DNA of 64,000 nucleotides. It comes from Acidimicrobiia bacterium. Lineage in GTDB: Bacteria; Actinomycetota; Acidimicrobiia; Spongiisociales; ZC4RG35. Each line of letters starts with the position of its first letter. Position 1 is the first letter of the stretch. The stretch is from positions 34,201 through 98,200 of the forward strand of contig JBGTHP010000039.1 of NCBI GenBank assembly GCA_041746105.1. The letters run 5' to 3'. The notes under the pieces were generated by a model that searched no databases, had not been told where the DNA came from, and saw only the letters and a program-made list of their open reading frames with translations. Position numbers and translations under genes: made by a program. Of the stretch, positions 1 to 64,000 are shown piece by piece.

Positions 1-1799
1 AGTCGTGACACCGTGTGCTTCTCCATGTACTCGGACATGTCGAGCTGTATCAACGCGTCCTCGTCGCCAAAGAGGAAAGCGGTCAACGCCTTGGCGGTCT
101 CGGTCTTGCCGACACCGGATGGTCCAAGAAAAATGAACGAGCCTGAGGGGCGCTTCGGATCCTTGAGTCCGGCCCTGGTCCGACGAATCGCCTTCGAGAC
201 GGCCACGATGGCGTCGTGCTGGCCGATTATCCGCTCGTGCAGTTCCTCCTCCATCTTGACCAGGCGGGCGGTCTCTTCCTCGGTTAGGCGATGAACCGGG
301 ATACCGGTCCATTGCGCGAGAACCTGGGCGATCTCTTCCTCGTCTATGACCCAAGTCGAGTCCCCACCTTCTTCGATGAGCCTTCTCTCGACAAGTGAGC
401 GGTCAGCTGTCAGGGTCTTTTCTTTGTCCCGCAGCTGGGCGGCCCGCTCGAACTGCTGGGCCTGGACCGCGTCCTGCTTCTGCTGTCGGACGTCGGTCAG
501 TTGCCGATCGATCTCGACAAACTCGGGATTGTTGCCGGAGCGGCTGATCCGCATGCGGCTGCCTGCCTCATCGATGAGGTCGATCGCCTTGTCGGGCAGG
601 AAACGGTCAGACAGGTAGCGGTCGGCGAGATTGGCGGCAGAAACGATGGCCTGTTCCGTGAAACGGACAGAGTGATGCGACTCGTAGCGGTCCTTGAGTC
701 CCAACAAGATCTGAATGGTGTCTGCAATGGACGGTTCCTCGACCTTGACCGGCTGAAAACGCCTCTCGAGGGCAGAGTCCTTTTCGAGATACTTGCGGTA
801 CTCCTCGAGTGTCGTCGCCCCGATCGTCTGCAGCTCGCCGCGAGCCAGCATCGGCTTGAGGATCGAAGCGGCGTCGATCGCACCCTCGGCGGCGCCGGCA
901 CCGACCAAGGTGTGAATCTCATCGATGAAGATGATGACGTCGCCGCGAGTTTTGATCTCCTTCAAGACCTTCTTCAATCGCTCCTCGAAGTCGCCTCGGT
1001 AGCGCGAACCTGCCACGAGGGCACCGAGATCGAGGGTGTAAAGCTTCTTGTTGGTGAGCGTCTCGGGAACATCGCCTGCGACGATGCGCTGGGCAAGACC
1101 TTCTGCGATGGCAGTCTTGCCGACACCGGGCTCGCCGATCAGCACAGGGTTGTTCTTGGTGCGCCGAGAAAGAACCTGCATGACTCGTTCTATCTCACGG
1201 GTGCGGCCGATCACAGGATCGAGCTTGCGCTCACGCGCCGCCTGCGTCAGGTTGCGTCCGAACTGATCGAGGACGGTCGAGCCCTGCCCGCCTGAAGACG
1301 AAGACTCCCTGCCGGAGGATGACGAGGAGGACGAGGACTGCGGGTCGTCGCTCGAGCCACTGCTGGGACTCGAAAGAAGCTGGATGACCGTTTGTCGTAC
1401 TTTTTGCAGCTCCGCGCCCAACTTTTGGAGAACCTGCGCGGCGACACCTTCCCCCTCACGAATGAGGCCGAGAAGGATGTGTTCTGTCCCGATGTAGTTA
1501 TGCCCAAGTTGGAGTGCTTCTCGCAGCGACAGTTCGAGGACCTTCTTCGCCCTGGGGGTGAAAGGAATGTGGCCCGTCGGAGCGGTCTGGCCTTGACCGA
1601 TGATCTCGACGACCTGCTCACGCACTCCGCTGAGACTTATCCCGAGACTCTCGAGCGCCTTGGCGGCCAAACCTTCGCCCTCGTTGAGGAGACCGAGGAG
1701 TATGTGCTCGGTTCCGATGTAGTTGTGGTTGAGAAGTCGGGCTTCTTCTTGGGCGAGCACTACGACTCGTCGGGCCCGATCGGTGAACCGTTCAAACAA
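1..1799 (-). CDS. clpC: ATP-dependent Clp protease ATP-binding subunit ClpC, N-terminal ~600 aa. The C-terminus runs off the left edge. Probable TTG start at 1799 giving [21 protein letters not shown].
   Basis: The reverse complement of 1741-1800 translates to [19 protein letters not shown] (ClpC N-domain). The reverse complement of ~900-945 gives [15 protein letters not shown] (Walker B). The + strand ORFs 13..294 and 501..1295 are antisense images of Walker A/B. No stop lies inside the window, so the gene is absent from the ORF track. Confidence 0.85.
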
Positions 1800-1963
1800 G
1801 GCCAACGCCTCCTCGTGGGAAAAACTCGCTCGGTAAGAACTATACCGAACCGTGGGTTCAACCATTCGAACCCCCTCACCTTCCTCACATCGGCACAGGA
1901 ACGGGCTCGCTGAAGTGGTTGGATCGAGTTCGCGCATTCCCTTCCTGCGGGTAGCCTTGGATC

Positions 1964-2953
1964 ATGGCCGATCTGGCGGAACTGGTACCCATCCCCCGAG
2001 TGTGGGAACGAATGGAGCGCGTCGAACAGCGCCTGTTCGAGGCGACCACGTCAGGCGACGAACGGCTGACCGAGATCTCACAACATCTTCTCAACGCGGG
2101 CGGAAAGAGATACCGGCCGGTGCTTGCCCTCCTCGCCGCCGAGCTGGGCCCGAGTCCGGAACACCACCCGGTCGAAGCGGCAGTAGCGGTGGAACTGATC
2201 CATGTCGGGAGCCTCTATCACGACGACGTGATCGACGAGGCGGACACCCGTCGCGGTGCGGCCAGCGCCAACATCAACTGGACCAACACGGTCGCGATCC
2301 TGGCCGGTGACTTCCTCATGGCTCGCGCCTCGGAGACGGCGGCAACCCACCTCAGCCAAGAATCGGTCAGGCTTCTGGCAGCAACCTATGCCGAGTTGGT
2401 CGAAGGCCAGACCCGCGAACTCGGACTCGACTACGACCTCGACCACTCGGTGGGCGCCTACGAACACGTCATCTATCAAAAAACCGCCAGCCTGATTCGG
2501 ACCTCCGCCCGGCTGGGGGCGATTGCGGCCGGGGCTTCCGATCCAACGGTCGAAGCCGTGAGTACCTGGGCGGCAGAGGTGGGGATGGTGTTCCAACTCG
2601 CCGACGATGTCCTCGACCTCATCGCAACCTCGGACGTGCTCGGGAAACCCGCTGGATCGGACATCAGGGAAGGCAAATTCACCCTGCCCGTCCTGCTGGC
2701 GCTGGCAGGCCCGGAAAGCGAACGCGTGAGAAAGCTCCTCAAAGAGCCCATCCCCTACCGCGACGCCGCGGTCGATGAGGTCATCGAGATCGTACGCGGC
2801 GGCGGGTATTCGGGTGGCGCCTTGGCCGCCGCCCGTCAGCGGCTCGAAGTGGCTCGAAGCGCGATCGCCGGATTGGGAACACCCGAGGTGAGAGCCGTTT
2901 TTGAGCGAGTTGGATCGTATCTGGTTGACCGAGTCGAAGCGCTCGAATCCTGA
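1964..2953 (+). CDS. trans-polyprenyl diphosphate synthase (GGPP/heptaprenyl-type, IdsA family)
   Basis: 329 aa. First aspartate-rich motif is LYHDDVIDEADTRRG and second is FQLADDVLD. KRYRP and GKPAGSDIREGKFTLP are conserved. Confidence 0.85.
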   Translation: MADLAELVPIPRVWERMERVEQRLFEATTSGDERLTEISQHLLNAGGKRYRPVLALLAAELGPSPEHHPVEAAVAVELIHVGSLYHDDVIDEADTRRGAASANINWTNTVAILAGDFLMARASETAATHLSQESVRLLAATYAELVEGQTRELGLDYDLDHSVGAYEHVIYQKTASLIRTSARLGAIAAGASDPTVEAVSTWAAEVGMVFQLADDVLDLIATSDVLGKPAGSDIREGKFTLPVLLALAGPESERVRKLLKEPIPYRDAAVDEVIEIVRGGGYSGGALAAARQRLEVARSAIAGLGTPEVRAVFERVGSYLVDRVEALES

Positions 2954-2996
2954 GAAACAACTCCAGTCAGAGGGTTGAGGGGCCGAAACCCTCAGC

Positions 2997-4439
2997 ATGG
3001 ACCTTCAGTCCTTCTTCAGAGATGCAGTAGCCGCACAAATCAAGGAACTCGAGGTCGCGATCGACCTTCCTCCCGATGCTCCCGAGGTTGCCAACGCCCG
3101 GCGCGTAGCGCATTCGCTCAAAGGTTCCGGCACCACGTATGGATACCCGGAGATATCGCAGGCGGCCGCCGTCACCGAACAAGCCTCAGATGCCAGTTTC
3201 AGCAAGTCGGTGGAGTCGCTGATCGAGGTGTTGACCAAAGCGATCGAAACGGACTCCAAGGTGGCGGTGCTCGTGGTCGACGACGATCCGGTTTTCGGCG
3301 AGATGCTGGTGGCCAAGTTGTCGAGTCCCCTCCTCAGGGTTGAACACGTCGGCTCGCGGGCCGAGGCCGAATCCCATCTGGACAATTCCCAGCCACAGGT
3401 GATCGTGCTGGACCTCTTCCTTCCCGACGGAGATGGCCGCGATCTCCTCGCCCAACTGGTCCAATCCCGTCCCGGTCTCACTGTCATCGCCACCAGTGCC
3501 ACGGACTCGAACGAGCTCCGGGATGCGGTCATGGCCGCCGGCGCCACTGCGTTTCTCACCAAACCGGTGAACATCAGGGCCCTCACCGATCTCGTCGAAC
3601 AGCTTCTCCGCCAGCGGGCAGAGGGACGCCACACCCGCGACCCGCTCATCGAGGTCTATGACGACCTTCGACGGACCGCTCCGACCGTGACCGTCGCATC
3701 AATCGTCCCCGAATTGCACGGGCCGGGCGGGCTCGATCGGCGCAACGACTCCAGTGTTCTCGACGACATGGTCAACGCCCTCGACGAACTGTTGCCGCCC
3801 GACATCGCAATCGGAAGGTGGTCGCCCACCGAACTGATCGGATTCACCGATGGAACGTCCCAAGAACTCCTCGAGACTCTCGATCGGGCTCGGCTCCGGC
3901 TGAGGAACCGGCTACAGCAGCCGGACGGTTCCGTCGCAACCTTCTCCGCCGGGGTTGCGCCCGGCAGCTCGAGCCTGCTCGATTCGTACGGACACGCCCG
4001 GGAGGCCGCCAGTGCGGCCGCGGCCGGCGGCGGCGACAGAGTTGTTCTCGCCAGCTCCACGGGCAGGGCCAACACCGTCCTCCTCGCGGAAGACGATCCA
4101 CTGACCGCGGCACTGGTGGTCCACCGTCTCGAGCGAGAAAGCCTCGACGTCACACACTGCACCGATGGCCTCACCGCCATCGAAATCGCATCCCAGCGAG
4201 AGTTCGGACTGATCATTCTCGACATCCAAATGCCGGGTCTCGACGGTTTCGGGGTGCTGGCGGAGCTCAGACAACGACCGGCCTATTTGGAGACTCCCAT
4301 CATCATCCTGACGGCGGTCGGCAGCGAACGTGATGTCGTGCGCGGTTTCGAACTCGGGTGTGACGACTATGTGCTCAAGCCTTTCAGCCCGGCCGAACTG
4401 ACGGCCAGGCTCAGGCGATTCACCAGGAAGGCCGTATGA
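2997..4439 (+). CDS. hybrid signalling protein: HPt - REC - degenerate GGDEF - REC
   Basis: 480 aa. N-terminal HPt motif AHSLKGSGTTYG. REC1 has VLVVDDDP...VLDLFLPDGDG...TKP. The middle domain aligns to GGDEF but carries RWSPTELIGF where RYGGEEF is expected, and keeps the C-terminal VATFSAGVA...GGGDRVV signature. REC2 has VLLAEDDP...ILDIQMPGLDG...KPF. Confidence 0.7.
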   Translation: MDLQSFFRDAVAAQIKELEVAIDLPPDAPEVANARRVAHSLKGSGTTYGYPEISQAAAVTEQASDASFSKSVESLIEVLTKAIETDSKVAVLVVDDDPVFGEMLVAKLSSPLLRVEHVGSRAEAESHLDNSQPQVIVLDLFLPDGDGRDLLAQLVQSRPGLTVIATSATDSNELRDAVMAAGATAFLTKPVNIRALTDLVEQLLRQRAEGRHTRDPLIEVYDDLRRTAPTVTVASIVPELHGPGGLDRRNDSSVLDDMVNALDELLPPDIAIGRWSPTELIGFTDGTSQELLETLDRARLRLRNRLQQPDGSVATFSAGVAPGSSSLLDSYGHAREAASAAAAGGGDRVVLASSTGRANTVLLAEDDPLTAALVVHRLERESLDVTHCTDGLTAIEIASQREFGLIILDIQMPGLDGFGVLAELRQRPAYLETPIIILTAVGSERDVVRGFELGCDDYVLKPFSPAELTARLRRFTRKAV

Positions 4440-4813
4440 AGTTCCTCTTCTGCGACGACGACCCCGTGATTCGGTACCTCCTCGAAATCCTTCTGGCAAA
4501 GCGGGGAGGCCACGAGGTAGTCCCGGTAGCCGACCCGTTCAAAGTTGTCGCCAATGCGATCGCCAGCGAACCCGACATGATCCTCCTCGATTACGTGATG
4601 CCTGGCATGACAGGACTGCAGGTCGTAGAGAGCCTGAGGGCGCACGATGAGACATCCAACACACCGGTTGTGTTTCTCACCGGCCGCTCCGACATCGCCG
4701 ATGGGCCGTCGCTCGATGCTTTGGGAGTCATGGGCGTCATCGAAAAACCCTTTGACACCGCCACCTTCATCGACCGCCTGATCGCCATGGCCGGTCGCGC
4801 CGCCACTCGCTGA
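4436..4813 (+). CDS. single-domain response regulator (CheY-like receiver)
   Basis: 125 aa. FLFCDDDP, LLDYVMPGMTG and EKPF motifs. Start overlaps the upstream stop (ATGA). Confidence 0.8.
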   Translation: MKFLFCDDDPVIRYLLEILLAKRGGHEVVPVADPFKVVANAIASEPDMILLDYVMPGMTGLQVVESLRAHDETSNTPVVFLTGRSDIADGPSLDALGVMGVIEKPFDTATFIDRLIAMAGRAATR

Positions 4814-4872
4814 TCTCCTTCATCCGAAGCGGATTACGCCGACAGGGTTGGTGACCACCAACTGGAGCACAT

Positions 4873-5520
4873 GTGGCAGGGTCCGCCCTGGTTGAAGCCA
4901 AGACGAGTCGCAACGGGAGCTACCATGCCGGTTCTGCGCGTGCGAGCTCGCTCAGTCGCCACGACTATCGGACTCCGTCGAAATTCACGGCGGCATTCGT
5001 CAGGGAATTCGACGACTTCCACAAAGAATTCATGGCAGTGCTGTCACAGCGCTACACCCGCGAACTCAAATCGCAGATAACTATCGAGCACCTCAGCACC
5101 GAGCAGCTCACGTATGACGCCTACGTCCGCTCCATGCCCAATCCAAGCCTTCTCAACATCTTCGAGTTGGCCCCGCTTCCAGGTCGCGTCGTCTTCGAGA
5201 TGAGCCCCCAACTCGGGTTGGTTCTGGTCGATCGCCTCTTGGGTGGCCGCCCTGGCCGACCGGTCTCGCCGCGACCGCCGACCGTTCTCGAACAGACTCT
5301 GCTGACCACTCTCACCACCCACCCGATGGCAGCTTTCCAGGCCGCCCTCAGCCTGTTGGTCGACGTCGACCCACAGTTGGTACACACCGAGTTGAATCCT
5401 CAGTTCGCCCACGCCGCCATTGGCGGCCCTGGCACGTTTTCCGGGAGCCGTGTCATCTGTCTCCTCAACGCCCTCGTATTGGGTGCCGAAGAAGCCACGC
5501 ATCGCCATGAGCGCCTCTGA
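4873..5520 (+). CDS. fliM: flagellar motor switch protein FliM, N-terminal and middle (CheC-like) domains only. The C-terminal FliN/SpoA domain is missing.
   Basis: YDAYVRSMPNPSLLNIFELAPLPGRVVFEMSPQLGLVLVDRLLGG aligns with the E. coli FliM segment YHEFARNLPVPTNLNLIHLKPLRGTGLVVFSPSLVFIAVDNLFGG. The ORF stops at 5520 where a complete FliM would carry ~90 more residues. The 3' end overlaps the fliA region 4 on the opposite strand. Confidence 0.65.
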   Translation: MAGSALVEAKTSRNGSYHAGSARASSLSRHDYRTPSKFTAAFVREFDDFHKEFMAVLSQRYTRELKSQITIEHLSTEQLTYDAYVRSMPNPSLLNIFELAPLPGRVVFEMSPQLGLVLVDRLLGGRPGRPVSPRPPTVLEQTLLTTLTTHPMAAFQAALSLLVDVDPQLVHTELNPQFAHAAIGGPGTFSGSRVICLLNALVLGAEEATHRHERL

Positions 5521-6184
5521 ACGGATCTGGGAGACCCTGGCCTCGGTGAGTCCGAGATCGCCCGCAATGTCTTGAAGGAGTTCCCCTTCGAGGTAGTACC
5601 GAGAGATGACTTCGGCCTGGACCGCCGGCAGATTGCGAATCGCCTCTACCAATGTGCCTCGCATCTCGCGCTGCTCAAGGGCGAACTCCGCAAGAAAATC
5701 CGCACGCTGCTCTTCGACCCGGTCGACGAGAGGGGAATCCTCGCCCTCGCTCTGCTGGTCCAGATGAAGCAGGGTCGAAGTAGTTGCCTGAGCCTGACGC
5801 CTGCTCAGTTCGGCGATGCTGATTCCGAGGAAAGATGCAAAGTTCTTCTGCAACCGGGGTCTTGCCATGCTGCTCTTCCAGACCGGACTGGGCCTGCTGG
5901 ATGTCACGAATATTGCGCCGGACCGAACGGCTCGCCCAATCTCGGGTCCTCGTGCTGTCGATGATGGCGCCGCGAATACGAATTGCGGCGTGCCGTGCAA
6001 AAGGGATGCCGGACTCCGGATCAAAGCGACGGCTGGCCTCGACCAAGCCGAGAGCGCCTGCGTTCCACAACTCGGCTCGGTCCACGTGACGTGGATAACG
6101 GGCCGAGACCTCGGCGACAATGTGGCCGACGAGATCCATGTTGTCGGTCACAAGCTGATTCTGTTGGTGGCTTGTGAGGCTCAT
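5461..6184 (-). pseudogene. fliA: flagellar sigma factor FliA/WhiG (sigma-28 class). A 1-nt indel at ~5838-5840 splits regions 2 and 3-4, and there is no in-frame stop after region 4.
   Basis: Frame A (ORF 5675..6184) carries region 2, LVGHIVAEVSARYP...ELWNAGALGLVEASRRFDPESGIPFARHAAIRIRGAIIDSTRTRDW. The frame of ORF 5044..6120 carries regions 3-4, LGISIAELS...LPAVQAEVISRYYLEGELLQDIAGDLGLTEARVSQIRSEALMAMRG. The join occurs at GAAGAACTT-T-GCATC, where one extra T in a T3 run breaks EEL/ASFLGI. The region-4 frame then stays open to 5044, fully antisense to fliM. Confidence 0.7.
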
Positions 6185-6389
6185 GTTTCCCTACTCCTAC
6201 GATGCGGTTTCGATTCGCTGTGGTAATCGGGAAACCGGCGATCAATCCTTGAGGACCATTTAGAAATAGTCATTGGGTTGTCGGGGGAAACGCTTAACCA
6301 CCCTTTCGACGGGCCGACCACGCCGGCCGCGGTGCACGATCTACCAATTCACGACTTGACCGAAGCCGATTGGGGCGGACAGGAGAATC

Positions 6390-6833
6390 GTGACCATCAC
6401 ACACAATGCTCTCGCCGCACCCACGATCGACAAGCTGGTGGCTTTGCTCAACGGCGAAAGAAAAGTCCTCGAGCAACTGCTTTTCAGGATCACCGAATTC
6501 GAGTTGTTGCTGGCCGGCGCAGAACACCGGTTTGTCGCGAAGTCGCTCGACGAAATCGACCACGCCGAGAACGATCTCGCCATGTATGAGTTGAGCAGGG
6601 CGATTGTGGTCGAGACGCTGTTGCCACCCAACGTCCCACCAACGGCTACATCCCTCTTGGACATCTGTGCCGATCACCCCCAGTTGATCCGGGCGCTCGA
6701 TGACCTCAAAAGACTCGTTGCCGCCATCGAGCACGGACGCGAGCGGTGTCGCCGGCTCTCGCAGGAAAGAGTGGAAAAAGTCGGCACGGCCGAGCGCCGC
6801 CTCCAGCATCAGGGATTCGGCCCCTACGGCTGA
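6390..6833 (+). CDS. FlgN-like flagellar export chaperone family protein, paralog of the gene at 11193..11705
   Basis: 147 aa with GTG start and an AGGAGA Shine-Dalgarno. Shares the [12 protein letters not shown] motif (compare ERRLLEQLLFKL in the second copy). Helical and acidic. Divergently placed from fliA. Confidence 0.4.
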
Positions 6834-7072
6834 TTGGCGTCACGACGTCTGAGGACCATCCCTCTGATCGCCTCCGCCCCGTCCACCGCATCTACCACCG
6901 CGGCCTGGTTTTCAGCAGTCACCTGTCGATAAATCTCGGCGCGATGAACCGCCAGAGAACGCGGTGCATCGATCCCAATTCGGATCTGACCACCACGAAC
7001 CTCGAGCACCGTGACCACGACGTCGTTACCGATGACGATGGCCTCGCCGACCTTCCGTGTCAATACGAGCAT
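6824..7072 (-). CDS. csrA: carbon storage regulator / translational repressor CsrA
   Basis: [54 protein letters not shown] start at 7070-7072, internal to the longer ORF 6824..7279. Confidence 0.9.
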
Positions 7073-7161
7073 CCGGCAACGATACATGGAGGACAGGGCC
7101 CCCCGGCGGATAACGTTGGACCGATCAAACCGGCAACGGTTACGCGAGAGTTGGCGAACAG

Positions 7162-8301
7162 CTACATATCGGTTTCGGTGACAGTGGATGCGACTCGGGG
7201 GTCGATGCCGAAAATGTGGACGAGGTCGGCCGGTTCTCGGATCGGGCCCGTTGGAAGATGTCGCGAGTCCCAGGCGCATGCCGCCGCAATCAGCTGCGCC
7301 TCAGGAGTGCTGGCCCGGCCCATGTAGCCGGATTCGCGCAGTAGCGGACTGTCGGCGATGCCGCGTTGCCTCGGCAGAGTGGCCACCATCCTGACGAGTT
7401 CATCGTTGTGATTCACTCCGCTGCACCGGAACTCGGTACCGCCGAAAGTGAGCGAATGCAACCACGACGCGGCCTCAAGGCGCGACCGGTCCTTTTCCGG
7501 GAGGTGAATCGAGTGTTGACGCACGATCTCCACCATCCGTTCGGTGTGACCGGGGTTTCGCCCATCTCGCTCGGCCGAGATGATCCTGGCCTGCGCTTCG
7601 AGTTGGAGGGCGGCCCCGTGTTCCCGAAACCACGACCTGATCGCTTCTGTGTAGAGCGCTGCTGCCGCTATCGCTGGCAGGAGAGCCCACGAGGTGGTTG
7701 CGGGCACTGCCCATGCGAATGCAACCGCACCAGCGGATACGCCGATATCGCGGACCTGAGCCTTCCAGTAGTCGGCGCCTCCGGGCCAACGGTCATAGAG
7801 CAACCTCACGGAGATGGCGGCGAGCGGATAGTTGACCAGGACGCCGATCGCAGTCACTGCGGCCGCTCCCATCAGAACCAGCACCAGGTTTTTTGCGACC
7901 ACATCGACGGTCGGGGCGGCAGATATCAGTGCACCAACCACCAGCCATCGCGTCGACAGAATCCCATCGTTGAGAGCACAGAGCCTCCAGCCCTGCCGCC
8001 TGACCGCGGCCCACGCGATCAGTTTGGCCTGTATGACCAGCACGATCGGCGCCAACGGTCCGGCGACGAAACCGGTCGCCATCATGATCGGCGTGGAAGG
8101 GTCCAAAACAAATCGGTTCGGCTCCCTGACCATCAACAGCGACGACCCGACAGCCACCAACGTCAATCCGATGATTGCAAAAAACGTCGCAGGAGAAGGG
8201 ACCACAACCGAGATCGATCCGCCAATACCAGCGGCGACACCGCTGAATAACACGCCCAAAAGCGCGAACACAACGGGCCGCCGCTCAGTCGATGCGGTCA
8301 T
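7162..8301 (-). CDS. polytopic membrane protein (~7 TM) with a C-terminal degenerate HD/HD-GYP-like domain (7TMR-HD-like)
   Basis: 379 aa. Hydrophobic N-terminal ~270 aa. The C-terminal segment [35 protein letters not shown] resembles H-x-ERV...AALLHDIGK of HD domains but has HS instead of HD. Lies between fliW and csrA. Confidence 0.5.
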
Positions 8302-8464
8302 ATGACCGATTCATCGGCATTTTCGTCCCGGATACTTGAGTCGGGCGATCGTTCATCCGACGCGGGTGTTGCGCACGATGACTCCCTTCTCACGATCGTC
8401 TGCCGCCCAGGACATCCCGCCTTGGGGTCATCAGACTGTAAGACGCATCGGCGTGCACGCGCGG

Positions 8465-8488
8465 GAAATCCGATTGCCGGATTTCGCA
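8465..8488. repeat. perfect 8-bp inverted repeat GAAATCCG-ATTGC-CGGATTTC in the fliW / 7TM-HD intergenic region
   Basis: Read directly from the sequence. Followed by the palindromic CGGCCGGCC and GGCCTGgtctcAGGCC. Confidence 0.3.
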
Positions 8489-8517
8489 CTCACGGCCGGC
8501 CTGGTCTCAGGCCGACG

Positions 8518-8934
8518 TCAACCGACGGGAATCTCTGCTCTGAGAGGGTATTCCTGGTTCGTGAGAACGATCTGGCGGCCCTTGCGAGTATGGGCGTTGA
8601 CTATGAACGGACCGAGCAAGTTCATGAAAGGGGTTGCGCCCTCAAACGAGATCGAACAGAACACCAAAGCATCTTCTGCGGCGGTGAGCTCCAGGCCCGC
8701 TTGTTCCAGGTCGGACAATTCCGGGGCGTAGTCCGGAAAAAACAGCCAGGGCACTGCAACGACCATGGCCACGTCGGGGTCGTCCATATCATGGAAGATC
8801 TGAAACTCGCCGGTCTCCACCAGATCGGTGAGTGCAAAATTGCGTGCATCAGGAAAGCCGGGAACGCCTTCGTCAAAAATCAGCACATCGCTCATTGGAG
8901 CGGCCAGGCTAGCGTCCGCTTCTGCTTCGATCAT
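8518..8934 (-). CDS. fliW: flagellar assembly factor FliW (CsrA antagonist)
   Basis: MIEAEAD...MSDVLIFDEGVPGFPDARNFAL...QIFHDMDDPDVAMVVAVPWLFFPDYAPELSDLEQAGLELTAAEDALVFCSISF...LTNQEYPLRAEI match FliW. The ATG at 8932-8934 overlaps the flgL stop. Confidence 0.85.
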   Translation of the reverse strand: MIEAEADASLAAPMSDVLIFDEGVPGFPDARNFALTDLVETGEFQIFHDMDDPDVAMVVAVPWLFFPDYAPELSDLEQAGLELTAAEDALVFCSISFEGATPFMNLLGPFIVNAHTRKGRQIVLTNQEYPLRAEIPVG

Positions 8935-9822
8935 CGCAGGAACTGGGCGAGGGAAGGCTGAAGTGATCGGGCGAGGGCCCCCTGCCCCGCCTGGTCGGCG
9001 GTTTCCTGCATCTGGAGTTCCATGATCGCCGCCGCGAGATCGGTGTCTTCTGTCTCTGACAACACAGTCCGCAGATTCACATCGTCGGCCTGGGCTCTGA
9101 ACAACGCCTGTTCGATGCGATTGAAGTGGCGCCAAGCTTGGCGCGCCCTACGAGCAGACGGTCGAGTCCGGTATGGAGATCTGCGATGGACTGGCCCAAA
9201 CCGGCCGAATCCTGGCTCTGGACCTGGGTCAGAACCGTCTCGAGAAGAGTGAACAGGTCCTGGCCGGCGTTGAACCCAAAAACCTCGCCTGCGGTGACGT
9301 TGACCTGGACCTTCTCGTTTTCGCCGATTCGCCCGGTCACCGCACCCGCGTCGCCTTGATAGGTCCAGGTACCGGCAACTTTCGCCACCGCATCACCAGA
9401 ACTGAAGCCTCCGAACAGTGGCCGGCCGCCGGTCTTGGCGTTTGCCATCGACGTGATGGAACTGAGGCGTTCCCCGACCTCGGCTGCGATGGCGATGGCG
9501 CCGTCGGGTCCACTTGTGCCGTTGCGCGCAGAGATCACCAACTCGCGTACTCGCTGGATTGCGTCACCGATGCTTCCGAGACGGGCGTCGGCGAGTTCGG
9601 CCCATTGGCGTCCGTCATCCGCGTTCTTTTTTGCCTGGGCATTGGCGGCGAGAGCGGTACGATCCGGAGCGAGCGGCTCATGCCTGCCGGGTCATCTGAG
9701 GCGACTCTGATCCTTTTGCCGGTAGTCAGATCGGTTTGGGCGCGCTCGAAGTCGTTCAGCCGATCGTTCATCCGGCGCACACCGAGATCGGTCATCATTC
9801 GATTGGTGATTCGGTTGGTCAT
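8931..9822 (-). pseudogene. flgL: flagellar hook-associated protein 3 FlgL, disrupted by two frameshifts at ~9657-9664 and ~9118-9126
   Basis: The N-terminus MTNRITNRMMTDLGVRRMNDRLNDFERAQTDLTTGKRIRVASDDPAG (ORF 9535..9822) shifts by -1 into the frame holding TALAANAQAKKNADDGRQWAELADARLGSIGDAIQRVRELVISARNGTSGPDGAIAIAAEV...RPLFGG (ORF 9077..9541). After ...VGRAKLGATS a second shift is needed to reach the conserved C-terminus NRIEQALFRAQADDVNLRTVLSETEDTDLAAAIMELQMQETADQAGQGALARSLQPSLAQFLR, which ends at the stop at 8931. Confidence 0.75.
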
Positions 9823-9827
9823 TCAGA

Positions 9828-11193
9828 TCACCTTCCCACTATCCCTGTGCGATTGATCAGGACATCCAGCATCTGGTCGACGGTTGTTATCACGCGGCCC
9901 GCAGACTCGTACATCCGCTGGTATTCCATGAGCGAGACCATCTCTTCGTCGACCGATACCCCATGGACCGACATGCGTGACCTTTCAGCGGCCTCGGCCA
10001 GACCCTGATGGGTGGCCGATGCCATGAGCAACGACGAAACGTCGCGCCCGAGGCCGGTGACGATCGATGAGAAGAAGTCGGGAAGCGACGTTGTCCCACC
10101 GGAGGCCGAAAGGCTGTTCCTGAGGTCCGCGAGTTGGGCTGCGATTCCGCCGTCAAAGTCGGGAAATGGTGGCCCCGCAGACGTGGCGGCAGCCAATTGC
10201 GCCGGATCGGTGATGGCGACGGTCATCGTCTTCGCCGGCGAGCCAGGATTGAAGGAGAACAATGGACCCCCCGGTCCGCCGGTGTGGTAGCCGCCGGCAT
10301 GGATGCCGTTCATGGCGTTGGCGAGATCCACCACGAAGGAATCCAACTTGGAGGTGAGATTGGGGAGATCGGTTGTGAAAGACTGCTGCAGTCCGCGTAG
10401 TTCGCCGCCCGGTGTCACGGCGATGCCGGATGGATGCAGGATCTGACCGGTGGACGGATCAGCGGTCAACGCCCGAGAACTCGAGCCTGAAACCAACGAG
10501 ATTCCGCCCAACAAGACCTGGACTCCGCCGAACTCGTCTCGGATCGTTCGAACTCCGATGATCGACGAAAGACGGTCCACCAACATGTCGCGCTGATCCA
10601 TCAGGTCGTTAGGTGTGCCGCGGGCGGCGCCGCTCTCGAGAATGGCACCGTTCAGATTGGCGACCTCCGCCAAGAGCTTGTTGACGTCGTCGACCTTGCC
10701 CAGGATCGAACTCTTGACCTCGGTCCGCAACGCGTCGAGTTCGCCGGCAACCTGTTGAATTCGGGAAGCCACGGCGTTGAGTTGACCGATTACACCCATC
10801 CGGGTGGCGCTGTCGTTTGGTGACAAGCTCAGTTCCTCGAACGAATTCGAAGAGTCGGTTGACTTCGACCAGGATTCCCCGGTCGGGTTCACCGAGGGCG
10901 GCCTCGGCCCTCGTGAGGAAGTTCGCCCTGATTCCGGTCTCTGATGCCCCCGAAATCGAAGCTCTCACCCTGGAATCGAGAAACTGGTCCCTCGAGCGAG
11001 AAATGCCAACAACATCGACGCCGGTGCCCACCTGACCAGAAGGCGTACTCCGGGGCATGCGGGCTCGAAGATCGACTCGCTGCCTGGTGTATCCATCGGT
11101 CGATGCGTTCGAGATGTTGTGCGAAGTTGTATCGAGCCCACGTTGCGCGGCCCGCAGACCGCTCAAAGCCACGTGTAGTGCTGTGAAATCCAT
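9828..11193 (-). pseudogene. flgK: flagellar hook-associated protein 1 FlgK, disrupted by a frameshift in the CCCC run at 10877-10880
   Basis: N-terminal frame (ORF 10609..11193) is MDFTALHVALSGLRAAQRGLDTTSHNISNASTDGYTRQRVD...EAALGEPDRG. C-terminal frame (ORF 9828..10892) is ESWSKSTDSSNSFEEL...EMVSLMEYQRMYESAGRVITTVDQMLDVLINRTG. The frames join only if one G is restored in CGGGG-GAATCC. Confidence 0.75.
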
Positions 11194-11705
11194 CAGAACA
11201 CCTCATCGATCTTGGTCGGACCTGAATAGACACTCTCGTGCCGGGTGCCGCGAGCGTCATAGACCTCGATCGGGTGCTGGCCGAGAAGCACGCCGAGAGA
11301 CTCTGCGACGTTTCCGAGGGCCAAAGACGCCAGCCTGCGGTTGTCAAGGGTCGCGTGTTCGATCTCGGTGGTTAGGCGCTGGAACTGGTCACGGTGGTCT
11401 TCGAACATGGTTCGGTACGGCTCCGGCGCCCACGACGACAAAAACCCGAGGGTGACCTTGGCCGGAGGCTGACCGATGGCGTCGGCGAGAGCATTGGCTG
11501 CAGAGCCGCGGTGAGCCTCGCCTGCACGAATCCTGGCGATGGCCGAGTCGACCTCACTCATGGCCTGGGGGACAAAACGTGCCTCGTCGGCTGCCAGCAC
11601 GAGACGCGCCGCGACCAACTTGAACAGGAGCTGTTCGAGTAGACGTCGCTCGGCCGAAAGGGTGTCGGCCAGCTCAACCAACTGGCGCCGATTCGGAATG
11701 CTCAT
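11193..11705 (-). CDS. flgN: FlgN-like flagellar chaperone, placed upstream of flgK as in flgN-flgK-flgL operons
   Basis: MSIPNRRQLVELADTLSAERRLLEQLLFKLVAARLVLAADEARF. Position and shared motif with 6390..6833. The ORF extends to 11816, but the ATG at 11705 is preferred. Confidence 0.5.
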   Translation of the reverse strand: MSIPNRRQLVELADTLSAERRLLEQLLFKLVAARLVLAADEARFVPQAMSEVDSAIARIRAGEAHRGSAANALADAIGQPPAKVTLGFLSSWAPEPYRTMFEDHRDQFQRLTTEIEHATLDNRRLASLALGNVAESLGVLLGQHPIEVYDARGTRHESVYSGPTKIDEVF

Positions 11706-11796
11706 AGCAATGCCTGTCGACCACCCGCGCCGGGGCAAAAGGTGTCGTTTTCGAAGGGCGGTCAGGGCACCGTTGTCCACTACCGTGCTGTCCACA

Positions 11797-12351
11797 ATGG
11801 ACATGGACGAGCTCAAGCAGAAACTCGAAGAAGCCGAGACCTCGCTGGCTCAACTCCGGCTCGTCATGGACGGGGTCGGCACCGTCGACCTGTCTACCGG
11901 AATCAACAATCGCAACGGGGTGCTGGAAGCAATCGAGCGCGGGCGCCGGTGGATGAATCGACGCGGTGACATGTTCGGCGTCATCGTGGTCCGCTTCATG
12001 AACATGCCGGTCATCGATCTCGACATCCCCGACCATGTTGAGTTGGTCAAACACCTTGCCGCCACAATTGGCGCAGGCGTCAGGGAAGTCGACGACGTGG
12101 GCCGGCTCGACGACATGTCGTTCGCGATTGTGCTGGCCGACGTCAAACCCGGGGCAATCAGCGTGGTGGTGGATCGTGTCATGGCACAGATCGAAGCCTC
12201 CGGCGAAACCCTTGAGCGCGCCGGCGGGGTGTTCCGGCTGGCAGCAATCGAGTTGCTCAGCAGCAGCCACTCCTCTGATGTGATCCTCGATGCCACCGAG
12301 CGCCTGCTGGCCAAGTCCGCCGACAACGGTTGGGCCGGCGCCCAGCTCTGA
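11797..12351 (+). CDS. degenerate GGDEF-domain protein (DDMSF replaces GGDEF) with a short N-terminal coiled coil
   Basis: TGINNRNGVLEAIERG...GVIVVRFMNMPVIDLDIPDHVELVKHLAATIGAGVREVDDVGRLDDMSFAIVLADV...ERAGGVFRLAAIELLSSSHSSDVILDATERLLAKSADNGWAG aligns along a full GGDEF fold. The active-site GG(D/E)EF reads DDMSF. Confidence 0.6.
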   Translation: MDMDELKQKLEEAETSLAQLRLVMDGVGTVDLSTGINNRNGVLEAIERGRRWMNRRGDMFGVIVVRFMNMPVIDLDIPDHVELVKHLAATIGAGVREVDDVGRLDDMSFAIVLADVKPGAISVVVDRVMAQIEASGETLERAGGVFRLAAIELLSSSHSSDVILDATERLLAKSADNGWAGAQL

Positions 12352-12429
12352 GCCGCCGACACCAGTCGGCCGGTGCCGACGGTTCGCGAAAAGCATTTAT
12401 TACGCACCAGACGAGCCGACAGGTTCGAA

Positions 12430-12690
12430 ATGATCCGGCTGCACCGCATTCGCGGCGAAGAGATGTTTCTCAATGCCGACCTCATCGAATCGATGGAGGT
12501 CACTCCCGACACCGTGCTCACGCTCATCGATGGGCGGAAAATGGTGATCGCCGATGACCCCAATGTCGTTGTCGATGAGATCGCGCGGTTCAGGGCTCGA
12601 GTTTTGTGCGCCGCAGATGAGATGCGCAGCGGCGGCGGGACGGCCGCCGAAGTGGTGCGTTTGGTCCGGTCGGAACCCGAGTCGGACTAG
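12430..12690 (+). CDS. flbD: flagellar protein FlbD
   Basis: MIRLHRIRGEEMFLNADLIESMEVTPDTVLTLIDGRKMVIADDPNVVVDEI matches the FlbD consensus MIKLTRLNGSEFYLNPDLIEFIEATPDTVITL.NGKK. Start taken at the internal ATG at 12430. Confidence 0.7.
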   Translation: MIRLHRIRGEEMFLNADLIESMEVTPDTVLTLIDGRKMVIADDPNVVVDEIARFRARVLCAADEMRSGGGTAAEVVRLVRSEPESD

Positions 12691-14189
12691 GCCTCCGGAC
12701 GGAGCGTCGGAAACAGAATCACCTCGCGGATATGGGTCTGATCGGCCAGGAGCATCACGATGCGATCGACCCCGATCCCAAGCCCTCCTGTCGGAGGCAT
12801 CCCGTGCTCCAGGGCCAGGAGAAAATCCTCATCCACCGGGTGGGCATCGTGGTCGCCAACGGATTTCGAATGAGCCTGCGATTCGAAGCGTGCTCTCTGG
12901 TCCACTGGATCGTTCAACTCCGAGAATGCATTGGCGTATTCGGCTCCAGCGATGAACAGTTCGAACCGCTCCGTCAGCTCTGGATCGTCTCGGTGGCGTC
13001 GGGCGAGTGGAGAGATCTCGACCGGATGATCGATGACAAAAACGGGTTCCCAGAGTGTGTGTTCCACCAACTCGTCGAACAACGCCTCGATCAATTGACC
13101 GGTGGTCCACTCCGGCTTCCAGTCCACGCCAGTGCGGTCGGCAATCAACCTGAGGTTCTCGACCTGCGGCGCCGGCCACACCGATTCGCCAACCACGTCC
13201 TCCACCAGGTCGACCATGCGGGCCCGCCGGAATGGAGGGTTGAGATCGAGGACCTTTCCCCGGTATTCGATGACGGTCCGACCAATGACGGTCTCGGCCA
13301 GATCGGCCACCATCACCTCGAGCATTTCCATGATGTCGCCATAGTCGGCCAGGGTCTCGTAGGACTCGAGAGTTGTGAACTCCGGGTTGTGGGTGGCGTC
13401 GACGCCTTCATTGCGAAAGACGCGCCCGATCTCGAACACCCGATCGATACCTCCGACTATCAGCCTCTTCAGGTGCAACTCTGTGGCGATCCGCAGAAAC
13501 ATGGACTGGTCGAGCGCGTTGTGATGGGTGACAAAAGGTCTCGCCAGTGCGCCGCCGGCCTCGAGTTGGAGTATGGGTGTTTCTACCTCGACGTATCCGC
13601 GGTCCTCGAACAAAGCCCGCAGCCTCGATATCACTTTCGCCCGAACGAGCGCAACCCGCCGGGCCTCCGGATTCATCATCAAATCGAGATAGCGGCGCCG
13701 CGATCGAGCCTCGACGTCTTGAAGGCCATGCCATTTGTCGGGCAGCGGTTGCAGCGCCTTGGCAAGCAACTGAAAGGTCTGGACCTTGACCGAGAGTTCC
13801 CCTTTCTTGGTTGTGACGATCTCTCCGGTGGCACCCAACCAGTCACCGAGATCGAGATCTTCGAAACGTTCGAACTCTGCTTCTCCGATTTCGGCTTTCG
13901 AGCACATCAGCTGGATCCGACCGGATCCGTCGTCGACGGTCGCAAACACCAGTTTTCCAAAACTCCGGTGAAGCATCAGACGTCCGGCGACGGAAACGAT
14001 CTCACCGGTGGCGGCCCCCGGTCCCAAATCGGGGAAGCGGTCGTGCAACTCACCGGCACGGCCGTCCCGTGCAAAACGCGGTGGATACGGATCCACCCCG
14101 CTCGCCCGCAACCGCTCGAGCTTTGCCATCCGAGCCGCGACCAGTCGATGCTCGCCGGCTTCTTCCTGATCTGGGGGTTGGGGTTCCAT
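12687..14189 (-). CDS. lysS: lysine--tRNA ligase (class II)
   Basis: 500 aa. N-terminal OB-fold anticodon-binding domain and class II catalytic motifs. GLGIGVDRIVMLL near the C-terminus. Confidence 0.95.
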   Translation of the reverse strand: MEPQPPDQEEAGEHRLVAARMAKLERLRASGVDPYPPRFARDGRAGELHDRFPDLGPGAATGEIVSVAGRLMLHRSFGKLVFATVDDGSGRIQLMCSKAEIGEAEFERFEDLDLGDWLGATGEIVTTKKGELSVKVQTFQLLAKALQPLPDKWHGLQDVEARSRRRYLDLMMNPEARRVALVRAKVISRLRALFEDRGYVEVETPILQLEAGGALARPFVTHHNALDQSMFLRIATELHLKRLIVGGIDRVFEIGRVFRNEGVDATHNPEFTTLESYETLADYGDIMEMLEVMVADLAETVIGRTVIEYRGKVLDLNPPFRRARMVDLVEDVVGESVWPAPQVENLRLIADRTGVDWKPEWTTGQLIEALFDELVEHTLWEPVFVIDHPVEISPLARRHRDDPELTERFELFIAGAEYANAFSELNDPVDQRARFESQAHSKSVGDHDAHPVDEDFLLALEHGMPPTGGLGIGVDRIVMLLADQTHIREVILFPTLRPEA

Positions 14190-14223
14190 TGGGGGGCAAC
14201 TTTCGACGTTAGGGCCGGCAGGT

Positions 14224-14976
14224 TCAAATCGGATTGCGCTCGCCGATGATGCGGAGACCCTTGAGGGTCAGATCGTCGTCCACCAGGTCGATCCGCTCGC
14301 TCGCCGCAGCCACGGTCGCGGCGTGGCGCCCGGTTGCCACCACCGTGACGCCGGTCAGGTGCAACTCGGTCTCGATCCGCTGGACGATTCCGTCGACCAT
14401 CGCGGCCGCTCCGAGAACGATCCCGGATTGGATCGCTTCCACGGTCCCCCGGCCGACGGCGTGAGCCGGCAGAGTCAACTCAACGTGACGCAAGGCGGCC
14501 GCCGACCCGGCAAGAGCTGCCGCCGAGACCTCGAGTCCTGCCGCGATGACGCCTCCCTTGAACACTCCCTCGGCATCGACGACGTCGACGGTTGTGGCCG
14601 TGCGGAAGTCGACCACCAAAACCGGGCATCCATATAGGGCGGACGCCGCCACCGCCCCCACAACCCGGTCTGAACCGACGTCTCGCGGGTTGTCGACCGC
14701 GAGCGCTAGCCCGGTTTTGACGCCCGGTCCGACAGTTGTCACGGTTTCGACGATGTGTGTCAGAGCAAGGCGAAGATCATTCGTGACAGAAGGCACAACA
14801 CTCGACAAGATGGCTCGGCGTGGCACCGAATCGCCCAAGAGCCCCGCCAGCATCAACCCGTTCTCGTCTGCGGTCCTGGCCAGGGTCCCGAGCGACCACC
14901 TCGCGACGAGTTCGGCACCCTCGAATAACCCGAGACCGGTGTAGCGATTCTCAACGTCGAGCACGAGCAGGCTCAT
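14224..14976 (-). CDS. coaX: type III pantothenate kinase
   Basis: MSLLVLDVENRYTGLGLF N-terminus and Gly-rich acetate/sugar-kinase fold. Synteny with panC. Confidence 0.85.
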   Translation of the reverse strand: MSLLVLDVENRYTGLGLFEGAELVARWSLGTLARTADENGLMLAGLLGDSVPRRAILSSVVPSVTNDLRLALTHIVETVTTVGPGVKTGLALAVDNPRDVGSDRVVGAVAASALYGCPVLVVDFRTATTVDVVDAEGVFKGGVIAAGLEVSAAALAGSAAALRHVELTLPAHAVGRGTVEAIQSGIVLGAAAMVDGIVQRIETELHLTGVTVVATGRHAATVAAASERIDLVDDDLTLKGLRIIGERNPI

Positions 14977-15836
14977 GGGTTCGAACCGCCCAATGCAATC
15001 CCCACGTCGATCACAAGCGGATCGATCGAGTCGATGGCGATGTTGTCGATCAGGCGGACCCCGCCTATCTTGGCCGCGACGGCCAGAAACGCAGGCCGGT
15101 CGAGTCCTGTCATGAGCGAAGCCCGATCCTGACTTGCAAGCTCCGCGTACTCGACGTCGGGGATCTCGGTCCTTATGGCGGCGGTCAAGACGGTTGCAGA
15201 ACGCTCGCCTCCCTCTATCAGAGCAGCTGCTCGAAACAGCCCGGTCGAGATTCGGCGAGCATCGCTGCGGGCGGCGACGTCGAGGAACGTATTCCGACTC
15301 GAGAGCGCCACACCGTCGGCTTCCCGGATGGTCGAGCCGGCAATGACCTCGAGCGGAAAACTCAGATCACGGACAAGGGTCCTCACGACGGCGAGCTGTT
15401 GTGCGTCCTTCTTTCCGAACACGGCGGCGTCCGGTTGGATTCCCGCGAACAACTTTGCGACCACGGTGGCGACACCCTCGAAATGGCCAGGGCGGAACCG
15501 ACCCTCCATTTCGGCCGCAACGGGTCCGAGATCGAGCCTGGTGACGGGATCTTCCGAAAACATCTCATCGAGTTCCGGCGCGAACAGCACATCGACCCCG
15601 GCCCTTTCACAGATCTCCGCATCTGCGTCGAGATCGCGCGGATAACGCGAGAGATCAGCGCCGTCATTGAACTGAAGTGGATTGACGAACACGGAAGCTA
15701 CGACGGCACCACCCTGGGCGACGGCGGTCTCGAACAGAGAGACGTGGCCGGCATGGAGCGCTCCCATCGTCGGGACCAACACCCGCGGGCGCCCGAATTG
15801 GGATCTCGTCTCGGCGAAAGTCGTGGTGATCTTCAC
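14973..15836 (-). CDS. panC: pantoate--beta-alanine ligase
   Basis: VLVPTMGALHAGHVSL HIGH-type motif. 287 aa. Confidence 0.9.
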   Translation of the reverse strand: MKITTTFAETRSQFGRPRVLVPTMGALHAGHVSLFETAVAQGGAVVASVFVNPLQFNDGADLSRYPRDLDADAEICERAGVDVLFAPELDEMFSEDPVTRLDLGPVAAEMEGRFRPGHFEGVATVVAKLFAGIQPDAAVFGKKDAQQLAVVRTLVRDLSFPLEVIAGSTIREADGVALSSRNTFLDVAARSDARRISTGLFRAAALIEGGERSATVLTAAIRTEIPDVEYAELASQDRASLMTGLDRPAFLAVAAKIGGVRLIDNIAIDSIDPLVIDVGIALGGSNP

Positions 15837-16615
15837 GAGACGAGATCTCCTTTACCAAGCCGTGTGGCCAAAGCCGAAACCAGGAGCCGGTATTCGGTTC
15901 CCAGATCAGGGCTCACCGCCGCCGCCGCCTCGATCTGACCCTGCACTGTCTTGTGATCCCCTCTGGCCACCGGGCCGGTCAGCGACGGTTGCCACCCCCT
16001 GGAGTAGATGTTGGAGATGACCGCTTGAACCAGCGGCCTGGTGACAACAATCGACGAGCCCACCGACCTCAGAAGGTCATCTGCCACGGCCAGGGTCTCG
16101 GTCAGGAGATTCGCAGCTGCCGACGCCGCTGCGTGGTAGGCAGGTTTGTGGTGATCATCGAGCGGGAACGGGTGCAAACCGATCGTCGACGCGAAGTCGC
16201 TCAGCAGGGCAGAGGCGGATCCGGTCACGGCGGCAAATGAACCGGAAAGAGATTTGGCACCGATCTCGGCGTTTGGCAGCGTCTGAAGCGGGTGCAGAGA
16301 TCCAGTCGCTACACCAAGATCGAAGACGTCGTCCAATACGTCGACCGACGTGAAACCGGACAAGTGGGCCACGGCCGAGACGCCGGTAAGGCGGCCGGCC
16401 AATTCCTCTGCGGCCGAACGAATCTGGGAATCTCGCGCTGCGACCACCGCCAAATCGGCTTCAGGGAGGACACCCTCGTAGCGAAAGGGCTCGAGTGGCG
16501 CAGGGATCGGAACCCCAGGGCGGGCTACGAGACCCACGAGTTCGTGTCCTGCCGTCTTTGCAGCCAACGCGAGCGCCCCGCCCGCCCGGCCGATGCCGAG
16601 CACGATCAGGCGCAT
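15833..16615 (-). CDS. Rossmann-fold NAD(P)-binding protein (DUF2520-like / putative ketopantoate reductase-related)
   Basis: MRLIVLGIGRAGGALA dinucleotide-binding N-terminus. Conserved position upstream of panC in actinobacteria. Confidence 0.5.
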   Translation of the reverse strand: MRLIVLGIGRAGGALALAAKTAGHELVGLVARPGVPIPAPLEPFRYEGVLPEADLAVVAARDSQIRSAAEELAGRLTGVSAVAHLSGFTSVDVLDDVFDLGVATGSLHPLQTLPNAEIGAKSLSGSFAAVTGSASALLSDFASTIGLHPFPLDDHHKPAYHAAASAAANLLTETLAVADDLLRSVGSSIVVTRPLVQAVISNIYSRGWQPSLTGPVARGDHKTVQGQIEAAAAVSPDLGTEYRLLVSALATRLGKGDLVS

Positions 16616-16708
16616 TTTTTCTCAGCCATCGATCCCACCGGTTCTCGTCCACCTCGGGTACCAGACCAGTGGGCAGGCTAGCCGACGTCAACGGCGTGGC
16701 TTCCGGAT

Positions 16709-17038
16709 CTACCACACCTCCTCTGGCTCGGCGGTCACCTCTTCCCAGCGGGCGTCAAGGCTTTCCTTCATCTCCCGATATCCGTCACGTCGCTTCCAGA
16801 ACTTCGTTTTCCAAACCCGAAATCGACGCCGTTCGATCTCTGAACCTAGATCTGGGGCTTCGTGCGCCCGGTTCCGACGAACCTCGGGGAGAGAGATTTC
16901 GTCGGGATCTTCGACGGTTGTCAAGAGTTGGTGGGCGGCGTGGCGCACCTGGCGATGCTGCCTCTGCCGATCCTCACGCGAAGGTCGCTCGTCGTAACCT
17001 GGGATGGACTTGCGGTTCGTGCGGGAGCGTTTTGCCAT
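16709..17038 (-). CDS. conserved hypothetical basic protein
   Basis: 109 aa ORF beginning MAKRSRTNRKSIPGYDERPSRE. No recognisable motif. Confidence 0.3.
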   Translation of the reverse strand: MAKRSRTNRKSIPGYDERPSREDRQRQHRQVRHAAHQLLTTVEDPDEISLPEVRRNRAHEAPDLGSEIERRRFRVWKTKFWKRRDGYREMKESLDARWEEVTAEPEEVW

Positions 17039-17188
17039 GTAAGCCTCCTACTGACAGGCGAGAAACAGTGATCTGATTTCTTCCGTCTTGTGGAGGAGCC
17101 CGCTCCTGCATCTACCAAAGAACATAGTCGCAATGGCGCGCCAAGCCATTGGTTTGTCCAGAAAATACCTTGCGGACGGTTCGATGTT

Positions 17189-18142
17189 TTAGAAGAGGAA
17201 AGGCAGAAAACGGCGTCGGACTCGCTCGCGATACTCGAAATACCCCGGAAACATCAGGGTCAGGGCTCGTTCCTCGAGCAGGGACTTTCTGTAAAGAACA
17301 AGGACCAGGGCCCCGAGTGGAACGGCCGGCCAAACACTTCCGGCCAGCACAGTCATCGCCAAGCTGCCCAATATCACACCCCCGTAGATCGGATGGCGAA
17401 CCAGGCGGAAAGGGCCACGGACAACCATCGCCGCACCCGATCTCGGTTCAGGCAGGGCCGACAGGTTGCTGCCGAGGACGATCACGGCACCTATGACGAG
17501 GGCGGAGCCAAACGCCGCCACCGCCACACCAATACCGCTTCGGATCGGAGTCAATGGCCTTTCGAGAAGCAGGAATGCAGTGACCGCAACTGCGCCGATC
17601 AGCACCAGCTGAGCCATGACCAGGATCGGCCCTAGCGCACCGATCGATGGAGGCCGAACCTCCCAGTCGCCAATGAAACGGAACACCCCACCCGAAGGAA
17701 CCTCTTGGATGGCGGCCTCGGCGGTCGTCCCATCACCCACAGGGGCAGTTGGCCACACTTCGATCAGTGGCTCGAGCACAAATCGTCGCCTGCTCGCACG
17801 GGGATGGGGAATCTGAACCGTGGCCGTTTCTACCGGGTCCCCTCGATGGGCGATGATATCCAGATCGAGGGTGCGGGGACCCCACTTCTCGTTGCGCACC
17901 CGACCGTGCTCGATCTCGATTTCGATGAGTTCTTCGAGCAGGGACTCGGCATCCAGATCCGTTTCGAGGACCGCGACCGCGTTCAAGTAGGGCCCTTGAT
18001 CCGGGCCGCCAACCGGGTCGGTCTCAAACAAAGAAGAGACCCCCACCACCGGGGATATTCGTCGCAGATGAGCGAGGCCGGAGCGCATGTACTCCAGGCG
18101 GTCGCCGAGGTTTGATCCGAGACCGATCGCGACCCGAGTCAT
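17189..18142 (-). CDS. folK: HPPK (FolK) fused to a C-terminal ICMT/PEMT-like membrane methyltransferase domain
   Basis: N-terminal ~155 aa is FolK: MTRVAIGLGSNLGDR...SSLFETDPVGGPDQGPYLNAVAVLETDL...WGPRTLDLDII. The C-terminal ~150 aa holds 4 TM segments and the motif RGPFRLVRHPIYGGVILG...LLEERALTLMFPGYFEYRERVRRRF, typical of isoprenylcysteine carboxyl / phospholipid methyltransferases. ATG at 18140-18142 overlaps the folB stop. Confidence 0.75.
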   Translation of the reverse strand: MTRVAIGLGSNLGDRLEYMRSGLAHLRRISPVVGVSSLFETDPVGGPDQGPYLNAVAVLETDLDAESLLEELIEIEIEHGRVRNEKWGPRTLDLDIIAHRGDPVETATVQIPHPRASRRRFVLEPLIEVWPTAPVGDGTTAEAAIQEVPSGGVFRFIGDWEVRPPSIGALGPILVMAQLVLIGAVAVTAFLLLERPLTPIRSGIGVAVAAFGSALVIGAVIVLGSNLSALPEPRSGAAMVVRGPFRLVRHPIYGGVILGSLAMTVLAGSVWPAVPLGALVLVLYRKSLLEERALTLMFPGYFEYRERVRRRFLPFLF

Positions 18143-18498
18143 CGCCGGCGGTGTATTGAGACCGATACGTCCCCGAAGGCGACCGGAATGGGTGCTGATG
18201 GTTTGTGCACGGTCACTTCGACTGCCTCGATCCGGCGATCGGCCAAAACCAGGTCGGCGACACGACCGGCAACTCGTTCGATCAACGACCATTGCTCGCC
18301 GGCCACGAGATCGTGAATCGATTGCGCCAGGGCTCCATAGTCGACGGTGTCGGTGAGCGTATCGGAAGCGCCGGCCTTGGACAGGTCCAGGGCGACCTCG
18401 ACATCCACCAGGAACAGCTGCCCTGCGGTTCGCTCTTCCGGGAGCACTCCGTGACGAGCAAAAACCTCGATTCGCTCGATCCTGATCCGATCGGTCAC
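18139..18498 (-). CDS. folB: dihydroneopterin aldolase
   Basis: MTDRIRIERIEVFARHGVLPEERTAGQLFLVDVEV. 119 aa. Confidence 0.9.
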   Translation of the reverse strand: MTDRIRIERIEVFARHGVLPEERTAGQLFLVDVEVALDLSKAGASDTLTDTVDYGALAQSIHDLVAGEQWSLIERVAGRVADLVLADRRIEAVEVTVHKPSAPIPVAFGDVSVSIHRRR

Positions 18499-18977
18499 TG
18501 GGGTGGTTTGGACAGCAGTGCTCTCGCCTTCGGTCCGAGCGGTCGTCCCAGGATCTCTTGGATAACCGCCGACGCCAAGATCTGGTCCTCGACCAAACCA
18601 GAGGCGATCAGGTATCCGCCCAAAAGTCCGGCCAAGTCGTCGTCGATGATCTCACGATGCAATAGCACCCTGGCCGTTTCGTCCGCAAGAGCCCGGTCCA
18701 GCACCTCGTAGAGTTGTTTGGCGTCCTTGGATGTGACGCTCGGGCCCATGGGCACCGCAAAACAACTGAGCCCGGCCGTTCTGTATGCCTGCAGGTTCTG
18801 GTTGCCGGCGAGAAGGGTGATGACCGTGGTGATCTTGGCTTCTCTCGTCAACCAGTTGATCTCCTCTTCGCGCCGAACCCGTCGGTGTTGGAATCCGTAT
18901 CCCCCGATTCTTTCGGACACGGCCAGTCGATTTGCGATGACCCATGTGAATTCGCGTGGTTTTAGACCTGTGATCAT
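18495..18977 (-). CDS. hypothetical protein between folP and folB
   Basis: ORF starting [20 protein letters not shown]. No catalytic motif identified. Start chosen at the ATG that abuts the folP stop. Confidence 0.4.
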   Translation of the reverse strand: MITGLKPREFTWVIANRLAVSERIGGYGFQHRRVRREEEINWLTREAKITTVITLLAGNQNLQAYRTAGLSCFAVPMGPSVTSKDAKQLYEVLDRALADETARVLLHREIIDDDLAGLLGGYLIASGLVEDQILASAVIQEILGRPLGPKARALLSKPPQ

Positions 18978-19804
18978 GTTCTTCCTTGCACGATAGCCCA
19001 CGCCAGACGGACGGCTTCCAGGGTGGCGCGTACATCGTGGGCCCTCACCAGGCGTACCCCACGCTCGACCGCCAAAGCGGCCAAGGTGGCAGAGGCACGA
19101 TCGCGGTCTCCGGGATCGGGAAGATCGAGGATCCGACCCAAAAACCCCTTCCGCGAAACACCGATCATCAGCGGCCTGCCGCTCCCCAGCTCGCCGAGGC
19201 GGTCCAATAGCTCGAGGTTGTGCTCGATCGTTTTCCCGAAGCCGATCCCGGGATCTACAACGATCGAGTGTTCGGAAAGCCCTTCATCGACCAGTCGCTG
19301 GGCACTCTGGTCCAGGTAGTCGCGCACCTCGGTCACGACATCGCCGTACACGGGATTGTCCTGCATGGTCTGTGGATCGCCTTTTTTGTGCATGACGACA
19401 ACACCGGCACCGTGCTCGATCGCGATCGAGCGCATCGCCGGATCAGCCATCCCGGAGATGTCGTTGATGACGACCGCACCCTCTTGACACGCGGCTTGCG
19501 CAACTTCCGGCTTGGTCGTATCCACCGACACCAACACGCCGGCATCGACCAAGCCCACGACCACCGGCAAGATGCGACCGAGCTCGTCGGCGACATCGAC
19601 CCCACGAGCGCCCGGTCGGCTCGATTCACCGCCAACATCCACAATCGCGGCTCCGGCCTCGACCAATGCGAGCCCGTGACCGATCGCGGCGGATGCCGAC
19701 GCCAGCATTCCACCGTCGGAGAAAGAGTCTGGTGTCATATTGATGATCCCCATGATCCGGGGGATGTCCAGCGAGAGCTCCGCGGATCGGAGCCTCCAGA
19801 TCAC
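18974..19804 (-). CDS. folP: dihydropteroate synthase
   Basis: [16 protein letters not shown]. 276 aa. Confidence 0.9.
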
Positions 19805-20376
19805 TTCGTGCCCTGGAGGAGCCGCATGGCCTCATTTCGTGTTGCCGGATTTCGCCGAATGATGCCCCGCACGGCAGAAGTCACGGTTGTCGCACCCGGT
19901 TTGCGCACTCCCCGCATCGACATGCACAGGTGCTCCGCCTCGATCACGACGATCGCCCCTTTGGGGGCGAGCACTCTTTCGAGCTCATCGGCGATCTGGG
20001 TCGTCAGCCTTTCCTGGACCTGGAGCCGCCTGGCGAAGGTGTCAACCAGCCTCGCCACCTTGGACAAACCGGTGATCGCACCCTCGTCGTTGGGGATATA
20101 TCCGACATGGGCTCGACCCAGAAAGGGCACGAGGTGATGTTCGCACAACGAGTACAGGGGGATGTCTCGAACCATCACCAACTCGTCATAACTCGACTCG
20201 AACTGGACCTGGAGATGCTGGTCGGCGTCTTCTGACATCCCAGAAAGCACTTCGGCATAAAAACGGGCAACCCGATCAGGAGTATCGGCAAGCCCGTCGC
20301 GGTCGGGATCCTCTCCAACCGCGATCAGAATCTGACGCACGGCAGCAGCGATGGCATCGTGATCGATCGTCGACAT
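19801..20376 (-). CDS. folE: GTP cyclohydrolase I
   Basis: [17 protein letters not shown] motif. Confidence 0.9.
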
Positions 20377-20391
20377 TGAACGGAACGCTAC

Positions 20392-22314
20392 TCAGTGACG
20401 GGACGGCTCGGTCTGCTCAGCAGCAGCAATTCCACCGTTGCTCTGGGCAGATTCACCGGGCAGTTGAATCCGCAAGGAGCCGCTGTTGACATGCTCCCAT
20501 TTCGGGACGTCAAAGAGCAGCTCGGCCAGTTCGTGGCGATCGATCGTCTCGCGTTCGAGCAGCGCTTCGGCCAGTCGGTCGAGCGAGCCGCGGTGGGTGC
20601 TCAGGATCTGACGGGCCTCTTCGTGAGCTGCCGTAATCAACGCCCTGACCTCTTCGTCGATCTTCGAGGCGACATCGTCCGAATAGTCGGCCTGGCGGTT
20701 GTAGTCACGTCCAAGGAAGACCTCGCCACTGGATTGACCATATTTCATCGGTCCCAGCAGGTCGCTCATCCCGTACTCCATCACCATTCTGCGAGCAGTA
20801 CGTGTTGCCTTTTCGATGTCATTGGAGGCCCCGGTCGAAGGATCCGAGAACACGATCTCCTCTGCAGTACGTCCGCCGAGCGCATAGGCAAGTTCATCGA
20901 CCATCTCGCTTCGACGCTTGTAATACCGGTCTTGAGTCGGCAGGGCCAGCGTGTACCCGCCGGCTCGCCCGCGAGGAATGATGGTGACCTTGTGGATGGG
21001 ATCGACGTTGGGCAGGGCAAACCCCACCAGAGCGTGACCGCCCTCGTGATAAGCGGTGATACGGCGCTCTTCCTCGGTGACGATTCGTGATCTTCTTTCA
21101 GGTCCTGCGATCACTCTGTCGATCGCCTCGTTGAGTTCATCCATCCCGATCTGCGTCTTGCGGCGGCGCACCGTCAACAACGCAGCCTCGTTGATGAGGT
21201 TGGCCAGATCGGCACCGGTGAATCCTGGAGTCCCTCGCGCCACCGACTCGAGATCGATGTCGTTGCCAAGAGGTTTTCCCTTGGCATGGACATCGAGAAT
21301 TGCGTGACGTCCCTTGATGTCGGGGCCGTCGATGGTGATCTGGCGATCGAAACGTCCTGGTCTCAAAAGAGCTGGATCGAGAATGTCTGGTCGGTTGGTG
21401 GCAGCCATGACGATGACACCCACATTTGCCTCGAAGCCATCGAGCTCGACCAATAGCTGGTTGAGCGTCTGCTCTCGTTCGTCATGCCCTCCGCCCAGGC
21501 CGGCGCCACGGTGACGGCCAACCGCGTCGATTTCGTCGATGAAAATAATGGCCGGAGCCGATGCCTTCGCCTGTTCGAACAAATCTCGAACACGAGACGC
21601 TCCGACACCTACGAACATCTCGACAAAATCCGATCCGGAGATCGAGTAGAAGGGAACACCGGCCTCGCCGGCAACCGCCTTCGCCAACAGGGTCTTGCCG
21701 GTTCCGGGGGGACCAAACAGCAACACACCCTTGGGAATCTTGGCTCCCATCGCCCGGTACTTGTCGGGGTGCTTGAGAAAATCTCTGATCTCTTCTAGCT
21801 CTTCGATTGCCTCTTCGAGACCCGCCACTTCCTTGAACGTGACTTTGGGTTGGTCCTTTGACACCGTCTTGGCCTTGGCTTTGCCGAACTGCATCACCCG
21901 GTTTCCAGAACCCTGCATCTGGGTGAAAAAGAACACCATCAGACCGATCAAGATCAGCCACGGGAGAAGCTGCAACAAATAGTCGGCAAAACCCGGCGGC
22001 TGGTTGTCGACTCGATATTCCACGCCTGCGGCATCGAGGCGATCTTCGACGGATTCGCCAAAACGGTCACCGATCTCCACGAAGAAATCGACTCCATCGG
22101 CCGCCGCCGACGAATCGACGTAACGGCCCTCAACTCGTTCCGAGCGGTTCAGAATTGTGACCGACTCGACCTTGTCAGCCTCGATTTGTTCGTAGAACTG
22201 GTTCAGTGTCAGCTCTTCTGGACCCGCAACCTGACCAAGCCATTGTGAAGCGGACACCACGAGCACACTGATGACAAGGCCATACACGAGCAACGTTCTA
22301 AGAGATCGATTCAC
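20392..22314 (-). CDS. ftsH: ATP-dependent zinc metalloprotease FtsH (copy 1, syntenic with folE/hpt)
   Basis: 640 aa. [45 protein letters not shown] zinc site. Confidence 0.95.
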
Positions 22315-22407
22315 GGATTCCTCAAGAAATGGCGAGGTGGCGCGCCGTTTAGGGCCCGCCTTTCGTCCTTCATGCTACGAGCCGCGAGCGCCTATGGAAA
22401 CCCATGA

Positions 22408-22833
22408 TCATTCGATCGTGCCCTCGACCACACCGACGAATGGCAGGTTGCGGTACTTGCCGGCGTAGTCCAACCCATATCCCACGACGAACTCGGGTCC
22501 GATATTGAACGCCGCATATTTGACATCGATCGGAACGCGTTGGATTCCCTCCTTGACGAGCAGCGCAGCGATCTCGAGCGACGCAGGTTTTCTCACCTTG
22601 AGGCTCTTCATCAGATAGTTGAGGGTGAGGCCGGAGTCGATGATGTCTTCGACGATGAGGACATCTCTGCCGGCGATTTCCTGATCGAGGTCTTTGAGAA
22701 TCCGAACCACGCCAGATGTCTGGGTTGACGCCCCATAAGACGAGACCGCCATGAAATCGAATTCCATCGGGATGTCTATCTTGCGGGCGAGGTCAGCCAT
22801 GACCATGAACGCGCCCTTGAGGACGCCGACCAC
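22408..22833 (-). CDS. hpt: hypoxanthine-guanine phosphoribosyltransferase. The annotated GTG start truncates the conserved N-terminus. The frame stays open upstream to ~22940 without a canonical start.
   Basis: VVGVLKGAFMVMADLAR...VLIVEDIIDSGLTL. The upstream in-frame translation (22834-22935) reads SLISAREIDEKLTEVGAQISADYRGKDLL, the normal Hpt N-terminus. No ATG/GTG/TTG occurs there, only CTG/ATC. Confidence 0.85.
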   Translation of the reverse strand: MVGVLKGAFMVMADLARKIDIPMEFDFMAVSSYGASTQTSGVVRILKDLDQEIAGRDVLIVEDIIDSGLTLNYLMKSLKVRKPASLEIAALLVKEGIQRVPIDVKYAAFNIGPEFVVGYGLDYAGKYRNLPFVGVVEGTIE

Positions 22834-22913
22834 CAGCAGATCCTTACCTCGATAGTCGGCGCTGATCTGAGCACCGACCTCAGTCAGCTTCTCGTCGATC
22901 TCTCGAGCCGAAA

Positions 22914-24290
22914 TCAGCGAATTGATTGTTGCCAGGGAATCTCCTCCACCGCGACGACGGAAAGGTAGCGGGTTTGGTCCGGTTCTTCCCAGCCGAGTCG
23001 GCCGACCCCAACAACCCAGACCACGCGACCTTCACTCTCCATCACTGGCCAGCCTTCGCCAGGGCTCCGCTCGAGTGCCGCATTTCCGAGCAGTCCATCA
23101 ACCGTCTCGCCGCCAAGGCGGTCGCCGGGCGCGGCCCAACGAATGCGCGCCGGCTTGTCGAGCGGGAGTACCGCGGCCCAAGGTGAAATGGGAAACGTTC
23201 CCGCAAGCGGCAGAGTTGTGAAACGAAAGGAGCCGAGTGCGACCTCACCTTCGGCGAGTACATCGACATAGTCGACGCGCCCTGATTCCATCGACAGCAT
23301 CAGAGAGCCGGAAGAGACGGCCGCCACGACGCCGCCACCAAGCTGGGCAGACTTGCCGCCACCGCGAGCAACCTCGAGGGCGCGATCGACTGCTGCGGTG
23401 CCGAGGGTGTGCTCGAAGCCCATCATTCTCCACATTCGGCGAACCAATCGCCGGGCCAGGATGGTTTCCAGGAGTTCGAGATCGTCGATCGAGACGGCAG
23501 GAGACCCACCTACGAGCCGGACCGGCGTGTCATCTACGAGACGTTCCAGGACCTCGCGTTCCTCCTGGGCGATGAATGAGGACTGAGCGAGGGAGGGAGA
23601 AGGATCCCGGCCGAAGACCTCGGCCAAGGCCGGGATCAGCGTCGAACGTACGCGATTGCGGAGGATCTCCGACACCTCGTTGGCGGGGTCGTCCAACCAG
23701 GGCAGGCCCATCAGACTGGCGAGTTCCCTCGTTTCGGCTCTCCGCAGCCGCAGTAGGGGTCGGTGATAAGGCGCTCGCGATCGCGCAATCGACGAGAGCC
23801 CGTCGAGACCGGATCCGCGAGCCATGTTCATGAGGACGGTTTCGGCAACATCGTCGAGCGTATGCCCGGTCAACATCCATTCCGAGGGCCGTAAACCAAC
23901 CACATACTGGTGGTACCGAGCCGAGCGGGCACGGGCTTCGAGGTTGGCGCCCTGCCTTAGATCTACTCGGCGGACGTCGAGATCGATGCCGAGGGCGGCT
24001 GCGGCTTGGTTTGCCGATCGGCAGAGCGAGGGAGACGCCGGCAATCCGTGGTCCACGTGAAGGGCCCGAACGGGTGCACCGGAACGAACGGCCAGGCCTG
24101 CCATTGCCGCCGAGTCGGCTCCACCTGACAGCCCGATCACCAGAGATCCAGCGGGCCATTCGATCCTTGGGTCAACCTCTTTGAGGAGGGCTCTCAGGCG
24201 ACGCGTTTCAGCCAACTGTGCGGATCCTTGATCTCGGCGAGTGTGGGTAGCGATGACGGCTCGGCCCAGGCGAGGTCCAACGTCTTCCAA
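22914..24290 (-). CDS. tilS: tRNA(Ile)-lysidine synthetase
   Basis: LVIGLSGGADSAAMAGL PP-loop motif. 458 aa (true start probably further downstream). Confidence 0.85.
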   Translation of the reverse strand: MEDVGPRLGRAVIATHTRRDQGSAQLAETRRLRALLKEVDPRIEWPAGSLVIGLSGGADSAAMAGLAVRSGAPVRALHVDHGLPASPSLCRSANQAAAALGIDLDVRRVDLRQGANLEARARSARYHQYVVGLRPSEWMLTGHTLDDVAETVLMNMARGSGLDGLSSIARSRAPYHRPLLRLRRAETRELASLMGLPWLDDPANEVSEILRNRVRSTLIPALAEVFGRDPSPSLAQSSFIAQEEREVLERLVDDTPVRLVGGSPAVSIDDLELLETILARRLVRRMWRMMGFEHTLGTAAVDRALEVARGGGKSAQLGGGVVAAVSSGSLMLSMESGRVDYVDVLAEGEVALGSFRFTTLPLAGTFPISPWAAVLPLDKPARIRWAAPGDRLGGETVDGLLGNAALERSPGEGWPVMESEGRVVWVVGVGRLGWEEPDQTRYLSVVAVEEIPWQQSIR

Positions 24291-25348
24291 CCGGCTGCGC
24301 GCTCGACCGCCAGGACGAATTTTTCACCCTCTTCATACTGGCGCAGCTTCAACTCGATGCCCGTCAGACGGAAGAAGGCGGCCGTCTTCGGGTCCGAGCG
24401 CCGGGCTTTGAGAAGAAAATCCATCCGCGAAGGTGAGACCAACAGCTGATGCCCCAATCGATTCATGACGGCGTGTCCGTGACCCTCCAGCAGACTCATC
24501 AGCGCTTGGATTCGATCCAGATTGTGACGCTGCGCCGGAGCAGCGAGGAACCCGAACAGTCCTCGTTCGTCGATGATTGGCTCGCCGCTACGCCTTGCCT
24601 TGCGCATCTCCGAGATCAAACGAGCAACACGACCCTCATCAGGATCGACGGTGCCGACCATGTCGGCGACCAGACTGTGGAAATATCCCCTCATCCATCC
24701 GACGCCAACGAACTGGGCCCGATGGGCGGCTTCATGAAGCGCCACCCACGTCCGGAACTCTGATGGTCGAAGCTGATGGGCCCGCTCGAGGTGGAGGACG
24801 TTGGCACCAACGAACGCAATCGAATCACCATCTTCTCCGCCCGGCACCACCAACTCGTACTGACCCAAAACCCTTCTCGAGAGAAACCCGAGCAACGCAC
24901 CCGTCTGGCCGGCAACCAATCTCTTTGCCAGGGTCGGTCCGTCTGCCCCTGATCGGCTGATCTGATCTGAGAGCTTTTGTTCTACAGGGGAGAGCAACGC
25001 CGAGAAAACCTCAACGTTGCGCTCGACCCACTGGCGCCTTGTCACGACCGTCACCTCGGGTTGACCCGGGACCGAGAGACGGGTCTCCTCTGAGACGGCT
25101 TCGTTGGCGATCTCGACGATCCTCGGAAAATCCTGCGAGAGGTGTTCCACCAGATAGGACTCGGCCAGCGGATGGCTTCCGGCCACCAACCCCCCGACAC
25201 GTCTCGCAAACGGCCAAGGGATCGTTTCGGTCACTCGACGGCCTTGTACCGATTTCTGACAACCTTCAAGAAGTACTGGATCACCGTGGCGAAGATGGCC
25301 ACCGCCGCCAGGGCGATGCCAGTCGGCACAAGGAACTTCGTCGTCCAA
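24194..25348 (-). CDS. putative zinc-dependent metalloprotease (DUF2342-like, HExxH)
   Basis: ALHEAAHRAQF HExxH motif. Conserved actinobacterial neighbour of tilS. The N-terminal ~35 aa of the ORF are probably not translated. Confidence 0.6.
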   Translation of the reverse strand: MDDEVPCADWHRPGGGGHLRHGDPVLLEGCQKSVQGRRVTETIPWPFARRVGGLVAGSHPLAESYLVEHLSQDFPRIVEIANEAVSEETRLSVPGQPEVTVVTRRQWVERNVEVFSALLSPVEQKLSDQISRSGADGPTLAKRLVAGQTGALLGFLSRRVLGQYELVVPGGEDGDSIAFVGANVLHLERAHQLRPSEFRTWVALHEAAHRAQFVGVGWMRGYFHSLVADMVGTVDPDEGRVARLISEMRKARRSGEPIIDERGLFGFLAAPAQRHNLDRIQALMSLLEGHGHAVMNRLGHQLLVSPSRMDFLLKARRSDPKTAAFFRLTGIELKLRQYEEGEKFVLAVERAAGWKTLDLAWAEPSSLPTLAEIKDPHSWLKRVA

Positions 25349-25560
25349 GGTGCGGCCTCTGGTTGGGCGGTGAGATCAGGAATAGACACCGCGGGAACCT
25401 TGAATGTGTTCTCGGTCGTGGCGGCGGTGGTGGCGGTGGAAGTTTCCGTTTCCTGGGCCAATGTCTCCTGGGCCGATGTTTCCTGGGCCGATGCCGGGAG
25501 AACACCGGCGATCACAATCATGGCAACGAGCAGGAGAGATCGGATTTGGCGGAACATCAC
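25231..25560 (-). CDS. small secreted/anchored repeat protein
   Basis: 109 aa. N-terminal signal-like helix MMFRQIRSLLLVAMIVIAGVLPASA, AQETSAQETLAQETETSTATTAATTE repeats, C-terminal TM helix plus basic tail KVVRNRYKAVE. Tandem ~15-nt repeat at 25440-25500. Confidence 0.45.
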   Translation of the reverse strand: MMFRQIRSLLLVAMIVIAGVLPASAQETSAQETLAQETETSTATTAATTENTFKVPAVSIPDLTAQPEAAPWTTKFLVPTGIALAAVAIFATVIQYFLKVVRNRYKAVE

Positions 25561-25600
25561 GCGGGCAAGACTACAACCCCACCCGACGAGCGGCGAACCA

Positions 25601-25843
25601 CTAAGAGCTAGACGGTCCAGCGTGACGCAGAGCAGCCCTGAAGCGATCGATCACGTCCGGTGGGACTTCTTCGGCGAGGCGCTCTCGCACAACCCTCTTC
25701 AAACGAGACTCGAACTCGAAGTGCCCAACGCAGGGCGGACAGTCTGCGAGATGTTGGCGGATGCGCACGGTCTCAGCCTCCGGCATCTCCTCATCGAGAA
25801 AGAGATACAAGCTCGTCAGGGCATCGTCACAAGGCTCGCTCAC
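25601..25843 (-). CDS. rshA: zinc-binding anti-sigma factor (RsrA/RshA, ZAS family)
   Basis: GTG start overlapping the sigH stop (GTGA). [13 protein letters not shown] and HLADCPPC HxxxCxxC motifs. Confidence 0.75.
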
Positions 25844-26436
25844 GAAGAACTCACTGGGTCGTCGTCGATCAGGTGCTCTGGTATGAGTCCACGTTTCATT
25901 GCATAGTCCCACAACGCACGTTGGAGCGCTTTTCTTCCTCGATGCAGTCTCGACATCACAGTACCGATGGGGACATCCAAGATGTCGGCGATCTCCTTGT
26001 AGGACAGTCCCTCTAGATCGGCCAGCAGTACGGGGATCCGAAACGTCTCCGGCAACTCTTCGACCGCTGTCTTGACATCGGCGGCCACCAATCCGTCGAG
26101 GACCAAGTCCTCGGTCGATCGTGACGCCGCCGCGGTGTGCTCGGAACCGATCTTCCGGTACAAGAAAAAATCCTCGACGTCGCCAAGGTCGACCTCGTTG
26201 GGGCGGCGCGCATCGCGGCGATATTTGTTGATGAACGTGTTGGTCAGAATCCGAAAAAGCCAGGCTCGCAGGTTGGTTCCGGCCTCGAAAGAGTCATATG
26301 CGCGGTACCCCTTGAGTAGCGTTTCTTGAACCAGGTCCTCGGCGTCGGCGTGGTTGCGAGTCATCCGCCTGGCCGCGCTCAACAGCTGTGGAACGAGTTC
26401 CATCGCATCGTTTTCGAAGTCGACTTGTTCTGCCAT
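25840..26436 (-). CDS. sigH: ECF RNA polymerase sigma factor (SigH/SigR-like)
   Basis: 198 aa. Region 2 [16 protein letters not shown] and region 4 [28 protein letters not shown]. Confidence 0.85.
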
Positions 26437-26521
26437 GAAGGGCTGAACGCTAGCGCAGGCCGCCCAGGGCTCTACATCCGGTCGGGGGATCCTCGAGGTT
26501 TCACTATCATGCCCTCCCCAC

Positions 26522-26597
26522 GCCGGGGTAGCTCAGTCGGTAGAGCAACGCACTCGTAATGCGTAGGTCAGGGGTTCAATTCCCCTCTCCGGCTCCA
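26522..26597 (+). tRNA. tRNA-Thr (anticodon CGT), with encoded CCA
   Basis: GCCGGGGTAGCTCAGTCGGTAGAGCAACGCACTCGTAATGCGTAGGTCAGGGGTTCAATTCCCCTCTCCGGCTCCA. Acceptor GCCGGGG/CTCCGGC, anticodon loop CTCGTAA, T-loop TTCAATT. Confidence 0.85.
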
Positions 26598-26686
26598 ACG
26601 ATCGCCGGCAGGCTTCGGCTGCGACGCCTGCCCATCCGGCATTTCTTGCAGCCCGAGTAGGGTCGGAAGGTCGGTCAAGACGAAAC

Positions 26687-26727
26687 CGGTCAGGGGTTCA
26701 ATTCCCCTCCCCGGCTCCAACCATCGC
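26687..26727 (+). repeat. 41-nt imperfect direct repeat of the tRNA-Thr 3' half plus downstream flank (tRNA remnant / att-like scar)
   Basis: GGTCAGGGGTTCAATTCCCCTCCCCGGCTCCAACCATCGCC versus GGTCAGGGGTTCAATTCCCCTCTCCGGCTCCAACGATCGCC at 26563-26603. No matching 5' half upstream. The spacer carries the hairpin GGCAGGC-N11-GCCTGCC. Confidence 0.5.
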
Positions 26728-26756
26728 CAAACAGGCTCCGGCCACAACGGCGACAA

Positions 26757-27785
26757 TCAGGCTTCTTCACTACCGAGCTTGGTGAGCAGATTGGTCAAGA
26801 GCAGCTGTGGCCTCAGATTGGCCTGCAGGTCGGTGGTGGCGTCGAGACACAGCTCGGCATTGCGAATGGCACGGCGTGGCGAAACTGCAGTGAGGGCGGC
26901 AAGCGGCACATCGGCGTTGCGTACCGACCCGCCGAGCTGGATCGCGGCACAGTCGGTGTAGAACGATGCCAGCATCTCCAGCCCACTTACCAGCAGCGCC
27001 TGTCGTGCTCGACGTTTGGCGCGGTCCGCCTTGTCCTTCTCGTCGTCCTCGACGAGTTCGGGGATCAAAGGGTCGGCCGCCTCCAGCATCCGCGCAGCGA
27101 GAGTGAAAGATTCGCCAGGACGATCGCTCACCTGCTCTGGAATCGCGAGCCAACGCGCGCGAAAGTCCACGACGTCAGGGTTTGATGCAAGTGTCAAAGC
27201 CAGGCCGGGCCGTCCACCTGCCATTCGAGACACCCCAACTGCCTGGTCGCCGTCGATCCCTCTGGCGATGAGCCCTTCGCGCAACTCCTCCTCGGAAAGT
27301 CGTCCGAAATGCACGGAACGGCAACGGCTGGCGACGGTTGCAGGCAGGAGATCCTCCGACTCCAGCGCCAGGATGAAAACCGTCGTGGGAGTGGGCTCTT
27401 CGAGTGTCTTGAGCAGGGCATTCGACGCCTGTTCTGTCATGGATTCCGCCTCCTCCATGACAAAGACCTTGCGGTCGCCCTCGTACGGTCGAAGCGTGGC
27501 CTGCTGAATCAGCGTCCGTGCCTGATCAACACCGACGCTGGTTTTCCCCTCCGGTTCGGCCATGACCAGATCGGGATGATTGCCGGATTCGACCCGCCGG
27601 CACGAACTGCAGTCTTCTTCGTGGTCTCCGGAAGAAGGACACAGCAGTGCCTTGGCAAAGAGGCGAGCGACGGTCGCCTTCCCAGTACCGGCGACGCCGA
27701 CAAACAGGTAGGAATTGGCAGGCGACGCCACCTCGCGAATGAGTTGGTCGAGCACGTGCCGGTGTCCAATGACTCCATCAAACAT
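26757..27785 (-). CDS. holB: DNA polymerase III subunit delta'
   Basis: GHRHVLDQL...YLFVGVAGTGKATVARLFAKALLC. 342 aa. Confidence 0.85.
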   Translation of the reverse strand: MFDGVIGHRHVLDQLIREVASPANSYLFVGVAGTGKATVARLFAKALLCPSSGDHEEDCSSCRRVESGNHPDLVMAEPEGKTSVGVDQARTLIQQATLRPYEGDRKVFVMEEAESMTEQASNALLKTLEEPTPTTVFILALESEDLLPATVASRCRSVHFGRLSEEELREGLIARGIDGDQAVGVSRMAGGRPGLALTLASNPDVVDFRARWLAIPEQVSDRPGESFTLAARMLEAADPLIPELVEDDEKDKADRAKRRARQALLVSGLEMLASFYTDCAAIQLGGSVRNADVPLAALTAVSPRRAIRNAELCLDATTDLQANLRPQLLLTNLLTKLGSEEA

Positions 27786-28389
27786 GGCGCCACCGAGCGT
27801 CGATCAAGGCGACCAATTCTCCAACGATCTCCGCCGGTTCCCGGTCGGCCGACAACAGGATCACTTTCTCCGGTTCCTCGGCGGAGAGCTTGTGGTAGCC
27901 CTCGGCGACCATGCGTTGAAAACCGCTACCGGCGGCCCCTATGCGATCAGGGTCCAACTGTCGCCCCAATGCCAGATCGGGGTCGAGGTCTAGGACTGCC
28001 ACGAGATCAGGGACCGCGCCAGCAAGCACGGCTTCGTTCAGTTGTCTGACCGCCTCGACGCCTAGACCACGGGCATGTCCTTGATACGCAAGCGATGAGT
28101 AGTAGGTGCGATCCGAGATCACGAGTGCGTCTTCCGCCAAAGCAGGAGCCACCACCTCTGCGACCAATTGGGCCCGAGAAGCAGCAAACAGTGCTGCTTC
28201 TGACCACGGTGTCATATCACCAGAGTGAAGCAACAGTCGCCGGACTTCCTCTCCGAGATCGGTTCCCCCCGGCTCTCGAACCAAAACCACAGACAAGCCG
28301 CGACGCTCCATGTGCTCGACCAGGAGGTGACCGATGGTGCTCTTGCCGGCACCTTCGACACCCTCGAGGGCGAGATAATAACCGCTCAT
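27778..28389 (-). CDS. tmk: thymidylate kinase
   Basis: MSGYYLALEGVEGAGKST P-loop. 203 aa. Confidence 0.9.
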   Translation of the reverse strand: MSGYYLALEGVEGAGKSTIGHLLVEHMERRGLSVVLVREPGGTDLGEEVRRLLLHSGDMTPWSEAALFAASRAQLVAEVVAPALAEDALVISDRTYYSSLAYQGHARGLGVEAVRQLNEAVLAGAVPDLVAVLDLDPDLALGRQLDPDRIGAAGSGFQRMVAEGYHKLSAEEPEKVILLSADREPAEIVGELVALIDARWRHV

Positions 28390-28394
28390 GCTTC

Positions 28395-29795
28395 TCAGTT
28401 TCGCCCGTCGCGGCGGTCGCCGCGCATCCAGGTAATGGCATCTCCTGCATCACGCAGGGCCCGATACGACTCCTCGTCCATCGGGTCTCCGAATAGCTGG
28501 TGGCGTACGGCCCAGACGACGGTGACGCCCGACGCACAGATGATCGATGCGCTGAACAGCATCACTGCCCGCACCCCGCTTCCCATCTTGCCGGAGAGGA
28601 CACCATCGAACGCCGCGGCGCCCACTCCGGCGAGGCCGAATGAGATCAGGAGCGCGCCACGTGCCGAGGCGTATAACGCGGCGAATGTGCGCCCGCGAAT
28701 GTCATCGGTCACCACCACATGGAGATGGGTGAATCCCGAGACGTAGGCCACACCCGATGCGGCTCCTGCCACGAATACCCACCCGGCGGCACCGGCAACG
28801 GTGTCGGTGACCGAAGCAAAACCGATGGAGATGCCGGTCGCCAGCAGGGCAGATCCGAAAACCAATTCGTGGCGCTCGATCCTTTTGCCTCCAAGAGTCA
28901 TGAACAACATCCCGAGCCCGGCGCCCAAACCCAGAGCGGTCACGACGACGCCAAAACCGGAGTCGGAGCCCTTGAGGACTTGATCGCTGAACGGCTGTCC
29001 GAGCACGAAGAGTCCACCCGCGCCGAACAACGCGAGGGCCACGCCGAGCACAGTACGGCGAGCGGCGGGGAAGGTGGCCACAAAACGGAACCCATCCAAC
29101 ATGTCCCGGAACGGTGCTTTTACGTCGAGTGCGCCCCGGCCTTGTCTCTCCTCTTGAATCTGCAGTTTTGGAATGGCGGTGAAGACCACGATCACGCCCG
29201 AAACAAGAAAAGTGAGGGAGTCGAACACAAAAGCGGCAACCACTCCGGTGCTTGCGGTAACCCCGAGATCTACACCCTTCCCGAACGACGTGAAGAGGGC
29301 GAACAAGGCCGATCCGATGGGAGCGGTGCCATAGGCCGCGAAAAGATTGAGGCCATTGGCCGCCATGAGGTGCCGCTTTGGAATCAGCTGTGGAGTCACC
29401 GCCTCCCTCGCCGGCTGCCGGAGCAGCGACAGAACCTCGATCGCAAAAGTGAGGAGAAAGAGGGTCTGATAGGACCCCACCAAAATCAGGCATCCGACCA
29501 ACCCGGCGCGCCCGAAGTCGGAGACAACCATCATCTTTTTGCGATCGAACCGGTCGGCGAGAACGCCTCCAACGATCCCGATCAGCAGGCCCGGCAAGAT
29601 TCGGGCGACCAACGGCACCAGGATCGCCACCGAGGCGGCACGGCCACCCCCGGAAATCTTGGCGGCAAGCGAGAATGTGGCGAAGAGGGTGACCCAATCG
29701 CCGAGGCTGGAGATGAACTGAGACCAAAACATCCTGGCATAGGGACCGCGGCGGATGAGCTCTCTGCCCCGGATACGTTCGATCATCGAGTCCAT
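28395..29795 (-). CDS. MFS transporter
   Basis: 12 predicted TM helices. Start taken at MDSMIERIRG (ATG 29793-29795), because the longer ORF would overlap the topA start. Confidence 0.8.
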   Translation of the reverse strand: MDSMIERIRGRELIRRGPYARMFWSQFISSLGDWVTLFATFSLAAKISGGGRAASVAILVPLVARILPGLLIGIVGGVLADRFDRKKMMVVSDFGRAGLVGCLILVGSYQTLFLLTFAIEVLSLLRQPAREAVTPQLIPKRHLMAANGLNLFAAYGTAPIGSALFALFTSFGKGVDLGVTASTGVVAAFVFDSLTFLVSGVIVVFTAIPKLQIQEERQGRGALDVKAPFRDMLDGFRFVATFPAARRTVLGVALALFGAGGLFVLGQPFSDQVLKGSDSGFGVVVTALGLGAGLGMLFMTLGGKRIERHELVFGSALLATGISIGFASVTDTVAGAAGWVFVAGAASGVAYVSGFTHLHVVVTDDIRGRTFAALYASARGALLISFGLAGVGAAAFDGVLSGKMGSGVRAVMLFSASIICASGVTVVWAVRHQLFGDPMDEESYRALRDAGDAITWMRGDRRDGRN

Positions 29796-29914
29796 GTGGG
29801 GTCGAAGGCTATCCGTCCGAAGAGAAAAGGTCGTCCGAAAACGAGCCCCCCAGTCGACGGCAGACATCGTCGGTTCTTGACACTTTTCCCGAACTTCCCG
29901 TAGCTTGGTCCCTT

Positions 29915-32488
29915 GTGCCCACTTCACTAGTCATCGTCGAGTCCCCCACCAAGGCCAAATCCATCGGCCAATTCCTCCGCGGAGTCGTGGGCGACGGTGT
30001 CGTGGTCGAGGCCTCGATGGGTCACGTTCGAGACCTTCCCGGTGGATCCAAAGAACTCCCGGAGAAGTACAAGAAGGAACCGTGGGCGTATCTGGCCGTG
30101 GACTACGAACACGACTTCGACCCGGTGTACGTCGTATCCAAACGAGCCAAGGACCGAATCAAGAAGCTCAAAGAATTGATGGCGGACGCAGACACGCTCT
30201 ACCTCGCGACCGACGAGGACCGCGAGGGGGAAGCCATTGCGTGGCATCTGACCGAGATCCTCAAGCCGAAGATTCCCGTAAAACGAATGGTGTTTCACGA
30301 GATCACCGAGGCCGCAATCCGTGAGGCCTTCGCCAATCCTCGAGACATCGACCTGCAGTTGGTCGACGCCCAGGAGGCCCGTCGGATCCTCGACCGGTTG
30401 GTTGGTTATGACGTTTCTCGAGTCCTGTGGATGAAGGTGGCTCCGCGCCTCTCCGCCGGCAGGGTCCAATCGGTTGCAGTGCGGATCGTCGTCGAGCGCG
30501 AACGAGAGCGCATGGCGTTTCGCTCGGCCTCCTACTGGGACCTCACCGCCACCCTGGAAAAGCCACACGAGACACCGCAGTTCCAGGCAACCCTGGTCTC
30601 GGTGGACGGTCGAAAACTTGCCACCGGTCGGGACTTCTCCTCGATTGGAGCGACCGATCCAGACGTCGTGGTCCTGGGCGAGGAGGAAGCAGCCGACCTT
30701 GGCCAGGCTCTGGCCGGGGCCTCTTTCGCCGTCACCGCGACCGATACGAAACCGTATACGCGGCGCCCCTATCCCCCATTTCGCACCAGCACACTCCAAC
30801 AGGAGGGTTCTCGCAAACTCAGGTACTCGTCCAGTCGCACCATGTCGGTAGCGCAGAGGTTGTATGAAAACGGGTTCATCACGTATATGAGAACCGACTC
30901 GGTGAACCTGTCGGAGGCGGCCATCGCCACCGCCCGCGACGCCATCCAGAAACAATTCGGTGCCGATTACGTCCCTGACATGCCGCGGACCTTCACCTCC
31001 AAGGCGAAGAACGCGCAAGAGGCACACGAGGCGATCAGACCCGCTGGTGACGAATGGAAGACGCCGGCCCAGGTAGCACGCGAGCTTGGTAGTGACGAAG
31101 CCAACCTCTACGAGTTGATCTGGAAGCGAACTCTGGCTTCGCAGATGCCCGATGCCAAGGGTGAACAAATGTCGGTCAAACTGGCCGCCGAGGCATCAGA
31201 CGGCCGCTCGTGCGATTTTTCCGCCTCCGGGAGGGTGATAACTTTCCCCGGTTTCCTCAAGATCTATGTCGAGTCGATCGACGATCCCGATGCCGACACC
31301 GACGACTCGGAGAGACCCCTGCCTCCCCTGGAAGAGGGAGACTCCGTCTTGCTGATCGCCCTCGACGCGGCTGGTCACGACACCCAGCCTCCCCGCCGCT
31401 ACAACGAGGCCTCCCTGGTGCAACGACTCGAAGAGCTCGGCGTCGGACGCCCGTCGACCTATGCCTCGATCATCCTCCGCATCCAGGATGCCGGCTACGT
31501 TTTCAAGAAGGGCCAGGCTCTCGTGCCCACCTTCACCGCGTTTGCCGTTGTCACGTTGCTCGAACAGAACTTCCCGAAGCTGGTCGACTACGAGTTCACG
31601 GCCCGCATGGAGGACGATCTCGACCGGATCGCCACCGGCGACGAAAGCCGGGTTCCGTGGTTGACACGTTTTTATCTAGGGGAGGAGGGCCTCAAGAACA
31701 CGATCGAAGAGCGACTCGCTTCCATTGATGCCAGAGCCGTCAACTCGATTCCCCTCGGACAGGACGAGGCCGGACGCGAGATCGTCGCAAGGGTCGGCAA
31801 ATTCGGACCCTACGTGGAAAGGGGCGAGGATCGCGGATCGATCCCAGATGACGTTGCTCCCGACGAGTTGACCATCGAACGTGCCACCGAGCTGATCGAG
31901 ACCCAGGGCCAGGGCGACAAGATCCTTGGGACCGACCCGGACAGTGGCCTGGTGGTGCTCGCTCGCACCGGGCGCTTTGGACCCTATGTTCAGCTTGGAG
32001 AGCAAGAAGAGGGATCGAAGCAGAAACCGAAAAGAGCGAGCCTGCTCAAGAGTATGGAACTCGATGCCCTTTCGCTCGATGATGGGCTGAAACTGCTTTC
32101 CTTGCCACGCACCATTGGCATCGACGAGAACGACGTCCCGATCGAGGTCTACAACGGACGCTACGGACCCTATGTGCAAAGGGGCGAGGACCGGCGAAGC
32201 CTCGAATCCGAGGACGAGTTGTTCACGGTCGGCGTCGAACACGCACTCAAACTCTTGGCAGAGCCACCACGGCGTCGTGGTCAGAGCAGGGCGGCCGCCG
32301 GACCGCTGCGAGAAATCGGTGAAGATCCAGTGTCAAAGAAGCCTGTGACAGTCAGAAACGGCCGATTCGGTCCTTACGTCACAGATGGAATCGTCAACGC
32401 CAGCCTGCGCAAGGCCGACACGCCGGAATCGATCACGATCGAGCGAGCCGCCGAACTGCTCCAGGCCCGCCGCGACCGAATGGCCTGA
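29915..32488 (+). CDS. topA: DNA topoisomerase I
   Basis: 857 aa. Toprim N-terminus LVIVESPTKAKSIG, active-site region and C-terminal repeats. Confidence 0.95.
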   Translation: MPTSLVIVESPTKAKSIGQFLRGVVGDGVVVEASMGHVRDLPGGSKELPEKYKKEPWAYLAVDYEHDFDPVYVVSKRAKDRIKKLKELMADADTLYLATDEDREGEAIAWHLTEILKPKIPVKRMVFHEITEAAIREAFANPRDIDLQLVDAQEARRILDRLVGYDVSRVLWMKVAPRLSAGRVQSVAVRIVVERERERMAFRSASYWDLTATLEKPHETPQFQATLVSVDGRKLATGRDFSSIGATDPDVVVLGEEEAADLGQALAGASFAVTATDTKPYTRRPYPPFRTSTLQQEGSRKLRYSSSRTMSVAQRLYENGFITYMRTDSVNLSEAAIATARDAIQKQFGADYVPDMPRTFTSKAKNAQEAHEAIRPAGDEWKTPAQVARELGSDEANLYELIWKRTLASQMPDAKGEQMSVKLAAEASDGRSCDFSASGRVITFPGFLKIYVESIDDPDADTDDSERPLPPLEEGDSVLLIALDAAGHDTQPPRRYNEASLVQRLEELGVGRPSTYASIILRIQDAGYVFKKGQALVPTFTAFAVVTLLEQNFPKLVDYEFTARMEDDLDRIATGDESRVPWLTRFYLGEEGLKNTIEERLASIDARAVNSIPLGQDEAGREIVARVGKFGPYVERGEDRGSIPDDVAPDELTIERATELIETQGQGDKILGTDPDSGLVVLARTGRFGPYVQLGEQEEGSKQKPKRASLLKSMELDALSLDDGLKLLSLPRTIGIDENDVPIEVYNGRYGPYVQRGEDRRSLESEDELFTVGVEHALKLLAEPPRRRGQSRAAAGPLREIGEDPVSKKPVTVRNGRFGPYVTDGIVNASLRKADTPESITIERAAELLQARRDRMA

Positions 32489-32505
32489 ACTCCCGCACAC
32501 CATCT

Positions 32506-32958
32506 CTACACGGGTCGGTCACCATCAATCGGGGTCCGTTTAACCAGGGCTTGGAAGCGTTCGGTGAGACGTCCCAGAACTGCCAGCGAATAGGCCATGT
32601 CGCCCGCCAATTCGAAGTCGATGCCTACCCGGGAGAGCTGGAGTACTTCGACACTCCGCAGTCGTGCGGCGTCGGCCGGACTCCAGTCGGGACTCTCTGC
32701 CACGCCGACCACCAAACGGGGGTGATCGTTCCGATTCATAATCTCGACGATTTCGCCGCCGGAGAGGGGCGGGGCCAGAAAGATTCCGCCACGGGTTGCC
32801 GACTCGAAGCAAGCCGACCCATGGGAGACAACCGCGTCCGCCGCGGTCAAGTCATCGGTCTCGGTCCATCCCCCGTCGACAAACGCTCTCCTGGCGCACC
32901 ACAAAACGGGCCCAGAATCGGGGTATTCGCCGCTCGCCACAAAAAAGCGGCCGCTCAT
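32506..32958 (-). CDS. short protein resembling only the C-terminal half of GT1 glycosyltransferases (possible gene fragment)
   Basis: VVSHGSACFESATRGGIFLAPPLSGGEIVEIMN resembles the UDP-sugar-binding segment V(V/I)THGG.G(T/S)..EAL..G.P....P...DQ..NA. No N-terminal GT-B half. Confidence 0.3.
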   Translation of the reverse strand: MSGRFFVASGEYPDSGPVLWCARRAFVDGGWTETDDLTAADAVVSHGSACFESATRGGIFLAPPLSGGEIVEIMNRNDHPRLVVGVAESPDWSPADAARLRSVEVLQLSRVGIDFELAGDMAYSLAVLGRLTERFQALVKRTPIDGDRPV

Positions 32959-33039
32959 GGCCTGGCTTCCCGGAGGTGTCGCTGGTCGAGGCCCGCCGTG
33001 CCGGGCGGCCACGCAACGGTTGCGACCAGCCGCATCGCG

Positions 33040-34068
33040 TCAGCCCATCACGGTTTCGGCCACGACCTCGAGCAGCTCGGGGGGACCTTCGATCAGCATC
33101 GTTGTGAGGACCGTTTTCTCCCAGCGTTTCAGGTCCTCTTTGATTTTGTCGACCGGCCCCAACAATGCGACATCCTCGACCATCTCGAGCGGAATCGCCG
33201 CGAGAGCCTCCTCCTTGCGCCCGGCCAGATATAGATCCTGGACTTTGACGCAGACGTCCTCCCAGCCCATCCGCACGAAGACCTCGTAATGGAAGTTCAC
33301 GTCCTTGGCTCCCATACCCCCCACATAGAGGCCGATGGCAGGACGCACCAGCGAAGCTGCCACTTCAGGGTCGGGATGGACCACAAACGGTACAAAACCC
33401 GGCACATCGAAGTCTTCGATTGAGTGCCGGGCGCCAGGGCGGGCAAAACCCTCTGCCAGGGCGGCGCGATAGAAGCCGTCCAATTTGGGTGAAAACCAGG
33501 CAGGCAACCAGCCGTCGGCAATCTCGGCAGCCAGTGCGACGTTCTTGGGGCCCTCTGCCGCCAGATAGATTGGCAAATCGGCGCGCAGGGGGTGAACCGT
33601 GGACTTGAGCGCCTTGCCCAGTCCCGCGCCCCCAGGGTACGGGAGCCGGTAGTGGTCACCTTCAAAAACCAATGGACCTTCGCGTGCGATGATCTTTCGC
33701 ACGATCTCAACGAACTCCCTGGTTCGGGCGAGCGGTTTGGGGAAAGGCTGACCGTACCAACCCTCTACCACTTGGGGCCCCGACACTCCGAGGCCGAGAA
33801 CAAACCGACCGCCGGTGAGATGATCCATGGTGATCGCCGCCATGGCGGCGGCCGCCGGGGTCCGCGCCGACATCTGCATGATGTTGGTTCCGAGCCGTAC
33901 TCGAGAAGTGCCGGCACCCCACCATGCCAAGGGAGTGAGAGCGTCGGAGCCATACGCCTCGGCAGTCCACACGGAGTCGAAACCGAGGCGGTCGGCCAGG
34001 TTGACCTGGTCCTGCATGCCAAACGGGGGCCCCGCCGACCAGTATCCGGTCATCAGTCCGAGTTTCAT
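33040..34068 (-). CDS. LLM-class (luciferase-like) F420-dependent oxidoreductase
   Basis: 342 aa. DSVWTAEAY...TGGRFVLGLGVSGPQVVEGWYG. Confidence 0.8.
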   Translation of the reverse strand: MKLGLMTGYWSAGPPFGMQDQVNLADRLGFDSVWTAEAYGSDALTPLAWWGAGTSRVRLGTNIMQMSARTPAAAAMAAITMDHLTGGRFVLGLGVSGPQVVEGWYGQPFPKPLARTREFVEIVRKIIAREGPLVFEGDHYRLPYPGGAGLGKALKSTVHPLRADLPIYLAAEGPKNVALAAEIADGWLPAWFSPKLDGFYRAALAEGFARPGARHSIEDFDVPGFVPFVVHPDPEVAASLVRPAIGLYVGGMGAKDVNFHYEVFVRMGWEDVCVKVQDLYLAGRKEEALAAIPLEMVEDVALLGPVDKIKEDLKRWEKTVLTTMLIEGPPELLEVVAETVMG

Positions 34069-34193
34069 CGCGCTCCCGAGTGTCGTTTCCGTGACCTTAA
34101 TGAGCCAGGGAGTACCGGGTCCTTCGTCATGCGACCCGGCGATCTCCCATCGCCGTTGTCTCGTCGGTAGCGTGGGCAGTCGGCGACAGATGG

Positions 34194-35435
34194 GTGACCA
34201 GTATGACTCGAGTTCTTTTTGCTGGTGGGTCTGTTTTTGACGGAAGCGGAAGCGACCCGTTGCCTGCAGACCTGGTGGTCGAGGGCAGCTTGATCACCGA
34301 GGTCGGCTCCGGCCTCGATGGCGATGAGAAGATCGACCTGACCGGAAAGGTCATCCTTCCCGGTTTTATCGACTGCCACGTCCATTCTGGATTCGCCAAC
34401 ATCGACTTCGACGCCATGCGAAAGCAGGCCTTTGCCTTGCGGTATTACCAGGCGGCACATTCCCTAGCGACCACCCTTGACACCGGGATCACCACGATAC
34501 GCGACGCGGGCGGGGCCAGCCTCGGGATCAAACAAGCCGTCGAGCAGGGCCTGATTCGGGGGCCCCGGATGCTGATTTCGATCGTCATGTTGAGCCAGAC
34601 AGGTGGGCACGGTGACGGCTGGCTTTCGAGCGGTCTGGATTTGCCGATCTTTTGGGGCGATCCGTCGATGCCGTCAAACGTCGTCGATGGTCCAGACGAG
34701 ATGAGAAGGAAAGTCAGAGAGTTGGTGCGGGCCGGTGCCGACTGCGTCAAGGTCGCGACGTCGGGAGGGGTTCTCTCTCCCAATGACGATCCGCGCCATG
34801 CCCACTTCCGCCCCGATGAGTTGGCGATTCTCGTCGCCGAGGCAGAAGCCGCCGGGATTCATGTGCTGGCCCACGCCCAGGCCACCGATGGCATTCGCAA
34901 CGCGGTGGAGAGCGGCATTCGTTCGATCGAGCACGGGATCTATCTCGACGAAGTGGTCATCGAACGAATGTTGGACAAGGGCACATGGCTGGTCCCGACG
35001 CTGCTGGCGCCAACGGGCGTGGTGCGAGCCGCCGAACGGGGAATTCCCGTCCCTCCGAGTTCGCTGGCAAAAGCCAAGGAAGTGATCGAGATCCACAAAC
35101 AATCGGTTGCGGCCGCGATCGCGGCCGGGGTCAAGATCGCCTTCGGCACCGATTGCCCGGTGTCTCCTCACGGAACAAACCTCGACGAATTCGTTCTGTT
35201 GCGGGAGTTGGGGATGACCCCGGCGCAGGTTCTGGTGGCGGCCACCGCCGAATCCGCCCGGCTCTGCCAGATCGACGACACGGTCGGCACGCTGGAATCG
35301 GGCAAGAAGGCCGATCTGGTGGTAGTCGACCGGGATCCCTACCAATTCGAAGGTCTACGGGACTCGATCACCGCCGTCTATCAGTCGGGCCGACTCGTCG
35401 GCGGGCCCCAATTTGCAGGTCGACTGACCGCTTAG
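34194..35435 (+). CDS. metal-dependent amidohydrolase
   Basis: 413 aa. GFIDCHVHSGF metal-binding HxH and amidohydrolase-fold conservation. Confidence 0.8.
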   Translation: MTSMTRVLFAGGSVFDGSGSDPLPADLVVEGSLITEVGSGLDGDEKIDLTGKVILPGFIDCHVHSGFANIDFDAMRKQAFALRYYQAAHSLATTLDTGITTIRDAGGASLGIKQAVEQGLIRGPRMLISIVMLSQTGGHGDGWLSSGLDLPIFWGDPSMPSNVVDGPDEMRRKVRELVRAGADCVKVATSGGVLSPNDDPRHAHFRPDELAILVAEAEAAGIHVLAHAQATDGIRNAVESGIRSIEHGIYLDEVVIERMLDKGTWLVPTLLAPTGVVRAAERGIPVPPSSLAKAKEVIEIHKQSVAAAIAAGVKIAFGTDCPVSPHGTNLDEFVLLRELGMTPAQVLVAATAESARLCQIDDTVGTLESGKKADLVVVDRDPYQFEGLRDSITAVYQSGRLVGGPQFAGRLTA

Positions 35436-35444
35436 ACCCTTGCG

Positions 35445-36791
35445 CTAGAGAACCCGCGCCGCCATCTCGGCCAGCGGGCTTCTGACCGATTTCTCGAGGA
35501 TCACATGACCAAACAGCGTTGAACCGCGGAACTTCTCGATCAATGCAGCCATACCCCCGTATGGAGAGATGTAGGGATTGTCGACTTGGGTCAGGTCCCC
35601 ACAAAAAACAACCTTGGAGTCTTTGCCGAGTCGGGTGAGAATGACTTTGAGGGTGGACAACTCCAGGTTCTGGGCTTCGTCGATTATCACGAACTCTCCG
35701 GTGATGGACCGGCCCCTGAGATAGGTCACCGCCGCCATCTCCAACTCACCGCGCTCTACCAACTCGTTGATTGCGTGTTTGGCCCCTTCCGAACCGGCAT
35801 CCTGGAACAGGGCATGGAGGTTGTCGTGGACCGCGGCCATCCAGGGCGCCAGTTTTTCGTCGAGGTCACCGGGGAGGTATCCCACTTCTTGGCGTCCCAC
35901 CGCCACCAAAGGCCGGTAGACGGACACTTTCCGATAACGACCCAACTCGAGGACTTGTTCGAGACCGGCCGCCAGCGCCAGAAAGGTTTTTCCCGATCCG
36001 GCCATGCCCATGAGTGACACCGCCGGGATGTCAGGGTCGAGAAGATGGTGAAGCGCCACCGACTGCCGAAGGTTTTTGGGCTCGACCCCGAACGCCCGGA
36101 CCGAACTCGCGACCCGTTCGACCACCGCCTGCTCGCCATCCTCAACGACCCTTGCCACCGCCGAACGGGACACGCCAGACTTCAGGACGACAAAGTCGTT
36201 GATAACTGCGCCGATCGAACCGATCTCCAGCTTGCCGTGATCGAACAACTGATCGATGGTTTCGCCAGACGTCTGGACTTCGATAACACCGGTTGCCAGT
36301 TCGTCGACCGGAACCGTGTCGCCCCGATAGTCCTCGACCTCGATGCCGAGTTGAGCCCCCTTGATCCGGAGCGCGGCATCTTTGGTCACCAACACGGGGT
36401 CGTCACCCGCCTCCGACAGATTTAGACACGCGGCAAGGATGCGATGGTCAGGCGTTGTCGGGTCGAGCACTCTCGGCAACCGCTCGGAAGCGACTCCGTT
36501 CAATTCGATCCGAAGGTTGCCCCCGGACGGCAACGACGCAGGACTCTTGAGCCCACCCGCACGTGATGCACCTAGTTCTTCCAGCAGACGGATCGCCATG
36601 CGAGCGTTCGACCCGACCTCGTCCATTCGAGTTTTTTTCCGGTCGAGTTCCTCGACAACCACCAGGGGGAGAACCAAGCGGTGTTCGTCGAAGCGGAGGA
36701 GGGAGTTGGGGTCGGCCAGCAGAACACAAGTGTCCAAAACGTAGGTTCGAGCCACCGAGTCCACTCCTGGTCGTTGATCAGCGTGGAACAA
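35445..36791 (-). CDS. PhoH-like ATPase with N-terminal PIN domain (PhoH2)
   Basis: N-terminal YVLDTCVLLADPN (PIN) and GMAGSGKTFLALAAG Walker A in the PhoH domain. 448 aa. Confidence 0.85.
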   Translation of the reverse strand: MFHADQRPGVDSVARTYVLDTCVLLADPNSLLRFDEHRLVLPLVVVEELDRKKTRMDEVGSNARMAIRLLEELGASRAGGLKSPASLPSGGNLRIELNGVASERLPRVLDPTTPDHRILAACLNLSEAGDDPVLVTKDAALRIKGAQLGIEVEDYRGDTVPVDELATGVIEVQTSGETIDQLFDHGKLEIGSIGAVINDFVVLKSGVSRSAVARVVEDGEQAVVERVASSVRAFGVEPKNLRQSVALHHLLDPDIPAVSLMGMAGSGKTFLALAAGLEQVLELGRYRKVSVYRPLVAVGRQEVGYLPGDLDEKLAPWMAAVHDNLHALFQDAGSEGAKHAINELVERGELEMAAVTYLRGRSITGEFVIIDEAQNLELSTLKVILTRLGKDSKVVFCGDLTQVDNPYISPYGGMAALIEKFRGSTLFGHVILEKSVRSPLAEMAARVL

Positions 36792-36851
36792 TCGTTGCCA
36801 ATCATTTCGTGAAAACCAAGGATCAACGAGATCGACCCCGTCGATCCGACC

Positions 36852-37433
36852 TCAGGAGGGTTTCTCGACCACCGTGTAGAACTGCGGACTCGACAGAAGG
36901 CTGAATTCCGAATTGGCGTGGACGAGACCGACATCTTCTGAAAGCCGGCGCAACTTTTTGGGCCACAGCCACTGACAGTGGACTTGGCGAGCCTTGAGCG
37001 GGTTCCGGTGGAGGATCACTGCGGTGGGTACGGCCCAAATCCCCTGAATCGGTTCTGCCGGGTAGATGAAAAGCGCCTTGCCTCCCGGCTTGAGGACCCG
37101 CGCCATCTCCTCGAATGCACCCTCGATATCCGGGATGTGCTCGATCGCATGCACGGAGACGACCTTGTCGAAAGTTTGATCGGCGAAATCGAGTGACTCC
37201 GCGTACATGTGGACGACACCGTCGGTCACGGCTAGATCGGCCGCCTGCGGGTTGGCGTCGATCCCGGTCGCATCCACTCCCCAGTCGAGCAGGCGTTTGG
37301 TCAGATGTCCGCGCCCGCACCCGACCTCGAGCACTCGTTCACCCGGTTGGGGGTCGAGCAGACGGCGCACAGTCGTCTCGTGCCTCTTGTCCCATCGGTT
37401 GACCATCGCGTACCGCCGCGAGTCGTAGGTCAT
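36852..37433 (-). CDS. class I SAM-dependent methyltransferase
   Basis: VLEVGCGRGHL SAM-binding motif. Start at the ATG overlapping the upstream stop (ATGA). Confidence 0.75.
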   Translation of the reverse strand: MTYDSRRYAMVNRWDKRHETTVRRLLDPQPGERVLEVGCGRGHLTKRLLDWGVDATGIDANPQAADLAVTDGVVHMYAESLDFADQTFDKVVSVHAIEHIPDIEGAFEEMARVLKPGGKALFIYPAEPIQGIWAVPTAVILHRNPLKARQVHCQWLWPKKLRRLSEDVGLVHANSEFSLLSSPQFYTVVEKPS

Positions 37434-38668
37434 TTGCGCTCCAGATGCGGCGCCAGCGAATAGTCGATCAGCATCGGACCCCACTCGGTCAATGCCACGT
37501 GGCTGACCCCGGTGTTGAGTGAGACCCCGAGGTGGTCGGGGATCTCAGTCCCGCGGCCCGTGACCGACCCGATCAAGCCGCGAATGGCGGCGCCGTGCGA
37601 GACCACCAGGCTCCGGCCCTGAGGCTGGAAGCGATCGAGGAATCCGCTCATCCGTTCGATCACCTGGGCGAACGTCTCGCCGGTTTCTCCCCTCGGCAGG
37701 TCTTCTCCATCGCGGTAGACCGCCAACAGTTGATCGTCTGCGTCCTCGACAAGGTCGGCGAAGAGTTTTCCCTCCCAGTTACCGAAGGACATCTCTGCCA
37801 AGGTGTCATCTGTATCGAACAATTCGCGGATGGCGGTCGCCGTCTCGGCTGCCCGTTGCAGGGGCGAACTGACGAGGCTGTCGACCGGGCCATACCACTC
37901 GGCGAACCTGGCAGCCTGATCGTGACCCTCGTCGTCGAGGCCCCAACATGAAGAACCCTGGACCCGGCCCTGTTTGTTGGCAGCGGTGACACCATGCCGG
38001 ACCAGACCGATCACCGGCACTCCGTCGTCCCGCAGACGCCCAAGGAACCCGACATCGTGGCCGAGATGGGAGGCATCGTTGAAAGAGGCCAGACGCAGTG
38101 TCTCCTGGTTCATGCGCAGACCTCCGGTCTCGAGGGTGGTGAGCGAGGTGTTGGTGACGATCGGGAACGTGCGGCGCCCTTGAATCCGACCCAGATATCG
38201 CCCGCCGACCGCATCGATGGCTCCGCCGTGGGTTGCAATCAGCACCCGCCCCTCACCGACCCGGTCGATCAGACGATCGAGCGCCCCCAGAATCCGGTCT
38301 TCGAATTCCTGAATTGTCTCACCGGTCTCGCCGAACGCGACCGCCTCCCCTCGGCGAATCGATTCGAGTAGATCACCATGAAGTGCCGCCACCTCGGCGA
38401 AGGTGCGGCCTTCCCAGGCACCCAGATCCATCTCCCGCCATTCGGGATCGATCTCCACCGGGATCCCGAGCACCTCTGCGGTCTCCCGGGCGCGCTGGAG
38501 GTCGGAAGAGACGACGAGATCGAACTGCCGTCCGTCGAGTCGTTCCCCGAGTAGCCGAACCTGGCGCCGACCCTCGGCGGACAACGGCGCATCGCCTTGG
38601 CCCTGCCAGATATCGGCTTCGTTGGCCTCCGAGCGCCCATGCCGGACAAAGGTGATGGAAAGGGACAT
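37430..38668 (-). CDS. tandem histidine phosphatase (phosphoglycerate-mutase family) protein
   Basis: Two RHG-type domains, ITFVRHGRSEAN and IGLVRHGVTAAN. 412 aa. Confidence 0.75.
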   Translation of the reverse strand: MSLSITFVRHGRSEANEADIWQGQGDAPLSAEGRRQVRLLGERLDGRQFDLVVSSDLQRARETAEVLGIPVEIDPEWREMDLGAWEGRTFAEVAALHGDLLESIRRGEAVAFGETGETIQEFEDRILGALDRLIDRVGEGRVLIATHGGAIDAVGGRYLGRIQGRRTFPIVTNTSLTTLETGGLRMNQETLRLASFNDASHLGHDVGFLGRLRDDGVPVIGLVRHGVTAANKQGRVQGSSCWGLDDEGHDQAARFAEWYGPVDSLVSSPLQRAAETATAIRELFDTDDTLAEMSFGNWEGKLFADLVEDADDQLLAVYRDGEDLPRGETGETFAQVIERMSGFLDRFQPQGRSLVVSHGAAIRGLIGSVTGRGTEIPDHLGVSLNTGVSHVALTEWGPMLIDYSLAPHLERK

Positions 38669-38755
38669 AACGGTGCGAAAGAGTACGTGATCAACCGTCC
38701 TACGTCACCTTGAGGGGCAGCCAGAAACCCTGCTGATTCCCACCCCGGGGGCGAC

Positions 38756-40849
<2,094 letters not shown>

Positions 40850-40998
40850 TGCAGAACTACCTCTCGAGAACGAAATGAATCGGCGGAAGTATATGCAGAT
40901 CGACCCTGGGCCCTACCAAACGACTCATGTGCCGGCCCCGTCGACTTGCCTTGGTTGTGGCCGCCCCTATCGTTCCGCCGTTCCCTCTCAGGGTCTTC

Positions 40999-42147
40999 AT
41001 GCCACGCCGATCACTCGCAATTGTCCTGCTCGTCGCGACCGCTTGTAGCCAAGCGGAGCCTGCGACACCGACGCTATCGACCTCACCGGCTACGACCGTG
41101 GTCGACGCCGTTGCCCCTTCCACCACCTTGGCCGCCCCAGACCTGAGTGATGTGGCTCCCGACCTGGCGTTTTTCATCGAAACCACCTTCGACGGTTCCC
41201 AGTTTGCCGGTGACCCACAGCTTCTCGACGCCCTCCGTAGCGAAGTCGGATTGCCGTACTCCCCAACCAGGATCGACGTCGGAGCGGGTGTCGTCGGCGA
41301 GACGAGGATCGCAGTCGTCGTGACGGATTCGGTGGCTGTCGCGGGAATCAACGACGGTTCCGGATGGCGCTGGATCGCCGGCAGCATCGGGGACATCGAC
41401 ATCTACCCCGGGTTGCCAGGCGTTTTTGCCATCGTCGGCTCAGATGCCCGCCCCGGGGAGAATGTGGCCCGTTCGCGAGCGGATTCGATCCATTTGGTGT
41501 CGATGGACGGCAGGGGTGGCGCCACGATCATCGGCGTCCCCCGTGACTCCAACGTAGCCCGCAAAGGGGGGGGCATGGCCAAGATCAACGGAGCCCTTTC
41601 CAATGGGGGCATCGAGGGGCTGATGTGGAGCCTGGAGCAGTTGAGCGGATTCCCCATCGACGGATACGTCCTGACCGGCTTCGAGGGATTCCAAGAGATC
41701 GTCGGTTCGGTGCTGGGGGCAGTGGCGATCACTCTGGAAGAACCGATGAACGACGGAGCCTCCGGGGCCGATTTTCCTGCCGGCGAAGTCCACATGAACG
41801 GCGTCGAGGCGCTGGCCTTCACTCGAAATCGAAAAGGGCTTCTCACCGGGGACTTCGGCAGGCAACTCAACGGCGGCGTGATGTTGATCGCGGGCGCAAT
41901 CGCAGCAAAAAACCGGGGTCCGGTTTCCATCCCCAGCATGATCGAGGGTACGGAGCCCTGGCTCCTGACCGACATCCCTGCCGATCGCCTGTTGACCCTT
42001 GCCCTCGCCGTGCACCGGCTCAACCCCCTCGAGATTCGCAACCAGGTTCTTCCCGGCACTCCGGGCACCGTCAACGGCAGCAGTGTGGTGGTCCTCTCTG
42101 AGGAGGCGGCGGCCATCCTCGCCGCCATTGATCCCTCGCAAGGCTGA
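40999..42147 (+). CDS. LCP family (LytR-CpsA-Psr) cell-envelope phosphotransferase, lipoprotein
   Basis: Lipobox LVATAC after MPRRSLAIVLL. FAIVGSDARPGE...RADSIHLVSMD LCP core. Confidence 0.8.
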   Translation: MPRRSLAIVLLVATACSQAEPATPTLSTSPATTVVDAVAPSTTLAAPDLSDVAPDLAFFIETTFDGSQFAGDPQLLDALRSEVGLPYSPTRIDVGAGVVGETRIAVVVTDSVAVAGINDGSGWRWIAGSIGDIDIYPGLPGVFAIVGSDARPGENVARSRADSIHLVSMDGRGGATIIGVPRDSNVARKGGGMAKINGALSNGGIEGLMWSLEQLSGFPIDGYVLTGFEGFQEIVGSVLGAVAITLEEPMNDGASGADFPAGEVHMNGVEALAFTRNRKGLLTGDFGRQLNGGVMLIAGAIAAKNRGPVSIPSMIEGTEPWLLTDIPADRLLTLALAVHRLNPLEIRNQVLPGTPGTVNGSSVVVLSEEAAAILAAIDPSQG

Positions 42148-42816
42148 TCAGAGCCCGATGTCTGAGCGCTCTTCTCGCCGGATCCAAAACACAAGGCCGA
42201 CCACGGGCAGAAATGCCAGCAACTCGGGAAACACCCGGAGCCAGGCAAAAAAACGATCGGGAAAACCGACTTCGTAGGTGACCACTCCACCAAATTCGGC
42301 GCTCCACACCTGCGTTTCGCCGGCCCCGACCGCTTCCACGCTCTCTAGGTAACGGAGATACGGGGGTGTCAGGCCCCCCCTGACTTCGAAGTCATAGGAG
42401 AATGAGCCAACCCCACGGTGAGTGTCGAAGGTGCAGTCGGCGGACTTCCGCTTTGAAACATGCCAGCGCTCGACTTTGCGATCACCCCAGACCCTGGTGA
42501 CCACCGCCACGGAACTCCCCCATGGCAGGGGACTGGCCGCGATCACTTCTCTTTCGGCCACTGCCACCACCGTGCGATCGGTGGACGCATCCTCTATCGA
42601 CGGCCGGTATCCGAGATCGCAGCCTTCCTCTGTGCCGTCGGGAAGCAGAAGAAAAACCAACGCCCCCACCAGCACCAATGCTCCGATCGGAGCCCACCAT
42701 GACCTGCGGTTGCGCCGAGGACGCATCCGGGGGGTGGTTACCGGAACCCGGCGGGGCGGGAGTCGAAGCCTGCGCCGACGCCTGAAACTTGGCCGGCTGA
42801 CCTTATCCCTGCGCAC
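42148..42816 (-). CDS. hypothetical membrane protein
   Basis: Arg-rich N-terminus, TM helix near residue 45 and a C-terminal TM helix. No motif. Confidence 0.4.
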   Translation of the reverse strand: MRRDKVSRPSFRRRRRLRLPPRRVPVTTPRMRPRRNRRSWWAPIGALVLVGALVFLLLPDGTEEGCDLGYRPSIEDASTDRTVVAVAEREVIAASPLPWGSSVAVVTRVWGDRKVERWHVSKRKSADCTFDTHRGVGSFSYDFEVRGGLTPPYLRYLESVEAVGAGETQVWSAEFGGVVTYEVGFPDRFFAWLRVFPELLAFLPVVGLVFWIRREERSDIGL

Positions 42817-42819
42817 GAC

Positions 42820-43362
42820 TCATCCCCCACACATGAGGTGGAGCCCTCTCACAGAATCGCCACATCGGACAATTTGAAACGGTGCCGTGTTCTGAAAGCG
42901 GCGGAGCCCGACCCGGTAATGCACCGTCAAACCGTCAACGATTCCCCCACCCGCGCCGAACTCGAGACCTACGGCAACCTCGTCGGGTTCGCCCTCGCAG
43001 GGTTCGGTGAACGCGAAGCTCCCCACCGGTTCCCAAACTGCACCCTCGACATCGGGGGGGAAACCCTCCAACGCCCCTACACCGACCGAGCCGGCCGGTC
43101 GCCTGCGCTGGACCACACCGACCACGACAACTTCCCCGCTGGAATCCTCGATTTCTACGGCGGATACATGAACGGACTCTCCGTCGACCGTGCACGGTTG
43201 GAAACCAACCGAGTAGACGCCGGGATCGGCGAGCGCATATCCGTCGCCTCCCACCAACAACGGCCCGGCTCCTTCCATGTGTGAAACCGGAAGCATGAAG
43301 TACGAGGCGAGTGCGGCCGCCACCAGCAGCGGGAGCGCAACCTTCACGGACCGTTTCACCAT
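42820..43362 (-). CDS. hypothetical secreted protein
   Basis: Signal peptide MVKRSVKVALPLLVAAALASYF. No motif. Confidence 0.4.
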   Translation of the reverse strand: MVKRSVKVALPLLVAAALASYFMLPVSHMEGAGPLLVGGDGYALADPGVYSVGFQPCTVDGESVHVSAVEIEDSSGEVVVVGVVQRRRPAGSVGVGALEGFPPDVEGAVWEPVGSFAFTEPCEGEPDEVAVGLEFGAGGGIVDGLTVHYRVGLRRFQNTAPFQIVRCGDSVRGLHLMCGG

Positions 43363-45083
43363 CGCTCCTCGAGACGTGCCAGAAAGGTGCCGGCGGGCTG
43401 GGTGTTCAAGACCGATTCCTTCGGTGCCCAGCCCTTCTGCGCGTTCAACACCCCGTATCTCATTCGCCCGAGCTCCGAAATGTGATGCGAGTCAGTCGAG
43501 ATCACCAGCTTCACTCCCTCACTGACAGCCATCCGAATCACCTCGGCCGAAGCGTCGAGGCGGTCGAGCGCGCCATTGACCTCGAGAGCGGTGTCGAAAG
43601 AACGCAGGGCATCAAAAACCACCGAAAGGTCCAGTTCGATCCCGGGACGGCGGCCGATGTAGCGGCCGGTGAGATGTCCGATGGCCGTCACAGCCGGATC
43701 CGCCGCCGCCCGAATGACCCTCTCTGTCTGTTTGGACTGCGAGAGGTCGAAATGGGAGTGGACGGACGCGACCGCCCAATCGAAGTGCCGCCGAAAGTCT
43801 TCGTCGTAATCGAGGCCACCATCTGCGCCGATGTTGAGTTCACAACCGAAAAGGAGCCGCATGTCGGGATATTCATTTTGGAGCCCGGCAATGGCATCAC
43901 GGTGCTCCAACAGCTCCGCGCGACTCGAACCGTTGATAGCCAGATCCTCACCGTGGTCGGTGATTGCGAGATACTCGTATCCGCGGGCAGCCGCAACCTC
44001 GACCATCTCACGCAGACTCGAGCGCCCGTCGCCAGAACGTTCGGTGTGATAGTGAAGGTCACCCCGGATGTCTTCCACCACAACCAGGTCGGGAAGCACT
44101 CCTGCGGCCGCGGCCTCGATTTCACCGGTGTTCTCTCGCAACGGGGGAGGGATGAACGGCAGGCCGAGGGCGGCATAGACCTCCTCCTCTGTGGCCGAGG
44201 CGATCCGGTTTTCACCGTCGAACAACCCGTATTCGTTGAGAAGCCAGCCTCGCTCGATGGCCCGCTGACGGAGCACGATGTTGTGCGCCTTGGATCCGGT
44301 GAAATAGAGGATCGCCGCCCCGAATTGATCGGGCTCTACCACCCGCACATCTACCTGGAGCCCTGACCGACTGATCACCGACGTCTTGGTGGTGCCGTGA
44401 CCAACCACCTCGGTCGTCGCAGCGTGGGAGGCCACCGAGTCCATCACAGGCTGCGCCGCATTCGACGAGACGGTGATATCGATGTCTCCGATCGTCTCGG
44501 AATGGCGACGAAGGCTCCCGCAGAAAACCACAGCCTCGACACCTTCGATTCGTTTCAACTCCTCGGTGAACTGAAGAGCCAGCGGCATCGCCTCGGCAAT
44601 CGGCGTTCTGTGATCTTTGCCGTGGAGACCGAGTCGTTCGATCGCCTTGCCGATCTTCTCTTCCTTGGTGGCGCCGAGACCGGGCAGTGTGCGGAGACGC
44701 TCTTCTGCGATTGCGGTCTTGAGGTCGGCCAACGTTTCGATGTTGAGCTCCCGCCGAATCAGCTTCAAGGTCTTCGGACCCAGGCCGGGGATCTTTGTCA
44801 TTTGCACAAACGCCGGCGGGTATTTCGAGCGCAACTCCTCTAGTTTTCGCACGCTACCCGAATCGATGAACTCCCTGACCTTGTCCGCCGTCGACTTGCC
44901 GACACCCTTGATCGACGTGAGCTGACCGGCTGTCATGCCGGTGATCTCCGATCCATGACCCCGAATTCCAAGCAGCGCGTTCTCGTATGCGCGGACCTTG
45001 AACGATTGCGGACTCTCCTCCTCGAGAGAGGTCAATTCGATCAGTTCCTGCAGCATTGCCATCACATCACGATTGGTTGCCAT
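43356..45083 (-). CDS. polX: DNA polymerase X family protein with C-terminal PHP phosphoesterase domain
   Basis: 575 aa. Pol-beta-like N-terminus with HhH (GVGKSTADKV) and a PHP domain with HTERSGDG. Confidence 0.85.
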   Translation of the reverse strand: MATNRDVMAMLQELIELTSLEEESPQSFKVRAYENALLGIRGHGSEITGMTAGQLTSIKGVGKSTADKVREFIDSGSVRKLEELRSKYPPAFVQMTKIPGLGPKTLKLIRRELNIETLADLKTAIAEERLRTLPGLGATKEEKIGKAIERLGLHGKDHRTPIAEAMPLALQFTEELKRIEGVEAVVFCGSLRRHSETIGDIDITVSSNAAQPVMDSVASHAATTEVVGHGTTKTSVISRSGLQVDVRVVEPDQFGAAILYFTGSKAHNIVLRQRAIERGWLLNEYGLFDGENRIASATEEEVYAALGLPFIPPPLRENTGEIEAAAAGVLPDLVVVEDIRGDLHYHTERSGDGRSSLREMVEVAAARGYEYLAITDHGEDLAINGSSRAELLEHRDAIAGLQNEYPDMRLLFGCELNIGADGGLDYDEDFRRHFDWAVASVHSHFDLSQSKQTERVIRAAADPAVTAIGHLTGRYIGRRPGIELDLSVVFDALRSFDTALEVNGALDRLDASAEVIRMAVSEGVKLVISTDSHHISELGRMRYGVLNAQKGWAPKESVLNTQPAGTFLARLEERW

Positions 45084-45196
45084 GGACGTTCAGAGTACGC
45101 ACGTCCCGTCCGCGCTGTACTGTCCTTGCGCCGATTCACCCTCGGAAACTCTCGGGTGGTCTCATTCCCCGCTGCCGTCGGTAGAGTTTTACTGGA

Positions 45197-47146
45197 ATGA
45201 CAACGCGCAATCCGTCCAAAGATTCAAAAGACTCACCGCCCGGATGGCGTGTCGAGGGCATGCCCAAAGACAGGCCGAATCAAGACAAAAAGCCACAAGG
45301 CCTGTTTCCCACTCCTCCCAATAAGTGGATCTGGGTGGTGATGGCCGGCCTGCTGCTGTTCAACGTGGTTCTGTCCAACACCTTCCTCAAAGGTGAAGAA
45401 GAAATCACCATCAGCTACGACGAGTTTTTGACCCAAGTCGACGTCGGCAATGTCGACTCCGTCACTTCGACCGGGCAGACGATCGCCGGTGTCCTCAACG
45501 AATCGATCTCCGATCCGACCGACGAGTCGGTTACGAGCACACGGTTCACGACCGTCCGGCCGACGTTCGCCGACGATGAACTCTTCGCCACGCTCCGCGA
45601 CAAAGGCGTCACGTTGAGTGCTGTCGATCCCGACGCGCCTACACCGTTCTGGCAGGCCGCTCTGTTCAATCTCCTCCCGTGGGTCATATTCATCTGGTTG
45701 ATAGTCGCGCTCAACCGGCGCGCCGCCGGCATGATGGGAGGCCTGACCGGGATCGGACGTTCTAAGGCAAAACGCTACGACGAAACCGGCAAACGCACCA
45801 CGTTCGCCGACGTGGCCGGGATCGAAGACGCAGAAGAAGAACTCGTCGAAATCGTCGACTTCCTCAAGAACCCCCAGAAGTACACCGCTCTCGGGGGACG
45901 CATCCCCAAAGGTGTTCTCCTTTCCGGTCTTCCGGGCACCGGTAAAACACTCCTGGCGAAAGCGGTTGCGGGGGAAGCCGACGTCCCGTTCTTCTCGATG
46001 TCGGCGTCCGAATTCGTCGAGATGGTCGTCGGCGTCGGGGCGAGCCGCGTGAGAGACCTGTTCGCCCAGGCCAAACAGGTGGCCCCCGCGATCATCTTCA
46101 TCGACGAACTCGACGCGATTGGTCGTCAGAGGGGCGGCTCTATGAGTATGGGCGGACACGACGAAAGAGAGCAGACTCTCAACCAGATTCTGACCGAGAT
46201 GGACGGGTTCACCGGCTCGGAGGGCGTAATCGTCATTGCCGCCACGAACCGTCCCGAAATCCTCGACGCCGCGTTGTTACGGCCTGGCCGCTTTGATCGC
46301 CAGGTTCCAGTCAGCCCTCCCGACCAGCGCGGGCGCAAGGAGATCCTCGACGTCCATTCGCGCAAGGTGCCCCTAGGCGTGGACGTCGACCTTGATGCGA
46401 TCGCATCGACGACACCGGGGATGGTTGGTGCCGACCTTGCCAACCTCGTGAACGAGGCGGCGCTGATGGCGGCAAGAAGGGGCCACGAAAAAGTGATGCT
46501 CGGTGACTTCACCGATGCGCTCGAGAAGGTTGTCCTTGGCACGGAGCGCCGCATCATGATGAGCCAGGAGGAGAAAGAACGCACCGCCTATCACGAGTCC
46601 GGCCACGCACTGTTGGGGATGCTCCAGCCGGGCGCAGACCCGGTGCGCAAGATCTCGATCATCCCCCGCGGCCGAGCCCTTGGGGTGACCTTCCAGTCGC
46701 CTGACTCCGACAAATACAGCTATTCGGAGGAGTATCTGCGAGGTCGCATAATTGGAATGTTGGGGGGTCGCGCCGCCGAGGACGTGGTGTTCGGTGCGGT
46801 CTCGACCGGAGCCGAAAACGACATGGTGCAGGCCACGAGCCTTGCCCGCAACATGGTCGCCCGTTGGGGGATGTCGCCGGAGATCGGCCCCGTCACCCTT
46901 CTCGACGATCGGATGGTCGACGGGTTGGGACGCCCGATCGTGGCCGAGGCGACACTCAAATTGGTCGATACCGAGGTTCGGCGGATCATCGACACCTGTT
47001 ACGCCGCTGCGGTAGAACAGCTCAAAGCCGAACGCGACAAACTCGACTCTTTGACAGAGGCTCTTCTCGCCAAGGAGACGCTGGAAGAAGCCGAGGCTTA
47101 TCAGGCGGCCGGGATTCCTCGACCGCAAAAACCACAGCTCGCCTGA
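45197..47146 (+). CDS. ATP-dependent zinc metalloprotease FtsH (second paralog)
   Basis: 649 aa. N-terminal [47 protein letters not shown]. Confidence 0.9.
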
Positions 47147-47180
47147 GACGTCCCTCGCACTGCGCTCGTCGAACCTCGGT

Positions 47181-48035
47181 GTGAAGCTACAACTTCGGCA
47201 TACGATGGCCGTTATGTACAGGGCCTTGGGATGGAGTGAGATCGCCGACCGGGTTTGGGTGGGCCGTTATCAGTCGCTCGACCAGACAATTGGAGTCATA
47301 GCCGGAGATGATGGCCTTGCCGTCATCGACACCCTGGCATCACACCACCAGGCCGACGGGCTCAAACAAGAGGTCCGTAATCTGAGCCCTCTCTCGATCG
47401 CGGCCGTGATCAACACCCACGGGCACTGGGACCATTGTTTTGGCAATGCCCGGTTCTTGCCTGCTCCGATTTGGGGCCATGTGCTGTGCGGACGGATGGT
47501 CACAGAGACCGGAGACGAACAACGCAGAATGGTCGTGGAGCGGTGGATGCCAGAGGCATCCGAGGAACTGGCCGAGGTGGAGTTGACCCCACCAACCCAC
47601 CAATTCGAAGCCGAGGCCTCGATCCAATTGGGAAACCGGTTGGTCCAGATGAGTTATCTGGGTCGGGGACACAGCGACAACGACATTGTGACCTCAGTCG
47701 TCGGCGCCGACATCTTGTTCGTCGGTGACCTCCTCGAGAATGCGCCGGCACCTGTCTTCAGCGACTCGTTTCCGCTCGAGTGGGGGGAAACCGCCCGACT
47801 ACTCCTCGACCGGGTCGAAGGACAAGTGGTACCGGGCCATGGCGACCCTTTCGGCATCGAGTTCGCAACCCACCAGGCGCATCAACTCAGCCGTGTCGCC
47901 GCGTTGTGCAAGAGCGCTCTTGCGGGCGAGACGACTTGGGACGAGGTGGCGACGCGATCGCCGTTTTCACACGAGGCAACGACCGAGGCGATCGAACGGA
48001 CCCGAATGACCGGCATCGCCGCCGCGTCAGAATGA
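47181..48035 (+). CDS. MBL-fold metallo-hydrolase
   Basis: VINTHGHWDHCFGN HxHxDH motif. Confidence 0.8.
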   Translation: MKLQLRHTMAVMYRALGWSEIADRVWVGRYQSLDQTIGVIAGDDGLAVIDTLASHHQADGLKQEVRNLSPLSIAAVINTHGHWDHCFGNARFLPAPIWGHVLCGRMVTETGDEQRRMVVERWMPEASEELAEVELTPPTHQFEAEASIQLGNRLVQMSYLGRGHSDNDIVTSVVGADILFVGDLLENAPAPVFSDSFPLEWGETARLLLDRVEGQVVPGHGDPFGIEFATHQAHQLSRVAALCKSALAGETTWDEVATRSPFSHEATTEAIERTRMTGIAAASE

Positions 48036-48039
48036 CCTA

Positions 48040-50286
48040 GTGGATTTCGCAGACTTGATCGTTGCCTGGGAATCCGACGAGGACCTCGAAGGCGAACTGG
48101 TTCATGTGGAGAACATCCCAGAACGCGGTGCAATTCATGCAACGCTGGAACCGCCGCTACCTCCTCTTCTCGTCGCCCGCCTCGAGGAGGCCGGCATCGA
48201 TCGCTTATACCGGCACCAGGTGAAGATGATCCGCCAGATCCGGAGTCGCACAGACACCGTGATTCTGGCGGGCACATCGGCCGGCAAGACCCTCGGATAC
48301 CAGGTGCCGATCGTCGAGAGCATCCTGGAGGATCCACTCAACACATCCCTCCTGATCTACCCGACCAAAGCCCTCGCCCAGGACCAGCTGCGCTCGTTCA
48401 GAGATCTGAGGCTGCCCGAGGTGGTCGCCGGAACATACGACGGCGATACCGCAAACGATGACCGTCTTCGGATACGGCGCAAGGCGAACGTGGTTCTCAC
48501 CAACCCCGACATGCTCCATGTGGGGATTCTTCCCAGCCATGACCAATGGGGAGATTTTCTTCACCGCCTGCGCTTTGTGGTTGTCGACGAGATGCACACC
48601 CTACGAGGCGTTTTTGGAACCCACGTGGCTCTGATCCTGCGGCGGCTACGAAGATTGTGTGCGCACTACGGCTCGGATCCGGTGTTTGTGCTCGGATCCG
48701 CCACCATCGGCAACGCCGCTCAATTGGCTGAGGCACTCACCGGTAAAAACCCGGTGGTCATCGACGAAGACACTTCGCCGCGAGGCGCCCAGAAAGTGGT
48801 GCTGTGGAATCCCCCGATTACCGACCTCGACCTCAACCGGCGTCGATCGGCATTGGCCGAATCGACAGACCTGTTTTGCGACCTCGTAAGGCGCAATCAC
48901 AACACCATTGCCTTCACGAGGAGCCGCAAGGGCGTCGAGTTGATGTACCGCTGGGCCGCCGACCGTCTGGGCGACCGCGACTCGGTGTCTCCATACCGCG
49001 CCGGCTACCTGCCGCAACAACGCAGGGAGATCGAGGAGCGTTTGTTCTCTGGTCGGTTGAAGGGCGTGATCGCCACGAACGCCCTCGAGTTGGGAATCGA
49101 TGTCGGGGGTCTCGACGCCGCCGTCCTCACCACGTTCCCCGGAACGATCTCATCGTTTCGCCAGCAGGCCGGACGAGCGGGGAGACGTCAGAGTGAATCC
49201 CTGGTGGCGCTGGTGGGCGGCGAGGACGCCCTCGACCAATACTTCATGACCCATCCGAGAGACCTCTTCGAACGGCGCCCGGAGGCCGTGATGATCAATC
49301 CGGACAATCCGCTCATTCTCGAAGCCCACGTCGCCTGCGCCGCCCACGAACTCCCGCTCACGGTCGAGGATTCACTCTGGTTTGGAGAAAAGACCGAAGA
49401 GGCGGCCGCCCGTTTGGTGGAGCAAGGGTTACTCAAGGTCAAGGACGGATCGCTCTACTGGGCGGGGCGCAGAAGACCCGCCTCGATGATCAACATCCGG
49501 GCGAGTGGTGGGTCGAGCTTTGTCATCCTCGCCGACGGCGAGGCGCTGGGAACGCTCGACCAGGACCGAGCCTTTCGCGACGGCCACGTCGGCGCCGTCT
49601 ACCTTCACCAGGGGGACACCTTTGTGGTGGAGGATCTCGACCTCGAGCGACGCGAGGTGCGAGTCATCCCGGCGAGGGTCGACTATTACACCCAGCCCAA
49701 GACAGAAAAATATCTTCAGATCCTGGACGAACGTTCTGGCCGCCGGATCGGTGGCGTTGGTCACCAACTGGGCTCGGTCGAGGTCGAAGCCCACGTACTT
49801 GCCTACCAGAAACGCAAACTCGGCTCACGCGAAGTGATGGACACCATCCCTCTGGATCTTCCCCCGTCGACCTTTGAGACCGATGCGATCTGGCTTACGA
49901 TCCCGGAGTCGGTGCTCGAGGAGGCGGTGCTCGATCCGATCACGATCCCCGCAGCACTCCACGCCGCCGAACACGCCGGGATCGGGATGTTGCCGCTGCT
50001 GGCGGTGTGTGACCGCTGGGACATCGGCGGTCTATCCACCAACTGGCACCCGCAAACCGGGACCGCGACCATCTTCATCTACGAGGGCTACCCGGGAGGG
50101 GCCGGTATCTCTTCGGTTGCCTACGAGAGGGGTGTGGAGCATCTCGAGGCCACTCTCGAAGCCATCCGCGCCTGTCCATGCCTCAGCGGTTGTCCGAGTT
50201 GTGTGCAATCACCGAAGTGCGGTAATTTCAACGAGCCGCTGGACAAGTCGGGAGCGATCAGGTTGCTAGAGGTCATACTGAGCTGA
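48040..50286 (+). CDS. DEAD/DEAH-box helicase with C-terminal DUF1998 four-Cys domain (MrfA/YprA-like; Rv3649-like)
   Basis: 748 aa. AGTSAGKT Walker A, DEMH box, and C-terminal CPCLSGCPSCVQSPKCGN. Confidence 0.85.
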   Translation: MDFADLIVAWESDEDLEGELVHVENIPERGAIHATLEPPLPPLLVARLEEAGIDRLYRHQVKMIRQIRSRTDTVILAGTSAGKTLGYQVPIVESILEDPLNTSLLIYPTKALAQDQLRSFRDLRLPEVVAGTYDGDTANDDRLRIRRKANVVLTNPDMLHVGILPSHDQWGDFLHRLRFVVVDEMHTLRGVFGTHVALILRRLRRLCAHYGSDPVFVLGSATIGNAAQLAEALTGKNPVVIDEDTSPRGAQKVVLWNPPITDLDLNRRRSALAESTDLFCDLVRRNHNTIAFTRSRKGVELMYRWAADRLGDRDSVSPYRAGYLPQQRREIEERLFSGRLKGVIATNALELGIDVGGLDAAVLTTFPGTISSFRQQAGRAGRRQSESLVALVGGEDALDQYFMTHPRDLFERRPEAVMINPDNPLILEAHVACAAHELPLTVEDSLWFGEKTEEAAARLVEQGLLKVKDGSLYWAGRRRPASMINIRASGGSSFVILADGEALGTLDQDRAFRDGHVGAVYLHQGDTFVVEDLDLERREVRVIPARVDYYTQPKTEKYLQILDERSGRRIGGVGHQLGSVEVEAHVLAYQKRKLGSREVMDTIPLDLPPSTFETDAIWLTIPESVLEEAVLDPITIPAALHAAEHAGIGMLPLLAVCDRWDIGGLSTNWHPQTGTATIFIYEGYPGGAGISSVAYERGVEHLEATLEAIRACPCLSGCPSCVQSPKCGNFNEPLDKSGAIRLLEVILS

Positions 50287-50302
50287 CGGGAAAGGAGGCG
50301 GT

Positions 50303-50737
50303 TTGGTCCGGTTGTTACTGGTGCTCCATATAACTGCCGCCGCTGTTTGGCTTGGGCACAAGGCACTCATCCCGTTTGACCTGAAGAAATCGTTGAGTCC
50401 CCAACCAGCGGTGTTTATCGGTCTGTTGGACAGACTCAAAGTGGCCGAACAACTCGCCCAAGGTTCCGCAGTCTTGACCCTCGTGAGCGGCCTTCTGCTG
50501 GTCTGGCTGCGAGGTGGTTTCGCGGCAGTCTCGGGCGGCGTCCAGATCGACCTAGGAATCGTGGTTCTGATGTTCGTTTTGGGAGCGCTGTTCGGGCGGC
50601 CGGTGTCAATCCGTTTGCGGGTGGCGCTGGCCGGTCAAGATGCTGAGGCAGCTCGAAACGAAGGTCGTAGTCTTTCCGAACTGCTGACTGTCGAATCGGC
50701 ATTGTGGGTGGCGGCACTCGCCACCATGGTCTGGTGA
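50303..50737 (+). CDS. hypothetical membrane protein
   Basis: 144 aa, 4 predicted TM helices. Confidence 0.4.
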   Translation: MVRLLLVLHITAAAVWLGHKALIPFDLKKSLSPQPAVFIGLLDRLKVAEQLAQGSAVLTLVSGLLLVWLRGGFAAVSGGVQIDLGIVVLMFVLGALFGRPVSIRLRVALAGQDAEAARNEGRSLSELLTVESALWVAALATMVW

Positions 50738-50851
50738 ACCGGGTCCAGTTATCCGGGCGTCGGCCGAGAGCGGGCGGGCGGGCCCTATTTCGCTGTTCGA
50801 CAACACATCGAGCGCATTCCTGCCTAACAACTCGGCAGTCGATAGGGTCAC

Positions 50852-51469
50852 ATGATGCGCATAGGAATTCTCTTGTTTGACGATGTGGATCTCCTCGACG
50901 TCGGAGGGCCCTATGAAGTTTTTCTCACGGCCAACCGGCTGACGGAACGACTGGGCGATGTAGCTCCTTTCGAGGTCTTGACCATCGGCGACGAAACGGT
51001 GACCGCATACGGTGGACTCGGCCTCGTCCCTCAATCTTCGGTTGTAGGCGCCGGCTCGATCGACGTATTGGTAGTACCCGGCGCAATCGCCATCGATGAT
51101 GTAATCGAAAGATCGGACGTTGTGACAACCCTCCGCCGGTTGCTGGCGCAATCCGAAATCGTCGCCAGTGTTTGCACCGGTGCATTCTTGATCGGTGACC
51201 AGGGGCTGCTCGACGGCCGAAACTGGACAACCCATTGGGAGGATGTTGGTTTCCTCGCCGAGAGGATCGGATCCAATGGCGGCCGCCCGTGGGAGGAATG
51301 GGTCGACACCGGAAAGATCGTGACTGCGGGCGGTCTCAGCGCCGGGATTTCGATGTCGTTACATCTGGTCGACCGCCTCGTCGGCCGAGACGTCGCGGTC
51401 GCGACCGCCCGCCAGCTTCAATATGACTGGAACCCAGACGGCGGAATCGACGAACCGCTCATCGCATGA
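50852..51469 (+). CDS. DJ-1/PfpI family protein
   Basis: MRIGILLFDDVDLLDVGGPYEVF and the Cys nucleophile elbow SVCTGAF. Confidence 0.8.
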   Translation: MMRIGILLFDDVDLLDVGGPYEVFLTANRLTERLGDVAPFEVLTIGDETVTAYGGLGLVPQSSVVGAGSIDVLVVPGAIAIDDVIERSDVVTTLRRLLAQSEIVASVCTGAFLIGDQGLLDGRNWTTHWEDVGFLAERIGSNGGRPWEEWVDTGKIVTAGGLSAGISMSLHLVDRLVGRDVAVATARQLQYDWNPDGGIDEPLIA

Positions 51470-52056
51470 TCGAAATTCTGACCCCGCCCGAAGCCAGGGT
51501 GCTCGGGTGTCTGATCGAAAAGCAGATGACTACACCCGAGTACTACCCCATGACGGTCAACGCGTTGGTGTCCGCATGCAATCAGAAGAACAATCGGGAC
51601 CCGGTCGTGACCTATGACGACGAGATCGTCGAACACGCGCTGCGTTCACTGAACGACCGTAATGGGCTCACCAAGTTCACACGGAGCCCTGGCGCACGTG
51701 CACTCAAGTACGTGCACAAAGGGGGCGACGTTCTCCAGGTCGACGATCACCAGTTGGCACTGATTTCGGTCATGTTGCTCCGTGGGCCGCAGACGGCTGG
51801 AGAACTCCGCACCAGGACCGAGCGGTATATCGACTTTGAAGGCGTGCCGGCGGTCGAGGCGGTCCTCAACGATCTCATTCACCGAGACGAACCCCTCGTC
51901 GAGAAGATCCACCGTGAATCCGGGCAGCGGGAAGAACGTTTTCGCTCGCTCCTGGCAGACTGGGACCCCGCCACCGTCGGACGCCCGCAACCATCCGATC
52001 GCCTCGAGCAGATCGAAGCCCGGCTGGCCCGCATCGAGGAAGCGCTCGGACTGTGA
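51466..52056 (+). CDS. DUF480 (YceH-like) protein
   Basis: LTPPEARVLGCLIEKQMTTPEYYPMTVNAL winged-helix N-terminus typical of the family. Confidence 0.7.
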   Translation: MIEILTPPEARVLGCLIEKQMTTPEYYPMTVNALVSACNQKNNRDPVVTYDDEIVEHALRSLNDRNGLTKFTRSPGARALKYVHKGGDVLQVDDHQLALISVMLLRGPQTAGELRTRTERYIDFEGVPAVEAVLNDLIHRDEPLVEKIHRESGQREERFRSLLADWDPATVGRPQPSDRLEQIEARLARIEEALGL

Positions 52057-52501
52057 AATCAGGCCTCAGGCGTTCAGCCGGCTGGAACCTCGTATTCGGG
52101 GGCGTTCTCTACGCGGCATTCCTCGGAGGTGCAATATGACCCGATTCCGGGAGTGACGGTCCGTGGGTGCTCGGATTGGCGACACATGCACGGACGCTGG
52201 TTTTGGTGGGTTTGGTCGCGGCGCGTCGCAGGCTCCAGCTCAGGGGTGGGTCTCCAGGGTATGGAATGGATCCACCGTCATGGCGTTCCTCGGGCTCACC
52301 GTAGGCCGTCCATTGTGGTCGGTGGCGATGTTCGGGTTTGTGTTGTCAATTGCGGTGGCGACCGGTCGCAGGGCGCGCAAACTGGCTGGCGTGGAGCCCT
52401 TGGTGGCATTGGCCTCATTGCTCATCATGGGTTCCGGACTGGTGTGGCTCGGCCTGATCGTCGCCCACGAACCAGAGCCGAGCGGCTGGGCTTGAGATTC
52501 T

Positions 52502-52539
52502 GTAACACGATGTTCACAATCGCGACACGACACGGAAAC
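52502..52539 (+). promoter_or_regulatory. putative GlnR-type binding site: four pentameric half-sites spaced by 6 nt, upstream of glnII
   Basis: GTAAC-acgatg-TTCAC-aatcgc-GACAC-gacacg-GAAAC resembles the actinobacterial GlnR box gTnAc-n6-GaAAc-n6-GtnAC-n6-GaAAc. Located ~70 nt before the glnII start. Confidence 0.45.
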
Positions 52540-52609
52540 CGGCTGGTGAGACCGTTGTCGCCGAAGATAGACCAGGCGCAGGCGCGCCCCGATACGCCGA
52601 GGAGATGAA

Positions 52610-53617
52610 GTGGCATACAGAGCCGAGTACATCTGGATCGATGGCAGCGAGCCAACCAAAAAGCTGCGCTCGAAGACAAAGGTGGTTCCCGACGGTGAGG
52701 AGGCGCCGATCTGGGGTTTTGATGGCTCTTCGACCAACCAGGCTCCAGGCAACAGCTCGGACTGCGTATTGCGGCCGGTCAAGATCGTTCCCGACCCGAT
52801 CCGAGGCGGCGACGACGTGCTCGTTTTATGCGACGTCCTGACCGTTGAGATGGAACCACACCCGTCCAACACGCGGGCACCGTGCAAAGAAATCGCCGAC
52901 AAGTACGCCCATCACGATTCTTGGTTCGGGATCGAACAGGAGTACACCTTCTTCAGAGACGGACGCCCTTTTGGTTTCCCCCAAGGCGGTTACCCGGCAC
53001 CGCAGGGTGGCTACTACTGCGGCATCGGTTCCGACGAGATCTTTGGCCGGCCAGTGGTCGAGGCGCACACGACAAATTGCCTCAATGCAGGTCTCAACAT
53101 TTCTGGAACCAATGCGGAAGTCATGATCGGACAGTGGGAGTTTCAGATCGGTCCGTCAAGCCCCGTGGACTGCGCCGACGATGTTTGGTTGGCCCGGTGG
53201 CTCCTATACCGGACCGCCGAGGACTTCGACGTCTCCGCACATCTCGACCCCAAACCGGTCAAAGGCGATTGGAACGGCGCCGGAGCCCATACCAATTTCT
53301 CGACCAAGGACATGCGGGAGTCCTACGAGCCTTGTGTTGCTGCCGCCGAGGCCCTCGGTAAACGCCATGACCTGCATGTGGCCAATTACGGCGCCGAAAT
53401 CGAACATCGGCTCACCGGTCTCCACGAGACCGCCCCCTGGACGCACTACAGCTACGGCGTTTCTGACCGCGGTTCGTCGGTCCGGATTCCATGGCAGGTC
53501 GCCAAAGAAGGCAAGGGCTACATCGAGGATCGACGGCCGAACGCCAACATGGACCCCTACGTTGTCACCCGTCTGATCACCGAAACCGTGTGTGGCACGG
53601 CCGACGGCGATCTCTGA
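52610..53617 (+). CDS. glnII: glutamine synthetase type II (eukaryote-like GSII)
   Basis: 335 aa. EYIWIDG, CDV, NAEVMIGQWEFQIGP, GAGAHTNFS, SVRIP signatures of GSII. Confidence 0.9.
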   Translation: MAYRAEYIWIDGSEPTKKLRSKTKVVPDGEEAPIWGFDGSSTNQAPGNSSDCVLRPVKIVPDPIRGGDDVLVLCDVLTVEMEPHPSNTRAPCKEIADKYAHHDSWFGIEQEYTFFRDGRPFGFPQGGYPAPQGGYYCGIGSDEIFGRPVVEAHTTNCLNAGLNISGTNAEVMIGQWEFQIGPSSPVDCADDVWLARWLLYRTAEDFDVSAHLDPKPVKGDWNGAGAHTNFSTKDMRESYEPCVAAAEALGKRHDLHVANYGAEIEHRLTGLHETAPWTHYSYGVSDRGSSVRIPWQVAKEGKGYIEDRRPNANMDPYVVTRLITETVCGTADGDL

Positions 53618-53634
53618 ACCAAACAGTCAAGTAA

Positions 53635-53663
53635 GGGAGGGCGGGGCATTGTCCCGCCCTCCC
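53635..53663. terminator. bidirectional intrinsic terminator hairpin between glnII and ybaK
   Basis: GGGAGGGCGGGG-cattgt-CCCGCCCTCCC, an 11-bp GC stem immediately after the glnII stop and before the convergent ybaK stop. Confidence 0.55.
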
Positions 53664-54155
53664 TCATTCTGTGAGGTCGGCCACCGTCGCCTCCAGCAAG
53701 TCGATCAGATCTCGCGGCGCCACCTCGACCTGCAGACCGCGGCGGCCGGCGCTGGCCAGAACCGATTCGAACAGTTCGATCGACTCGTCGACAAAAACCG
53801 CAAGCCGGCGCCTTTGTCCGAACGGGCTGATGCCACCGGTCACGTAGCCGGTCCAGCGCTCGGCGTCGGAGGGCGACGCCATCTCTGCCTTTTTCGCCCC
53901 GGCCGCCCGAGCCAAACCCTTCAAGAAGAGACGAGCACTCACTGGCACTATCGCGACTACCGGCTCCCCGTCGACGGCGGCGACCAACGTTTTGAACAGG
54001 CGCTCTGCCGACACGCCGAGGCTCTTGGCTACCGCCTCGCCGTAGGTATCGCCGCCAACGTCGGAGGTGATTTGGTACTCGTGGATTGAAAAAGGTACGC
54101 CTGCGGCTCGCAAGGCGACCAGAGCCGGCGTGCTGTCTGCAGTGGGTCGGGACAC
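53664..54155 (-). CDS. ybaK: Cys-tRNA(Pro)/Cys-tRNA(Cys) deacylase YbaK
   Basis: TPALVALRAAGVPFSIHEY...GGISPFGQRRRLAVFVDESI. GTG start at 54153-54155 preferred over the longer ORF to 54245. Confidence 0.75.
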   Translation of the reverse strand: MSRPTADSTPALVALRAAGVPFSIHEYQITSDVGGDTYGEAVAKSLGVSAERLFKTLVAAVDGEPVVAIVPVSARLFLKGLARAAGAKKAEMASPSDAERWTGYVTGGISPFGQRRRLAVFVDESIELFESVLASAGRRGLQVEVAPRDLIDLLEATVADLTE

Positions 54156-54232
54156 GCCATGATCGTAAAGCCCGCTGCTCGGATCGTTCGATACAGGGAC
54201 CGGAAACGATGGCTGTTGCGACGATTTACTCG

Positions 54233-54592
54233 CTATGGCGTCCATTCAGCCCGAGCCGAAGCTCGAACCTCGCTCGCCGGGATCAGCCAGCGCTCCACTC
54301 TTATTGCCACTTCCACGACAACAATCCTGGGCGTGGGCGAGGGGTCGACGTCGCACTCGCAGCGCACCAGGTGGGCGCCGTTGGCCTCGGCATATCGAGA
54401 GGCCTCGAGGTGGGGGTCACTAGAAGGATCAACCGTTGCGGCCGCAGCCGCCAGAGCAGCCGCGTCGGCGGCAACGCCCGCTTGAAAATAGGTGTCGGTC
54501 AACCGGGCCATGTCCGCTGCAGCAAACCCGACTGCCAGCACCAGCGGCAGAAGGGAGGCAGCCAGCACGGACGCCGATCCGCGCTGCGTCAT
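54233..54592 (-). CDS. TadE/TadG-like pilus assembly protein
   Basis: ASVLAASLLPLVLAVGFAAADMAR N-terminal pseudopilin-like helix. Position in the Tad locus. Confidence 0.6.
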   Translation of the reverse strand: MTQRGSASVLAASLLPLVLAVGFAAADMARLTDTYFQAGVAADAAALAAAAATVDPSSDPHLEASRYAEANGAHLVRCECDVDPSPTPRIVVVEVAIRVERWLIPASEVRASARAEWTP

Positions 54593-54951
54593 AGCTCAAC
54601 TCTCATGACCGCCCTCGCCCTCATCGCCACGCTGAACACATCCAGAAGAGGGGTGACCAGCGGCTTTTCGAGATTGAGAACAACCTCGGCAGGCTCTCCT
54701 ACGACCGAAGGACGGCGGACCGTTATCCCGACCAAAGCAGCCAATGATGTAGGAAGGGCCTCTCGAACTGCCGCGGCGGCGGCCGAAGGGTCGGGAACGG
54801 TGGCTGCGACCCGCGCTCCTTCCCGGGCCGCAGCCACCAGATCCAGATGGGTCATCACCGCCGAAGTCACCTCTAGCGCAGCGACGGCCACCAAAAGCAC
54901 CACCGGAATAACCAATGCCGCTTCGACGGTGAATGACCCGCGCTCTGTCAT
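54589..54951 (-). CDS. TadE-like pilus assembly protein
   Basis: ERGSFTVEAALVIPVVLLVAVAALE TadE motif. Confidence 0.65.
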   Translation of the reverse strand: MTERGSFTVEAALVIPVVLLVAVAALEVTSAVMTHLDLVAAAREGARVAATVPDPSAAAAAVREALPTSLAALVGITVRRPSVVGEPAEVVLNLEKPLVTPLLDVFSVAMRARAVMRVEL

Positions 54952-55154
54952 TTCCGGACGAACTGGCTGACGACGGAGACCACCGAATCAAACAGAGACG
55001 AAAGAGTCGACTTTCCAGATCCGGACTTGGCCCATGCGATCAGAACGACGGCGATCGCCGCCACCGCCACCATCACCAGGACATACTCCACCGTGCCCTG
55101 GCCCCGTTCTCCTGCGGCTCCTCTGCTCATCAACCATGCAAACACGCGCGTCAT
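54948..55154 (-). CDS. flp: Flp-family type IVb pilin
   Basis: MTRVFAWLMSRGAAGERGQGTVEYVLVMVAVAAIAVVLI, a prepilin with G/E-Y motif then hydrophobic helix. Confidence 0.55.
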   Translation of the reverse strand: MTRVFAWLMSRGAAGERGQGTVEYVLVMVAVAAIAVVLIAWAKSGSGKSTLSSLFDSVVSVVSQFVRK

Positions 55155-55210
55155 CAACGCTCCTTTCTCATTCCGGCGTCCGGCCGGAGACGGGGGGAAG
55201 CAAGATCGAA

Positions 55211-55747
55211 TCACGGGACCACGAAACCGAGGAGATCAGAGGCTCCGTCGACCATGGCCGGACCCATCACGACCAGAACAAACCCGGGCAGGAGGAGCAG
55301 CGACACTGCAGGCACCAGCCGAATTGGCAGCGTGCGTGCCCGCCGCAACATGTCGTTACGTTGCTCGCTCGACACCGAATCAACGAAACTGCGAAGAGTC
55401 GGAACCAGTGCAGCCCCAGTCATCTGGGCGCGTGCGAGGCAAAGCCAGAGATTCGCCAGTGAACCCTCGTTCGTGGCCGCCAGCGCCGCCCCCAGACCAC
55501 TCGGCCGGGCACGTCGCAACAACGCCTCGATCTGAATCCGATCGGCAGTTTGTGCCGATCGGGCTGCGAGCTGGAGGGCACCGGTGAGATTGAGACCGCC
55601 GGCACACCCAATGAGAAGAGCCCGCGCGATCTGGCCGCTGCTGGTCTGTTTCGACACACGGGGGCGTCGCCTGAGCGGCGAACGGAGGTGTACGTCGGTG
55701 ACGATCATCCAACCCGCCAGCGCCATCAGTGGTGCCGCCCAACTCAC
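55211..55747 (-). CDS. tadC: type II secretion system F-domain protein (TadC-like)
   Basis: 178 aa. T2SSF-like helical protein. Locus position. Confidence 0.7.
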   Translation of the reverse strand: MSWAAPLMALAGWMIVTDVHLRSPLRRRPRVSKQTSSGQIARALLIGCAGGLNLTGALQLAARSAQTADRIQIEALLRRARPSGLGAALAATNEGSLANLWLCLARAQMTGAALVPTLRSFVDSVSSEQRNDMLRRARTLPIRLVPAVSLLLLPGFVLVVMGPAMVDGASDLLGFVVP

Positions 55748-56403
55748 CTCGACGCCCTTTTGATGACGACGCCGACTACCGCAATCCCGCCGGCAACAAA
55801 AGCGGCACCGGCGGCAACCAACATGGCAGACAGGCCGCCCGATTCGAGGGTTCGGCCGAGCGAACCAGACACGAACATCGACAGCAGCACCAGCAGTGGA
55901 ACTCCCCCGACGATGACACCCTGGAGAATGACCGGGGCCGCGGCCGCCTGCTGTTCTCGCCGGAGGTCGTCGAGCGACAAGGCCTGAGAAGCAAGTTCCT
56001 CGAACACGGCAGCAGAAGTCGCACCCGTCACCCCGGCAACCTGAAAGACCGCCTCAACCAGCGATGGGTCGGGGCTGGTTTCGACGGCAACCGCCCGTGC
56101 CACGTCGGCGATAGGCGCACCGGACAAAGCCAGGCGACGGGCCGCCGGCATGTGCTCGTTCGAGGCCGACGCCGCCACCGCCATTCGCAGGCTCTGACCG
56201 GCGTTCAGCTCAGAAGCAATCGAAACCAGGGTGAGTATCCCCTGACTGGTGTCCGAAAACCGCAACCGGCTCCACCTCCAAGCGAGGACGCAGATGGCGC
56301 CGAACGCCGGCCACGGGGCAAGGCCGGCAAGTACGAACGAGCCAACCACCGGCAGTGGGACTCCCGAGGCGATCGCCAGCCCCGCGACCATGGCCCCGAT
56401 CAC
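55744..56403 (-). CDS. tadB: type II secretion system F-domain protein (TadB-like)
   Basis: 219 aa. Membrane helices flanking the T2SSF domain. Confidence 0.7.
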   Translation of the reverse strand: MIGAMVAGLAIASGVPLPVVGSFVLAGLAPWPAFGAICVLAWRWSRLRFSDTSQGILTLVSIASELNAGQSLRMAVAASASNEHMPAARRLALSGAPIADVARAVAVETSPDPSLVEAVFQVAGVTGATSAAVFEELASQALSLDDLRREQQAAAAPVILQGVIVGGVPLLVLLSMFVSGSLGRTLESGGLSAMLVAAGAAFVAGGIAVVGVVIKRASR

Positions 56404-57401
56404 CCTCGTACCTCGATCGCCGCGATCCGGCGGGCCCCGTCATCCGCCCGTTCGAGTTGGACGATGGCGTGAACGGCGGCGTCGATCTGACGGCGCACCA
56501 CCTCGGGGTCGAGCCGAACCGAACCGGAAAGAGCCAGGGTCTCGAGCCTCCAGACCGCCTCACTTGGACTATTGGCATGGAGCGTCGCCATCGAACCGTT
56601 GTGGCCCGTGTTGAGGGCCGAAACCAGATCGAGAGCCTCAGGCCCCCGAACTTCGCCCACGACCAATCGGTCAGGCCGTAGTCGCAATGCCGATCGAACC
56701 AACCGGGTCATCGTGATCTCACCCTGACCTTCGCTGTTGGACGGACGCGCCTCGAGCCGGACGACGTGGCCCTCGAGCCGGAGCTCGGCCGCATCCTCGA
56801 TGACCACAACCCTTTGCGTGGTAGGAATCAGCTTCGACAACAGGTTGAGCAAGGTCGTCTTTCCTGTCCCCGTGCCGCCAGAAACCAGGATGTTCGCTCT
56901 GCGCTCAACCAGTTCCTCCAGCAACCCGACCTGCTCGGGCGTGGCTCCACCCTGTTCCACCATGGCCATGAAGTCGGGCACAGCTTGGGTGAAACGCCTT
57001 ATCGCAACCAAAGGAGAGCCAACCGAAGCAGGCGGAATGATCGCATGGAGCCTCGAGCCGTCCGGGAGGCGCGCATCGACGAACGGCGAAGAACGGTCGA
57101 GACGCAACCCCAACGGTGCGATCACCCGCTCGACGGCGGCGATGACCGCTGTTTGAGACGTGAACTCGACCGCGCTGCGTTGGAGACGTCCGCCGATCTC
57201 GACATAGACCTCGCTCGGACCATTGACCAAAACGTCGCTGATCGATTCGTCTCTGAGCAGCGCCTCGACCGGACCGAGGCCAACCAGTTCATCGACGACA
57301 CCGGCCAATTCGCGCGGATTGGCCAGCGGCGCCTCTTCTGGTGCGATCCGCCGGAGCTCTTTGACCACGTGTTCGCGGTCGAGTGGAACATCCGAACTCA
57401 T
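56400..57401 (-). CDS. tadA: Tad/Flp pilus assembly ATPase (CpaF/TadA)
   Basis: ILVSGGTGTGKTTLLN Walker A and secretion-ATPase His box. Start chosen at MSSDVPL to avoid overlap with the upstream gene. Confidence 0.85.
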   Translation of the reverse strand: MSSDVPLDREHVVKELRRIAPEEAPLANPRELAGVVDELVGLGPVEALLRDESISDVLVNGPSEVYVEIGGRLQRSAVEFTSQTAVIAAVERVIAPLGLRLDRSSPFVDARLPDGSRLHAIIPPASVGSPLVAIRRFTQAVPDFMAMVEQGGATPEQVGLLEELVERRANILVSGGTGTGKTTLLNLLSKLIPTTQRVVVIEDAAELRLEGHVVRLEARPSNSEGQGEITMTRLVRSALRLRPDRLVVGEVRGPEALDLVSALNTGHNGSMATLHANSPSEAVWRLETLALSGSVRLDPEVVRRQIDAAVHAIVQLERADDGARRIAAIEVRG

Positions 57402-57424
57402 GACCAGCGACACCAGGCGGTCGG

Positions 57425-57985
57425 TCAGTGCCACGGCAGGTCCCAAACACGACGGAACGCCTTTACCCAGCGCCAGCGTGGATTGATCCGCGACGACATC
57501 ATCGCCACCAACTGGGAACGGCTGAGCGGGGGCAACATGATTCCTCCATCGATCGACCCGCTCGAACGGCCAATTCGCTGCGCCAGACAAGGACCGTCGA
57601 CCTTTGGTGTCAACGGATCGGGCAGGAGCACAATCGCCGGAATCACGGGGACTCCTGGCGGATCAAACACCCCGGCCCGAAGCACGATCGACGGCCAGCC
57701 CCGCCTCAGGTGGCCGACGATGTCCATCACAGAGTCGAGGTCGAGCCCACCGTTCCCCAGCACCGCCACTCCCCGCCGCGCAGGTAGAAGATCGACACGG
57801 CGCAGACCGAGATCCGCCAACTCGGCCACGTTGCGGCCCGGGTAGGTAGGCGCCTGCGCATCACAATCCACCACCAAAGCCGTACCAACCGACGCCGCCA
57901 AACCCAACGGCGCCACATGGTGCAGAAGAGGTTCACCAACCCCACGAATCGCGAGAATCGAGTGACGATCTGTCATGTCCGACAA
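57425..57985 (-). CDS. degenerate ParA/CpaE-like protein of the Tad locus (Rv3660c/SsdA-like), lacking the Walker A lysine box
   Basis: 186 aa. ILAIRGVGEP...ALVVDCD in place of a KGGVGKT P-loop. Position upstream of tadA. Confidence 0.5.
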   Translation of the reverse strand: MSDMTDRHSILAIRGVGEPLLHHVAPLGLAASVGTALVVDCDAQAPTYPGRNVAELADLGLRRVDLLPARRGVAVLGNGGLDLDSVMDIVGHLRRGWPSIVLRAGVFDPPGVPVIPAIVLLPDPLTPKVDGPCLAQRIGRSSGSIDGGIMLPPLSRSQLVAMMSSRINPRWRWVKAFRRVWDLPWH

Positions 57986-58868
57986 CGTAAACTATCGCCA
58001 TCAGGCGTTCAAGGGTGTCGTGACGCCAGATCGAAACGATTCCCTATCCCCTGACCCGACATACAATGCCTTCATGGCCAGCGCTGCATTTTTCGACCTC
58101 GACAAGACGATCATCGCAAAGTCGTCGACACTGGCGTTCGCCCGGCCCCTCTCCAAGGCGGGAATGCTGTCGAAGCGGGCACTTCTCAAGGCCGGCATCG
58201 GGCAGGCCTATTATTCGATGTTCGGGGCAGATCACGACCAACTCGAGAAGGTGCGTGAAGAACTTGGCCAACTCACCAAAGGTTGGGATCAGGTAGAAGT
58301 TCAACAACTCGTCGCCGAAACCGTCGACGAAGTCGTATCACCGCTGGTCTACGCCGAGGCCCTCGCCATCATCGACGAACACCGGAGGGCCGGACGCAAG
58401 GTGGTCGTGATTTCATCGAGCCCTCAGGAGATTGTCGCTCCGTTTGGGGCCTATCTAGGGGTCGACGAGGTCATCGGAACCAGACCCGAGGTGGATGCGG
58501 ACGGGAAGTACACCGGCGAGGTCGAGTTCTACGCCTACGCCGAGGGCAAGGCGACCGCAATTCGGGAAATGGCCGAGGTCGAAGGGCTGGATTTGTCGGC
58601 ATGTTATGCCTACTCGGACTCGGCGACCGACCTTCCCATGATGGAGGCAGTCGGACATCCAGTGGTGGTCAATCCCGACAAGGAGCTGCGGGCGATCGCC
58701 GAGCAGCGGGACTGGCTGGTCATGGAATTCGAGCGGCCGGTGACGATTAGAACCCGTCTCGACAGCATGCCAAAAACGGTTCCGGTCATCTCGGGCGCGG
58801 CCGTTGCGAGCGGTGTGGCGGTGGCAGTCACCCTGTGGGCGCTCAAAGGCAAGCGCCGTATCGGCTAG
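57975..58868 (+). CDS. HAD-IB family hydrolase (SerB-like phosphatase)
   Basis: AAFFDLDKTII DxDxT motif, HAD-IB cap, C-terminal TM helix. Confidence 0.8.
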   Translation: MSDNVNYRHQAFKGVVTPDRNDSLSPDPTYNAFMASAAFFDLDKTIIAKSSTLAFARPLSKAGMLSKRALLKAGIGQAYYSMFGADHDQLEKVREELGQLTKGWDQVEVQQLVAETVDEVVSPLVYAEALAIIDEHRRAGRKVVVISSSPQEIVAPFGAYLGVDEVIGTRPEVDADGKYTGEVEFYAYAEGKATAIREMAEVEGLDLSACYAYSDSATDLPMMEAVGHPVVVNPDKELRAIAEQRDWLVMEFERPVTIRTRLDSMPKTVPVISGAAVASGVAVAVTLWALKGKRRIG

Positions 58869-59398
58869 CGGCCGGCGGCGCTTCGCTGACCGGAATAGAG
58901 AGCAACCTCAAACCCGCTCTCGACGAGAATCGCCGTCGGGTTGACCCAGATCCGCTCCCCGACAGCGGATGCAGACGCAACCAAGGCAGAACGTCGGAGG
59001 AGCTCGGGACTCCGTACCGAGACGAGTCCGGAGCGGTCGACTCCCGAAACGACCGTCCCAGCTTCAACCCGCTTGACCGCTTCTGTCGCTTCCCGGAACT
59101 GTACGAGGCCATCCTCCGAGCGGTTCTCCATCGCGGCCAACATGTCGTCTACCACCGCCAGCGTGGCTCCGTCCGGAACCAGCGAGTCCACGAATGCGAT
59201 CCACTCCACGACCTTGGAAAGATCCTCTAGTCGCCGTAGCAAGGTGGGGGCGTGGACCTCGAGCGTCGATCCCGACATCCTGCCAGTCCCCATGACGACG
59301 ACATCGTCTCCTCCCTCGACCAGGCTCAGCTGGCGCGCGCCATACTGTCTGAGCAGGTGAGAGGACATCATTACGCGCCAGGTTATACCGCTCTCCAT
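58865..59398 (-). CDS. hypothetical protein, divergent from ispD
   Basis: Start chosen at MESGITW. The longer ORF to 59770 is Arg-rich low-complexity and overlaps ispD. Confidence 0.3.
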   Translation of the reverse strand: MESGITWRVMMSSHLLRQYGARQLSLVEGGDDVVVMGTGRMSGSTLEVHAPTLLRRLEDLSKVVEWIAFVDSLVPDGATLAVVDDMLAAMENRSEDGLVQFREATEAVKRVEAGTVVSGVDRSGLVSVRSPELLRRSALVASASAVGERIWVNPTAILVESGFEVALYSGQRSAAGR

Positions 59399-59427
59399 CC
59401 GATCCCGGAAACCCCCGCGGTGACGAG

Positions 59428-60141
59428 TTGAACGCCGCCGCCATCGTGCTCGCCGGCGGATCGGGTTCTCGTGTGGGCAGGGACACCAACAAGGTATACC
59501 TCCCGCTCCGGTCTCGTTTGGTGCTCGAGCACTCTTTGCAGACCTTCCATGGCTCCGGGCTGTTTCAGAGACTCGTGATCGTCGTGCGACAGATCGACCG
59601 CCTTCTCGCCGACGAGCTGACCGGATCGCTCGATCCGCCACCGTTGACCGTGGTGGGCGGTGCCACCCGCCAGCAATCCGAGGCGGCCGGTCTCGAGGCG
59701 ATAGCCGCCGAGATCGAGGGCGGCACACTGGACCTCGTGGCAATTCATGATGGTGCCCGTCCTTTCGCAACCATCGCTCTCCTCCGGGATCTGCTCGATG
59801 CCGCCTCCGACGGCGGCGGCGCCATCCCTACGCTCCCGTTGAACGAACCGTTGTTCGCTGCGGCCTCGGGTCGGCTCACCACCCAAGCCGAACCCGGGCT
59901 GCGCAGGGTGCAGACTCCCCAGGTGTTCTCGGCGCCGGCCTTGCTCAACGCCTACCGACGAGCGACCGAAGCCGGGTTTTCTGGTGTGGACACCGCCGAG
60001 ACGATGGAACGTTTCAGCGACATCACAATCCGTTCCGTCCCGGGAGACGCCCGCAACATCAAGTTGACCGTGGTCGAGGATTTCTTCGAGGCCGAGGAGC
60101 TGGCGCTGCGTTGGCAAGATGGAACTTGGAGCGATCTATGA
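59428..60141 (+). CDS. ispD: 2-C-methyl-D-erythritol 4-phosphate cytidylyltransferase
   Basis: AAIVLAGGSGSRVGRDTNKVYLPL nucleotide-binding motif. 237 aa. Confidence 0.8.
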   Translation: MNAAAIVLAGGSGSRVGRDTNKVYLPLRSRLVLEHSLQTFHGSGLFQRLVIVVRQIDRLLADELTGSLDPPPLTVVGGATRQQSEAAGLEAIAAEIEGGTLDLVAIHDGARPFATIALLRDLLDAASDGGGAIPTLPLNEPLFAAASGRLTTQAEPGLRRVQTPQVFSAPALLNAYRRATEAGFSGVDTAETMERFSDITIRSVPGDARNIKLTVVEDFFEAEELALRWQDGTWSDL

Positions 60142-60177
60142 GTCAACGGTAAGACAATCGAAGCTCGGTTGGCCGGA

Positions 60178-61569
60178 TCACGTCGTGACGGCGGGGTCCG
60201 GTTTTGCCACCGTCAGACTCTTCTCGAACCAGCGCCCACGGCGATACCGCATGCCCAGCATGATGATTCGAGAAGACTCTTCTCCCAACAGCCGTGCGCC
60301 GAAAACCCCCCAGAGTCCAAAACCGAGCGTTATGCCGAAGAAGTAGCTGAGTGGCAGCCCGATGACAGCCACAGTCACCAGGTCGGACCACAACAGAAAT
60401 CGTGTGTCGCCACCGCTGGCCAGAGTGCCAAACAGGAATATGTTCGAGGCCTTGACCGGAAGAAACAGGGCGTTGACGCCGATCCCGATGGCCGTCCAGG
60501 TTCGAACCTGGGATGTTGTGTTCGGGTAAAACACCTCGAGAAACGGAATGGTCGCGAGATAGATCAACCCCAATCCCACTGAGGCCTTGAGGGCAAGCCT
60601 CCAGATCGAACCGGCCCAAGCCCACACCTGTTCAGTATCACCGCTGCCGACAGCACGGGCGACGAGGACAGTCGATGCCGTATGGAACCCGAGTACGCCC
60701 ACCACAAAGATTCCCTCGATCGCGGCCACGATCTGAAAAACCGCCAGTTCGTCTGTTCCGATTCGCCCGAACAGAACCGCGTACAAGAAGACGCCTCCGC
60801 TGAAGACGATTTCGGTGATGAAAAGAGGCATGACCAACGGGATCATCCTGGCTGTGACATCACGCCCTTCGCTCACGGTCGGCATTCGAAATCCGATGCC
60901 TCTCCGGCGTCCGGCGAGGAGTCCGATCATCACGACGGCCTTCAAGGCCTGAGCGACCAGCAACCCGATCCCTGCTCCCACCTCGCCCAGTCCCTCCACA
61001 TGAACCAGCCACCACGAGAGCGGTGGGGCGAGGAGTCCAGTGCCGATCGCCACCACCATCGGGAGTCGTTGTCGCCCGATCGAGCGGAACACCATCGTCG
61101 CCACGGCCGACCCCGCGATGAACGGCAACGACAAAGCGACCAATGCCAGATAATCCTTGGCCGACTCGACAACCTCGGGGGCGGTACCGATCGCTGTCAG
61201 GAATCCGTCAGCCGAGATCAGGAACGGGGCCGCCGCCAGCAGCCCGATCCCCATCGCCAACACCATGCCGACCCAAGTCAGCCGGCTGATCGCCTCCCGA
61301 TCTGAACGACCCCAGGCTTGCGAGGCGAGGATGGCCGTCCCCGAGCCAATCGCGGACAAACACAACACGCCGATGAACAGAAGGTTGTTGGCGAGCCCAA
61401 CCGCGGCGATCGCCACCGTTCCGAGTACGCCGATGATCACCTGGTTGACGAAACCGAGGAACACCTGGAAGCTCGATTCGATGCTGACCGGAATGGCGAT
61501 CTCGAGGATCTGACTGCGGCTGACCTTGGACACGAACCGTGCATTGTCGCAGCCCCGACGACAAACCAT
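60178..61569 (-). CDS. MATE family efflux transporter
   Basis: 463 aa, 12 TM, two-fold internal repeat typical of MATE/NorM. Confidence 0.8.
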   Translation of the reverse strand: MVCRRGCDNARFVSKVSRSQILEIAIPVSIESSFQVFLGFVNQVIIGVLGTVAIAAVGLANNLLFIGVLCLSAIGSGTAILASQAWGRSDREAISRLTWVGMVLAMGIGLLAAAPFLISADGFLTAIGTAPEVVESAKDYLALVALSLPFIAGSAVATMVFRSIGRQRLPMVVAIGTGLLAPPLSWWLVHVEGLGEVGAGIGLLVAQALKAVVMIGLLAGRRRGIGFRMPTVSEGRDVTARMIPLVMPLFITEIVFSGGVFLYAVLFGRIGTDELAVFQIVAAIEGIFVVGVLGFHTASTVLVARAVGSGDTEQVWAWAGSIWRLALKASVGLGLIYLATIPFLEVFYPNTTSQVRTWTAIGIGVNALFLPVKASNIFLFGTLASGGDTRFLLWSDLVTVAVIGLPLSYFFGITLGFGLWGVFGARLLGEESSRIIMLGMRYRRGRWFEKSLTVAKPDPAVTT

Positions 61570-61698
61570 TTGCGATTAGGGCGTGACGCCCACTTGTCTC
61601 TGCGCCCTCCGGGCAGCCCCCCTTCACTCGCTCCGCTCCCAACGCCATCGTATGGCGATTGGTTGGAAGAAACGCAAGGGCGAAAGACTGACCAGTAG

Positions 61699-62718
61699 CT
61701 AGATGTTTGGCGCTACCTCTTCCGCGAGGCGTTGCATCAGTTCGACCTGCGGGGCCAGGTCCAACGTGGCGAAATAGCTACGAGCCACAAACTCGACAGG
61801 GAGCGCGGCTTGTTGGCGAATGCTCAGGAGTTCTTCAACCACCTGGCTGCTGGAGCCGGCAATGGTGGACCGCCCGAAGAGTCGTTTGTCGCGTTCGCCT
61901 TCTCCGATCGGAGGCGCCGACGGAGGCGTTCCAGGACGAGCAGTCGAAGCTTCCATGTCGGAGTACTTCCACATCATGTGCCAAAGGTGTTCGGTGTAGT
62001 TGTCCCAGGCGGACGCTTCCGATTCGTCGGGCAGCATAACCGAGTAGTGAATGATGCGAAGATCCGACAGGTCGCGACCAATCCGATCGCACTCCTCCCG
62101 CAACCAGGCGATTTGTTGCAGAAACTCGACCGCAGGCGCATTGGAGAAGATACCGTCCGCCAGACGGGCCGCCCGCTTGATCGCCGCTTCCGCTCCTCCT
62201 CCGATCAGCAGCGGGATCTTCACCGAGGGAACCGGGCGCACCGCCAGTTTCATCAGGTCATAGACCTTGCCTTGATGGTGAAAGACCTCACCGGACCAGG
62301 CCTGTCGCAGAATCTCCAGGATCTCGCTCATGGCGACACCGCGTTGTCGCATATCCGCCCGCAATCCAGCGAACTCGGTAGTGCTCCATCCCAGGCCAAG
62401 CCCCAGCGTGAAGCGGCCGCCGCTCAGCAAGCTCACGGTTGCAGCGTCCTCTGCCAGACGTAGGGGGTCGTGAAGAGGGGCGAGTATGACGCCCGTCCCG
62501 ATTTCGATCGTGGAAGTCGCCGCGGCGATGGCAGCGCTCACCACGGCCAGGGAAGGCATGTAACCGTCGTCGATGAAATGGTGTTCCGTGGTCCAGACGG
62601 AAGCCAATCCCATCCGCTCCGCCTCAACCGCCACTGCAATTGTTTCGTCGTATGCCCGGGTCCAATCGGATTCGCCTGGACGCAACTGGGCGCTGAGTAG
62701 ACCGAATCCGAGACTCAA
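61699..62718 (-). CDS. LLM-class F420-dependent oxidoreductase
   Basis: 339 aa. ASVWTTEHHF...SGGRFTLGLGLGW. Confidence 0.8.
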   Translation of the reverse strand: MSLGFGLLSAQLRPGESDWTRAYDETIAVAVEAERMGLASVWTTEHHFIDDGYMPSLAVVSAAIAAATSTIEIGTGVILAPLHDPLRLAEDAATVSLLSGGRFTLGLGLGWSTTEFAGLRADMRQRGVAMSEILEILRQAWSGEVFHHQGKVYDLMKLAVRPVPSVKIPLLIGGGAEAAIKRAARLADGIFSNAPAVEFLQQIAWLREECDRIGRDLSDLRIIHYSVMLPDESEASAWDNYTEHLWHMMWKYSDMEASTARPGTPPSAPPIGEGERDKRLFGRSTIAGSSSQVVEELLSIRQQAALPVEFVARSYFATLDLAPQVELMQRLAEEVAPNI

Positions 62719-62836
62719 TGTTTCCTCCAGCTAGCTTGGTTCGAATCTAGGCGGCGCATCATCGCTACAGCCACGTAATTGCGGAGGCGCTAATTCGCTT
62801 GTCCGAAAGTCCGCCGGCACGCCACAATGGCGCACC

Positions 62837-64000
62837 GTGTCCGATGATCAGCCCAACACCAAGATCCGTCTCGGCGCCGACTACTGGCGTCTGTGGACTG
62901 CTTCGGTCATCTCCAACCTGGGCGACGGTTTGTCCGCCATCGCCTATCCGTGGCTGACCTCGGCGGTCACCAGGAACCCACTGGCCATTGCCGGAATCGC
63001 CCTGCTCCGGTTCCTGCCCTGGCTCGTCTTCTCGCTGCCGGCGGGGGTGATCACCGATCGCTACGACCGTAGGCGCCTGGTGGCATGGATGGACACGCTT
63101 CGATTCGTGATGACGTTGCTGGTCGGAATCGCCATCCTCCCATACCAAGCAAGCCTCTCCACGCCTGTTGAGATCGCGGCCGGGACCGCCGACCCACCGC
63201 AAGGCGCCGGCTTCCTGCTGGTGGTGCTCTACGCGTCGGCTCTGATCTTCGGTTTGGCCGAGGTCCTCCGCGACAACTCGGCCCAGACGTTGCTGCCATC
63301 GCTGGTGGAGAAATCCCAACTGGAGCGAGCCAACGGGCGCATGTGGAGCGCCGAGATGGTCATGAACACATTCATCGGCCCGCCATTGGCAGGGCCGCTT
63401 CTGGCGATTGCTTTTGCCCTCCCCTTCTTCGTGGACGCCGGCAGCTTCGCGGTGGCGGCAGGGCTGATCTTCACCATCGGCGGCAAGGCGATGAAGAAAC
63501 CGGCGGCCGCGAAGGCCACGACCACCATGCGGGCAGAGTTGAAGGAGGGGTTTGGGTGGCTTTGGTCGAATCTGTTTTTGAGGCGCCTGGCCATTTGTCT
63601 TGGTCTCACCAACGGGCTCAACATGCTGGCTACGGCAACTTTCGTGCTGTTTGTGCAGGAGATCCTCCAACTCGACGCGGTTGGTTTCGGACTGCTCGGG
63701 ACCGGCTTCGCCATCGGCGGCATCCTGGGAGGAGTTGGTGGGGCGCGCATCAGTGAGAAGCTAGGCCCTGGCAGCGCCATTCTCGGCACCCTGGCGGTGA
63801 TGGCGGTTTCGATGACCATTACCGGCCTGACGTCGAGTGCCATTCTGGTTTGGGCCCTCGGGATCATTCAAGGCTTCTCTTCCACGGTTTGGAACGTGGT
63901 CACGGTGTCGCTCCGCCAATCGATCATTCCGGACCATCTACTCGGCCGGGTCAATTCCGGTTATCGGTTCTTCGGATGGGGGATGATGCCGATCGGCACG
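62837..64000 (+). CDS. MFS transporter (EntS/YbdA-like). GTG start. The C-terminus runs off the right edge.
   Basis: Translation from 62837 reads VSDDQPNTKIRLGADYWRLWTASVISNLGDGLSAIAYPWLTSAV... No stop before the window end, so it is not in the ORF track. Confidence 0.7.
   Translation, partial: MSDDQPNTKIRLGADYWRLWTASVISNLGDGLSAIAYPWLTSAVTRNPLAIAGIALLRFLPWLVFSLPAGVITDRYDRRRLVAWMDTLRFVMTLLVGIAILPYQASLSTPVEIAAGTADPPQGAGFLLVVLYASALIFGLAEVLRDNSAQTLLPSLVEKSQLERANGRMWSAEMVMNTFIGPPLAGPLLAIAFALPFFVDAGSFAVAAGLIFTIGGKAMKKPAAAKATTTMRAELKEGFGWLWSNLFLRRLAICLGLTNGLNMLATATFVLFVQEILQLDAVGFGLLGTGFAIGGILGGVGGARISEKLGPGSAILGTLAVMAVSMTITGLTSSAILVWALGIIQGFSSTVWNVVTVSLRQSIIPDHLLGRVNSGYRFFGWGMMPIGT

Follow-up and report, generated by a model that had tools for sequence, protein, structure and literature searches.

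The 64,000-nucleotide window analysed here, by which we mean the whole stretch of Acidimicrobiia DNA, contains a folK gene whose reading frame runs on beyond HPPK into a putative membrane methyltransferase. Two questions arise from this arrangement, namely whether it is a single genuine gene and, if so, what a membrane methyltransferase contributes to an enzyme of folate synthesis. The gene (folK::MT; 17189..18142, minus strand) encodes 317 aa followed by a TAA stop at 17189-17191, and none of its 317 codons is an internal stop. A mechanical listing of open reading frames extends it upstream to 18292; the homologues of the protein all begin MTR, so the coordinates 17189-18142 of the preliminary description are correct.

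The fusion of HPPK to the methyltransferase is genuine and conserved. The same two-domain architecture is shared by more than 140 independent public sequences (44–100% identity), and all homologues with a taxon name are Acidimicrobiia. Among the 401 proteins collected, 146 have both domains. The best 120 matches in a database of 5.8 billion proteins, which were drawn from independent NCBI, JGI, ENA and Logan assemblies, are 314–326 aa long, cover 94–100% of the query and contain both Pfam domains; these full-length matches exclude the missed stop considered in the preliminary description. Among the fused homologues the catalytic residues do not vary in either half. An artefact, in which a missed stop, a frameshift or a chimeric assembly has merged two separate genes, would be in keeping with the state of the fusion loci in species-representative genomes, two of four of which look damaged (in L004 the fusion frame is split over three open reading frames and in L003 the C-terminal end is overlong and out of register). 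However, the more than 140 independent sequences come from different pipelines and have the same 314–326-aa frame, the position of the junction is conserved, and a separate methyltransferase gene was found beside folK in none of the loci sampled. A merging of this kind is extremely improbable, and we take the common reading frame to rule out an assembly artefact or missed stop.

The fusion gene lies at the end of an operon with the order folE-folP-[unannotated 160-aa gene]-folB-folK::MT, all on the minus strand, in which each of the four junctions is a 4-nt overlap (GTGA, ATGA, GTGA and ATGA). folE (GTP cyclohydrolase I; 19801..20376; Pfam GTP_cyclohydroI, E=2e-75) begins 15 nt downstream of ftsH (20392-22314) and is followed by folP (dihydropteroate synthase; 18974..19804; Pfam Pterin_bind, E=1e-76), the 160-aa gene (18495..18977) and folB (dihydroneopterin aldolase; 18139..18498; Pfam FolB, E=5e-38), the stop of which overlaps the folK::MT start codon (ATG, 18142-18140) as ATGA. 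The locus had been described as a folE-folP-folB-folK operon with ATGA-coupled starts; the operon and its translational coupling stand, with the one correction that the gene between folP and folB had been missed. The same gene order recurs on a 3.48-Mb contig and in the loci L001-L004, L087 and L119.

A Pfam search, as suggested in the preliminary description, placed HPPK, PEMT and ICMT above their cut-offs, and together with TIGR01498 this bears out its identification of a FolK fused to an ICMT/PEMT-like membrane methyltransferase. The HPPK domain (17663..18142, minus strand) comprises aa 1-160 and ends at an invariant tryptophan, W160. It matches Pfam HPPK (PF01288) over aa 6-130 (E=1.4e-35, 122.7 bits, cut-off 25.7) and NCBIfam TIGR01498 (folK) with 130.3 bits (cut-off 54.1). 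Solved HPPKs are matched by sequence with E=3e-27, and a Foldseek comparison with the PDB gave 4m5g (E=2e-12, target TM-score 0.92, rmsd 1.6 Å, 159 columns). Invariant in 120 fused sequences are N11, Q49, N54, E76, R81, R90, D93, D95, H113, R119 and F121, which we take to be the catalytic and substrate-binding residues N10, Q50, N55, E77, R82, R92, D95, D97, H115, R121 and F123 of Escherichia coli HPPK; these E. coli positions are the ones mutated in PDB entries returned by the structure search. Judged by its sequence, aa 1-160 is a catalytically complete HPPK.

The domain is like the monofunctional HPPKs of E. coli (1hka/1q0n) and Yersinia pestis (2qx0) in its fold, its length, its catalytic residues and its place in the operon. 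HPPK is also joined to another enzyme in one chain in FolB-FolK (2cg8) and HPPK-DHPS (3mco/7mpy/2bmb). In those known fusions, however, the partners are soluble neighbours from the same pathway, whereas folK::MT joins HPPK to an integral membrane methyltransferase that is not known to act in folate synthesis, and the fused enzyme is thus predicted to be membrane-bound. The HPPK half would carry out its normal step, in which hydroxymethyl-dihydropterin and ATP yield the diphosphate and AMP, on the inner side of the membrane.

The C-terminal part of the protein (aa 170-317; 17192..17635, minus strand) was assigned to the ICMT/PEMT superfamily of membrane methyltransferases by Pfam and by a family profile. 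Pfam PEMT (PF04191) is matched over aa 204-295 with 33.0 bits (cut-off 25) and ICMT (PF04140) with 27.0 bits (cut-off 24), and the family profile matched three structures in the PDB, Ma-ICMT (4a2n, 4.6e-16), Tc-ICMT (5vg9, 1e-12) and AtTam46 (8xku_G, 5.9e-20). The RHPIY motif (aa 249-253; 17384..17398, minus strand), in a cytoplasmic loop before helix 3, contains the predicted cofactor-binding His, and the EE motif (aa 290-291; 17270..17275, minus strand), located after the invariant K286, the predicted cofactor-binding Glu. Both motifs had been quoted in the preliminary description, and they align to RHPxY and EE, respectively, in 4a2n, 5vg9 and 8xku_G. The corresponding His contacts SAM/SAH, and the corresponding Glu SAM, in RhlM, Ma-MTase and Tc-ICMT (PMC11069360). 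Residues Q178, R249, H250, P251, Y253, K286, E290, E291 and Y304 are invariant in the 120 fusions; in 34 free-standing relatives Q178, R249, H250, P251, Y253, K286 and E291 are also invariant, and at least 90% of these relatives have E290. The methyltransferase half, to judge from these motifs, is an intact and complete four-helix domain.

Four membrane helices, all on the minus strand, were delineated from an AlphaFold model of the fusion protein (pLDDT 92.6, pTM 0.86) and from hydropathy: helix 1 (aa 170-191; 17570..17635; hydropathy peak 173-191), which carries the family-invariant Q178; helix 2 (aa 199-226; 17465..17548; peak 204-222); helix 3 (aa 251-267; 17342..17392); and helix 4 (aa 273-297; 17252..17326; peak 265-283), which continues as a cytoplasmic helix. 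Model and hydropathy together support about four helices, the number given in the preliminary description. The mean number of K+R is 2.9 in the loop between helices 2 and 3 and 7.1 in the C-tail, compared with 0.2 and 0.1 in the remaining loops. The loops with RHPxY and K...EE are the positively charged ones and, by the positive-inside rule, their motifs would be cytoplasmic, on the same side of the membrane as HPPK. The domain is accordingly predicted to be polytopic, with four helices and with the cofactor motifs facing the cytoplasm.

Several groups of characterised proteins are related to this domain. With ICMT (Ste14; Ma-MTase 4a2n, Tribolium ICMT 5v7p/5vg9) it shares the superfamily (profile E 1e-12 to 5e-16) and both cofactor motifs, RHPxY and EE, which are borne by a loop on the cytoplasmic side and by the C-terminal helix. 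It is shorter, however, with four helices compared with five to eight; the NCBIfam equivalog for true Ste14 orthologues (NF040696) gave 29 bits against a cut-off of 160, and bacteria are not known to contain CaaX-prenylated substrates. For these three reasons the domain is not considered an ICMT orthologue. PF04191 is its best Pfam match, and it resembles the PEMT/Opi3 phospholipid N-methyltransferases in size and in the EE motif. PEMT has a similar four-helix layout. PF04191 is nevertheless a broad family consisting mostly of uncharacterised bacterial proteins, and a match to it does not imply phosphatidylethanolamine as the substrate.

The only bacterial superfamily members with a defined acceptor that we have come across are BpsB, which O-methylates alkylpyrones (PMC9827899), and RhlM, which methylates the carboxyl group of rhamnolipids (PMC11069360). 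BpsB/DquB and RhlM are likened to the fused domain by description; they too are small bacterial membrane enzymes of this superfamily that methylate amphiphiles at the membrane, with the corresponding His and Glu as the proposed SAM-holding residues (PMC9827899, PMC11069360). Their genes adjoin those that make the substrate, whereas folK::MT is fused to folK and has no lipid-synthesis gene nearby. The best-scoring solved relative is TAM46 (At5g59500; 8xku chain G; E=5.9e-20), which has RHPIY, EE and a very similar C-terminal tail. TAM46 comes from the chloroplast envelope of a plant, has 396 aa and seven helices, and forms part of the Ycf2-FtsHi import motor (PMC13533914). The bacterial functions of the ICMT family are called otherwise unexplored in the RhlM paper (PMC11069360).

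The reading we favour, and hold to be somewhat better than an even bet, is that of a genuine bifunctional protein in which a membrane-anchored HPPK is joined to a methyltransferase active on a membrane amphiphile. The C-terminal domain would be an active SAM-dependent enzyme that methylates an amphiphile embedded in the membrane, for example a phenolic lipid, or a lipid at its carboxyl or head group; this proposal is in line with the other superfamily members from bacteria and, presumably, with the free-standing relatives. The two active sites would operate without chemical channelling between them, and the benefit of the fusion would lie in co-expression, in the placing of HPPK at the membrane, or in both. 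Taken as a whole, the fusion is a real and modestly interesting oddity of one Acidimicrobiia lineage, both halves of which look functional.

How the fusion came about was judged from a tree of HPPK domains, and a tree of the methyltransferase domains was set aside. The former is a single distance tree without support values, and in it a clade of 63 leaves takes in 61 of the 64 fused HPPK domains. An earlier and smaller HPPK tree gave a bootstrap value of 1/20, although this was for a different, larger grouping that included many non-fused sequences. In the neighbour-joining tree of methyltransferase domains, which was poorly resolved, the fusions form several small groups with a common ancestor at the root. 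The fused HPPK domains thus form essentially one clade, which suggests that the fusion arose once, in an Acidimicrobiia lineage. Inside this clade L006 has an HPPK without the methyltransferase half. The fusion persists despite divergence to about 42% HPPK identity, and this persistence argues for some functional benefit.

The architecture is not a standard one, as had been supposed in the preliminary description: among 80 folK loci drawn from species-representative genomes 4 are fusions, as are 2 of 80 metagenome loci sampled for the methyltransferase family. A separate methyltransferase gene was found within 6 kb of folK in 0 of the 76 non-fusion loci sampled, and folK beside a free-standing methyltransferase in 0 of 78. 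Whether relatives encode the two parts separately had been raised as something to check, and the 80 genome and 80 metagenome loci contained no split stage in which folK adjoins a methyltransferase gene. The closest free-standing methyltransferases (P0121, P0305 and P0335, from Acidimicrobiia) are 153 aa long and about 45% identical to the fused domain over their whole length, and they keep an N-terminal W-V-x-x-Q motif and all of its invariant residues. Their genes are located between clpB and mscL/dnaK, unlinked to folate genes. The neighbourhoods of the more distant free-standing relatives are heterogeneous and gave no consistent hint of a substrate. We suggest that an entire copy of a small membrane methyltransferase was attached, in frame, to folK, the last gene of the folate operon; the methyltransferase itself would persist as the free-standing 153-aa protein in related bacteria. 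HPPK bears other C-terminal additions as well: L008 and L038 each have about 130 extra residues, and L034 has about 330 with no methyltransferase match, an extension that by eye was taken for NadA.

These observations bear on whether the methyltransferase is coupled directly to folate or SAM metabolism, a link put forward in the preliminary description. It could act on a pterin- or folate-related molecule produced at the membrane face or be a SAM/SAH sensor that tunes HPPK to methyl-group status; in a variant it would be a PEMT-like phospholipid N-methyltransferase, a heavy consumer of SAM, co-expressed with folate synthesis. Gene fusions often mark functional links, and this one has been kept across a deep clade. 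Both active sites are predicted to be cytoplasmic and a few residues apart, the PEMT score in Pfam is slightly above that of ICMT, and in the AlphaFold model the two domains behave as a single rigid body; this confident single-body form (pTM 0.86) would be compatible with co-adaptation at the interface as well. Against this, the methyltransferase family stands beside folK in the sampled loci only as this fusion, and its closest free-standing relatives occupy the clpB/mscL/dnaK neighbourhood. The same residues are invariant in the fused and free-standing domains, which gives no sign of a new specificity, and the known acceptors of the superfamily are lipids or lipidated proteins and not soluble pterins. 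That L006 lacks the methyltransferase domain within the clade, and that HPPK carries the other extras of L034, L008 and L038, also speak against a coupling. Direct coupling of this kind is possible but unsupported, and we consider it quite unlikely.

A different proposal is that the C-terminal domain was selected to hold HPPK at the membrane, or at a membrane-associated folate assembly, and that its methyltransferase chemistry is irrelevant. The interdomain linker (aa 161-169; 17636..17662, minus strand) is variable and short, extending only about 9 residues past the C-terminal Trp of HPPK, as would suit an anchor, and L006 manages without the domain inside the fused clade. Mean pairwise identity is 21% in the linker, compared with 56% in HPPK and 42% in the methyltransferase domain. 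Within the latter, however, the invariant cofactor motifs are in the best-conserved part and the anchoring helices are the least conserved (motif loop 59%, C-tail 54%, membrane helices about 31%), and a mere anchor would not be expected to retain cofactor motifs in this way.

The anchoring proposal also draws on the Actinomycetes, where the domain's role may be played by DUF3180 (PF11377), a four-helix membrane protein that we take to be the Rv3605c family. It is encoded directly after folK in 12 Actinomycetes-type loci, with a 4-nt overlap of start and stop in at least 4 of the 12, and in all four of those checked by hand the two genes are in different frames. Counting this fusion, HPPK therefore has a small four-helix membrane partner in two sister groups. 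DUF3180 has the same position after folK as the fused membrane domain, but is a separate gene and lacks methyltransferase motifs. A Pfam search of the fusion protein gave no match to PF11377, and a diverged relationship between DUF3180 and the C-terminal domain was rejected (hhalign probability 2%, C-domain alignment against eight DUF3180 sequences), so the comparison with an anchor is not backed by detectable homology. Other Acidimicrobiia, moreover, have no membrane partner at all after folK. Overall, we regard a role confined to anchoring as unlikely. The tethering of HPPK to the membrane, also proposed in the preliminary description, follows from the anatomy of the protein under the favoured bifunctional reading as well; the support that it receives from the folK-DUF3180 pairs is indirect. 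A literature search found nothing relevant to HPPK with PEMT, folK with ICMT or DUF3180, and its one match for Rv3605c was unrelated.

A bolder version would have HPPK membrane-associated across the Actinomycetota by way of two unrelated four-helix partners, through translational coupling to DUF3180 in Actinomycetes and fusion to the ICMT/PEMT-like domain in this Acidimicrobiia clade, with the methyltransferase functionally tied to the pathway. The fused enzyme may then methylate a pterin- or folate-derived or a lipid-linked product at the membrane face, or may report SAM/SAH status to HPPK. We consider this very doubtful; if true, it would reveal a hitherto unrecognised feedback or branch that connects folate synthesis with the use of methyl groups.

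Should the two halves cooperate, the protein would indicate that bacterial folate synthesis, an antibiotic-target pathway that is usually treated as purely cytosolic, has a step at the membrane or a control point that depends on SAM. The small ICMT/PEMT-like methyltransferases of bacteria, a very large family, would then also gain a first functional clue. It is more likely that the two halves do not cooperate and that the fusion is specific to its lineage. Even then, the bare 'HPPK' label of public pipelines hides a membrane enzyme, and the annotation is worth correcting. The association of folK with a small membrane protein recurs in either case, as a fusion here and with DUF3180 in Actinomycetes.

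The 160-aa gene between folP and folB is a conserved member of the operon that lies outside the fusion, with a 4-nt overlap at either end. It has 1193 homologues (64–92% identity) and matched no Pfam or NCBIfam family. In Foldseek its product resembled dual-specificity and tyrosine phosphatases with a query TM-score of about 0.55-0.68, and its phosphatase-like fold is without the catalytic Cys. Elsewhere in the window, the open reading frame of 857 aa is topA.

The fusion gene folK::MT, which joins HPPK (FolK) to a membrane methyltransferase of the ICMT/PEMT superfamily, was found where the preliminary description had placed it, as a single frame of 317 codons with a TAA stop on the minus strand (17189-18142). 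Its start codon, the ATG at 18142-18140, shares the sequence ATGA with the stop codon of folB. In a mechanical ORF list the frame is prolonged upstream as far as 18292; every homologue starts with MTR(V/Y)A..., which identifies 18142 as the true start. The encoded protein matches three Pfam families, namely HPPK (residues 6-130, E=1.4e-35) and, over residues 204-295, both PEMT (33.0 bits, cut-off 25) and ICMT (27.0 bits, cut-off 24). It also scores 130 bits against the NCBIfam folK equivalog TIGR01498 (cut-off 54), and the motifs noticed earlier are located at residues 249-253 (RHPIY) and 290-291 (EE).

The gene is the last in a translationally coupled string of folE, folP, a 160-aa gene, folB and folK::MT, with a 4-nt overlap at each of the four junctions. 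The coupling of the folE-folP-folB-folK operon described previously thus stands, while its gene list omitted the 160-aa gene between folP and folB. The string begins 15 nt downstream of ftsH, and folK::MT is followed by a conserved 109-aa basic ORF, a DUF2520 gene, panC, coaX and lysS. This layout, the ftsH-to-lysS region known from Mycobacterium, is conserved at the other fusion loci. The very basic 109-aa ORF (MAKRSRTNRKSIPGY...VWKTKFWKRR...; 16709-17038, minus strand) lies in an apparent 572-bp gap after folK::MT and has no matches in Pfam or NCBIfam; it is kept in the same position in three fusion loci (L001, L002 and L004) and the non-fusion locus L006, and is therefore a real small gene.

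The best 120 matches to the fusion protein among 5.8 billion proteins are all 314-326 aa long with 94-100% query coverage, contain both Pfam domains (identity 44-100%) and originate from independent NCBI, JGI, ENA and Logan assemblies. Two-domain matches of the same length from independent assemblies rule out an assembly artefact. Both domains are present in 146 of the 401 proteins collected, and the gene is also found on a 3.48-Mb contig, in four species-representative genomes (L001-L004) and on two metagenome contigs (L087 and L119). The fusion sequences are already public, under a partial name: their annotation is simply 'HPPK', and truncated C-terminal fragments on short contigs carry the label 'Ste14'. 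The taxon names attached to the fusion proteins are Acidimicrobiia in every case. The genome records of L003 and L004 are labelled Acidobacteriota ('uncultured Acidobacteriota bacterium' MAGs); their gene order (ftsH, folP, 160-aa gene, folK::MT, panC-like, lysS-like, clpC-like) is that of L001 and L002, and the labels look doubtful. The fusion frame is broken into three ORFs in L004 (6001-6983) and its C-terminus is out of register in L003 (6001-7146), damage that looks like sequencing errors. The fusion-like protein P0140 (257 aa) matches the HPPK profile over positions 3-76 only and appears from its sequence to lack the HPPK catalytic core (GRVR...WGPRTLDLD...PH), and three other collected proteins, P0154 (405 aa), P0195 (428 aa) and P0238 (286 aa), each contain two tandem methyltransferase domains.

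Residues 1-160 match solved HPPKs (E=3e-27), and the AlphaFold model of the whole protein (pLDDT 92.6, pTM 0.86) superposes on E. coli HPPK with a target TM-score of 0.92 and an rmsd of 1.6 Å. Eleven residues of this half (N11, Q49, N54, E76, R81, R90, D93, D95, H113, R119 and F121) are invariant in 120 fused sequences; we take them to be E. coli N10, Q50, N55, E77, R82, R92, D95, D97, H115, R121 and F123, the positions mutated in the HPPK structures matched by a Foldseek search. W160, also invariant, presumably corresponds to the C-terminal Trp of E. coli HPPK.

For the other half, a family profile comprising the fused C-terminal domain and 34 free-standing relatives was run against solved proteins, and matched plant AtTam46 (8xku_G, E=5.9e-20), a Methanosarcina ICMT homologue (4a2n, E=4.6e-16), Tribolium ICMT (5vg9, E=1e-12) and steroid 5-alpha-reductase (7c83, E=6e-6). 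Because RHPxY and EE are in register with the solved proteins, and the His and Glu at these positions are residues that hold SAM/SAH in RhlM, Ma-MTase and Tc-ICMT (PMC11069360), the domain belongs, as judged by alignment, to the ICMT/PEMT superfamily and its cofactor site is intact. Its score against the NCBIfam ICMT equivalog, 29 bits where the cut-off is 160, shows that it is not an orthologue of ICMT.

The methyltransferase domain alone has 8625 relatives among 1.84 billion cluster representatives. The best 150 of these are mostly free-standing proteins of 145-165 aa with 37-46% identity, together with about ten fusion clusters. The free-standing proteins span the domain from end to end and have its N-terminal W-V-x-x-Q motif (Q178 in the fusion), which indicates that a complete methyltransferase has been joined about ten residues beyond the HPPK C-terminus. 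Among the matches listed, the nearest free-standing group is of 153 aa (P0121, P0305 and P0335, named Acidimicrobiia or Actinobacteria), and its genes sit between clpB and mscL/dnaK-grpE-dnaJ, with no folate genes nearby. The clpB/mscL/dnaK-grpE-dnaJ-merR neighbourhood is conserved in loci L082-L085 (methyltransferase gene at 7001-7462) and L086 (4222-4683); in four of these five, three of them near-identical, the next gene encodes an opposite-strand AAA+AAA_lid_3 ATPase of about 500 aa. In the metagenome locus L107 (2139-3989) a bifunctional PanC-cytidylate kinase gene is directly upstream of a free-standing methyltransferase of the family. Plant TAM46, the nearest solved relative, belongs to the FtsH-like Ycf2-FtsHi motor as one of its subunits; the recurrence of FtsH, 15 nt before the operon of the fused gene, is probably a coincidence.

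The linker (residues 161-169) has a mean pairwise identity of 21%, compared with 56% for HPPK and 42% for the rest. In the methyltransferase half (170-317) the AlphaFold helices (170-191, 199-226, 251-267 and 273-297, plus a short C-terminal helix) agree with the hydropathy peaks. Mean Lys+Arg is 2.9 in the helix 2-3 loop and 7.1 in the C-terminal tail, compared with 0.2 and 0.1 in the two remaining loops, so the positive-inside rule predicts a cytoplasmic location for HPPK, for the RHPxY loop and for the EE tail. The predicted protein thus spans the membrane several times with its N-terminus inside, and presents both active regions at the cytoplasmic face. Identity in the motif loop (59%) and tail (54%) is far above that in the membrane helices (~31%), and Q178, G224, P231, R249, H250, P251, Y253, K286, E290, E291 and Y304 are invariant in the fused sequences. 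On this comparison both halves are shown to retain every residue that their families need. A C-terminal domain serving only as an anchor is therefore doubtful, since selection keeps the cofactor motifs and not the helices.

Distribution was assessed in samples of 80 loci each, rather than a census, from a folK scan of species-representative genomes and a methyltransferase-profile scan of metagenomes. L001-L004 were the only fusions in the first and two were found in the second. Whether relatives encode the two parts separately had been raised in the preliminary description: no separate methyltransferase gene lay within 6 kb of folK in the non-fusion loci of the first sample, and no folK lay near a free-standing methyltransferase in those of the second. 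In a distance tree of the HPPK domain, constructed without support values, a single 63-leaf clade contains 61 of the 64 fused sequences; bootstrapping of an earlier, smaller tree addressed a different, larger grouping, for which support was poor. The two non-fused leaves of the clade are L005, whose HPPK ends at residue 148 through the contig end, and L006, a true stand-alone HPPK that ends immediately behind the conserved Trp and shares 66% identity with a fused HPPK. As most fused sequences share a clade that includes L006, the tree points to a fusion that arose once, was retained down to ~42% HPPK identity and was lost at least once.

Other folK frames are also extended. L034 (Gaiellales, 5210-6640) encodes 476 aa with a C-terminal extension of ~330 residues that, judged by eye, looks like quinolinate synthase, and L008 (Opitutaceae, 6001-6849) and L038 (Coriobacteriaceae, 5992-6843) each have ~130 extra C-terminal residues; the methyltransferase profile matched none of these putative extensions. 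A direct tie of the fused methyltransferase to folate or SAM metabolism is improbable, given that folK and the domain are associated only by fusion in the loci sampled, that the nearest free-standing relatives have a clpB/mscL setting, that L006 does without the methyltransferase half and that HPPK carries other C-terminal sequence in L034, L008 and L038.

We lean towards a membrane-tethered HPPK combined with an active amphiphile methyltransferase. HPPK would perform its usual step in the operon while held at the membrane, and the C-terminal domain would act as a SAM-dependent methyltransferase on a membrane amphiphile, presumably like the bacterial superfamily members BpsB, which acts on alkylpyrones (PMC9827899), and RhlM, which acts on rhamnolipids (PMC11069360). 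The reaction is probably that of the free-standing relatives, as no residue distinguishes the fused copies. In the known HPPK fusions, FolB-FolK and HPPK-DHPS, the partners are soluble pathway neighbours (PMC1971073), unlike the membrane methyltransferase of folK::MT. No such fusion is mentioned in a comparative survey of folate genes from 2007 (PMC1971073), and a literature search found no paper on HPPK joined to a membrane methyltransferase. The gene combines domains of two known kinds in a new way and does not represent a new kind of system.

A parallel is found in Actinomycetes-type loci, where the four-helix membrane protein DUF3180 is encoded immediately after folK (Pfam E down to 1e-30). 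This order occurs in 12 loci (L011 6495-6977, L025 6510-6974, L076 6510-6995, L077 5831-6313 and eight further loci), and in at least four of them the two genes overlap by 4 nt. A literature search found no paper mentioning DUF3180. The sampled non-fusion Acidimicrobiia have neither DUF3180 nor a methyltransferase as a partner for folK. No similarity between DUF3180 and the fused domain was detected (hhalign probability 2%). The pairing of HPPK with a small membrane protein has thus come about independently in two sister groups, which is suggestive, but not proof, of HPPK working at the membrane.

The 160-aa gene (18495-18977, minus strand), which overlaps folP and folB by 4 nt each, has no matches in Pfam or NCBIfam. 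It has 1193 homologues with 64-92% identity, a conservation exceeding that of its neighbours, and occupies the corresponding position in 21 fol loci, from both fused and non-fused Acidimicrobiia; it was detected in none of the Actinomycetes-type loci sampled. Its structure as modelled by AlphaFold (pLDDT 78) has the fold of dual-specificity/tyrosine phosphatases (Tk-PTP 5z59, E=8e-7; query TM-score ~0.55-0.68 across the matches listed), and the P-loop position expected by analogy with HCxxGxxR reads VHREIIDDxLAG, with no Cys. The dihydroneopterin-triphosphate phosphatase step is listed as lacking a gene in many bacteria, including Mycobacterium (PMC1971073). The 160-aa protein is a candidate for this missing step, or a pseudophosphatase, and its gene may be more interesting than the fusion.
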